Assembly: GCA_021613535.1 (NCBI GenBank)
Contig: CP075496.1
Span: 12,214,001 to 12,278,000 of the forward strand
DNA from: Adineta vaga
Lineage: Eukaryota > Animalia > Rotifera
Length of the DNA stretch: 64,000 nt
Reading direction: 5' to 3'
Under the pieces are notes generated by a model. That model was not told the DNA's origin, did not search any database, and saw only the letters and a list, made by a program, of their open reading frames with translations. The translations under genes were made by a program, and so were the position numbers. Shown here in pieces: positions 1 to 64,000 of this stretch (positions are counted from its first letter, which is position 1; each line of letters opens with the position of its first letter).

Positions 1-111
1 AAATAACTTCATATAGTTTTACTTTTATTTTCATCATTCGAAATTTGTACACTGATACAAAAGATATACGAAGCATGACGACAAGAAAATGTAGAAATCG
101 ATAGAAGGAAA

Positions 112-131
112 AGAGAGAGAGAGAGAGGGAG
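112..131. repeat. (GA)n microsatellite
   Basis: agagagagagagagagggag, upstream of ABAT. Confidence 0.6.
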
Positions 132-286
132 CATCTTAGTATATTATTGTCGTTTTTCTCTTCGCTACACCAGTCGGTGTGGGCTTGCTTTAAATCAAGG
201 TAAACTAAAAAAACTATATATGTTCTCTTTGTTATTTATTGGCATAAATCGAATTTCTGTTTGAACATATTGTGTATTCTTTAGAT

Positions 287-2358
287 ATGAAAGCTACACG
301 TCTTTTTTATGCTCGAAATCTTCTTCATACTCGTACGCAATGTCGAGGTTTGTTAACGATGATAATAGAATGAAATTGAACGATTTATTTATTTAGGAAA
401 CAGTATTCTTAGTCAAGAACCATCTGGACCAAAAATGAAAACACAGATTCCTGTAAGAAATTTCTAATATCTTCTTTTGTTTTCAGACAGATAAATTTCT
501 ACTTTCTAGGGTCCAAAATCAAAACAATTCATCAATGACCTTGAGAAAACACAAGTATATTGATTAATTGAACAATCATCTTGAAATAATGTTTATTTGA
601 TTTGTTAATACAGAATGCTTTAAGCACAATTTTTGTGCTTGACGTTGACAAATCAATTGGTAACTATGCGGTTGATATTGATGGTAATGTTATATTGGAT
701 ATTTATGAACAAATTGCTTCTCTTGCGTTGGGTAATTTACACAACTTATTGAATTAATAATTATACCATCATCAATTCTACATCTAGGATACAATCATCC
801 AGCTATTCAAAGAGTATTTCAAGATTCAAAAAATCTTGTATGTCATTTTTTCTGTTATGAATCCATCACACATATTTATTTTGATCTCGATTGATAGAGT
901 CAACTTGTTAATCGACCAGCACTGGGTGTTCATCCAACACCTCAATTTATAAAACAAATTGATCATACACTTCTACCTGTAATTATTGTGACTTTCTTAA
1001 TGAAATTTTCTTTACTATTATCTAATATAGATTGCACCTAAAGGTTTAGAACATGTTCAACCAATGATGTGTGGTTCATGTTCGAATGAAAATGCATTCA
1101 AAGCTATTTTTATGTGGTATGCAAATAAATTGCGTAATGGAAAAGCATTTACGGATGAAGAAATGAAATCATCTATGCTTAATAAACCACCGGGTTCTCC
1201 AAAACTTTCATTGATGTCATTTGAAGGAGCTTTTCATGGACGAACATTTGGTAATAAATGATACATGTATGATTATCTTTAACGTATTGTGTTCTTTTTT
1301 CTTTCAGGAGCACTATCATGTACACATTCGAAACCAATTCATAAACTTGATATTCCAAGTTTTGATTGGCCTATAGCACCATTTCCACGATATAAATATC
1401 CTTTGAAAGAGAACGAACGTGAAAATAACAAAGAAGATGATAGATGTTTAGCACGTGTAAGTCTACTCTCAATCATTTTATGAACAGAATACATATAATT
1501 ATTGTGCGAGTAGATTGAAGAGTTATTTTATCAATATAAATCCAAACAAAGTCCAGTCGCTGGTGTCATTGTTGAACCAATTCAAAGTGAAGGTGGAGAT
1601 TATCATGGTAGCCCAACATTTTTTCAAAAATTACAAAAAATAACTAAACAAGTAATAAATTGACGAAAAATGAATAATTGAAAATACTGAATTGCTTTTC
1701 TAAAGAACGGTGCAGCATTATTATTTGACGAAGTTCAAACAGGTCTTGGAGCAACCGGAAAATTTTGGGCCTATGAACACTTTAATTTACCAGAAGCACC
1801 AGATGTAGTCACATTTTCGAAAAAATTTCAAACTGGTGGTTATTTTTCTAAAGCAGAATTTCAACCAAAACAGGTTTGTTTGGAAAAAAACCAACGATGA
1901 AAATCTATTTCCTAAGTTTAGCCTTATCGCATATTCAATACTTGGATGGGTGAACCATCTAAATTATTAGTGTTAGATGCTGTATTAAAAACAGTGAAAG
2001 CAGAAAATTTAATTGAAAGTACAAGAAAAACTGGTGATATACTTTTAAAAGGTCTTGAAGATATAAGCGCAAAATATTCAAAATTAATTCTCAATGTACG
2101 TGGCCGTGGAACATTTTGTGCATTTGATATGCCCGATGCATCAGTACGTGATAAATTCATTGGTCAAATGCGAAATGCTGGTAAATAAATTCATAGAATT
2201 TAAATTTTTGTTCTATTCATAATTGGTTTATCTTTTTAGGTATACAAATGGGAGGATGTGGTGATGTTTCTGTTCGTTTTCGTCCAGCATTGATATTTGC
2301 AGATCGACATGCTCATATCGTTCTTGACAAAATGAATGAAGTTGCTAAGAAGTTTTAA
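287..2358 (+). CDS. ABAT: 4-aminobutyrate aminotransferase (GABA-T), mitochondrial; multi-exon
   Basis: Spliced exons give [65 protein letters not shown], the PLP-lysine motif TFSKK, and [13 protein letters not shown] at 287 follows a 5'UTR intron (200-284); stop TAA at 2356-2358. Confidence 0.95.
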
Positions 2359-2428
2359 GTTATTCTAGTATTTTATTTTATTTTTATATATCATAAGAAA
2401 AAAAAAGACAATGAAGTTTTCGATAGAA

Positions 2429-3025
2429 TCATTTAAGTGAAGATTTTAATGGTATTTGATTTGCTAATACTGCTGATGATGTTGGATTTCGATACATTGC
2501 GGATAAACGTCGTTCAGCTTCATATTTTTGTCGTTGAGCATCTTGTTCTTGTTGTTGTGCTAGTCTTAATTGATGTTGTAAAGCTAATTGTTGAAGATTA
2601 ACCGGTATATTTCCATTTGATAAAAGGAATCCTTCACTTGAAACATCTTCACCACAACAACTAAATGGACCTGTCGAATTTGTACGAAAACCATGAATAA
2701 TATACGCAAGAACAAGTGCAGCAAAAACTAAAGATAAAAGACCGAGTGCAATAGAACACTAGAACAATAAGTTTCATAAGTAACATGTTTTTGTTCGTCT
2801 TCAAAAGTTTTTACATACGGTACGCCAAAATTTGAGTGCATATATCCATTGTTTATAATTTTCTTCGGGTATACGTACCCAATCGATAAATGAATCATTT
2901 TTTTCAAAATGTATTAAACCAAATGGTCCCTGTTGATTTAAATATGTTTCATCATGAATAGCTGCAAATGTACATGAATTGATTATTGAGAAGGAGAAGA
3001 ATATAAAATGATGTTGTATAAACAT
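2429..3025 (-). CDS. Orphan single-pass membrane protein, paralog A (~178 aa, 2 exons)
   Basis: Exon 1 is 3025-2819 (signal-peptide-like MFIQHHFIFFSFSIINSCTFA...RIPEENYKQWIYALKFWRT). A phase-0 GT-AG intron spans 2818-2759. Exon 2 (2758-2429) is open: CSIALGLLSLVFAALVLAYIIHGFRTNSTGPFSCC, a Q-rich tail, then TGA. Confidence 0.8.
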
Positions 3026-3118
3026 AGAATAATTAACAAATTACTTTCTTTTGATGTTAGTCAGATGATAGAAGTTTGTTTTTCGTTAGAACGAAGACTA
3101 ATAGATATATATACGAGG

Positions 3119-3129
3119 AAAAGCGGGAA
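3119..3129. promoter_or_regulatory. AAAAGCGGGAA (E2F-like TTCCCGC) motif upstream of orphan paralog A
   Basis: The same 11-mer occurs at 3853-3863. Each copy lies 83-94 nt upstream of a paralog ATG. Confidence 0.45.
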
Positions 3130-3205
3130 GTTTTCTTTTTTTCCTTTCGATTTATTCAATTAATATGAAATCAATAAAATGTCTATTTTTGTTTTGGTGT
3201 TGAAA

Positions 3206-3770
3206 TTATAATTGACCGGTAGATTGAAAAGATGCTATTTGTCGCGGATCTATCAATGGATTGTACATGGGAAGATTGCTTGTTTGTGAATAATCAAAAA
3301 TTTCCGATGAGATCATTTTATCATCCGATATATTTTCATTGAGATTCTTTCGACAAAGAGAAAATGGACCGGTTGATGTTCGAAAATTATGAATAAGATA
3401 AGCAGTGAGAATACCCAAGAAAACTAAGCATAATATAATTAATGCAATTGACCACTATAGATAGAGAAGATTACTTGAAATTCAAATCAAAATCTTCTAT
3501 TCTTACTCTTCGCCACATTTTTTGATCATTGATCCATTGTTTCATATATTCATAAGGTATTTCAATATATCTTTCATCATTCTCATCGATGTGTAAAACA
3601 AAATTTGAAGTATCTAAAGATTCACCACCAATAGCACGTGTCTGTTCTAATACATCTTCGTTAATATTCTGTTTTGTACAGAGAATTATTTGAAATATAG
3701 ATAATAGACAGATTATTTTAAAACTAAATTTCAATTGATCATAAAGAAAGATTGAGAGAGATAAGAACAT
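3206..3770 (-). CDS. Orphan single-pass membrane protein, paralog B (~170 aa, 2 exons)
   Basis: Exon 1 is 3770-3507 (...EIPYEYMKQWINDQKMWRR). A phase-0 intron spans 3506-3455. Exon 2 (3454-3206) reads WSIALIILCLVFLGILTAYLIHNFRTSTGPFSLC. Motifs and intron position match paralog A. Confidence 0.8.
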
Positions 3771-3852
3771 GGAATAAGCAGTGATTGCGAAGAATCTAGA
3801 GGAAGAACGTAGAATAAGGAGAATATTAGTTGATTTAACTAATTGAATAATT

Positions 3853-3863
3853 AAAAGCGGGAA
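3853..3863. promoter_or_regulatory. AAAAGCGGGAA (E2F-like) motif upstream of orphan paralog B
   Basis: Identical to 3119-3129, in otherwise diverged AT-rich upstream DNA. Confidence 0.45.
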
Positions 3864-4693
3864 ATCAACAGGAGAATTCTTCTTGATAACAAACGACGCG
3901 TGATAAAACTGATTTTATGTCAACTAACGTGCATACAAAATTATTCGATACAAATCAATTGAAAACAAAGTAATTCGATATGAAATGACTGTATCCTATA
4001 GATCAAAATCGTCCATACCTTTGCTATTTCGCTCGATCATTGCTTACAATTTTACTAAGACATGTTATCGTACAAAGCGTGGACTAAATTTACTAGATTA
4101 ATATGTATGTCACAGTTCTATCCATTTGAAACTGGTACTTCGTACATCCATGATCGTATGTATTATTACTTGATAAGAAGGACATCTGTCGAACGAATCT
4201 ATGCATACCTCACAAAAGAAACTAATGATAATAATCGGCAGGTTTTTCTTTACAAATATTTATATACCTTCATGGTATTAAATGGATAGTTAGTTCTGTA
4301 TATTTCATGATAGGTACAACAATCAAAATAAGTTTTCTAAATGAAGATCAGTGAAACCTATATCTTTCTTTTTTTTCAGTTCGATTTTCTAATCAACTAC
4401 TCGTTAATATCACTAAATGAATTCATTTTCTTCAAAATTTCAATTCTTCAAAGTTATTATTCATAGTCTAAGTTACATATTTTACTAGAAGATACATTTG
4501 TTGTAAGAAATCATGCAGGTGACTTTCATTCCATTGTGATTATAGTGTATTCCGAATTCTTTCTTCGTGAAAATTCAAAATACTAATGCTTTTACTCATT
4601 CAAAGAAAGTTTTATAGTTGATTGTTATAAATTCATGAATAATGAAGAATAGAGCTACTTTTTTCTTCTAGATATTCATTTTGGTAGATAGAA

Positions 4694-5778
4694 ATGGGTC
4701 GAAAAAAGAAGAAACAAATGAAACCATGGTGTTGGTATTGTAATCGTGAATTTGATGATGAAAAAATTCTTTTGGAACATCAAAAAGCTAGACATTTCAA
4801 ATGCCTTATATGTCGTAAAAAATTGTTTACAGGACCTGGTTTACAAATTCATTCACAACAAGTATAATTAAACATATCTCGTCTTACATCGTTCGTTTTT
4901 CATTAGATATATGTAAATTTAGGTACATAATGAACGTATTGACAAAGTACCAAATGCAATAAAAGGTCGAGAAAGTATTGAAATTGAAATTCATGGTATG
5001 GAAGGTATACCAGAAGCAGATCTTCGCACACATGAAAGACGATTGAATGGAAAAGATGACGATGAACCGGATAGTACTGATGTTACTGCAATACATTCAC
5101 TCACTAACATGCCATCGATACCACATGCGGGTATGATGCCGATACCTTTTACTGGAATGCCATTTGGTATGCCACCACTATCATTATCAATGATGCCTTT
5201 ACCAATGATGACGCAATTACGACCACCAATGCCGATGATGTCAGCAATTAGTGGAAATCAAATTGCATCAACTGGACCAACATCTGTCAAACCACTTTTT
5301 CCAAGTGGAACTACTGATGTACGTTTTGTTATAACGAGATAAGAATTTATTATCTTTACGCATTCATTCATATTTAGCCAAACAATTGTGACAGATCTTC
5401 ATCAGCAAATACTTCTGACTCACTGTCTGATAATAGAATAAAGATAGAACCTGTTCCAAGTACATCTAAATTGATTCATCCTGACGATGATATTTCTTTA
5501 GTAAGTTCCAAATTTTTCATGCTAAACAATAAACAAAACATTTTTTCATATCGTTTAGGAAGAATTTCGTGCTTCCTTGCCGAAATATAAACAAATGATG
5601 ATGATGTTATCAATGCCATGTGGTTTTCCCATGAACAATTTCATACCACGTATAGTTCTGATTCTTAAATGTTTCTTTCTCTAATGTAATATAAATGAAT
5701 TCTTATTTAGCTGGTATACCATTTATGGTACCACCATCGAGTTTTTCTTCAACGACGATTAATGGTTTACACTTCTAA
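4694..5778 (+). CDS. ZNF207: BUB3-interacting GLEBS-motif zinc finger protein (BuGZ)
   Basis: N-terminus [50 protein letters not shown], then [12 protein letters not shown], a P/M-rich middle, and the GLEBS-like [21 protein letters not shown]. 5 exons. Confidence 0.93.
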
Positions 5779-6358
5779 TTATTCGAACAATGTACGTCAA
5801 TATTTCATCTATTCTAGCTTTCTTGTTTCCTCTCTGAATGAAGTCGAGACTTCTTTAAATCTTTTGTTCGTACATATTGCAATTCATTTTCTCCTCTTTC
5901 ATTGTTGATATTTCTGTTTTCACTCGATATACTTGTTTTTTTCGTGTCTGTTTCAACGTTGATAAAATTACAAACGAGATAACTTATTGATTTTGGAATT
6001 TATAATATAAAATTAATGAGTTGTTTATTCGGACTTTTCTAGGCTGTCTATATGTGAACAATGTAATTGTTCGATGGTAGACATAAGTCCAATATCAGGT
6101 CGGTCTTTTATATGACATCATAAATTTTGATTTAGTTCTCATAAGAACCATCTATTGTTGAAGCTGTTGGACTGTTCAATTATTCGCCAAAAGAGATGTT
6201 TTCTCTGGGTGACAACTATTCATTTATAAACGGTGATCATTCTTTGTTTTTTGTTTGTTCTATTGTAAATAATTTTGAAGAAAAAGAACTCATTTCAAAA
6301 AATAGGAATTATATTTCTTCTAAAATGCTGTAGATTTTACTAAGTAAAAACATATAGA

Positions 6359-7429
6359 ATGAGTGTTGTGAAATTAGCATCACCATCATCAACACGTATC
6401 GGTTTTATCGGTATTGGTGTCATGGGTACGTCTATGGCTGGACATCTGATTAAAGCAGGTTATAAATTAAATATATTTACACGTACTGCATCAAAAGCGG
6501 ATTCACTCGTATCACTTGGCGCTTCATTATTGAAAACTCCACGTGAAGTTGCACAACAATCTGATGTTGTTATTTCTATTGTTGGTTATCCAAAAGATGT
6601 TGAAGAAGTGTTGCTTGATGAAAAAACAGGTGTTCTTCCTGGTTTTGAACCAGGTAAAATATCAATTGATATGACAACATCAAAACCATCATTGGCAACA
6701 CGAATTTATGAAGAATTTAAAAAACGTGGTGCATATGCATTGGATGCTCCAGTTTCAGGTACGTTCGGTTATAAATGTAAACAATGTTTCATATCGTTTA
6801 AAATTGATCGATTCACTATTGGAGAAAGTGTACACATTTTTATTTCTAATAGATGATTTTTTGATTTCATGGGAGTTTTCATTTGTATAGGTGGTGATAT
6901 TGGTGCACGAAATGCAACTCTTTCTATCATGGTTGGTGGTGATCAAGATGTCTTCGATGCTTGTTTACCTATTTTCAATGTAATGGGTAAAAATGTTCGA
7001 TTAATGGGTAAAGCAGGTTTTGGTCAACATACAAAGATGGCTAATCAAATAGCAATATCATCCGGTATGATTGCAATGTGTGAATCATTACTCTATGCTC
7101 AACGTGTTGGTCTTGATTGTGAAAGTGTTATTCAAGTCTTAAGTTCCGGTGCTGCACAAACATTTTCAATGACAAATTATGGTCCACGTATACTTAAACG
7201 TACATTTGATCCTGGTTTTTATGTTGAACATTTCATCAAAGATCTAGGTATTGCATTAGAAGAAGCAACTCGAATGGGTCTTATTTTACCAGGTTTAATA
7301 CAAACCAAAATGCTCTATGATATTCTAGCTGCTGATAGTAAAGAAAAACTTGGTACACATGCTTTAATGTTAGCATTAGAAAAACTCAATGGTCTTAATA
7401 AGACAAATAATGAAGAGAAAAAATCATAA
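6359..7429 (+). CDS. NAD(P)-dependent beta-hydroxyacid dehydrogenase (3-hydroxyisobutyrate DH / tartronate semialdehyde reductase family, YkwC/plant-like subgroup); HGT candidate
   Basis: Rossmann motif IGFIGIGVMG; DAPVSG-GDIGA joined across intron 6759-6890; catalytic-Lys motif GQHTKMANQ; FDPGFYVEHFIKDLGIALEEA. Confidence 0.9.
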
Positions 7430-8358
7430 TTTGATATCATTTTATTTCCGATGATTGTTTGTAAGCTTGCGCGATGTATGCAATTAAAAAAATATCATGT
7501 GATTTTTGATTACAGTGAATAAAATATAAACGCAAAGATCGTTATCAAATTTATGTTGGAAATAAAAAAGCTTTCCAACAAAAATATTTATTGAGTTTTT
7601 AATACTATTTATATGTCTATCTGTCCTCACAAGGTCGTAGCCGTACAAAGTAAATATTTAAAAAATGAGAGCGAAAAAGGTGATATAATATCAGTAGCGA
7701 TGAACCACCACGAGGGAATTGATGGTAATTTCCACACCCAGAAATATTTTGCGCTAGAAATTTTTGAAATCGAAAATGATTTCTTGAGAAGCAAAAAACA
7801 GAGTTTTTCCGATAGATTTGATTATGTCTTCGAACATGGTTTGCCTTGCTGAGTTCTTACAATTCTCTTGTTTTTTCGATAATAACATATTGGATGAAGA
7901 CCTCATTAATGAATATTTAAGAATGAATGTTCTTCAATCAATGTTTTTCATACTTCGTGGAGTTTTATTATTGAATTTATGATTTGATACAAATAAAAAA
8001 TAATATATCATCAAGCCTCATTTTTTAATAACTATGACTGTTAGAAATAAACATCTAAATATATGACCTCTCAACTGTTATCTCTATCAATTCAAAATTG
8101 AATAGTAAAACCAAGATAACTCTATTTAATGTTTAATAACAAATAACAATGTTCCCATCAATGCTATTTAGATTTTGTTCTAATTCTATTGATGAATCAT
8201 CTTTGCTACTTTGATTTCTCTATATGCAATCGTTCTTCTTAAGGAAGTTAGTTTGTATGTTTTTTCGTTCTATAACTATTCTCTCGTCCATTTCTTTTCT
8301 AATAGCTGACTACTATAGTGTTCGTACACGAATCATTCAAAGCTGGTAGGAAAAAAAA

Positions 8359-8656
8359 ATGGATGAATCAATGGAAACAAGTATGATGAACGAATTATTG
8401 GAAAAACTAAACGCTACACAAAATAATGTAAGTTGAGAATTTTTACTTTTGTTGTACTGTTTTCTTAACTTAGGAAATTCGATTGGATAAATTGGAACTT
8501 GAAGTAAACAACAAATTTTTAAAAGCTCAAGATGATTTAGAAAAAGCTGAAAAATATTTCAAACAATCACCAGTAACAAAGGAAACAAATGTTAATCAAG
8601 TTAATTTAGAACTGTTAGAGGATCATACAAAGTTTCACAAAAATGTGTCAGTTTAG
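8359..8656 (+). CDS. Small two-exon coiled-coil ORF (~83 aa), unknown function
   Basis: ATG at 8359; exon 1 ends at 8427; canonical GTAAGT...TTAG intron 8428-8473 (phase 0); exon 2 is open to TAG at 8654-8656. Product begins MDESMETSMMNELLEKLNATQNNEIRLDKLELEVNNKFLKAQDDLEKAEKYF. Confidence 0.5.
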
Positions 8657-9483
8657 TATTAAAGGCCGTTCGAACATTCGAATATTAATGAATCTTTTGT
8701 CAAAACATTACCACTCGATGCTGCTGTTTGAGGGTGTTGATGGAGTAATTGATTAGTTGAATTCAAGTTTCGAGTATTACACTACTGATACTTATTTATA
8801 ACAATATCGCGTGAGAGGATAAAAAAATCTAAAGTCGACAGAACTTATTAAGGACTATAATGTATGATTGAAACTTTTCAGAAAAAAGAGCATGAAAATG
8901 TCTAAGGAACAGTTTTCATATTTCTTTCTATGCATTAAGCCCCAGAATCTAACATGAGAAAAAAGACAGAAGTTCGTGAATACCAACATAAAGTAAAACA
9001 TTGTATTTTTTCAAAGAATTCCACACACACAATTCAGAGTTTGTTAGTTTTATTGCGAAAGTATACGAATCATTCATTAGATGTGAACAGATGATTTTCA
9101 GTAGCGGGTCATACTTGACACACTTTTTCTCTAATCGCGCAATCAGACTGAAAAGAAAACAAATCAGTGAATGAATGAATGATTTCAGCTTCGATGAATC
9201 AGATTTATACTAATAAATCAAAATATTTACTTTTTTTGAAGTGTCCGTTTTCTCGTTTCAAATTATAATTTGATATGATGAAAAAACCATTTAATGCAAC
9301 GTAATACTGATAACTGGAAAGTTCTTTTGATGTTATCAGATTGCATTACAATTTAAAAGGTTATATCGAGGTCACTTGATATTTCATTCATATTGCAAAA
9401 TCTGCTAATATTGAGATATAAATACATATTATTTTCATCATTTGTAGCTAATCTATATATTGATATTGCGTAATTTTTATTTC

Positions 9484-10648
9484 ATGAATGAAATTTCGGA
9501 TAAAAGCGATCGTGCAATTATTAATTCAGATGGCTCAATCGGGATAACATGTCCATTGACTCATCATGGTTGTCAACATGATCAGAAAGTATTATGAACT
9601 CGTATTGTAGAATTATTTATCTTTTTCTTAATTCTATATATAGCTAGTAACATCTAAAGAACATTATGATTCGGAACAATATCAGAAAAGTCTAGCTACA
9701 TTAGCAGAAAACATATCAGAAAATGAGACAAATCATTCGGATAGAAATAGTATCAGTGAAGAAGTTGCAAATTACCTCGATAAATCTCAAGAACAACTAT
9801 TGACCATATTAGAAACTACAAATGAACTGAATGAAGAACTTCAACAGATAAACTCAAATATAGTTCGATTGAACAATCAACAATCCAACTTAGAGGAAGA
9901 TCTAAATGATATAACAACAGGCAGTTCGATGCAAAAACTTCATATCGATGGAATATTTCTCAATGAAAATGTCTTGAAACAAGATATCAATGCGATACAA
10001 CACCAAGTTCAATATGAAAATTGTCAAACTAAACGTCAAGTCTTAGATGGAACAAATATATGGAAAATATCTAATGTTTGTGAAAAGATTTCTGATGCTG
10101 AATCTGAGCGTCAATCGAGCATCTATTCACCAGCTTTTTATACATCGGAAACGGGATATAAACTATGTATGCGACTTTATTTGAACGGTGATGGAACAGC
10201 ACGAGGAACTCATATGTCTCTTTTTCTTGTAATTCTTCGTGGACGCTATGACGCTTTGTTAAAATGGCCTTTTTCTTATCGAGTATCTTTTTGTCTCTAT
10301 GATCAACGAACCATGATTGAATTTGATAAAACCCAACAGCCCAAACATGCCATAGAATCTTTTCGACCGGATACGAAAAGTATTAGTTTTCAACGACCAA
10401 TTTCAGAAATGAACATTGCTTCGGGAATTCCGAAATTTTTCCCTTTAATTGATATCAATCAGCCCGCAGAAAGAAATCGCTATGTAATCAATGATACGAT
10501 GTTTATTAAAGTTTTAATAGATTTCGTTGGAATACCCAAAACAATGCTTTCTTTCATTTTTAGCCTTAATATTGCTTTACCTGTTTCGGTACAACAGAAA
10601 TTGATCAATGATGAGTTACAACACTATGAAAAACCAAATACAACTTGA
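9484..10648 (+). CDS. TRAF-family adaptor (coiled coil + MATH/TRAF-C domain), no RING
   Basis: MATH motifs SIYSPAFYTSETGYKLCMRLYLNGDGTARGTHMSLFLVILRGRYDALLKWPF and FQRPISEMNIASGIPKF. Upstream exon 9484-9588 joins in frame through intron 9589-9643. Confidence 0.9.
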
Positions 10649-10980
10649 AAATAAATTTCTGTATTCATATGAAAAGCAAAATAATCAAGATGCATTTTGT
10701 TTCATTATTTCACCAAGATATTCTTTTATTGTATTTATTTAACATAATGGATCAATAAAAAATAGTCTCAAAATATAGTATATGAAAACTTTCTAAAAGA
10801 CTCGAAAGCAATTAAAACGAAGGATCAGTTATAATCCTCGAAAAATAGTGATTATTGATACTGTCGTTCTTTCCTATATCATACTACTAAATGAATACTT
10901 TGCGAACAGCAATACTCCAGTTTACCGAAAGCAGAATAATTCAGTTTCTAAAATTAACAAATAGTCGCTGAAAGACTTAA

Positions 10981-12169
10981 GGCCCCCCCACTCCAAAACG
11001 TTTCTTGGGTTAGGCACATTCAAATGGGCTGAAATTTTTAGAATATGTTGGGGCTATGGTGGAGAAGCTATGATAAAAATTTCAGCCCTGTATCATGATG
11101 TGGAAGGGAGATATTCACTAAACAAGGGTGAAAATAGCTCATCTGAGAACCTAAATTTCTCGGTCCCGGTTCATGGTAAATTCTTTTTTTTTGTTTTGTT
11201 TGAAAGAGCATGTCAAGCTGCGGTGCATGATGAGACTCTTTTTTAAAAAATCTCACTAATTGTATAAAATAAAAATAAAACAAGTTGTAGGTGTCAAAAA
11301 ACCTCTGAAAATGGGGATCCAATTGTATAACTATTTTTATAAATTTCAAAACAAAGCTTAATTGAAAAAAAGGGTCTCATCATGCACCGCAGCTTGACAT
11401 GCTCTTTCTAACAAAAAAAAAAAAAGAATTTACTATGAACCGGGACCGAGAAATTTGAGTTCTGCGTTCGAAAAAGTGTAAATCGAGAAAAAGTGAAAAA
11501 CATTTTTCTGAAGTGAATTTTTACGGTTTTCAGCGTTTTTACGCAATTTTTTGGTACATTTGAGAAGAGTAATCAGAAACTATTCTATTTTTTTTTCTTG
11601 ATATGTTTAAATAAACTTTTGTGAGGCTCGTTGAACTTCATTAATGGAATAAATTTATATTCCGCAACATGAACATAATAACCTTTCTTCAAATGCTCTA
11701 CTAATATCGAAAACAGATTGGGTTAACCTTTTTCTATTAAAAGTTATATTCATCAAAAGTATCTCGCGCCGTTACAAAAACTAAAACAGTAATTATAATT
11801 TAGAAATAATCATTTGATAGGAAAAAAGAGCGCCAAATAGTAACATAACAAATGGTGGATCGTATAATATATGTCGATCCCGCTTTATCACATTGCTTCC
11901 GAAGTTTTTCGTTGTTCTGCATTCTTTTTCTTTCAGTTCGTTTGATATCTAGCGACTCCTAAATATGTATAAAAATGCGTGCCCGTTGGTTTCTCGATCT
12001 CTTTTAGGCACAAAATGAGAGAGATCATCAAAAATTTTGGAAAAAAAAGAGGTATTTTATAAAAAGCTATAGTGATTCTGAAAGAGTAAACTTCAGGCTG
12101 TCTTCCCATGCATTTATCTCAATTTCGATTTTTTTGACGAAAATCGATATTTTTTGAGTGGGGGGGGCC
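10981..12169. mobile_element. Non-autonomous DNA transposon (MITE-like, ~1.19 kb), TTAA target-site duplication, Kolobok-like termini
   Basis: TTAA at 10977-10980 and 12170-12173. Terminal inverted repeats GGCCCCCCCACTCCAAAA / TTTTTGAGTGGGGGGGGCC. Internal inverted repeats present; no transposase ORF. Confidence 0.85.
11146..11463. repeat. ~100-bp internal inverted repeat inside the transposon
   Basis: 11146-11244 (aaatttctcggtcccggttcat...gaaagagcatgtcaagctgcggtgcatgatgagac) is the reverse complement of ~11365-11463. A second perfect 15-bp pair sits at 11026-11040 and 11074-11088. Confidence 0.9.
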
Positions 12170-12371
12170 TTAACAAGATACTTACAGTACAAATTTAGAT
12201 GGAATTAATATCCTATTATCGTAGATTGTTTTATTTTGAATTCATCAGGACGTCATCCAATCCAGTGTGTGTACAGATTGCTTATTTTTAATCCTATTTC
12301 AATTGTTTATAAACAACACCTGTTTCTTTCTTTTATCTAATTTAATCATTCCAAGTGTATTTCGATTAGCA

Positions 12372-12378
12372 TATAAAA
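12372..12378 (+). promoter_or_regulatory. Putative TATA box
   Basis: TATAAAA lies 74 nt upstream of the ATG at 12446. Confidence 0.4.
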
Positions 12379-12445
12379 AGCAATAAATTTTCTCATCAAA
12401 AGTCACATTTATTCGACTATTTTACTTCGAAAAAAAAACGATACC

Positions 12446-12896
12446 ATGTTGAAAGTTATTCTTGCTCTTCTCTTCTTAGGTAATAATCATTATTTTGTAA
12501 AATTCACGTTCTAAACTGCATGATTTTTTCATATTAGGTGTTGCTGTCAATGCCAAAGTTACTCGACCACAAATCACTGCTATCGTAAACTCGTTGAACG
12601 CCGCTGTTCAACTTGATAATAAATGTAAAACATCAGCTGATTGTGCAGCAGCTGCTGTTGGAGCACGAGCATGTGGTGGTCCAAATAGCTACGTTGTATA
12701 TTCAAGAAAAAGTTCAAATGCAGATGATATCATTTCCTTGGCAAAATTATCAACTGAACTTGAACAAAAATACAACATGGAAAATTCAGTTATGTCTATT
12801 TGTATGATGGCAATACCACCAAGTGCAGTATGTACCGAAAATAAATGTACTGCTTCATCATCTTTCTCACCACTTCAACCAATTGATTTACAATAA
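12446..12896 (+). CDS. Small secreted Cys-rich protein (~130 aa) with a bacterial-type 'G.R.CGGP..Y..YS' motif; HGT candidate
   Basis: Signal peptide MLKVILALLFLG-VAVNA spans intron 12480-12537. Mature part CKTSADC...GARACGGPNSYVVYS...SICMMAIPPSAVCTENKC has 6 Cys. Confidence 0.8.
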
Positions 12897-14093
12897 ATAA
12901 AAATTTTATATTTTTTCTTTCGGATATTCTGAAATAAAAAGTAGAAATTAATGACTTTATTCTTACAGCAACAAAACTGAGTTTTCTAATCTCAGTTGAT
13001 TCTTTTAATTGTTTGCTATCAATGAAATAAGAATTGGAATGTATATTCTAACATAGTATGCAGAACTTTGTAAATACATATTATTTCTACATCATTTATT
13101 TCTTTCTCTGAATCTAAATAACCGAAAATAATATATGCAATATCGTCAAAAATAAAACATCAAGATTTCAAGCAATTTTCAATAGGTGCATCAATAAAGT
13201 ACTTTGATGAGAAAAGATTCACATTCTGAGAACAATCTTTGTTTCTCGATAATGATATAAAAGTATCCTTCAGATCATAATAATTCTTTCCGGTCATTAT
13301 GTATATTATTATTACTAATATAACTATATGAAGAAGAAGAAAAACAAATATTTATTCGTTGTTTTTGTTTCTTATTGCAATTTATGCAATATAAATAATA
13401 GTGATACTTGTATATATGTTTTTGGCTTTCTAAACTTGAGCATCATGAAAATTTTGAGCAACTATTTTGTAATCTTACTATAAACAACGCCTCCGGTTAT
13501 TTCTGTCAGAAGAATTCATGTATTGCTGAATAGATTACAAATAAAATTAGTTAACAAAAAATATGAAAAGAACAAAGAAAAAAAATAAATCCGATTTGTC
13601 GTATTAGGAAATATCGGAGAGAGAAAAACATAAAATGTCTTTTTTTTTAGTCAGTAATCATCTATAATATAATACATCTGCATTTGTTTTCTACAACTTC
13701 ATCGTGACGAACGATAAAGTCGCTTTTGTAGTTCTTAAAACTTCCTTCTTATCTGAAGAGATATTTTACGAGGAAAGTTTCTCCCAGTTTATATATTATC
13801 TCATATAAAATAAGTTCACCCTCCAAATGTCCGTCGTCTTTCTTCGAAGTACTTTCCGATTTAATATATATAAATATATTTTTCTTGTGAATGTTGGTGA
13901 ATGACAAGTGTCTCTGTGTTATGTCTGCATATTATATGAAGTTTTGTTAAAACCAGTAAACTTCTGCATGTGATTATTTGTTAAATGAGATATATGAAGA
14001 ATTAAGGGAATTTAGTAGAGAAAGAAATGACATTCCGCAGATAGTAGAGATATGTTTTATTTTTATTTATAGAAAATTTGTGAGATAATTTCA

Positions 14094-17000
14094 ATGTCTA
14101 CTAAAATACAACGACGTCAATCAAAAGATATAGGTTTGTTGAAGGAAATCCTATCTAATTGTTATACCTAAAGATCTTTTTCTTCAGAGAGTAAAAAACA
14201 AGCATTTGAAGAAAATGAAGACAAACCTGTAGGTGAATATCAATTGAGAACATCCTTAAATATGGAGAATATTGATTTGGAACAAGTATATGAACAAGCA
14301 TTTTTTACATTGAATAATTCAACTGTTGAACTTATTTTGAATAAAAATATTTTAAGTTGGTCTAAAGTATCTGCCGATGGTATGTTTCATCATTTCTTTT
14401 TTTGTTATTTCAATAAAATTCAGAAATAAATTGTCATTTTCTAGTCTCTTCAGAAGGTAATTATCAAGCAAAAACATCAAATTCAGATGATATCGATTCC
14501 ATTGATTTGCATTATGTTTATGCCATATCACCTGTTCTAAATCGAAGTGGTTGGCTATTAAATAATAGTGAAAGTCAATCATCAATGAGTATATCTGATA
14601 TTTCTTCAATATCAAATTCATCCTTACGTGGATTTGAACTGTATTCCTATGAAAAATTGGATGATAATAGTTTACAAGAGATTCGTATTCTGTTTCAAAG
14701 TAATCGACCAAATCAAATTCAACAATGGTATCAATTAATTTCGAAAATCATCTCGAAATGTATAAAACTTGTTCATAAGTTTCTTTTTTTTTCATTCATG
14801 AATTCTTTTTTTTTATAGATAAACCCAAACAAAATATACTGATCATCTGTAATCCATATGCAGGTCCAAAATACAGTCGGCATGTTTATAATACAAAGAT
14901 TAAACCTATACTTGACAGAGCACAACATAATATTGTCTATACAGGTAAATAAAACGACTAATTACAAAGAGAGTCTTGAATTTCTATTTCTTTCAGAAAT
15001 TAATGAATCATGTTCTATTGATGATGTGTTAAATGATTTACAAACTGATTTCAATGCTCTAAATAGGTATATCAGAAAGTTTGGCACTATTCATTACTAA
15101 TAACAAATATCATTTTATTAGTTTAGTGATTATTGGTGGAGATGGATCAGTAATTAATGTGATTAATACATTACTTATTTATTTAGCAAAAGAAAATCGA
15201 ACAAAGTAAAAAACTAATACCCGAAATTTCTTTGATTTTTCGATATAAAAGTACTATAATATTATCGAATTGATTTTAGATTAGATAAAGATCATGATTT
15301 ACCATCTTTTCCATTTCCATTATGTATTATTCCGACTGGTAAATAATTGATTAGCATTTTGAATTCAATTAATAAGAATTTATATGTTTTAGGAACAACG
15401 AATATCATTTGTCATTCAATTCATGGTACTACAGATCATTGTACACCTATTCTTCATTTACTTTTTAGTGAGTTGAATACAAATATCATTGTTTTGATTA
15501 AAACGCTACTATGTATTTCAGATCAACGAATGAGAATTGATATGTCGGCAATATTTGATGATAATTATAATTTTGTTACAGTCAACTTTGGTGCTGCAGC
15601 AGGTTTTGCAGCAAATGCTCTTAGATATTTTCCACGATATTCTTCGTATAGTCCAAAGAAAATGATTCAAAAATCATTTGTTAAAGCAGCTTCAACTAAA
15701 AATTTAAGGTAATTATTTTATTATCAAATCTATAAAGAAAAATGCACGTCTTCTCACAATGATTATTCTTTTCTATTTGAATAATACTATCGTATATCGT
15801 CATGTTCATCTTTTTTTCTGTACTATTTGATAGTCCTATCGACGTGGAAATTCGCTATATTCCTGCTGATCAAGATAATACAGATATGACTCGTTGTTAC
15901 GAAGGGTAAATGTTTTTTAATCACATTTCATATTCTTTGGAAATTAGATAGTATTGATTTTAGTTGTTCTAAATGTACTCCAACAACTAATGAAAACAGT
16001 ATTGATGAGGTGACGACTTTCAACGATACTCACGTAAAAAAAATCAATACGCGAGGAAAATCTTCTGCATTAAATAATGATAATACTCATCGATCATCAT
16101 CTTTATCACGAAAAGCATGTAGACGACAAAATACACAAGATGAACAATGGAAAACTCTAACTAATCAATATATACATGTTGCCGTATTAACTAATGCTAA
16201 TTTATGGTCCTTCGCACCCCAAGGTCTTTCAAAATTTGGTCATTTAGCAGATGGTTTACTTGATTTATTGTTGCTTGAAGATACTACACGAAAAGAATTC
16301 TTACGTTCAATTAAACGTAATGGCAATTCGAAAAATCAAGTAATAGTCTTGAATAAGTACGAAATGATTTCTTATATTTTCTCTTTAGTATGATTTTCCA
16401 TTTGCAAATATGATTAAAGTAAAAGAAATTGAAATCGAACTGAAGCTTTCCAATCTGATTTTATCTAATGAAACACAAAATCTTAATGGTCAAGTCGTTG
16501 AAACATTATCCAACGATTCGTCTGATGATGATGAGGAGCAGTTAAACAATGACAAAAAATCTTCTCCAACAAAGAAATATGAACCACATCCACCAGATGT
16601 ACCGGTATCTGCCGATAGTCGACGTCATCGTCGTACTTTCACTCGTCAACTCTCTGATCAAACGCAGCAGCAAGATGAAGTCGATAAAATACGAAGCAAT
16701 CCATCGAAAGTGATCTTATCGGTTCGTCGTAAAACGATTTTTCAATCATTGAAATGGAAGAGTAAGAACACATCCTTGCCGCGTCAATCAAGTGTTAGCA
16801 CAGATGAACGTTCTCAAAGAAAACAAAGTCAACGGTCAACTGGTGGAGTATTCCCACTTACCAAGGTAAAGATTTCTCTCATATAATTCAGATCTTCTGA
16901 ACTATCTAGAATATCTACGTAGTCATTTTTCAATCTATTAACGAATGAAAATTCATCACCTATTCCAATGGATAGAAGGAGATCATCTGTAATCAGACGA

Positions 17001-17272
17001 CTTTCATGTGTCGATTATAGTAGAAGACCAACATTAAATAAAATTCAATTTCGAAAGAAAAAACAAGCTTGTATGTGGAATTTGAATTTTACTCCTTATA
17101 ATTCTCCATTGATAAGAATCAAGTAAGATAATAACTGAAAATAAGCCATCGATTATATATATATATATTGATATTTTCTATCTATAGATGTTTCGCTCGC
17201 TTTTTACCAGTTTTCGGTATTGGTCCTAATTCGAATGCATATACGAAAGAAGTCAATTATTCATGCTTTTGA
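14094..17272 (+). CDS. Ceramide kinase / CERKL-like protein (PH-like N-terminus + DAGK catalytic domain); multi-exon
   Basis: Motifs ICNPYAG, LVIIGGDGSV, PLCIIPTG-TTN, a CERK-type CxxxCxxC (RCYEG-CSKC), and APQGLSKFGHLADGLLDLLL. The exons I traced (5' exons through GGDG, and the last exon) join in frame. Confidence 0.8.
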
Positions 17273-17894
17273 TGTATTGACTACAACAAAACTTTCAACT
17301 CCATGTTCTTCCGTATATATTTGAATAATGACAATTGTTAATAACATACATTGCTGAAATTCTACGACATATTTGCTCTTATTAACATACTTCAAGCAGT
17401 ATTATTTATTAATACTACTCAATAATTTCTAAATCGATCAATAAGCTGACAGCATCTTGTCATTTATGACAATGACAGCTTAATCACACCTGTAACGTTT
17501 GATTTGATTTCGTTAATTCATCAAGTATCGACCTGAATTTCTTTTCATGTATTTTCATATGTCGACAGTGTATTACAAATATATTGTCACGTTAGCGTTT
17601 TTTTTCTTCTTGTTCATAACATCTAATAATCTTTCTTTTCAACATTGTTCTATATAAACATACAATAAACATATGGCACAGTATGAGAACAAATCTATTT
17701 ATTTATTTAATAAGTTACAACGAAGAAAAGTCAGGAACATGTCATACTTTAATCTGATTGGTAGTTGAAAGAAAACGAAGAGAAAAAAAAGAGAAGTAAA
17801 AAAAACAACGGTAAATGTATAAATACATACGCATTAATAATAAGTGTACATTTCTGTTTTCTTTTGTTGTTGTTGTTTTTTTTTTGAAATAAAA

Positions 17895-19001
17895 ATGTCA
17901 TCATCGACACACATAGTTTGGTTACAAAGTAATTATGATGAACCTATTCCAAATGAATTACGTTCTCATATTGCTCTATTCACAAATGAAGATGCATGCT
18001 ATCAGTTTCTTTGTTCATTACCAGCAAAAACACACGGTTTAACACTTGTTATAGCTGATGCCAACATTTCTACAGATCGTCTTGTTCAATTAAAACCAAT
18101 TTCATGTATTTACATACTGTCTTCATCAATATCGAAATTAAACTTAAAAACTTCTTCAAAAATTCATGGATTTTTTCATGAAAGAAAATCATTAACTAAT
18201 CAAATTTTATCGGATTTAAATCGAAAAAAAACTACTAAACCTGGCTTTTTCTCTGGTATTCTTGCTCCATTTCAAGGTTTCTATTTTATTCTTAAACATT
18301 CATCAACATGGTCACGTGCTTTAATACCATCGATTCTCTTTACTTTACTTCTTTTCGCCTGTGCTATACCGGGAACTTGGGCCATGCATACATTAACGGG
18401 TCGTTTAATTCGAAAAAATACTTCACGTTTAGCTCATGTCGGTATATGGTTACTTCGTCTTGTACTTTATATTATTGCGATTTGTCTTTCGTTGATTATT
18501 GCTCTTCTAACAGCACAACCATTGAGTTCACCAGCATTAGAAAGTTTAGTACGAGCACAAGAACATGATCTTAAATATCCGAGTCGTCCCGAAGAATCAT
18601 TTTGTTCTAGTGTATGGCGAAGTTTACGTATAGCCGCAATTTCTTTGGTTATATCATTGGTAATTTTTATTGTATTAACATTCATCGAATTTGTTGTGCC
18701 ACTAGCTATTTTCGTTACAACGCCATTGAAATTTCTTACAACTGCATGGATCATCGCTTATGATATTATTGATTATCCATTATCATTACATTTACTTGGT
18801 GTTCGAGAACGAACGCCATGGTTTCGACATTATCTATGGGCAACACTGGGTTTTGGTTTAGCAATGGAAATAATTTTTCTTATTCCAGGAGCTTTCTTTC
18901 TCTTATTACCAGCTGGTGTTTGTGGAGCAACACGTCTTGTTGTTGCAGCTGAACGAGCATCTATTGATCAACCATTATTAATGAATGATGAGGCTAGTTA
19001 A
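17895..19001 (+). CDS. Intronless EI24/CysZ-like multi-pass membrane protein with an extra N-terminal soluble domain; HGT candidate
   Basis: C-terminal ~250 aa: GILAPFQGFYFILKH..W.RALIP, AQPLSSPALESLVRAQE, AYDIIDYPLS, GFGLA...FLIPG...LLLPAGVCGATRLV, with several TM helices. The first ~115 aa form a separate alpha/beta domain. Confidence 0.75.
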   Translation: MSSSTHIVWLQSNYDEPIPNELRSHIALFTNEDACYQFLCSLPAKTHGLTLVIADANISTDRLVQLKPISCIYILSSSISKLNLKTSSKIHGFFHERKSLTNQILSDLNRKKTTKPGFFSGILAPFQGFYFILKHSSTWSRALIPSILFTLLLFACAIPGTWAMHTLTGRLIRKNTSRLAHVGIWLLRLVLYIIAICLSLIIALLTAQPLSSPALESLVRAQEHDLKYPSRPEESFCSSVWRSLRIAAISLVISLVIFIVLTFIEFVVPLAIFVTTPLKFLTTAWIIAYDIIDYPLSLHLLGVRERTPWFRHYLWATLGFGLAMEIIFLIPGAFFLLLPAGVCGATRLVVAAERASIDQPLLMNDEAS

Positions 19002-20273
19002 AAGAACAAAAAGAAAAACAAATTCAGTGGAACAGATCTGTGTTCTTTTTCCTCTGTTTAAATTAGTCAGATTGACTTTTTATGATAATTATTTTTCCAT
19101 TTCCTTTCATTTTTTTAAATAATAATAAATGAAGAAGTAGTCAAGATGTGATCGAAGATACATCTCTATTAGTATCATTTAATATAAACAAAAAAAGAAA
19201 GACTCATACTTAGCTTGATGAAATTATTTACATTACTAAAAGGTTTCTGTTTTCAAAGTTGTGAGGTTTCGTTTAATAAAAACAAAAAAACATCAAAATA
19301 AAAATTTCTTTTTTCAATATTGAATCGTTTTTTTAACATATCGAGACATTTAGAACATAATTACCATTTGAATAAATATTGTCATCAGTGGGAAATTATT
19401 TACTTTACTTCAATGATTGTCTAGAGAGAATATGTCTATAGATGAATAATAATAGAACATAAGACTTATATCGTGCCATTGAAGAAGTAATTCGAACTGT
19501 CTACTTGTGCGCACCATTTGATATATAAATGCGCATATTTAATCTTTTACGATAGAATTGATTGAATGAATATGATATATAATGACATCTATCGACATAT
19601 TATCATACCATCTATACAATATTTTCTTCTTGTTTTCTTGAAAATCGATATGGAACTGTTCAATAAATCTTTAAATTTGAATTATTCGAATTGATTTTGA
19701 GTACTGAATTTCTGTGTCATTTATGGAGGTCACTACTCTTCGCTCACTGCTCAGAATAAAACAAAGACCTGCAATTATAATTTAATTCACCCAGCATTAT
19801 ATCCATAAATATTTCACATTGATCGTAGCGCTCGCTCACTCATTTATTTCTTCCTTCTTCTATATCTACGTTATAAACGAACAAAGCTCGCCTTTATGTC
19901 TGTGTAGAGTAGGAAGCATTGTCCACAATAATGCATGAGAACGAACGGCGACCTATGGACAATAGAAAAGCAAATGACCTTATATGTTTGACCATACTCT
20001 CGTTCTTATTGTGTTCTCATTAGTGAAATATCATTGCACATAGGAGTTGTCAAATTACACTAATATACTAAAGAAAAAAACAATGTGTTTTTTTTCTTTT
20101 CCTTTCTATGAAAAAACCGCAAAGAAGAAGAAGAAGAAAAAGCATCTTTACCTCTCTATCTTTCGTCATTACATTGTGTCTTCTATTTCAGACGACTAGC
20201 GTCATTTCAGATAGAATCAATCGTTGAAATTTACTATACCTTTAGTTTTTTTGTATAAAATTATTTGAAACAT

Positions 20274-22322
20274 ATGGCTAATCGATCATCAGCATCGTTA
20301 CGAAGTCGTAATACGTCTTCATCAGGTAATACAGGTGGATTAAATTTTTCACGTGCACAAGAAAAAGAACAATTGGAAACACTCAATAATCGTTTGGCTG
20401 TTTATATTGATACTGTTCGTCGTTTGGAACATGATAATAAAGAATTAAAGGTAAATTCCTACTTTTTTTCAATTAAAAAAAAACATTCTTCAATAATTTT
20501 TAATATTAGAGTATTATTGCATCGTATACCGACACATATGAAGTTGAAACATCGAAAGTCAAAGAATTGTACGAACGTGAACTTGATGATGCGAAAAAAT
20601 TAATTGAAGAACTTGCTCGAGAAAAATCACGTCTAGAAATTGATGCCGAAAAAGCCAATGCTGAAGCACAAGATGCATTAGCAAAGTATGTCGAATAGTA
20701 GTAGTGAAGATTCTTGTTTAAAAGAAAAACAATGTTTTCTTTTCTAGACTTGCTCGTAAAGAACGTGATTTTCGTGCTATTGAAGGTCGTTTAAAACAAT
20801 ATGAAACAGAGATTAGTGATCTGAAAGCACGCAATGAAGCACTTGGATTTGATGCAAATCGAAAAACAGATGACAACGTGGTAAGTTAATTGATATTCTG
20901 CAAAGAAAATTTCTCGATAATAATATTTATGAGAGAATAGATCGATGAAATCTTTATACTTCAAAAATATTTATATATATTTGTTATTTTAAAGAGTTTA
21001 CGTGGTGCCAATGCTGATCTTGAGAAACAGGTTGCTACATTAAAACGTCAACTTGAATCGGAAACACTTCTTCGTATTGATCTTGAAAATAAGAACAAAA
21101 CTTTACGTGAAGAACTTCAATTCAATGCACAAGTTCATGAAACAGTAATTATACAGTAATTTTATTATTTTCCTATTGTATGTGTTTTTTCTCTCGCCAG
21201 GCTATCGATGAAGTTCGCCGACAACGAACTTATGGTGTGAAATCTTATGATGATGGTTTACGACAACAATATGATGATCGTCTATTGAATGAATTACAAG
21301 AACTACGTAGTCAAACGGAAGAAGAAATGCAAGCTTTACGTGATGAAATCGCTGGACAATATGAAAAGAAAATTGATGATTTACAAAATACCATTCGTCG
21401 TAATGCTGATCAAGTTGGTATATATCGATCTGATTTATCATCCTATCGTGAACGTATTGATGATATAACAAAATCACGCGATGCTTTGAATGATAAAGTT
21501 GCATTTCTTGAACAACGTTGTCGTGATTTGGAAGAACGTCTTCATCGTTCACAATTACGACAAGATGAAGTGTTAGGCGAACGTGAAGATGAATTAGAAC
21601 GTTTGAAACAACAAATTGAACAAATGCAAATTGATTATCAAAATTTACTTGATATTAAAATTGGTCTTGATCGTGAAATTGCAACATATAGAAAATTACT
21701 TGAATCAGAAGAAGAACGACTCAATATTTCCGGTAATTTATCACGTATGGAAACATCACATACAACATCAGCATCAAATGCTACATTTGAAAGTAGTTCA
21801 CATCAATCACGTAAACGTCCACGTTATGATCCTGATGATCATCCTACAATCAATACTCAATTAATTGATGGTGTCAATATAGTTGATGATGAAAGTTCTC
21901 ATCCAAAATTTGTTAAATTAATCAATAATTCCAAACAAGATGTACCAATGAATGGATGGATACTTAAACGAAAAGTTGGTTCGCAATCCTATGAATTTAA
22001 ATTTCCTAAAGGAATGAACTTGAAAGCTGGTGCGACAACAACTGTAAGATTGAAAATTCTTTTTAAGAAAATAAATATAAAAATCATTTTCTTATTTCTA
22101 GATTTGGAGTTCCGATGTGAATGATATCTCAGTTGATCCACCAACAAATTTAAAATTACGTACAACTAAATGGTTTACTGCTGGTAATGAAAGTAAAAAG
22201 ACAATTTTAGAAGACTCTGATGGACGCGTACGTATTATAATTAATTTTCTTTGTTTTTCACGAAATTCTCTTCAATTTTCATCATTTAGGTTGTTGCTGA
22301 GAAGATAGTTACTGTCAAATAA
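20274..22322 (+). CDS. Nuclear lamin (IF rod + NLS + lamin-tail Ig domain), no C-terminal CaaX
   Basis: Coil 1A SRAQEKEQLETLNNRLAVYIDTVRRLE; rod end LLDIKIGLDREIATYRKLLESEEERL; NLS RKRPR; tail domain KFVKLINNSKQDVPMNGWILKR...LKAGATTT-IWS. The last exon ends VVAEKIVTVK*. Confidence 0.92.
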
Positions 22323-23058
22323 GAGACAACAACAACAACAATCAAGCTTATCGATGTGTTCTTTATGTATAAAATATTTCTTACGAATATTCTTGATGTA
22401 GTTTTTTTTCTTTCGGAAAGTTTTTGTCTTTATTCAAGATATATGTGTGGTATTTACATTTTTTTTCGGTTAGGATTTTTTTATATTCCTATACCAGTAG
22501 AAACACTTACAAAAAAACGAAACCGAATACTGATTTTGAATGTTTTTCTTTGTGCACATTTAAAATCTTATTTTCTCGTCTCTTGTGTTTTCTTTTGTTC
22601 TTCCTTTGCTTGAACACAAACTGTACTGTAAACGTTTAAACTAGTTCATTCTGCTCTTGTTTGTCTATGATTGTTGATTTATTTCTTCTCTATAATCCAG
22701 AGCATTTGTTATGTTTTTCCTTGTCGTCGTTGTTGTTGTTGTCTTCTTTTTCCACTCGCTAGTAAATTCAAACATTGCTAACATACCAATGAAATATATT
22801 GACTTTTTCTTTCATCAAGTTCATACCAAGATATGATAGAGGATCATTTTCAAGTGATATTGATAGCCGTAAATATACATATATATCTATATCGAAAAGA
22901 AACCATTGATGTGCAAATTTTCTAGCCGATCTCATTTACATATTCTCGTTTGAAATTCTTCGATGAAGAGATATATTTACACATAAAATGCCTTTCTATT
23001 TAGCATTTCACACATTTTGTTAAATAAATACAAACAGAAGAAAAAAAAAGAGTTTTTG

Positions 23059-23859
23059 TTATAAATTGATAATTGTATGTGAATGAACGTGTCTTTTTCT
23101 TAAAAGATGATTATTTTCATTGGTTATTTCATTATCATTTCGATTGATATAGTTCATCAATTTCTTATATTTTGGAAATATTCCTCTCCAATTTTCACTT
23201 TCAATATAACTAAGAAAGAGATTTTCAGCTAAACATTTTCCAATTTGTCTCAAATGTAATTTATAAGAAAAATAATCACTAATTGGAATGAAATCCATAT
23301 CTTCAATAATAAATACAAGATGATAGAGTAAAATATTATAAGATTCAATTCGATGTAAACATATGTAAGCACGATCAATTGAACATTGTTGAATTAAATG
23401 ATTATTGATATAGATTGATACATGAAAATCAAGTGGAGAAAGAATAATTCGTCGTTGTTTGAAATTTTCTATTAGATTGAAAACGAGAAAGAGTGTTAAT
23501 AATCCAAATATGGATACTAATAGAAAATTAGAACTCAAATTCCAATATTCATCTGTATGAAAACGATAAAAAGTATAGAGAGTTAAGAAGATGAGAACGA
23601 TTTGAAGAATAATTAAGAAAGAAATTGTTGACCAACGACGATATCGATATTCAAATGTTAAGGATTGTTGTGTATGTATAAATGGATAATATGGATTTAA
23701 ACGAAAATGTTCAAGAAGTTTATCACCAAACTAGAAAAACTAAATGAAAATTTTCTCTTTTACTTCTTCAAAAATTCATACAGGATCGTAGAATGTTAAA
23801 AGATTGGAAAATAATAATTGAACTTTGTTGATAAATCGATGGTGATATGATAAGGCCAT
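23059..23859 (-). CDS. TMEM249: TMEM249 / CatSper-theta (CATSPERQ)-like two-TM protein (~249 aa)
   Basis: Exon 1 is 23859-23782 (MALSYHHRF...FYDP); intron 23781-23731. Exon 2 reads FGDKLLEHFRLNPYYPF...TFEYRY, two TM helices, QRRIIL...YICL...YHLVF...LRQIGKCLAENLFLSY...RHVHSH. This parallels recalled TMEM249 motifs (N..YPF, RRRLVL, VYVRL, GRYIARKLNINY, RHVVRH). Confidence 0.65.
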
Positions 23860-25738
23860 TCAACGAAAAAAAACGAAAATTCCTCCATATCATACAATGA
23901 TTACGAACTTGTTGTCTTATTTTTCACGAATCTTTCATTTAGAATCCATCCTAATAAATAATCATTATCAACATGATTCATCCTCCGATTTTGCGCGCGT
24001 GCGCGCGCCGATCTTCATCTATCCAAATGTTTACCTACTCTATTAGAGCAATTATTAAATGCGACGAAATTGCTTATCGCGCTTGTTTTTCTATTGATGA
24101 ATCCAATCAGTTATTTGACTTTATGTCTCGAATTTCTACATATTATTTTGTAACGAAATATTTTCTTCGTAATTGATACTATAATCATCTGAATTTCTAT
24201 TCAGTTAGATTATCATATAATTTCTTTCATAATAGCTTGAATCATCATGAATCATATGATATTTTCGATCGAATTAAGGAAAAAGTAACATCACGCAATA
24301 TTTCTTCTGATCTCTCTCTAATATTCGCAGATCATATGGTGAATCAAATAACACTGGTTAAGTACTGTGAAAAATGCTTGTGTTTTGTTTTTCTGTACTA
24401 GTATCAGAATTTCTTGAGTACGGATATTGTCTGTATAATTTAATTTTTTTCGAAGATTGAAGTGCAATTTTTATGGTAACAAACTGTAACATAGAACAGG
24501 AGTTTATAACCTTGAACATACATGATGTTGACTTTTATTTAATTTCTTTTTTTCTTAATGAAAAGAGAAATGTCTGGTAGCAAAACGAGAGAAAAAAATA
24601 CGTTTTTTTCTTTACGATAGTAAGTTGTACTTCCAAGGACTGGATAGGCAATTTGTTCTTATAATTAAAAATACTCATCAATATGAATGTAAGGGTACTT
24701 CACAAGTTATCAAATACATATATATAAATGTATATTGAGCAGTAAATGACGTTCGTCATTTGAGCGTTTCTTTTTTCGATTTTGAAAATGTCAATGAAGT
24801 GTATTGTATTCACGTTGAACAAATATTCAAAGAAACATTTTGATCGAAATACTTAGCAACTACTTAGATGACACTTTGATATAGAGTATGATTGTATTGA
24901 AATAAATCATAATAAGCCCATAAAAAGTATTTAAAATGCAAACAAGACAAGGTTATGTACTTTCTTCATCAAATACTAGTTTGCAGAACATTTGTGTGTA
25001 TTTAAACAAGTATTGTTCGATTTGTCAATATTTTAAAGTCTAACTGAATTTAATACAATACCACAATGGTAGTTGTTTCGAAGAATTTTCATCATAACAA
25101 CCTCATGAATTTCATTATTTTTTTCTATGTCATGCAAAACAATACTACGCATTAGAAGAGCTGAGTACATGGATTTTTCTTGATTACAGAAATAAAAAGT
25201 GAAGTCATTCTTTTCTCTATGTAAATATCGTTTTTTCTCTCCTCTGGAATAATATGTTTAGTGTCCTTGAAACGTTGTATCCATAGACACATACGTACAC
25301 ATTTCCTTTTCTTTACTTAGAACAAACGACAAACAAACTCAATAATAATTAACTAGCGCCCTCATTCTATTCATCTGTCAAATTTCTTTCGTCAATTGGT
25401 CGTTTTCTCTACTCCAATCATTGTCGAACAAGAAGTTTTCCGAAGCCAACGCTCATACAAACAGAACACAACACATGTACACATACTCGCATTCTAATAT
25501 ACTTGCTTTATGTGGTTACGCATCGATAAATTTAACGTTCTTTTTTTTCTTCTTTTTCTCTCGTCGATCTCAAACTGAATGTTGACCATGATACGTCCTG
25601 AATGCTTATTAATGCATTGATTAATTAAAATTCTTTTCATTTTATCTAGATGAAGTTTTATTTTCCAGTATTTAAACGAAATATACTTTTCAAGTGCTTA
25701 ACAATTAATTGAAGAAGAAAAATACCAAAAGCAAAACA

Positions 25739-28700
25739 ATGGTTTCAATAAGATTACGAACAAACCAACAAGCAACAAATAATCTTTTCTATTTTTTACA
25801 TATTCTCTTTTTATTACATATCTATACAGCATTTCTAACCATTGTCAACTCATTAAATAATAATGACAATGAAGGTTTGAATATTTCGTTTGAACGTAGT
25901 CTTTCTTATATGTAGTCTTTTCATTTAGCAATTATTCAATTATCAATGGATTCAATTCATGTTGTGAAATCATCCGATCCTCGATTTTCTGTAATTATTT
26001 AATCTAAATTCTCATTTTGAAAACTTTTCCTTTGTTTTTCAACTGTCAAATAGAACATTGAAGAAAATTCTAGTGATAATGAAGAAAAAGAATTGCTTAT
26101 TGCATTATTAACATCGTTTGATGATGATTATAAACATTCAAAAGAAATTCTTGATGAAAAATCTTCGGAAACCAAAAATTCCAAGGATATAACTAATCTC
26201 AATAACTGTACATCATCATCACCATCAACTGTTTCTACAACCGCATCAGCGTCATCAATGTCAATACGATTTATTCCACCATTACTTGATTTTGGTGAAC
26301 AGTAAGTTTTCGCTCTTCTCTCAATTAAACTACAATGAAATCAATTTTTAGAGCAATTGTAATGCCACGTATGCAAACAGTTGTAATTATTAATGATGAT
26401 TCTCAACCTCTTGAACTTCAATCATTATCTGGTACAACAGTTCAATTTTATTCATCCTATTTTACGCAAAAAGTACTCTCATCAAACGGTGGAAATACAA
26501 CGATCAATGTTTATTATTTACCACGAACAATAGGATTAACGAAAAGTACATTTACCATTAAAACAAATCGTGGTACTCTACATTATTATGTAAATATATC
26601 GACTTCTTTTCTCATTTCTATTCAGAATAAATTTCCATACTTTTCTTCTCCTTCTAGGTTAACGGTATTGGTACATTTAGTCCATTTCATTTACGTCCAT
26701 TAATTGGTGCAACTATACCATTAAATTCTACATTTGATTATACAATACATATTTACAATCCATATAATTATTCAATTGATATCAATGAAATCTATACAAG
26801 TGATGAAAACTTAATTATTGAATTATTATCCTATAAACAACAAAGAACTAAAATTGTCAAAAGTTTTCAACATCAAGAACAATGGCATTTGAAACCTTAT
26901 GAAGTCAAACCGATTATAAAAATCAATTATTTTGCTTATAATTTAGAACGTTTACATGGATTTTGTTGTATTAAAACTAATTCTAATGATACAATTATTA
27001 TACCTGTTGAAATCAATGTATCAGATCAAATAAATCTTTATTCAAATGTTGATATATTAGAATTTTCTTCGGAGAATTTTATACGTTCAACAGCAAAACC
27101 AATAACGATACCTGTGTATGTTATCAATAATAGGAAAAATCCGGTGACAATTACTGTAAGTGAATACAAATCAACGATAAACCAAAGAGCGAGAGAGAGA
27201 GAGAGGAATACTTTCATTACAATGATGTACATTGTTTTTCTTCTTCTAAAGTGCAACATATTTTATGTTGATAGGTCATATAAGAATTTACAAGAGAAAT
27301 ACATTTGCTTTTTATATAAACAAAAATGCATTAAAACGAACTAAAATAGTTCGATGTTATTTACATTTAAATTTCATAAAGAACAGAGTAAAATATCTAC
27401 GAAAATGATTACTGAATGTTTGCTGTAGGGAGTAAGGTTAAGAGCAATCTAGGTTGCTAATACAATTGATTGGTACCATTAGTATTGCAAAAGAATATGT
27501 TTGCTATCGAACCATTACAGGTGAAAAGAAAACATGTCAACAAAATTAAATCAGTGATCATAGAAAATTATTGAATAAGAAAGAATATGATTGATACTCA
27601 ATCAATTATTGAATACTTGAACTGAGTTTATTCATCGTTTTTGTTGTTATTCTTTTTTTCGATGATAATTTGATTCATTAAAATATCGTTTGTAGGATGT
27701 TCGAATTTCAACAGCGAATATAAATTATGTAACAATTCATCATGAGAAAGTTCACGTCCCATCTGGTCATCATCATCTAACGAAAATAGCTGAATTAACC
27801 ATTAATCCAAATTTAGTTCCAAATGATATCAAACGTGTTCGTGGTTCAGTTCAAGTTTATACATCATTATCGATCAATGAAGAACCTGTTCTACAAATTC
27901 CATTTCGTGTAACTGTTCTACATGGTTCACTTGATTATGATAAACCAGCAAGTCTCTTTTACATTCCATCAACATCAGCAGGTTTATCCAATGATAATAA
28001 GAAAGAAGAATGTCGAGCAATAAAATTAATCAATCGATTTAATACATCAATGGTTATATATAATGTAACAACAGATAAAGCAGAATTACTTTCACAATAT
28101 ATACGAGTAAGTTAATCTTTTTTTTTGAAACAAATTTCTTTTTACAAATTTGATTTGTATTCAATAGCTGAAAATTCTTTCACCATACGTATATGCAAAA
28201 CCAGGCGAATCTATCTATCCTGTGTGTATTAGTATCATCAAATCATCAGTATTACCTGTCCCGTATAACAATCTCGAAGCATCACTTACATTATATACGA
28301 ATCTATCTTACTTTCATTTACCCATATTTTTATATAATGGATTACTCGGTGTAAGTTCTTAAGAACTGAAATGAGAAACACGTTTCATGAATAGAGAAAT
28401 CTATATATTTATTTTCATTTAGCATCAAGTCGTCGCGGATAATGCTAATGGTGGTATTCGACGGAATGAAACAAATCCATCCGAATATTTTCTAGCAAGT
28501 ATACCGGTGAATTCGCCACGTACAGTAAAATTCATATTACAAAATGCAAATCCAGTCGAGATACCCATTGAAAAAATCTCGTTTACATTACCAAAATCAA
28601 CTCTTCAAATTTCTCAAATACAAACACTAAATGGTAGTCGAACAAATACGGCATTCAAAAGTGTATATCGAAATGGTGATATCATCGAAGTAAACTTATC

Positions 28701-31700
28701 GAAAGATAGAAAATAAAAGAAAGAATTAATAAAAATCATTTTTTATATTTTGAATTTAAAGCTTGTTCTTCCTGCTCATCATCAAGCGATATTCTCTTTA
28801 ACAATACATGGTACAAGTGGACCCTCATTTTATAACGAAATGATAACATTTCAAACACGTTATGAAGTAAGAAAAACGATCTTTTTGTTTTTCTATTTCA
28901 CATTCTCTACATACGTTCGTTTTTCTTCGATAGACAATTAAAATGAATGTAAAATATCGTATTATCAGTGGATCAATTGGACTTGCAAATAAAACACCGT
29001 TACATATTGATGTATTTCCAGTATGAGATTTTGTTCAGAAAGAAAAAAGTAAATTTATCAAAACATGTTCAATTATTTTTATAGAACCGTCTGACAATGA
29101 CAAGTATAACTTTACATAATGGATTTGATGAACCGATAGATGTGACACGTATGGAATTTCCAACATATGGTAACTGTTTTTCATTTATTTGGAATACGAC
29201 ATCAACAAATAAACTAATTATTGATGCAAATAAAAGTCATCAGGTACTTATTTATTTTCAAATTATCGTATAGTCTCAAGTCTTATCGTTATTTTATTAG
29301 ATCGGAAAGTTAACTTTTGATATGTTACCATTATGTAATAGTATTCAAATACCATCTGAATCAACATGCTATTGTGGTTTAACTAATCATCCAGAATTCA
29401 AGAAACGATGGGAACAACATGTATCAGCATTAAATACACAAGAGCTTGATGATATATTAGTGACAAAATTTCGAAATCTTTGGAAAGAATGGACATCACT
29501 TGTAAGAAAACAACGGTAAGAGATTTTCAATTGACCAGTTTCTTAAAAAAATGATATATTTCAATTTTAGAATACAAACAAATATTTGGCTTATAACAGA
29601 TCAAGCTGAAGTATCATTGCCGGTAACGATTGGTTTTGTTTGGCCATCAGTACTCGAATTTATGACATCAGCAGTATCACGTACACCGGTTATTATTGAT
29701 TATCATTTAACACTTCTAAATACAACAAAAGTAAATGATTAATTTATAAATGATATTTGTTGTTTTATCTATTTCTTACTCTTTAGGCACATAATATTGT
29801 CGTAACAAATCCATCGTCAACTATGATTCAATATACAGTTGAAATTATAAGCAGTTATGATAATAAAAAGATTAGAAATAAACGAAATTCCGCTACTCAT
29901 CAAAAAATATTTGATATTACAACAGTATGTATTGAAATAAATCAATCTTTTGTGAAAAGAAAACATGTATAGCAAAAGGAAATTCAAGGATTCTATTCTT
30001 TTAGCTTAGTATGTGAGAATAAAGTTGAGGATGGTGTGATTGAATTATAATTCATGTTTTTGAAATTCTTTATTTTTTTCTTTTTAGACATCTAAAAAAG
30101 TGGAATTATCTAATGAGGTATACAAATTTAATCTTCTACCAAATGAACAAATTACATTTACTGCATCGTATCAGCCAAAACAATCCATAAAACATGAAAT
30201 CTATTTTGTTGTTCGGTATGTTGTTGTTTTCTTGAAATTGAAATTGAAAATAAAATGCACAAATTTATTCTTTTCTGTCAAGAAATAATTTAACAATCAT
30301 TGAATCAATACTTTTACGTGGTGAAGGTGGTAGTGGCAGTTTAACTGTTGGTAATCGAAAAGCAGGTTCATCCGATATACCTCTTGTTTTGGAAATGAAT
30401 GAAAAACAATATAAACTTTGTACAAGTAATTTTTTTATTTCCTAGAAACAAAAAAATGAATCTGATTTTGTTTTTGTTCTTCAATGAATAGATTATCCTT
30501 CGACAGATGATCCACGTGGAAATCCTATTTTATTGAAAGTAGTAACGTTACGTAATACAGGAAATATACGAGCAATTATTCATGGTATATCATTTGGTCA
30601 TTCGAAATGTAGTGGTCAAGGATTTTCTGTAAATACCTGCTCAGAAATTGAAATTGAACCAAATGAACGTTATGATCTTCAAATTCAGTAAGAATAAAAC
30701 AAATGCTGTTCTTTATTTTCATTCTATTTCTATGTCATTGTTCTTAGTTTTCAACCCGATTATACTCTGACTGAAATAGCTGAAACTTTAACATTGAATA
30801 CTAATATTGGTGTGATGACATTTCCACTTATTGTTCGTATACCACAACGTGTTTTAGCAACATGTTATCAGACGATTCCACGACCTATATGGGAATTGCG
30901 AATGTATTGGCTATGTTTATTTTCATTTGTAGTCATGTTTCTGTGTATTATCTTCGTTTCTATCTATGAAGCTCGACACTTATATAATGATGTAAATGAA
31001 ATCAAATATTCTTTCTGTCAAGTAAACTTAGTTGTTTGTGTTTATTTTAGTATTTAGCTCGATTAGAACTTCGTTGCCGAATGACAATACCAAATGAAAA
31101 ACCATTTAATCTCAACGATTTGACAGACACTGTACGTGATGAACAAAAACCTCGGTAAGAAAATAGTTATGAATATCTAATTTAAGAAAAAACATCATCT
31201 TTTTTCTCTAGTGAACGCATTGAATTGCGTACATCAGCAAATATTGCCAATAATAAGAAAGATATATTAAAAGATGAAAATAAAACAAAAGAAAATGATA
31301 TCAAATTGAAACGTCCGCATATAGCAACGAATGGAAATAAAGATAATGGAGAAACGACATCAAAAGTATTAAGAAATTTCATTATTAAATTTGATTTAAT
31401 TGTAATTTTAAATTAACAGTTACCAAGAAATTCAGATGGTTTGAATGGATCTGTTCGTAGTGCAGCAACAAGTCCAAAAGCATTAGCACACAAGCACAGA
31501 CGAGTAACAACAGAAAATGCACTAGTTGTCAAGGTAAGGAAAATAGTTACTTATGGAAAAAGAAAAACTTGGAGATGATTGTTTTCTTTTTAAATTTTAG
31601 TCTTCAAAACAACAGGCAGAGACATTAGTCAAACCACAACCATTGAAAGTACAAAAATCACCGAATACAGAACAGTCCACAGTGATAACACCACGTTCAA

Positions 31701-34539
31701 CAACTCCTCCTTCAACACCTCAATCGGCTTCTTTCACCGATGAAGAAAATGAACCATTTATGGTATGGTTCGAAGAATTGAGACAATAAGAATGCTTTAT
31801 AAATGTCTATTCTCATAGGTTGCTCGATCAAAACGTGTTACAAGCAAAACAAAAGAAATAACGACTAATGTTACACCTGCTAAATCGACACCACTTACCA
31901 ATGGTGTGGTTTCATCGCAGTCCACACCTCCGTCACTACCACCACCACCACCTCCAGCACCACCACTACCGCCTTTACCTTCTATAGGAATTTCGAAATC
32001 AACTGCGCGTTCTGAAATTTCTGAACAGAGACATCATCAACAAGATTTATCACGATCTACTGATTCACTTCATGATCAACAATGGAATACGGTTAGTTCA
32101 AATCGAAATCTACGCAAGGGAGCTACTGCAGCTAGTCATCGACGTGAGAAAACTGATGAATCAACAACAACAACAAAAACGAACAAAACAACAGTCAATA
32201 ATACCGGTAAAAATCTAACTTTATTACATAGAACAAAATATCTTGTGCAAAAGTTTATCCTACACTTCGAATATCTTTTACAGTCTTCTTCTTCTTCTTC
32301 TTCTTCTCCTTGTTTACTTCTGATTGATGTTGTTTTGTTTTGTATCGGCTTCTTTTTGTAGAAAATTCAACCGTGTCAGCAGTGCCATCATCTCACACAC
32401 ATGCTTCTGTTTCTAATCAAGCGACACAGCCGCGTCGGCGTCGGGGACGACGTCCGGCTCGTCCTTCATCGCCTTCACATATTCCTTTTTTGACAAAAAG
32501 AACGAATTTTCAATCTAATACTCCATTACGTACTCCTAATCGCGAACTGGCATTTCGTCAGTTAACTGAACAGTTATGGGCAGCTGGATTACCCTCATCG
32601 ACGACGGCTTGTTCTATGTCGGTTCGTTCACGTTGTTCATCAGCACCGCCTTCTGAACGTGGGGGTGCTGACGATGAAATGAAAAAAATTGAATGGAACA
32701 ACAGTTATGATGATGAAGATGAAAATATGATCGATTGGGATGAACCGGATAAACCTGATGATGGTAATAGTAGTAGTAAAAATAACGACATATCTATAAA
32801 TTTTAATATACGATTATCTCACATGCATATACTGACACGCTTGACGCTTAAACGATTATTGTTCGTGCTTGCTTTGCTCTTTCAAACATATCGAAACTAG
32901 ATGAATACTTGTATATATATATATACATAGCAACTTTATTACATCGAATGAAAGGAACGAACTAAGTTCTGTCTTTAAATTTTCCTTCTTTTTAATTTGC
33001 TTTGATGTTCTATCAAAAGAAAAACAAGGTGGTGGTATTTTCATTTAAGTATTGTTTTTCTTCTTGCTCTCCAAACTATTCATATCAGTCCATCTCTCTT
33101 ATATACACGGTCCTATTTGCGTAATTTTGTACTTGAGAACAATAACATATACATATGTACGATTGCATTGCCGATTAATCAACGCTCATTTTATATGCTT
33201 AATCTAATGCTTTTTCTAAAACTACTCAATGATTTTCCGTACACACACACACACATATATGTATACATGTTCAAAGATGGTAAATAATTATTTCATTTTC
33301 TACTATAGATTTTGGTCGCTATATTCCACAAACAGAGACAGCTGCGGAAGAACCCAACATTATTAATGAATGGATACAACCGATAAAAGTAACAGCTAAT
33401 GGTATTCCATCACTCATGTCTACACCAGCAGCACCAAAGCAGATCACATCAACAACTATTCCACAAAACATGATAACACCTTCGACAAACATCAATGAAG
33501 AGTAAGTAAAGAAAACGAAATATTATAGTCAAAATTATCTCTAGAAAGACACTAATAGTAAATAAGAGCGTATTGAACATTTACACGACGTTTTTCTATA
33601 TAGTCTTCAGCTGCTATCATTTCCACAACATGGTCCAGGCCCGATACAACGACCAAGTAAACTGGCATGTCTATTACCATTAACACTACCGACATCATCA
33701 TGCCCAATAAATTCACTTCATTCACCTGAAACACCAGATGTACTTGATCAATTAAATCGTCTTCTCGATCATCAAAACAGTGTAATAGCAACAACAGATA
33801 TCACAACTCCAACAGCGGCAGTTCCATCAACATCTATTGTTCATAATTCAACTGTACCAACCAATGATTTAACGACAGCAAATATACCTTGGACAACATT
33901 TTCACCAATTGAATGGCCATCTAAATACGAATCTTCGTGGCCATCAACAATTATTCAAAAGCCAACGGTACCATCAACAACACAAATGCAGAATCCTTTT
34001 GCATTTGTGTCACCTATAAATGAAGTATCACGACCAACCACAGGAGAAGATTCATCTGTCTGGTCATCTGTATTAGGTACAGTTTCACCACGTTTATTAG
34101 GAACAGGTACACGTACACAACGTGTTTCAACATGGAATGACTTATTTTCATCAACTGTCCCATCAGCACCTGAATTAGTGAAACCAAACAATAATCCATG
34201 GTTAAAAAGCTGGCCGGCACCTGATCCATCTTCAGCTGATGGTACAGCACCGAACGGACATGAAACAGAAACAATGAATCCGGTAAGATTTCTTTCTTCA
34301 TATTATAATTGTATAAAAGAATTTGTTCTTTTGTTTTTCTTTTACAGTTTTGGAGTTTAAATAGATTATCTAATGAACTAACAGTACCATCAACAGCACC
34401 AGCTCAACAAGGAGTAACTTCAACAACATGGTGGTCAAATGCATCATCCGATGAAAATAACAACAAGAGTCAAACAAATCATTTAAATAATGATTCAACG
34501 ATTAATCGTGATCAATCTCGTTGGGATTTTGCTCGTTAG
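25739..34539 (+). CDS. TMEM131: Transmembrane protein 131-like (collagen secretion adaptor); many exons
   Basis: Signal peptide; SIRFIPPLLDFGEQ; ASH/PapD-like Ig repeats (IYNPY, LQNANPV, VTNPSS, LRNTGN); RNNLTIIE; CSGQGFSVNTC; FQPDYT; PRPIWE followed by a TM helix; long low-complexity S/T/P tail. Stop at 34537-34539. Confidence 0.88.
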
Positions 34540-35176
34540 AAAAAAAGAAAGCAATTCGAAAAAAACAATTCGTTTTTGTCTTTGATATTTCTTTACCCGT
34601 GACTAGTATTCAATAAGGAAACGAAAAAAAAGAAGGAAGAAAAGTCGTTTTAATCAAGATTAATTGTATTTATCAGTTTTTGTTTGTTTGTTTTTCTCTT
34701 CATTAATCAATCATTTTTCAATTGTGCATTCAATTCTCATGGATTCATTCATTGCGCAATTTCTTTCGTTTTGTATAAAAAGTGCGAGAGAAAAAGAAAC
34801 TATAATAATAATAACGATGGGAAAATTCAAATAAAACGTTTTAGAAAATCTTCTTATAGTAGATTTATTTAATCAATATTGACACTAACTCTATTTAAAA
34901 CGACTGTTCATTCGAAATATAGAAAGGATAAAACATTTCATCCAGTAAATCCTTGTTGATAGGCATTTGAATACGTCATATATTCATATTGTGAAAAGTT
35001 TATTACTCATGCTGAATTTGTATTGGAGAAAAGAAATATGATTGAAGTCGACATACGGAAAAGTAGTTATCGATCTTTCTTTCTTGTTCTATGTTATATT
35101 ACAATAAACTTCTTAACTGTTACGAGCAGCTGGTGTCACATTAGTAAGCTAACAGAAGAGTAAAACACGAAGCTTA

Positions 35177-38100
35177 ATGCCGTCGAACGAAACAAATGGA
35201 ACGGATAGTTCAACATCTGTTGAGGGTAAATTATATATTAATATATATAATATTTAAATGTACTTACTCTCCTGAGATTAGTATCTTGACAATAAATAGT
35301 AATTTTTTTTTACAAATATTGACTGATGAAAGTAGTCTACTATATCTTATTCTTTGTATCAAAAAATCAATGTTTGAACATTTCAATGACAAAAAAAGAA
35401 TATGTGCACAGAATGTTCTACATTCACTCCCATATCTTTATTCCATTTTTAATTAGTTTCTTATAAAAAAATAATTAAACAACCAGAATAGACAGAACGT
35501 ATGTCAAAACCTATTTTATATCACAAGTGTGATTATTCATTAAACTTCCTAATATAGTTTCATATCGTCGACATGTAATCGATGATATTCTCGGTTTAAT
35601 TAAAGACTAACAGTTTATTCATTTACGTACAAGAAGCTCGAATGGAAAAATCATAGGCATGATATTGTTAGTCTGCTGGTATTTCTAAAAGTCCATCGAT
35701 TATAATTAGCATCAGTTCTGTTCCTTTCTTCTTTTAGGAGCTATATCATGGAGTGCTATTATATTTCTATTATTTGTTACTCTTCTATTGATTATTTCAA
35801 TTGTATTAGTACTTTATTTTGAAAAACTTTGTTGTTTTGCACGATATCGATTTTTAAAACATTTATTAAGAAGAATTACACGAACGAAAAGATCATCACC
35901 AACTTCTACGATAACTCAACCTGGTCTGTCAGTACTAGTTGATAAACCTAAAGAAGAAAAGCAATCTTTATCAACAATTCAAGACTATCTTTGGATTGCT
36001 GGTCAACGTGAACATATAACTACATTTGAACCATCGGATATGTTCAATACTAATGAATTAAGTAAATATAATAGTTTAAATAGCATTCTCTTATTATTAC
36101 TTTCGATTGTCTGTCGTTTTCTTTTACTTCACTTCTTTTTTAGTTATTAGTCAACACATCAAAAACTTCTCTAACTCAATATTTCCTGTCGTGACTGTCT
36201 TTTCTTCTTCTCTTTTTCCTCTTTTCTTTATTTATTTACTTGAGTTTATGCTATTAGCTTTCTGCTTTTCTTCTCTTCTCTCTTTACATACTTTGTGATA
36301 ATGATGAACGATGAATAAGAGAACAGACCGCATACAGGTACAGCTATCCTCTGCCTTTTCCCTTTTCTCACATATATACACACACACTCTCTCTCTCTCT
36401 TTTTCAGAAACTTTTGTGGAACTTTTTTTTTCTTCATTGTTCTCTATATTCAATACATAAATATCGTCGATAGATAGTACGGTTACGTTAATTTCTTTTC
36501 TCTTATCTCGATAACGACCAAAACGCTTTTTCTTTAATTCTTTCTTCCATAAATCCTGTCGAACATTCAATGAGTTGACTTCTAGTTATCAACTGAAGAG
36601 TTAACTTTCGCATTTATTCAGATGACAGATCTGCTTGAACGCATCTATTCATTGTTAAAACGTTAATTAATTTTAAAGTACGACCATTTTTTCTATTGAA
36701 TTTAATATTTAATACAAAACACATTAATCAAGGTAAGTCTCGTAGTCGAGTTTGCATGTTTGAAAAAAAAAGAAAGAAAAAGAAGCGACAACAGGAACCT
36801 TTATTAATTGATATATAAATCTTTTCTTCTAGACGTATTAAACAGTATACCATCTATCTAATCGCGTGAGTGGATGTAAGAAACGCACAATTTTTTCCAA
36901 ATACACGCACATCAATATTCAAGATCAGTTCTTATAGAACATTCATCTTCTAATTTCTTTCTCCAAGCAACAATGTGTTACTATCCTTTTTTTCGTAAGA
37001 TCGTTATCATCGATGTCATCTAGGTTTTGTTCGTGTCTGTTTTGTATCCATGTAAATAAGAAGTGATAAAGAACATTGAAATTCTATAGGGAAATTAGTT
37101 GTTCACATATCTTCTTGCTTTTCTTCTCCTTTCTGTTCAATATGGTCGATCTTTGCACTGCAAATATTTAACTGTTGTTCAGATTGATTATAAATCATTA
37201 TTGATATGAAAATATTCATTTATATCTAGCAGGTACGGACCTTCCAGATGATGATTATACAACATTAGTACCTCCAATTAAACATGTTCATGATACAAAT
37301 CGAAAGCTACCACAAATACCAATCATTGTGGAAAATAAAGAAAATGGATCACCTATAGCAAAGAGTATTTCGATTGACAAAGAACATCTTTTCTTTAAAC
37401 TATCTTCGAGATAATTCTAGCTAGAAAATCTCATACAAATGCAAATGATCGACGAAAAACAAACATAACTGAAGTTTCAAAACGTCAACCAAGTACAAAT
37501 CATGAATCAATGAGTCGTGCACAATCAGCTCCATCATCGCCTGCTCTATCACATCATAATAGACAGAATTCAAAACGTAATCGAATGCTGATGGACCATA
37601 TTGACGTTGTAAGAATTTTCATTTATTATTGAAAGTCTATCAAAAAAATATGTACATCTATTATTTAAGAAGATAAATATTTCAAAATACATGACAAAGA
37701 GATTAACAGTTATGTTACAATTTGTAAGGTGATATAGTGAAACATATTTTTGTTACTAGAGAGAAATCATTTGTTCATCTTGGAAGAAATAACCGGATAT
37801 TTGTTGTTGTTTAGAACTCTCATTTCCTGAGAATAGAACTATTTGAAATCTTCTTAGTATTGTTAATTGTGATAGTAGAGAATATTTTAAATTTTTTTTC
37901 TTTCATCATAGGATACGAAATCTATATCAAGTGATCAAAGTTCTGTATTAGTCAACGGACCAGACACTAGTCTCCCATTGGGTACACTTGAAATTCGTTT
38001 GAAATTCGATGCAAAAAATAGCAAAATGTGGGTTTTTGTAATCAAAGCAGCATTAGAAATCAATCAACGTTTATCAAAACAATTACTTGTTCAAGTACAT

Positions 38101-39126
38101 CTAACTATGTTACCTAATAAACGAATTCGTTTTCGTACACGAGCGAAACCTGCTGATAATGCTATGTTTGCTGAAGAATTCTTTTGTAAAGTTTCACCTG
38201 GTTCGTTTTTATCGATTTTGTTTTTCTCATGAAATTGATCTTTCTCATTTTAAAAATCGTGTCGATTAGATTCAATACAAACACAAGGTATTCGTTTTCG
38301 ATTATATACAAATGAACGTTTCAAACGAGAAAAACTTCTTGCTGAAGCAACAGTTATGTTTGGTTTAGTTAATCTTGATGAAGATATGTGTAAAATCATA
38401 CCACTGGAACGAGTTTATGTATATCGAGCATATGATACTCATATTTATCGGAATCTATTTTCTTTCTCTTCTAGTTATCTGATGATTCAGAATTAGTTGG
38501 TACTCATTCACGAACAAGTAGTAATGCTGCATCAAGAAAAAGTTCAATTGTTACAAATACGGGACAGACTAGTTCACTTCTACCTGAACTTGAAATTGGT
38601 TTAGCTTATGATAAAATTCAAGCAATGTTGGTTCTTGAGATAGGAAAAGGAATTAATTTTGGTATGTCATCACAAGGACGAGCTCCAGGTATGTATAGTT
38701 CTATTTTTAATAAAGATTTTCTATGTATAATTTTACAAGATACATATGGTCAAATTACACTTCTAAATGCCAGTGGTGAAGAAATGATATCAAATCGAAC
38801 AGTTACACGTCGTACTCAACATCATCCAGTTTTTGCTGAACGTTATCCATATAATATTCAAGAAAATCTTCTCAATCAAATAACACTTGTAATCACAATT
38901 ATTAATAAAAATTCGACGGGAAAAAATGATCGTAATCTTGGATGGATATCATTTGGTAAGGATTTTTCTTTATTCGTTTACGTTGTCAGAAAAACAATTA
39001 TATTGATTTGTTTGAACATTTTTAGGACATGGTGCCAGTGGAAATACTCAAGTTGCTCATTGGGATTCCATGCTGAATGCACAAGGTGATACGATAACAC
39101 GATGGCATGCCTTATTAGAAAGTTAA
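35177..39126 (+). CDS. SYT14: Synaptotagmin-14/16-like (N-terminal TM + tandem C2 domains)
   Basis: Exon 1 (35177-35225, MPSNETNGTDSSTSVEG with N-glycosylation sequons) splices in phase 1 to the TM exon at 35738. C2A: GTLEIRL...QVHLTMLPNKRIRFRTR. C2B: PELEIGLAY...APDTYG. The C-terminus RWHALLES* is typical of SYT14/16. Confidence 0.82.
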
Positions 39127-40931
39127 AAGGATAGATTCTATTGTTGTGATGAGTTTTTTTTTGTTCGTCTTTGTCAAAACGTTTTTATACATAAATATTC
39201 TGTGTATGATTTGCTTGTAAAATATAATGTTTAATCATAACAATATCACTTCTATGAGTGATAGATAATTTCTTTCGAAATATATCGATTATTTGTGATA
39301 TATTTCAAGTTAAAATAATAATTTGTTTAAAAGTTATAGTAAACATATTTGACAGATATGTATGAATAACTTATCTGGCGGTGCAATTAGTAAAGAAAAA
39401 AAAAGAATATAGTTGATTAAGTAAATGCTTTCTTTTTATTTGTTAAGTAATCGATTTCTTTTCTTCATTTAATAAAATTCAATTGATACTTCAATCAATC
39501 TTGATAAAGAGATATTGTCATTTTCAATTTTATTTCATTATTTTAGTTGATTGTGATAAAGTACAGTTTGTTATTGTTTCTTCATTAAAATAATTCAACG
39601 ATACGGAATAAATAACAATAAAAAGTAACAGAAAATCATGAAATTTAATTATCACAATACGTTTTAAAGTTTATTTTAAACTAATAACGAGTGAAGAGAA
39701 TATGTAACAGTCCATTAGTGTAAAACAATTTATTCTTTGACATTATTCATCTGAGAGTTTTTATGAATAAAAGGAATTTTAATATGTAGCAAAGATTGTA
39801 CTAATATTTTTAATATTCAAAAGTTAGAATAACTTTGTTGTGTAATCGATCATTTATATCTGATTTGATGTTGTATCAATTGTAATTTATACGTGTCAGA
39901 TATATTTTTTAACGATACAAATAATTTCCATAGTAAATTTTGCATTATTTAATCAAAATTTGACTCTATTCAACATATGTTTGAAATCATATCAACAAAT
40001 GTTAATTATTGATTCAGGTATATTTACATCTTGATGATATTATGGAAGATAATGTGCATATCAGAAAAGAAATATATTATCATAACACTAGTAAACGATC
40101 CAATCAAAATTGATCATTACTTGTTACTAAGTTAATAAAAACAAAGACTGGTTTTATATTAGTATTACCAAATGTGCCTTTGACAGATTGCTTTCAGATC
40201 AATACTTGAACACGAAAGAATATTTTATCCGAGTAAATGTTATTAAACTCTCGAATGCAATGTTCTATTTACTTCTTTAAACTATTAAACAATCGCTATT
40301 GAAAATATATCAGCCATATAACGAATGCATACATTGATTAAAAACATATTTGTCAAATCGATTACATGTCTTAAATTACGATATAGTTAACGAGTTTTTG
40401 TATTGTCGTCAATTCGATATTTTTTATGAAACAGAATAGGTTATAATCAAATTTGAAATCTAATCGTCCATATTTATATTGAGAAAAATATATCATATGG
40501 AAAATCCTATGAGAGTTGTGTTATTAAATACTTTACCATTCTATTCATATGTCAAGGTTTTTCCTATCAAGTGTAATATCGAACTTGTTCTTGTTTTTTT
40601 CTTCATTTTCTATTATCTAAAACACTCTATTAACGCATAATATATATTCATTGAAGCATTCGAAAGAAAAAATATTTCCCTTGAAACGAACAGTAGATTC
40701 GACTACGATAGTTGTTGTTTTAATTACATTTTTTCTATATTGATATCTTAAGTTAAAAAAAAGAACAATTAAAATTCCCAATACTTCGAATATATCGTCT
40801 TTCTTATGGAATAATTTTAGGTACAGAAAAGAAAATCTTTATTTCTATAAATTGAGTCAATTGCAAATGAGTCCATTAAAATATTTATATATATATATAA
40901 AGCTTAAATGTATAATCGATACAAGATATTT

Positions 40932-42302
40932 TTAACATTCATCTCCCTCAGCTAAATGACTATTCATACGTTTAATTCGTACTGGATTTACCGGATGTAT
41001 TTCATCATTGATTAATAATGGTTTAGTAAAAACTGCTGTTGTTGCTGTTATGGTTGATGGTGATGCAAGACTTATCGTTTGAAATTTCTGTCTTCGATAG
41101 ACTGAACCTTGTTTACAAAAATATAAGGCAACAATATCACATATAAATGTTGCTAAGCCAAGTACACCAATCATTGAGCCAATGTTAAGTGTTAAAACAA
41201 GAAAATTAAATTGACCAGCTTCACCATTAACAGTAACAATGAATCGTAAGCCGAATGCTTTCGTTAATGTTCGATGTGAATGTGTCCTCCATTTCCAATG
41301 TGATGCATAACGAAAATTGAAACCAAAAGAAAATTTCTCTTCTTTATATCGAGAATCTAAACGACCGAAGGAATATCTTGGTTTACATTGGTCTTGACCT
41401 AAATCTAAATTACAAATCCAATCAATTTTAATTCGAATAACAGCACCAAATTGAAGCATTTTAGCACGTTCATCTTCATCTGGTTCGACAAGATTTAATA
41501 AATCTTCAATGCGAAATATTGGACAATATTTATCATTGATAGGATGATAACGACATTCAGTTTTATTATTGTCATCATGAAATATATTCGTTCTGGAAAC
41601 ATTAAAACGAGTAAACTCAACGAAATTTTTCACAAATATAGTAAAATTTAACGAGTCCATTATAGGAGTGGGCATAGTTAGATCATTTTCCACAGGACAC
41701 CAACCTTCGATTTCACATCGACCTTCTGAACTACATTTTCCTGTCCAACGTCCATTACTTTTGGCTGGATATGCACCAAATGCTTTACATTGACTATCAT
41801 TTGTACATTTTGCATCCTTTATATCAAGTCCTTCACCACAACGTTTCGGTTGTTGATCTGTACGAATAAAATTTGTCATAATAAAAATAGCATTATTTTC
41901 TTGAGGTGGTATAACAAAATCTGCATTGTCTAATGTAATTGTTTGATTTCGTGTTAGACTTGCGACACCTTTAACTTTCAATGTTACAGATGATATTAAT
42001 GATGGATCACGTTCTTGATAACCACGTTTATACCACATTAAATAACCGAATGCATAGAATAAAATAAGTAATTGTACAAATCGACATGTTAATGCTATAG
42101 AATATGAATGTATTGTAACAATTTTTGGTGCTGAAAAATGAAATCAGTTGATATTCTCTTGTAGAAATTTAATCATGAACAAAAACTTACTTTCATATTC
42201 AGTAACTGTTCCAATAAGAACAGATTTAATATGACTAGGCGTAAACGCATATGTAAATGGTGAAAAGTGACGTTTAAGTTTTTCACAAGTTGTTTCAGGC
42301 AT
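40932..42302 (-). CDS. P2X purinergic receptor (ATP-gated cation channel), 2 exons
   Basis: YETPK spans intron 42190-42131. SSVTLKVKG, 10 ectodomain Cys, WCPVE, NFT, GFNFRYA, RTLTKAFGLRF, TM2 and a YxxxK motif (YRRQK) are all present. Confidence 0.95.
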
Positions 42303-42740
42303 GATTAAATCGATGTCGATTTTTGAAAGTATAGAATAATAATGAATATTTTACCAGTAATTTGTCTGTAGTTAATGACTTTTTTCATCAATACGTCTTT
42401 TTTTTTGAGTGTGTTGAACACGACAAATATTTATCGATGAATGATAATGAGAGAGAGTTTTATTGACTTGACTTCTTTTCTCCTTTAGGTCCCTTGTGAA
42501 TAACAAAAAAGAGAAAGAAACATTGGGCAATTTATGAGATCGAAGGATTTGTGTATATATTTTTTTTCTTTATTTCTCGCTTGTCTAATCGTAATAAAAC
42601 GGTAAAAGGAAGAAAAATATAATGCTTATTGACTGGCTGCGCTTTTCCTTCTTGTCTATTCTCTCTGTGTTATATAAAATAATGTTAATAATCTGTAGCT
42701 TTGATTCTTGTTGGAACACTCTCTAAACATATTTATTAGT

Positions 42741-42758
42741 TGTGTGTGTGTGTGTGTG
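42741..42758. repeat. (TG)9 microsatellite
   Basis: tgtgtgtgtgtgtgtgtg, upstream of the P2X gene. Confidence 0.7.
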
Positions 42759-44715
42759 TAAGCAGAGAAGCCATTTGTCAGGAAGTTCATTGTGGCATTC
42801 GATGTGTGTTGATTAACTCTATGGCCATATAAATATGAATTAATTAGGTTTTTCTGTCTAAAATGAGTGAAATATAAATGACAAATAGCAGTAAAGACTT
42901 TTTTTTGGCCTATTAAAAAGAAAAACAGCATCGAGCATTCGTTTAGTTTTCATAAAACACGAGGTACTCAATCATAAAATCACACATATTGATGAATGGG
43001 AAGTGATGGAGAAAAGCATCGTATGTAGAGTACTAGAAAAAAGATTAATACATTTGATCATGCAGAGATTCTATTTAGACTCTCAGCATTATATTTATTC
43101 AGATTATCTATAACATAACAATGGATTCGTTGATCAATTATGATTTTATCACATCTGTTACATATTGACGAAATAAAAACACATCTTTGTTCTATATCAA
43201 GAAGAAAAATCATAATCGTAATTAAACACAATCAATGAAAATTTAATGTGAATAATATTTTCTCGTTTCTTCAAATATTAATTGATCGAAGTTAATTACT
43301 CAAGAAAAACAAACATACCCTGTTCTCTTTCAATGAAATTAGAAAGAACGAAGAATTATATATCATGCAAGATGAAAATCATCTAGAAATACATAACACA
43401 TAACTATAAGATATCTAACAAAAAATATTTACATAGAAATAAATCTTGCCTGACTTATGATCATAGTTCTCTGTGTAAATATAATTGATGCGGAGAAAAA
43501 TGGAGAGAGAGAAAGAGAATTCTTTTCTATGTGTATGAATGTTTCTTGAAGATTATTTTTATTAAAGTGAATGACGAAAGCGTTCTAACATGAAATGAAG
43601 AATTAACAATGACATTTCATACTGTTTTCTATATGTAATATTGTCTTTCCGTTTTCAGTCAGCATCGATAATGGAAATTTTTGTTGAAATATTTCAGGAA
43701 AACAGCGTGAGATATTTTCAGAAAGAAGAGTACTTATATATTAGTCATGGAACATATAATATTACGTTAAGAGGGAAATGATATTTTTCTTGAAGTATTT
43801 GCTCTTTTGGAATGATTTGATTTGAAAAATAAAAGAAACAATACTTATAATTCTATTTGAGGAAAACAAGTAAATGTGAACGAAGTTAATTGAGTATAGT
43901 GTTTATTTTGAAACTAATAAATGATTAATGAAGATCATATCCATAGAAATTTAGTAGAATAAATGTTGTATTTAACGAACAAAGTTTTTTTTCGATCCAT
44001 ATTGTAATATTTACAGTATTATAGTAAGTGTATTTGATTATTTAGATAGAAACATCGAGAACATGCAATCATATCTCGTTTTAGTTCTATTGATTCTCAT
44101 ATATCACTTTGAATTACTCTAGCTAGAACGTAATTGATGTCAATGATCGTTTTGTCCTTGTAGTTTTTTCACGAATGTATTATTGAAACTCTTTGTGTTA
44201 GAGTATATGGGTGTGGGTGAATGAGTGAAGTAAAGAAGAAAGGTCCACATCTTCACTCTCACTCAAAATACATTGGACGTTTACTATCTATGTAGATTTG
44301 ATTTTGTTTTCTTGTTCAATTTGTATTTATTGTCAATAAAAAAGTATCTTTGTCTTATTTATATATTTAACTCAAAATGTTTTTTTTCTAACGAGCAACT
44401 GTCCATTTCCCATCGGAAATATGATTTCTTTCATTATACACAGATCTTTTTATCTGCTTTTGCCTTATGCATTCATGCCCGTTCGATACAATTGATTAAC
44501 TTTTTCTGAATTTCAATTAATTTCCATTGGAATAATAAATCAATCTATTATATGTATCACATGAAAATTTCAATTCAAATTCTCGAATGATTGCAATCAA
44601 ATAACCTGCGACCTCTATAATAAAATGAAATGATCGGTGTCCATGGTTGTAATGATCTTTGAAAAAAATGAGAACATATTCATTTGTCCTGTCTTCTTTG
44701 AATTTGAATAGAAGA

Positions 44716-45858
44716 ATGTTTTCTTCTAAAATCAATTCTTTTCGAACTAGTTCAATTCGTACTCTATGTAAGATAAAACTATTTCGTTAAAACTCAAATC
44801 ATTTCTATTATCACTATTTTAGTCCATTCAAATATTCCATTAGTATCTAAAAGATTCAATCATCAAATAAATACTAATGAATGTAAATAAATTTCAAATT
44901 ATTTTCAATGAAAAGTAACTTCTGTAATGTTTTATTTTAAGTTTAGTACGTCAATATTTTGAAAAAGAAATCAATGAACATAAGAAAAAGGGAGCATTAC
45001 CAACATCATTTATATTAAATGATTTGAAATATTATGAAAATCTTTCTCGTATTCGTAGTAAATCAGATCGTCTTTCATATCTTCAATCGTTAATGTCAAT
45101 TCTTAAAATACCACCATCATTTGCTATACCATATGATTCCGGTGGTATACATAGTGGATTTTTAAGTCCATATCGAAATCTTGGTCAATCGGATCTAGTC
45201 AATATGTCTGCATGGAATTATTTGAAAGCGCAACGATTAAATGATATTCTTCTTTTAAATTGTTCAAATTTATCTAGTCGTTCTTTAGCACAATTAATTC
45301 TTGATATGAGAAGCAATTTCAATTTATTAAATGAACCATGGTGGCCTAAACTAATCGGTGTGTCCGATGAGACGCATCAAGAAATCATTGACATATTAAA
45401 AACAAAACATCACTTACATGGTGTACATTTATTAACATGGGAAACGAGTAATAAAACGATAAATGAGAAAGATTTGACATTAATTTGTGCTAATCATGGT
45501 GAAACTATCTATGAATTAGATTCACACACGAATTATATTGTTCAGATTGCCGGTGATCAGAGACAATGTTGTTTAGGTGATGTTACCGATAAAAATATAC
45601 AATCTTATAAAAATATTGTTAAACTTCAATCAAGAACAAAGTAAAATAATTTTGATTTTATATGGTTTAGTTTCATTGAAAATCATTTTCTTTTGCAGAA
45701 GTTTTAATAAATCAAAACGAATTCTAACATCTGATCTATTTCAAATCCTAGGTTCATTAAAAATGAAAGATTTATTTTATAAAAAAGTTTGTAAAACAAA
45801 CGATGATGAAAATTATAATATAAAATCAAAAGTTCGTACTGGTCTAATATCACATTAG
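44716..45858 (+). CDS. TRMT10C: Divergent mitochondrial tRNA methyltransferase 10C / RNase P protein 1 (MRPP1)-like
   Basis: Mitochondrial-presequence-like MFSSKINSFRTSSIRTLF (introns 44768-44822 and 44883-44946). Blocks WNYLKAQRLNDILLLNC, LLTWE...EKDLTLICAN...ELDSHTNYIV and KRILTSDLFQILGSLK align in order with the Trm10 SPOUT domain. The 3' end is uncertain. Confidence 0.6.
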
Positions 45859-45881
45859 ATTCATTTATTTTCAGATATAAG

Positions 45882-46435
45882 ATGAGTACATTAGAAGATC
45901 TTCGATCAGTTGTGAAAGAAACATTGGAACAGAATGGATCATTAGCTGCTACACGTGCAAAACTTCGTGCAGATATTTTTACAACATTGCAAGATCCAAC
46001 GGAAGTTAAACCGCGAATTCCACATGAAAATCTTCTTATTAATGAATTGATTATCGAATATTTGAAATATAATAATTTAGATTGTGCTGCGTAAGTCCTC
46101 ATTCAAATAAGAATTTCATTATTTTGAATAATTTTCACTCTATAGATCGGTACTTGCTGCTGGTATGTTGAGAAAGAAAGAAAGAAAATTTGCATCTATT
46201 TTCATAACACGAACATTTAGAATCGGGACAACCAATACCAACACTTGGTCGAGCTTTTGTTGCTGAACAATTAAATGTTCATGATGATGAAAAAACTCGA
46301 CAATTGTAAGAAAATACAAAGAATTATTGCTTCTTATTATACTTTTGTTTTAGACCATTACTCTATTCATTATTATCACATTTTTCTGCAAATACAAAAG
46401 CAGCAAATCGTGCACTTTCAAATCGTATTAATTAA
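45882..46435 (+). CDS. FOPNL: LisH-domain centrosomal/ciliary protein FOPNL (FOR20/CEP20)
   Basis: MSTLEDLRSVVKETLEQNGSL...RAKLRADIF...PHENLLINELIIEYLKYN...SVL-AAESGQP...LPLLYSLL. 4 exons, including a 17-nt microexon at 46146-46162. Confidence 0.92.
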
Positions 46436-46712
46436 TTTCATTTTTTTCGTAATCAATCTTAATTTTTTTCTAGAATTTTTTAAAACACTTTTGTATATTG
46501 TTTGTTGTAATACTCTTATATCTAATAGAGAATCTTAATTCTACTGCCATCTATATTCATGTTATATTGGATTGGCTTCATATACTGTTTTCTAGGAGAA
46601 AGCGACAGAAAAAGAAAACAAACAAAAAAAATTTGCACTCTTGTTTTCTTCATTCTCTAGTAATCAATTACTCAATAGAATTAGAACGTAACAAAAAAAA
46701 AGATTATTTCAG

Positions 46713-49700
46713 ATGTCAGACAGTGAAGATTCTGAACAATTCAAAGTAGATGAATTGCAAAATGAACTTGAAAACCATGATCTCGATACCAAAGGACATA
46801 AAGTGGACTTAATTGATCGATTACCCGAAACGATGAATAATGATACTGAACATGACCCAAGAAAACTTCATTCGACATCTAATGACGATGAATCAGCTCC
46901 ATCTATTATAAATGATGATACATCATCTTCTTCAATTGTTTGTTGATCTGATTTTTAGAATTGTTCTCTAATATTTTCTTTATGAAATATTTAGGTTATA
47001 AAAGACAATAATGAACAAGACAAAACATCTGTTCAATCAAAGTCTCAATCAATAGAAAATTTTTCTTATGAAGAACAAAGCTCACCATCAAGTAATAAAC
47101 GTCATCTTAATGACGATAATACAGAAAAAGGAGACGACACTTTAACAGAAAAAGACGATGAAAATACGAATAATAGTGATGATATGTCAAAACAAATACG
47201 TAAAAAAAAGAGTCGTTGGAGTTCTGAACAAGATGAAGATTCACCAGACCAACAATCAACATCAAAACAAACATCAGATAATGATGATGACGATGACGAT
47301 GATAATCTGAGTAGTAGACATCCAGAACGAGATCATGATCGAGATTATCATCGATCGTCAAGACAATACGATGATGATCGACATTACAGTAGTCGACGTT
47401 CCGAAAAGTATGTAAAAGATCGAATTGATGAGGATTTCTTTTTTTCTCTTCATATGTGTATATGTACGTCTGTATGTGAGAGAGAGAGTGAGTGAGTGAG
47501 TGAATGGATGAGTGTGCGAGTACATGTGAAATGAAAGATTGGTAAACGAGAGAAAAACACTTCATCTGTCTCAAATACAAATGGCATATTAAATGAAGAT
47601 TTATGAAGAAATTTAAAAGATGTTTCATTCATTTATTACAGTATTAATTACAAGAACAATCATCTGATCATATTATGTCAAAATTTATTTATTCCAATAA
47701 TTATTATGGACTCCTGAATTATTTAACTGGTAAGCGTTGCGATAGCGAGCGATCATTATGTAATATATGGTTTAAAGATAGAAGAAAATGTAGAAGAAAA
47801 ATGAATATATATATATTTAGTTAATATACAATGGATTGTTATCCTTTTTTGTGATATATGATAATGAACAAAAGAAGATGAAGCAATGGAACAACAAAAT
47901 GAACGAAAGACAAAATATAATGAAATAAAATGATCTGAACATGGATGATGTTCTAGGTGAAAAATAATGTATATGATTGAAAATATCAAGAAATTAATTC
48001 ATTTCAGATAACAAAAAGACAGATCAATGAACAGGTTTTTCTCTAAATATCAATATCATAGAATTGATGTGTTATCTGTGTGATTCAGTTCTTTTTTTTT
48101 ATTGAATCTTTTTTATTTTAATATTTTCTTATTCTTAATTGTCTTGTTTTATATATATATAGATCAACGGAACTAGAAATAGCACTTCCAGAAGAAGAAA
48201 CAGTACAATTTAACAATGATGATGTAGTTTTAGATTTTTGTAAGTGGAACATTTTGAAATATTTGTTTAAACAAAAGTCAAAGTATAGAGAATTCTATGT
48301 CTAATCTACAGATAGATAGATATCAAACGTTTTAGCCGATACGTTTATTTGATATTTTGTATATTTCCTTTTGATTCGATAGATACATCTGATTTGAATC
48401 TGACTATAAACACGGATTGTTTGTCAGCATGCAATAAATCGAATGATGCACTCTGTTTCTTATGGGCTGGTGTTCGAGGAACATATGGATTTAAACAAGG
48501 AAAAGTTTGTTATGAAATTCGAGTAAGTATCATTTTGATGATTGTTTATCTTCATTTAATTGACTTTTTTGTTTTGCAGATAACTGAAATCGTTGATTGT
48601 CCACAAATGCCAGATAGTGAAACGGAAAAATTTGGAATTCGTATCGGATGGTCAAATCTTTCGTCTGGTGTTCACGCTCTTCAATTAGGTAAACTGACCG
48701 ATTTTGACGTTTCTTTTCATTGATAGATAATCCTATTCTACAGGTGAATTCAATGATTCATTTGCTTATACATCCATTGGAAAGATGCTCAGTATGTCAA
48801 ACAATGAAGTAACTGATGATACATATGGTGAATCATTTGGTGTGTCAGATGTTATTACAAGTTATATTGATTTTGGAGATGATGCTGAAGATAATTTAAT
48901 ACGAATATCTTTTGCAAAAAATGGTACAGACTATGGTCAAGCATTTGAAGTATCAAAAATAGATTCCAAAGAATTCTATCCGCATATATTAGTGAAAAAT
49001 GTCAAATTTGAATGTAATTTTGGACAAATGGTAAGTATTAAGATTTCACTTCTTTATATCAATGTTAATTTATCCGTTTTCTTCCTGTTAGGAAACCTCA
49101 TGGTCAGAAATCAAATCAAATTATACATTTGCACAAAATATTCCGCTATCAGATCGAATACGTAATTCTACACCAATATTAGAAAAAGATCAATGCCAAG
49201 TAATACTTCTTTCGGGTTTGAATGGATCAGGTAAAACAACTTGGGCAAAGAAATATATCGAAGAAAATGTAGACAAACATTTTAATTTACTAAATATTGA
49301 ACATGTTCTCAATAAAATGATGGTAAGTTTACAAATAAAAATATTTATTATGAATTGTTCTATTCTCTAATAGATTGATGGAAAATTACCAATGATCAAA
49401 GATCGAAATGATGGTTCAATGTTACGTGTGAATATTGCTTTACAGAAATTGATTGAAATCGCTGCACGACGTCGACGAAATTACATTATTGATCATGTAA
49501 GATCGAATAGGAATTTATTCTTATGTTTTATTTCCTTACTTTAGATGAATACAACTCGTGAAAGTCAAACAAAACAACAAAGATTATTTACTGGTTATCA
49601 TCGAATTGGCGTCGCTATTGTACCTGATGATGATGAACTGAAAAGACGTATTGAAAAACTAGAAAAAAACGAAAATATCACACTGCCATCACAATTGATT

Positions 49701-51205
49701 AGAGAAGCGAAAGCCAAATTTTCTTTTCCACAAAAAAGTTCTTCATTAGAAGATGTTCTCTATCCTGAATTATCTTATGATGATGCCAAATTATTGTATG
49801 ATAAAGCATGTCAAGATTATGAGCAGTATCGTTCATCATCACGGTATGATCGACGTGATGATTATCATTCATCACGTAATAATGATAACAATAGTTATAA
49901 TAGTAATAATAGAAATCGTTACGATGATCGAGATCGTCGAGGTCGAGAATCTGATCGAAATCGTGATCGATATGTTCGATCACGGTCACGCGAACGAGAT
50001 CGTCGAACGTCACGTGAAGATTCACGATTTTCATCGTCGTCATCATCTTCATCACATCGTAACGATAATTACCGTGGTGGTTATTCTCGTGGTGGCGGTG
50101 ATGGTGGTGGACGATATTCTGATCATCGACAAGATTCAAGAAATAATCAGCGTGGTGGTTTTCAGGAAAGTCGTGGCGGTGGTTATCGTGGACGAGGAGG
50201 AAATTATAATAATCAAACGAATGACGAACGTCGTGGTGGATATCAACCACGTAGTGATTTCGGTGGTGGACGTGGTCGCGGTGGTGGTGGCAATTTCGAT
50301 AATAATCGAGGTTCATACCATGATAGACAGCGTGGTGGATTTAGACAAGATTATGGCAATCAACAGCGTGGAAGATCGTTCAATGATTATGATAATAATC
50401 AACAACGACAACAAAGTACCGGTGGTGGCGGTGGTAGAGGCTTTATGCAGAATAATAATAACAATTTTAATCAACAACAAGATAGACAAAGATTTGATTC
50501 TCGGGTAAGTTTTCGATCAAATTAATTTTTATTAGAATAACTTTTCGGTATTTAGTCATTAATCCAGCAACAAAATTCATTTCATAATCAACAACAACGT
50601 TCAGGACCACTTCTTCAAAATCCACCATCTAATCAACAACAACAACAACCATATTCATCACATTTGATACAACAGGCATCAAATAGTCCGAATCTTTCAT
50701 TACAAACACAAAATTCATTAGGTCTGAATGCTTTGTCCAATGCTGCAAATATTACTCAACAAAATGCTCTTGATCCATGGCTTGCACTATATGCTGCTGC
50801 TCTTAATACACAACCAGCTGTTTCACAACAACAACAACAGCAACAACAACAACAACAGCAGCAACAGCAATCGCAACAAGATGCAAATTCACTAACTCAA
50901 CAATGGGCACAATGGTTAAAAACAACACAAATGGTTAGTGAAAGAATGAAATTTGAAGTATTATTATTATCAGTTGTTCTATTTTATTTTCTGTATAGGC
51001 TCAAACAGCACAACAATCTCAACCTCAATTAACAGTTCAATCAGCTGATTCTCAACAGGCACAACTTTCAGATGCAAGTGCTTTGTATTATCAAGCATAT
51101 TATGCTCAATTAGCTGCTGCACAACAACAACAACAACAAGCAGCCGCTGCTGCAGCTGGATCATATAATAGTGGTGTTGCTCCACCTGGTACTAATAATA
51201 AATAG
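46713..51205 (+). CDS. hnRNP U / hnRNP U-like (SAP, SPRY, P-loop NTPase, RGG/RS, Q-rich tail)
   Basis: SAP: FKVDELQNELENHDLDTKGHKVDLIDRL. SPRY: LWAGVRGTYGFKQGKVCYE, FYPHILVKN. P-loop: GLNGSGKTTWA, RRRRNYIID. RGG repeats and polyQ; stop TAG at 51203-51205. Confidence 0.9.
50826..50870 (+). repeat. (CAA/CAG)n polyglutamine tract in the hnRNP U-like gene
   Basis: About 15 consecutive Gln codons. Confidence 0.85.
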
Positions 51206-51684
51206 ATTGCTGAAAATTGAAAATAAATGTATTGTTGTTGTTCTTTTGTATTTGTGTAATTCTATATTATTTGTTTACCTAGCACTTACATTGTTTTCTT
51301 GCTTATGTCTTTGTTTAAAGAATAAAGGAACTATCGTTGTTCGTATCTATATAGACTTATTATCTGGATTAAAATGATTAGAGAAAAATAGAAATAAGAC
51401 TTGATTTCTTCTTTTACAATACAATTGATTCTGTTAATAAATATCGATTTATCGATACTATAATTTTCAAAATGTGCATTAGTCAGATGTTACTTTGTTT
51501 ACTGATTCTATAAGGATCATGTTATCATTAAAACTCTTTCATAAACAAAAGGTGTGCTGGATATAAATTTTGTTTTAGCCAACACCTTGTTCTTTATTTG
51601 TTCTCATTTTTATCAACAACATAGAAACCATCAAGTAGTGTGGTAACTAGATAAATCATTTGAATTTTTTTGTTAGAAGTACAA

Positions 51685-54600
51685 ATGTATTTCACGATAT
51701 ATTCTACAATTATATTGATTGTGGCGGTCTTTAGATGTTTCGGAGCACCATTAAAATCATCGAATACATGCGGTTACGATGTAAATACTGTTTGATTAAC
51801 AAGAAAAATCGAATTCACAATAGATAATTCTATTTTCTTGCTCTTAGGTATGTAATTTAGGTCAACCTGATAAATTAAATGTTCATATTGTTCCACATAC
51901 ACATGACGATGTTGGCTGGTTGAAAACTGTAGATCAATATTACTATGGTGGTGAGTTATTTTTCTCAGATCTAGCAATCATTAGTCGTTATTATATTGTA
52001 GCTCGTAATGATATTCAACATGCTAGTGTTCAATTTATTCTTGATTCAGTCATTCCGTCACTCGATGAAAATCCGGACCGTCGTTTTATTTACGTGGAAA
52101 TAGCCTTTTTCTGGCGCTGGTGGATGCAACAAAGTGACGAAATGCAAAATACTGTTAGAAAACTTGTCAATGAAGGTAAATGAATACTTTGATAAGATAG
52201 AGATTCATGTGTTATATCATATACAGGTCGTTTGGAATTTATTTCTGGTGGATGGTCAATGAATGATGAAGGTGTAACTCATTACAATTCCATTATAGAT
52301 CAACATAGTTTAGGTGCAGAATTTTTACGTGATCAATTTGGTGAATGTGGTCGACCAAAACTTGGTTGGCAGATTGATCCCTTTGGGCATTCCAAACAAG
52401 TTGCATCACTTTTTGCACATGTTCGTTGAGGATGAGAAAGAAATCAAACTAATTTTGAATAAAAAAAAATCATTTCGTAAATTTCATAGATGGGTTTTGA
52501 TGGTTTATTTTTCGGACGAGTTGATTTTCAAGATTATGCTGAACGATTTAGAACAAAAACAATGGAAATGATTTGGAAAGGAAGTGCAAATTTAGGTGAA
52601 CAAAGTTGGCTTTTTGCTGGTATATTGCCAAGAGTTTATGAAGCACCTGAATCATTTTGTTTCGATGTCCATTGTCAGAGTGAACCTATTAAAGTCAATT
52701 ATTAGTGATTCCTCTCTCATATATATTTATATTTAATTGTCTGTTTTTTTAGGATGATCCACAATTACATGATTACAATGTACCCGAAAGAGTTCAAGCA
52801 TTTATCGATGCTACTCGCAATCAAGTTTGAATAGTTTTCTTTTTTTTTACAAAAAAGAGATAATAATATTTATGTGTATTTGTAGGCGAAAGGTTATGCA
52901 ACGAATCATATCATCAATACAATGGGTAGTGATTTTCAATATGAAAATGCCAATGAATGGTATAAAAATCTAGATAAATTAATTAAATATGTTAATGCTC
53001 AAGTAAAAATGAAATAGATGTAAATTTCATAATAACTTTATATTCAATTTGTTTAGCAAGCTAACGGTAGTGATGTGAATATATTTTATTCAACGCCAAC
53101 ATGTTATTTATATGCATTAAATCAGGCGAATCGAACTTGGACAACGAAAACGGATGATTTCTTTCCCATTTCATACAATCAACATGGTCTTTGGAATGGT
53201 TATTTCACTTCTAGACCAGCATTGAAACGATATGAACGTCATTCAAATAATATTCTACAAGTAACAAGACAATTGAATGCCTTTTCAAATTTAACATTGC
53301 GACATGCATTTTTTCCGCTGAGTATATTATTCAAAAGAGAAATCTCTTTACATAAATATATGTTAATGCATAGGTGAAGCAATGGGTATTGCTCAACATC
53401 ATGATGCCGTAAGTGGTACATCAAAACAACATGTTGCTGATGATTATGCTCAACGATTAGCACAAGGAATCGACTCTGCCATAGTAAATTAATAAAACTG
53501 AAAATGTGTCCGTAAACTTATGTCACATTTAGTATGTTATTAATGAAGCTTATAAAAAGCTTTTACCAAAACAAAATCAATCCTTACCAACTCCAACTCA
53601 ATTTCTTTGTCAGTTTTCAAATATTAGTGAATGTTTACCGATCGAAGGGCAAGATCGTGTACGTAAATGTTTTATTTTGGAAACTCAATAGCAATTCATT
53701 ATATATTCATATACTAGTTTACATTAACCCTTTGGAATCCGACGATTCAATCAATTCAACATATAGTTCGCGTGCCAGTTACAAAAAATTATTTCATTCG
53801 AAGTCCAACAGGTTCAACAATTGCAGTTGATGTAGTTGTTAAGTCAGATTATTTTTGATTTTTGAGTATTTTTCATACTTTAGTTCATACCAATATCTGA
53901 ACCAACAAAAAATATTCCTGGTCGTACAAGTTCCGCTGAATATGAATTAGTTTTTCGTGCATCATTACCAGCTCTTGGCTTTAATACTTATTATTTCGAA
54001 GCAAAAAGTAAAGCAATGTGACTATTTAATCATCTTAAGAATCGATTTTTTTCTATTAGCTGAGACAATCAAGAACGAGGAATTAACACTAAACCAAACG
54101 CATAATGAAGTATGCACACTTCAGAATCAAGTATGTAAATAAAAATAGAAATGGTATTCTCATATCTTCAGTATAGTATCTTCGGGTTGAATTCGATAAT
54201 CAAGGAAATTTAAAAAATATTACTAATCGAAATAAAAACTTTACTGTACAATTTTCTAGTCAAGGTTTCTATTGGTATACAAGTAAATATTATAACATCA
54301 CGGAATAGTATTTGTCTTCTCAAATTCGTTTTTCATTTAGGTTTTCCTGGAAATAATTCTCGTCCAGAATTTCAAGCATCCGGTGCTTATTTCTTTCGAC
54401 CATTAACACCAAATCCATTTCCCATTAGTAGCTCACGTAATATGTAAGTATTGAAATGAACCGTTTCATGAAAACATATTTCCTTTATTAACTAGAACAT
54501 GTACATATATGGATCAAGTTCAAACTGCATTAATTATCTATAATCAATGGTGTAGTCAAGAGATTAGACTTTATGATGAAGCATCAACGATTGAAATTGA

Positions 54601-55597
54601 ATGGATTGTTGGTCCAATTCCAATTGAAGACAATATTGGTAAAGAAATTATCATGCGTTATGATACAGATATTCGAAGTAATGAATATTTCTATACTGAT
54701 GCTAATGGACGTGAAGTACTCGAACGTAGAAGAGATTATCGACCAACATGGAATTATACAGCATATGAAAGTGTGGGTGGTAATTATTATCCTGTAGCAA
54801 GTCGTATATGGATTAAAGATAATCATACACAAATGACAGTATTGACAGGTAGAAATGATATATTTTCATAATGTCAATGACATTTCTATTTTCAGATCGA
54901 TCTGAAGGTGGTTCAAGTATGCATGATGGTTCTCTTGAATTAATGGTTCATCGTCGTACATTACACGACGATCGTCAAGGTGTTGGTGAACCAATCAATG
55001 AAACTGCTTATGGTAAAGGTCTTGTTATACGTGGTCGACATATACTTATTCTTGAAACACCAGAATCAAGTGCTCTTCTTCATCGTCCCACTTCTCAACA
55101 ATTATTTATGAATCCACTCAATACCTATGCTTTACCGGGACTATCGTATACTAATTATTCAAATAATTATTATCAAACATGGTCTGCTCTAAATGAATCA
55201 TTATCCTACAATATTCATTTATTAACATTTGATCAATTGGCATTTAATGTATTTCTTATACGTGTCGAACATTATTTCGAATTAAATGAAGATGCAACAT
55301 ATTCGAAATCGACTGAAATCGATTTACAAATTTTATTTAATACATTAGGTAAAATCAAAGATTTTGTCGAATTAACTCTTGGAGGTAATCAACCGTTAAA
55401 TGAAATGAAACGATTGATTTGGTATGCTGATGATCATCACTCATCTTATTGGAAAGCGACAGGTATGTTCAAAAGAAAATTCTAATTAGTAAATACTTTC
55501 TTTGTTGACAATATTTTCAGATTCAAATGTATCGAAAAGTACTATAATAGCATTAAATCCAATGGAAATTAAGACTTTCCAAGTTATATTACAGTAG
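51685..55597 (+). CDS. MAN2B1: Lysosomal alpha-mannosidase (GH38); multi-exon
   Basis: Signal peptide; [22 protein letters not shown]; [15 protein letters not shown]; [10 protein letters not shown]; QHHDAVSGT; FYTDANGRE; ELMVHRR; LNPMEIKTF. Confidence 0.95.
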
Positions 55598-56222
55598 ATA
55601 ACATCTACAAACATGACTTGATCTTTTTTTCTTCTACTTGTATCAAGAATTAAATACAATAATAAAAGAGAAAACCTTCATCTTGACTTGATCAATGTTC
55701 GCATCATATTTCTAAACAGATGTGAACAATAATCTAGATATCTTCTTTTTCTCGAGATGAAATAAAAGAATATTTGCACTAATAGTTCTTGAACATATGT
55801 CGGCTTACTTAGACATCTAATGCTTTTCTTGTACCCATTACATATATCTTTTTGACGAGATATCCTTTATTCTCCTCTATTCAATAATGACTGACGATAA
55901 CAACAGGCAGACCATATTGATGCTCTTATCGATAATGTATAATTCAACAGACTATTGGTACACGTGTCCAACTGCATACTTCTTTGACCGATTGTTTGCT
56001 TATATTTTCGCATTTTCACACTAGCCATGTTTACTTTGCGTCGTCCTCCCTCCATTTCTTCTAGCTCTGTGTCTATTTCTTTCTCGGCTCATCGTGACTA
56101 GACTATGATGAGAGAGCGCAGCGATTCATTCTTCATTCATTTCGCTGTCGTCTCGCGCCAAACACACACGCATTCTTTATCTTTCATTCTAATTCTATTT
56201 ATTAAATAAATAAATCTTCGAA

Positions 56223-56974
56223 ATGGCTGATGCAATTAAGAAAGGTGCCGAAGCTGTGAAAGATAAAGCATCAGGTATGTGATCTTCTTTCTATTAATTA
56301 TGATAGCTCACCATAGACAAAATTCACATATCTAGAAGTTACATCAGGAGTTAGCCATGAAGCTAACAAAGCTGCTGCTAAAGATTCAGATCGATCAGTT
56401 GGAGATCGTGTTAGTCATGGTATGTTTTATAAGTTATATCGATGAAATTTTCTTATTGTTCTATAATAAGGTGTTGATGCTGTAAAAGACAAAGTCGATG
56501 AAAAAAAATCTGAATTATCGAAAGAAGCAAATAAAAGCGGTGCTGAACACGAAGCTAAAAGTCTTGTTGATACCGTTAAAGAAAAAGCTGCTGAAGCGTA
56601 AGTTTTATGTTCACATTACATCTGTTAGAAATGATTGAATTCTCATTTTTAGCTACAATTATGTTGCTGGCGGTGAAGGTGAAGGAAAAGGTCTTGTTGA
56701 AACCGTTAAAGAAAAAGCTACTGAAGCGTATGTATATGTCTCATATAAGAAACGATTCGATTAAATGAATCTTTGTTTATTTAGTTACCATTATGTTGCT
56801 GAAAAAGTTTCCGAAGCAACACACGCTGTTACTGGTGAAGCTAACAAAGAAGTAGCAAAAGATTCAAATGAATCAATTGGTACACGTGCAGGTGCAGCTG
56901 TTGATGCTGTTAAAGATAAAGTCAACGAAAAGACAAGCGAAGTTAAAGCTGAAGCTCACAAACAAAATTTATAA
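56223..56974 (+). CDS. Hydrophilic LEA-like protein with two fungal Grg1/ccg-1-type repeats (~175 aa, 5 exons); HGT candidate
   Basis: Exons 56223-56274, 56336-56419, 56471-56597, 56653-56727 and 56785-56974 join in frame. The repeats EANK(A/E)(A/V)AKDS..S(V/I)G.R....DAVKDKV.EK match the Grg1 signature EANK.VAKDS....TR..AA.DA..DK..E.K....AE.HKQ. Confidence 0.85.
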
Positions 56975-58050
56975 AGAACAAAATTTGCTCAATGAATAAA
57001 TAACATTTTAGAGAAAGAACGCAATTGTAGTCTGTTTGTTTTATCTCAGTTTATTATTCTCTCTATATTATATATATTTAATTCAAAGTAAAAAGAAGAA
57101 ATTTTAATAGCCTATTTACTATAGTCATGATATATATTTTTCGCATCTCCTAAATGACTGATTTATCAACTCATGCTATCAATAAGAAAATTAAACCACA
57201 AGAAAAGCCATATAGATAAATGATGATTTCAATTAGATTATCAGCACTGTGTTGAATGAAAAGAGATAAACTAATTGATCAAATTCATTTATATTTCTGT
57301 GCAAAAAATGATTGATACTCTATTATTATGTCTAACGAGAATTTCTACTAAACTACTTGATCAAATTTGTATGTAATACTATTGATCATCGTTAACCAAT
57401 TGTTTATTCAGTGTCTATAAATATATCAATTATATACTTGAATGAATCAATGCTTTGATGAAACAGATGTGAGCGTATATGAAAAGAAAAGAAAATGTTT
57501 CTATGAAGTTTTTCTGCTTCATTGTAAAGAATACATTGGAACATATGTTACACAGATTTCCTTCAAAAGAACTGGCAAGAGATACTTTTTTACTGATTTA
57601 CTTTCAACAGCACGTTTAATCATATAACTCGAAAAAGGGACAAATGGGGATTCAGATGAAAAAAATTTTTTTAATTTCAATATCGGGTGTGAACTTTCTT
57701 TTTAATCTAGCGTAAAATTTCAATTTCTTTTCTTGTCAATCAATCAAGACAACATTTCATACCATAATCTTACTAATTAGAATTATTATCATGTCAATTA
57801 TTTCTTTTTGTTATCTATCTATCTATCTATAGGATAGAATCAATAATAAATCCTAGATCATCAAGTTTAACTCGTGTGGTGTCTTCTTTTCCTATCTGAT
57901 GAACTTTCAACCGCTATAATCATCTTTTATTATGGACCTTCCATTTTTTGACAATTTCATTATTTGTCCGTCTAAAAATCGTCTACTCGGTTGGTAAAAA
58001 TGATAACATAACGAAGAAAAATTGATAATTCAATTCAAATAGATATAATC

Positions 58051-59148
58051 ATGTCTTCATCAAAAGCTACAACAATAATTGGAATAACACTCGATGATGT
58101 TTGTTTTCCAACATCAAAACAACTTGATGAAAGTGATGCTATGTTCCTGATTCGCGAATATTTTGAACTCTTTTTCCTAATTATTGATGTCTTCTTTTTC
58201 TTTCAGAGATTATTTATCAGCTTACTTGATTCTTTATACATATAAACTATTACTTGAAGGTCATGGTTATTCATTTACAATTGACCATGAAACAGAAATC
58301 ATTTGTGTAGCAATTAAAACTCATACTCATTTAATTTTCGGTCGAACACTTGAAGATATATTTAGCATCAGGTACGATTTTCAATTGCTTTTGGGAATTC
58401 TATTCAAAACGTGAAAGTAAAGCATTATGAAGGTGAATATCTGAATTTACACCCGACGAATTCCTAAATTGTATTGATTTTCGTTATTTACTTGATGCAC
58501 TTCAACCTGAAGATGCTTTGGAAATGTTAAAAAGACCTGAACCAACACAATCTGAACATATAAAACAACTTGAAGAATAAGATTATTCTTATCCTGTACA
58601 TACAACACCAACTGGTTGCTTAGTTATTTTGATAAAAAAATTCGTCATTTATGTCACGAAGCATTAAATGAAGGTTTCACACATCTTAAAATCAAAATTG
58701 GTCGTGATTTCAATGATGATATTCGACGAATAAAAGTCATTCGCGAAGAAGTTAGTTATACACGACGTGTCATGGATGATTCAACTCAAGTTTGGGATAT
58801 TGATCAAGCGATTGAATGGATGAAACATTTAGTCGAATTTTAACCTTATTGAATTGAAGAACCCACATTAGTTGATGATATTCTCGATCATGCTAAAATT
58901 TATCAAGAACTTCAAGAATATAACATCGGTGTTGTAACTGGTGAACAAATGTTACAAGCAACTGCTCTACAGTTTTGTTAAATTGATTATGGTACATAGG
59001 AAAATCGTATCACAAAAGTTGTTGATCATTCATATGAACGTTTTGAAGAACCATGCCGAATTCATAATGGAAGATGTACATCATCACATAAACCAGACCA
59101 AGGCTATAGTACACATCTGAAAGATGAAAGTAGAAAACGGTTTTATAA
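58051..59148 (+). pseudogene. L-fuconate dehydratase / ENOSF1 (enolase superfamily) pseudogene
   Basis: Recognisable blocks DVCFPTS.LD.SDAM, GHG.SFTI, IDFRYL.DAL.PE.AL, GFTHLKIKIG, QVWD..QAIEWM, IEEPT..DDIL and GVVTGE. In-frame stops at 58578-58580, 58841-58843 and 58850-58852; frameshift near 58617; internal deletions. Confidence 0.88.
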
Positions 59149-60238
59149 AGAGTCGTTTGTTCTTGTTTTTGTGACTTTATACTCAAATAAAGATTGATTA
59201 CTAGTAGATGAAGTCTTATTTAATATTTGAAAATGTTTGTAATTGTGACCCTTCATTCAACTGTTCAGAGTGAGTGTTATTCTCGTTTTCATCCATATTC
59301 TTACGCAATTGTATTTATTCAAAAATCAACTGAAGTCTAATATCAACTGTGACATTTATTTTAATAAGAAGTAAGAAATTATTCAATGAATCAACAATAA
59401 TGCTTTTCCATTATCATTATCATTAAAAGTACGATTATTGAATGGTGCGATATAGAAACTGCGACATGGACGCAACTGCATGTTTTCTAGAGAACTAGAG
59501 TTCCATTGAACAAATTCGACTATAGTTTGAAGATTTCATCACTGATTTAACAGCATCTAATGTTACACTAAAGAAATTTTCCGTCTTTTATAGAGATTCA
59601 CAATTCAGTCATTGTTTAGTTTTCGTAAAAGATTTTCCAATGATTCATAACTTGATTCTCCTAAAACCTTAAAATTACCTGTCTTGTCGATTTTAGAGTG
59701 CTCATAATATTCTAATTTACCATTCGTTTCACTAGAGGAAAACAATTTAAATTTTGCCTTTAATCTATACAAATATTCATTATTAAATTGTTAGCCCTTG
59801 AATCGACAAGAGGTCCAACATACTAGAAGAAGTGAATTAAATCAAAGTTCAACTACACCATTCGGCTGATTCGTTCAGATTTAAGTTATCTTTTGATACT
59901 TCTGTAGATGCTCGTTAAAGTGGACGACATTCTCGTTTGAACTTGATTCTTAAACTGATTTCGAATTTAACAATAATTAATTTCATAGAATTCTGTTAGA
60001 TAATCTGTAAATGTAATAAAAAAAATATTGTCATTCACTTCATCATCTAGCAACATCTATTGAAAGAAAAAAGATCATAAAAAGCTTGATTTGATTGCAT
60101 GCCAACGTTTACCCATATGATATCAATCCATTTCCATTACTGTACTTGTACACTGCACTGGTTCCAAACTTTCATTACATATTTGATTCATGTTTAGGAT
60201 TGATCGTTTCGAATAATTCATTTTCAGATCAAAGAACA

Positions 60239-63200
60239 ATGTATACTCGTTGTAGTGTATTAAAACAAGTTGTTCGTCATTTCATTACACCAAGTTCAGC
60301 TAATCGTTTCATTCGCTTTCAATCATCTGCAACTCAAAATGCGGTGAATAACTTTCGAGAATCCAGGTAAAACCAAAAATCTTCTTTTTTCTCCGTGAAT
60401 TAATCAAACTAAATTCTTTCACTGTTTTTAGTTCAACAACGAATAATCGTTCGAATTCTGGAGATATTTTTCTTGATTTAACCACAGAATATAATCGTAA
60501 ACGATTTGTTCAAAGTGATCTCGTTGTCAATGCGATTAAAAACATCAATAATAGTATATCCGAAAGACTTAGTTTATTAATCTTAACAGCAGCTGCACGT
60601 AGTGTTCATCATGTCACACCAGAAAAACGTGTGGAATTATTAGAAGAAGTGAGTAATAATCGAATTTGTTTTGTCTGATTATTTCTTTTTTTTTCGAAGG
60701 CATGGAAAACATTAAATGATCAAAAGGTTCGTTTAACAACACGTCATTATGAAACATATTTAAGTGGTTTGAATGAAAATGGATTTATCTTTGATGCTGA
60801 TTATTATCTAAAGTTAATTGACAGTGAACAAATTCAAGCATCACCACGTCTTTATAGTTTACTTTTGACTCAGTAAGTTCTACTATTATTATTACTAGAT
60901 ATTTTTCACGTATATCATATTTTCATCTAATTAGATATTGTCGCGAAGGTAATACAGATCGTGCGCAAAAATTTTTGAAAATGCTCAAAGAACGTAATGT
61001 TAGTATTGATGAAGATATCTTTGCTGCATTGATTGTATGTCAATTGAAACTTGGCAATGATAAAGGTGCAAATGATATTATACAAATAATGAAAGAACGT
61101 GGTCTACAACCAACAATTTCGACATATAAAGAAATTTTGACTGCATTAATCAGTGAACATAAATTAGAACAATTCGAATATTATTTTGGTCAAATGGAAT
61201 CTCAACAACGGCAATCATCATCGTCAACAGTTTATATTGATGCACATTTTGTTGTGATTTTACTTGGACAATGTATTTCCTATAAAGAACGACCAATATT
61301 TGATTTATTATTGAATACTTTGAAAGAACTTGATCATGGTCGTATGCCAAATAATTTATTTAATTTAGCAATACAATGTGTGACAAATGGATGGCATGAA
61401 TCAGCAATTGAATTATTACAAATGCAAACTGAAATGGACGGAACAGAGGATGCTGATTCACCATATCAAGGTATTCATGGACGACATTGGGTATTGTTTT
61501 TTAGGTAAGAAATCAAAAGAAATTGATACGTAGAAATCTTTAATTCTCTTTAGACAATTACTCGATAATAATGAACCTCATTTAATGGATACATATCTTG
61601 ATTTAACGATGCAAAAGAATCTTATTCCACTTGATGGTATTCTACGTGTTTTATATACATCATCTCAGAATGATCATCGTGTAGCACTTGATTATCTTGA
61701 ACGAGGACAAGAATTACGTCATCCAATGCGTACAAATTATTTCTATCCACTTTTATTAAAAGCATACTCATCTGAAACATCTCAAAATTGGACTGATGAA
61801 GATCGTTTACGTTTATTTCGTTTACTCGATCGTTTAACTATGCCAATTGAATCGGTGACATATTCACGTTTACTTCAACAATCATTTCATCAATATTATC
61901 AAAATAAATTCACTCCATTATTAGATATGTTAGCAAAAAATAATCTACAATCTATTCTTGATCGTATATGTCGTTTATTACTAAATGATATTCGACGAAA
62001 TACACTTCATTTAAGTGTTGTGCAACAAATTGCTCCATATTTCCGTTTAAATACACGTGCACGACAAGAAGAATTCGCAAGATACTTATTTTCAACAATG
62101 ACGAATACATCAACAAAGTAAAATACCATTTTTGAAGGTTCTCGTCTGTACTTTCGTTTTCTTTCTAGTACGAATGAAGAAAATGCTGGTCAAACTTCAA
62201 CAACATCGACGAATGATTTAACACCAGTATTTCAATTTATTGATTCGATTTCAAAAGATTTATTGAATGATATTCCAATGTTAAAATATGATTTATATTT
62301 ACAATTACTTCGTTTATCTGCACATCAACGACGAACTGATCTAACTACTCGATTAGCTGAACAATGTATTCAAGAAGATATTAAACTAGGTGGTTCAATG
62401 AATGAAATTGATCTATCAACTGGCTATGCATTACCACGTGATGTAGTTGAACAATTAGCACGTTATAAACCAGGTGAATTATCGTGGAAAGAAAAATTAT
62501 CAACGATCGATTTACAAAAAACAACTCTTCCAACTTTAGAACAAATTTATCAAGAAGCTAAACAAGATGGAAGATATCCATTTGATTTACAACAACGTTT
62601 ATTAAATGTTTATATTAAAAAGAAATCAACTGAGCAAGCATTTGCAATCTTACATGAAATAAATTCCAATCGACAAAAGGTTCGTAGACTTATATTGAAA
62701 TCTGTGCAACTCAAGAAGTTAATAATCAATACTTAAGACAGAATAACAGAAGATGTTTTTTCTGTTTAGATCGAATCACCAATTCTTCATCGTTTATTTA
62801 ATCTTGTTACAGTGAAAATGGAAGATCAAAATGATACAACAAAAGCAGATCATCAGAATAATTTGAAATATCTATGTGATCTCTATGATAAATCCTATGG
62901 GCTTGCTAATTTACCAACAGAATTAACATTTCGTTTAGCACATATGTCTCTTCTCAGTGGTGATCAAGAGAATGCAATCAAAATCGTTTCAAATAAAATC
63001 AATACAGATTTAAATGATGAAATTTTACATTATTTAGTCCAATTTCTTCAACTAAATTCATCTGTATTGACCAGTGATGGTTTAATATCAATCGGAAACT
63101 TATTTCTTAATTTCCGTATTAACGAATCAGTACGAAAATTTTGGAATTTATTTTTCGATATTCTTTTGGAAAAAACAAGTCCACAAGATGTCGTACAATA

Positions 63201-63865
63201 TTATTCGGATGCAATAAGAGAAAATAGCAACGTTCCTTATCTTCATCTCTTCGAAGTAATTAGTAATCATGTGTCAAGTAAAGAATAACAAAACAAAAAA
63301 TCTATTTTTATCTTTTAGTTATTGATCTCGAAAGATGAATTGAATCGTTTACAAGATATTGTTGATATAGCAATATTACAACATGGAGCACGAAATGTTT
63401 TACATGATCTTGGATTTAGTTTGATTCAAAGTGGTAAAATAAAACAAGCGGAAAAGATTTTTCAAACACCATGGTTGAAAGCAAGAAATGATCGTATTAA
63501 TTTACATTCGTTATTTTTTTCTGGTAATTAGAAAATCAAATCAAATAGAAGTCATTTATTTCTTATTAAACGTATATTGTTTTACAATTCTAGATTCAAA
63601 TAATCTCGATGCATTGATTAATGCCATTAAATTAACACGAAGTTTACCTGAAGTTGATCAAAACAATTATTTGCATCAGCAATTCGGTAAGGAAGAAAAC
63701 GACGAAAATTTTGATAAACGAAGAAAATGATTTCGTCTTCTGAATTTCAGTGTGGCTGTACGTCTCGATAGATCAGATGTCATCGATTGGATATGTAAAG
63801 AAATACAAGAAAATCAAGTTCAACTTGATATTCGAATTAAAAAGTATGTTCAATCAAAGCTATAA
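60239..63865 (+). CDS. LRPPRC: Leucine-rich PPR-motif protein, mitochondrial (LRPPRC/bsf-like); apparent 1-nt frameshift near the 3' end
   Basis: Mitochondrial-presequence-like N-terminus. PPR repeats: HYETYLSGLNEN, LYSLLLTQYCREGN...AQKFLKMLKERNVSIDEDIFAALIV, MKERGLQPTISTY. Also PMRTNYFYPLL and ELNRLQDIVD...HGARNVLHDLGFSLIQSGK...A.KIFQTP.LKAR. Confidence 0.82.
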
Positions 63866-64000
63866 GAAAACTATGTAGAGAAACTTTTATGATCACACAA
63901 CACATACTATAGAATTTAATAGGACATAATTCACTTGCTATCTCTCTGTCAAAACAAATCTTGTTTGACATTTCATGCGCCACAACAGAAATGATATTCT

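Follow-up and report, generated by a model that had tools for sequence, protein, structure and literature searches.

Gene X and FOPNL/CEP20, two adjoining genes of the bdelloid rotifer Adineta vaga, probably form a single transcription unit that is resolved by spliced leader (SL) trans-splicing, that is, a two-gene operon with almost no intercistronic DNA. The gap of 23 nt between them holds a splice acceptor that has been kept in every bdelloid lineage that we examined, and we put an SL-resolved operon at slightly better than even. An operon had already been proposed in the initial annotation of the window, by which we mean the whole 64-kb stretch of A. vaga DNA analysed here. The layout of the two genes, the conserved acceptor, the SL genes of the genome and one RNA contig that bridges the pair speak for that proposal, while two of the processing routes that came with it, an in-frame fusion and a stop followed by a restart, find no support. 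The features of the locus are collected in Table 1.

Table 1. Features of the locus, with positions counted from the first letter of the window
Feature	Position	Strand	Structure or size	Basis or remark
Conserved motif TGTCCATGGTTGT, candidate promoter element	44638..44652	+	~65 nt 5' of gene X start codon	
Gene X CDS	44716..45858	+	exons 44716-44767, 44823-44882, 44947-45640, 45699-45858; stop TAG 45856-58	spliced RNA contigs
Intergenic gap, gene X stop to FOPNL start	45859..45881	+	23 nt	
TTTTCAG 3' splice acceptor with pyrimidine run; proposed SL trans-splice site	45868..45874	+		conservation
FOPNL/CEP20 CDS	45882..46435	+	exons 45882-46090, 46146-46162, 46221-46305, 46354-46435; stop TAA 46433-35	RNA contig junctions
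FOPNL to hnRNP U-like spacer	46436..46706	+	277 nt stop to ATG	9-locus bdelloid alignment
TTTCAG acceptor directly 5' of hnRNP U-like ATG	46707..46712	+		invariant in 11 loci
hnRNP U-like first coding exon (SAP domain)	46713..46937	+	gene runs on to ~50525	

Checking the sequence returned exactly the coordinates first given for the upstream TAG (45856-45858) and for the FOPNL ATG (45882-45884), on the same (+) strand. We compared this arrangement with 14 other bdelloid loci (15 in all, about 11 of them distinct) from A. ricciae, R. sordida, R. magnacalcarata and about eight metagenomic bdelloid lineages. The gene order X, FOPNL, hnRNP U-like is kept in 14 of the 14, the third gene being scored where the contig reaches it. 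The stop-to-start gap takes values of 19, 23, 25, 26, 35, 38, 41, 46 or 49 nt, and the acceptor AG follows the gene X stop at 12-42 nt. Every gap closes with a pyrimidine run, TTTCAG and then AT, and this TTTCAG followed by AT is invariant in 15 of 15 loci. The distance from the acceptor AG to the FOPNL ATG is 7 nt (8 in one locus), and the rest of the gap differs in both length and sequence.

Conservation of the gap in other rotifers had been suggested as a check, and the check, which gave our strongest line of evidence, came out in favour of the proposal, with short gap and acceptor both kept in the 14 other bdelloid loci. Two claims first made from A. vaga alone are likewise borne out. The space is too tight for a promoter plus a poly(A) region, at 23 nt here and 19-49 nt in the orthologous loci, and the TTTTCAG has the marks of a true, selected 3' splice site, since it is invariant and stays 7 nt from the ATG in about 11 lineages despite the varying gap. 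The + strand of the window holds 32 copies of TTTCAG, which gives about a 1% chance of one in a given 23-nt gap; the main support for the acceptor comes from its invariance across all orthologous gaps and not from its presence in one of them. An acceptor precedes the ATG in 6 of 75 ORFs of the window against a background of 3.7%, too crude a measure to use. The surroundings of the gene X stop hold no canonical AATAAA.

Of the relatives of gene X, the most distant is that of Didymodactylos carnosus (36% identity), which is part of a gene model fused with a sphingomyelinase-like (mit_SMPDase-like) gene, and no FOPNL lies near it within the 13-kb locus. The linkage of gene X and FOPNL is thus apparently not universal in bdelloids. 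It may be younger than the bdelloids, or the D. carnosus copy may be a paralog. Tight packing has produced fused gene models in two other rotifers, joining gene X to FOPNL in R. magnacalcarata and the mit_SMPDase-like gene to the gene X relative in D. carnosus.

We then turn to RNA, for which Logan contigs of four public runs were placed on positions 44200-47250. The contigs of all four runs are spliced and are hence derived from RNA. The initial annotation had pointed to a second AG directly before the FOPNL ATG (45880-81) and to the donor hexamers GTTTGT (45787) and GTTCGT (45832) within gene X, from which it derived the stop-restart and in-frame fusion routes. All of these are present in A. 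vaga, but the second AG is missing from every other lineage compared and neither hexamer is conserved among the bdelloid loci. The RNA contigs of the four runs hold no cis junction into 45875 or 45882. With the second AG and the donors unconserved, the fusion and stop-restart routes lose their support.

The same observations bear on two rival explanations of the locus. One is that the acceptor at 45874 serves in cis, an upstream non-coding or shared exon (gene X exon 1, for example) being spliced to 45875 with no SL involved. A conserved acceptor is by itself silent on its donor, and donor-like hexamers do exist; yet all six ordinary introns are seen in the four runs while the junctions just mentioned are not, the proposed donors are not conserved, and splicing from the coding exons of gene X would put an upstream ORF before the FOPNL start. 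We consider cis use improbable. The other is a chimeric gene X-FOPNL protein, produced by splicing out the stop codon together with the gap, as annotated for an R. magnacalcarata model on a 2-kb contig. Read from the A. vaga sequence, GT 45842 and AG 45896-97 would give an in-frame intron of 56 nt. No such junction appears in the RNA contigs, however, the alternative AG at 45880-81 is private to A. vaga, the GGT codon supplying the donor is GGA in two lineages, and other R. magnacalcarata contigs annotate a separate FOPNL of 130 aa, so that a chimera can be all but dismissed.

A transcript spanning both ORFs had also been predicted. One contig of run X5 (record 19, 1667 nt) extends from 44710 to 46713, lacks all six introns and is uninterrupted over 45699-46090, so that the gene X stop, the gap and the FOPNL start lie on one path of RNA sequence. 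This contig, which flanks the gap with 160 nt on one side and 209 nt on the other, fits the prediction, and against it the three other runs show no bridge; a de Bruijn contig over two genes is moreover an assembled path and does not imply a single molecule. In runs X1, X15 and X17 contig coverage of gene X breaks off at 45750/51 and that of FOPNL sets in again at 45929, and recomputed depth bins leave 45751-45928 free of any contig although the flanking genes are covered. This hole may reflect the erosion of dead-end paths at transcript ends combined with allelic bubbles, or a filter.

One explanation for the contig that crosses the gap unspliced in run X5 is a mature bicistronic mRNA, in which FOPNL would be translated by re-initiation or leaky scanning 23 nt past the gene X stop and the TTTCAG would go unused. 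Such an mRNA leaves unexplained why, in a gap that otherwise varies in length and sequence, TTTCAG followed by AT is constant and keeps its distance from the ATG, and it fits poorly with the separate contigs of the two genes in three runs. We regard it as very improbable.

The operon reading predicts an SL joined to FOPNL at the acceptor. Neither an SL-joined contig nor a loose SL end was found at 45875 in the four runs, Logan contigs being unable to show RNA ends. Logan assembly probably clips short tips such as SL-joined ends would form. Two contigs begin at an AG that precedes a start codon: record 6 of X1 at AG 46711, ahead of the hnRNP U-like gene, and the X5 contig at AG 44710, ahead of gene X. 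A branch of the assembly graph at these two positions fits SL joining, as the SL also ends in AG, and is suggestive only.

The machinery for such joining is at hand. SL trans-splicing in bdelloid rotifers has been known since 2005, and the 23-nt bdelloid SL sequence is given in Table 1 of PMC3795323. We searched the A. vaga assembly (100.8 Mb, 6 contigs) and found the SL exon 42 times; every copy departs from the published SL by a single mismatch, at base 1, and each is followed by a GT donor, which reads GTAAAT in the copy inspected. The appeal to bdelloid SL trans-splicing in the initial annotation is therefore well founded, on these copies and on the literature (PMC3795323, PMC1925144). The SL RNA genes mostly stand in divergent (head-to-head) pairs about 155 nt apart, for example at C1:2551160-2551336 and at about 15 other places, many of them in clusters on contig C5. 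An Rfam search with one SL gene locus returned nothing relevant.

The main rival to an operon is a promoter inside gene X. Here the two genes would be separate, overlapping units: FOPNL would start from its own promoter within gene X, its short outron would be removed by the SL at the same acceptor, and gene X would end independently. The conserved acceptor and the SL machinery fit this arrangement equally well, as do gene X and FOPNL contigs that stay unjoined in three of the four runs. Identity at third codon positions rises slightly from exon 2 of gene X (about 0.85) to its last exon (0.87-0.97), which could reflect overlapping signals, but the rise is small and comes from related sequences. 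We looked for a conserved block in gene X intron 3 that could act as an internal promoter and found none, only the splice sites being conserved, and no conserved non-coding block lies 5' of FOPNL. The long-kept gap of 19-49 nt further suggests that the two genes cannot be separated. Taken together, these observations make an internal promoter unlikely, though it keeps a real share of our belief.

A candidate for a shared promoter lies instead 5' of gene X. The motif TGTCCATGGTTGT is common to the upstream regions of A. vaga, A. ricciae and R. sordida, and the RNA contigs start shortly after it, at about 44693-44710. We propose it, from its position and conservation, as a candidate promoter element of the unit. 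Neither this motif nor the spacer motif of the hnRNP U-like gene is enriched in the window as a general promoter element.

Gene X itself proved to be different from what had been annotated. Its start had been placed at 44668, whereas RNA contigs and orthologs beginning MFSSK or MLFSK put the start codon at 44716. RNA contigs also show that an intron at 45641-45698 (GT..AG) precedes the last coding exon, 45699-45858. Orthologs of 316-318 aa are found in A. ricciae, A. steineri, several Rotaria species and metagenomic bdelloids. The deposited A. vaga model I4U23_021076 (235 aa; 45024-45858) starts at an internal Met and is truncated; RNA contigs and orthologs both support about 80 further residues at the N-terminus. 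Two alternative acceptors of gene X stand only 5 nt from each other, 44947 being used in three runs and 44942 in one; the minor acceptor 44942 shifts the frame into an early stop.

The label TRMT10C, under which gene X was first described, had to be given up. Spliced gene models were searched exon by exon. Neither the A. vaga exons nor the full-length orthologs have a Pfam match up to E=10, and a PDB profile search gave nothing. A six-frame search of the whole A. vaga genome with PF01746 matches at 7 other places and not at the gene X locus, and the gene X profile, aligned by hhalign to the TRM10 domain that A. vaga does have, reaches a probability of 0.08%. In an exhaustive profile search of 1.8 billion proteins, gene X has kin only in bdelloids. 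A TRM10/TRMT10C methyltransferase (PF01746, SPOUT domain) finds no support in these searches, and with no TRM10 signal in Pfam, PDB or profiles we take gene X to be a bdelloid-restricted protein of unknown function.

Three further observations concern the protein. A short part of the gene X profile is matched six times over by a 590-aa record from an assembly of Acipenser sinensis; the record carries the flag UNVERIFIED_CONTAM and is probably contaminating or repetitive DNA. The AF2 model of gene X, built from 13 sequences, has a pLDDT of 46.6 and is unreliable. An ADP-ribosyltransferase lead (ESM Atlas, 0.91) was weak, with few shared features, and was not adopted.

The identity of the downstream gene is clear. 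FOPNL orthologs, 127-130 aa long, have the PF09398 (FOP_dimer) domain and are listed in UniRef as Centrosomal protein 20, and they match exon 1 at 86-94% identity, exon 1 alone being sub-threshold in Pfam. Exon 1 is single-copy, and no second FOPNL copy (ohnolog) was found in the A. vaga genome. A word search for RNA-derived FOPNL contigs from other rotifers returned only genomic sequences or annotated proteins. The second coding exon of FOPNL is a microexon of 17 nt, seen in the RNA contigs of all four runs.

Whether the unit extends to the hnRNP U-like gene, as had been suggested, is doubtful. This gene has an hnRNP U/SAF-A-like architecture, with a SAP domain (E=4e-8), SPRY (E=8e-7) and a weak AAA_33 in downstream exons, and an RGG-rich tail ORF at 49545-50525; RNA contigs place its first intron at 46938-46994/5 (junction 46937 to 46995/6). 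The TTTCAG before its ATG is indeed invariant, but the spacer of 277 nt carries conserved promoter-like blocks. Invariant in nine lineages are TTCTACTGCCATCTAT (46539-54), GATTGG, a reverse CCAAT box (46570-75), GCACTCTTGTTTTCTTCATTC (46635-55) and AATAGAATT (46674-82), and the spacer also holds an invariant ACAAACAAA run. These blocks could be the gene's own promoter, 3'-end elements of FOPNL, or both.

No conserved cis donor is present in the 9-locus alignment of the spacer and no junction falls there in the RNA contigs, so the TTTCAG of the hnRNP U-like gene is most simply a trans-splice site. RNA does cross the spacer: record 12 of X15 joins FOPNL to the hnRNP U-like gene, and record 19 of X5 reaches its ATG. 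A FOPNL 3'UTR that overlaps a short outron would yield the same contigs. We lean against a third member, at about two to one, and hold membership of the hnRNP U-like gene in the unit to be the minority case.

For gene X and FOPNL, the operon reading leads to the following scheme. Transcription would begin in the conserved region 5' of gene X (about 44640-44700) and run from this presumed shared promoter through both genes. The FOPNL mRNA would receive its 5' end from the 23-nt SL, trans-spliced to AG 45873-74 and joined at 45875, where the exon after the acceptor would begin; this would give FOPNL a native 5'UTR of 7 nt. The 3' end of the gene X mRNA would have to fall in the 16 nt that separate its stop from the acceptor, or at the border of that stretch. 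Because the branch point and the acceptor would overlap the gene X 3' end, one primary transcript probably yields either the gene X mRNA or the FOPNL mRNA, and not both.

It is conceivable that the pair is one instance of something wider. We hypothesize, tentatively, that bdelloids have near-gapless SL operons of the Ciona kind throughout their genomes. Gene X and FOPNL would then have stayed joined since at least the split of Adineta and Rotaria for want of a separate FOPNL promoter, and the upstream 3' end, formed with no canonical poly(A) signal, would compete or be coupled with trans-splicing 12-42 nt after the stop.

We found no report of rotifer operons in the literature searched. A methods paper of 2021 states that operons are not reported in rotifers, and a paper of 2025 lists rotifers loosely, with no data, among the lineages with trans-splicing and operonic transcription. 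That rotifers do have operons is made more credible by a pair that is conserved, nearly gapless and equipped with a selected acceptor, and this touches on the question of a joint evolution of operons and SL trans-splicing. How one precursor gives two mRNAs could be studied in compact form at this locus, where the 3' end of gene X and the FOPNL acceptor would overlap within about 16 nt. For annotation, tightly packed pairs of this kind cause fused or truncated gene models, three of which were seen here.

For comparison with known systems, the closest parallel is Ciona intestinalis, where operons that lack intercistronic DNA are resolved by the SL (Satou et al. 2006, PMC1488885). Operons of Ciona and Oikopleura have from 0 to 23-30 nt of intercistronic DNA and receive the same SL as monocistronic genes, and for the Ciona operons without intercistronic DNA processing has been proposed to be mutually exclusive in each molecule (PMC1488885). 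As in Ciona, the A. vaga pair consists of unrelated same-strand genes placed side by side with the presumed downstream trans-splice acceptor at the boundary, one SL would serve monocistronic and operon genes, and mutually exclusive processing is predicted. The A. vaga pair differs in belonging to the phylum Rotifera and in being known from layout and conservation, not from a mapped SL junction or poly(A) site. In bdelloids the acceptor AG follows the upstream stop by 12-42 nt, so there would also be room for a short 3'UTR, unlike in Ciona.

We know of no SL2-like second leader in bdelloids. Standard SL2 operons of C. elegans have an intercistronic region of about 100 nt with a U-rich element. 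The FOPNL to hnRNP U-like spacer resembles these in having a conserved U-rich block some 60 nt ahead of its acceptor, but it differs in also having the reverse CCAAT box and the other promoter-like blocks, and so the hnRNP U-like gene may simply combine its own promoter with SL trans-splicing.

Two other systems come near to the gene X-FOPNL boundary. Oikopleura dioica likewise has a compact, AT-rich genome, and the intercistronic regions of 23-30 nt cited for it in PMC1488885 are close to the bdelloid 19-49 nt, although the bdelloid figures run from stop to start and not from poly(A) site to acceptor. In SL1-type operons of C. elegans, cited in that paper as having no intercistronic sequence and being resolved by SL1, the acceptor also adjoins the upstream 3' end and the leader is the general SL and not an operon-specific one; the C. 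elegans examples have AATAAA in the upstream cistron, a signal that the gene X stop does not have nearby. By analogy, then, the layout of gene X and FOPNL matches that of operons in Ciona (0 nt), in Oikopleura (23-30 nt) and of the SL1 type in C. elegans.
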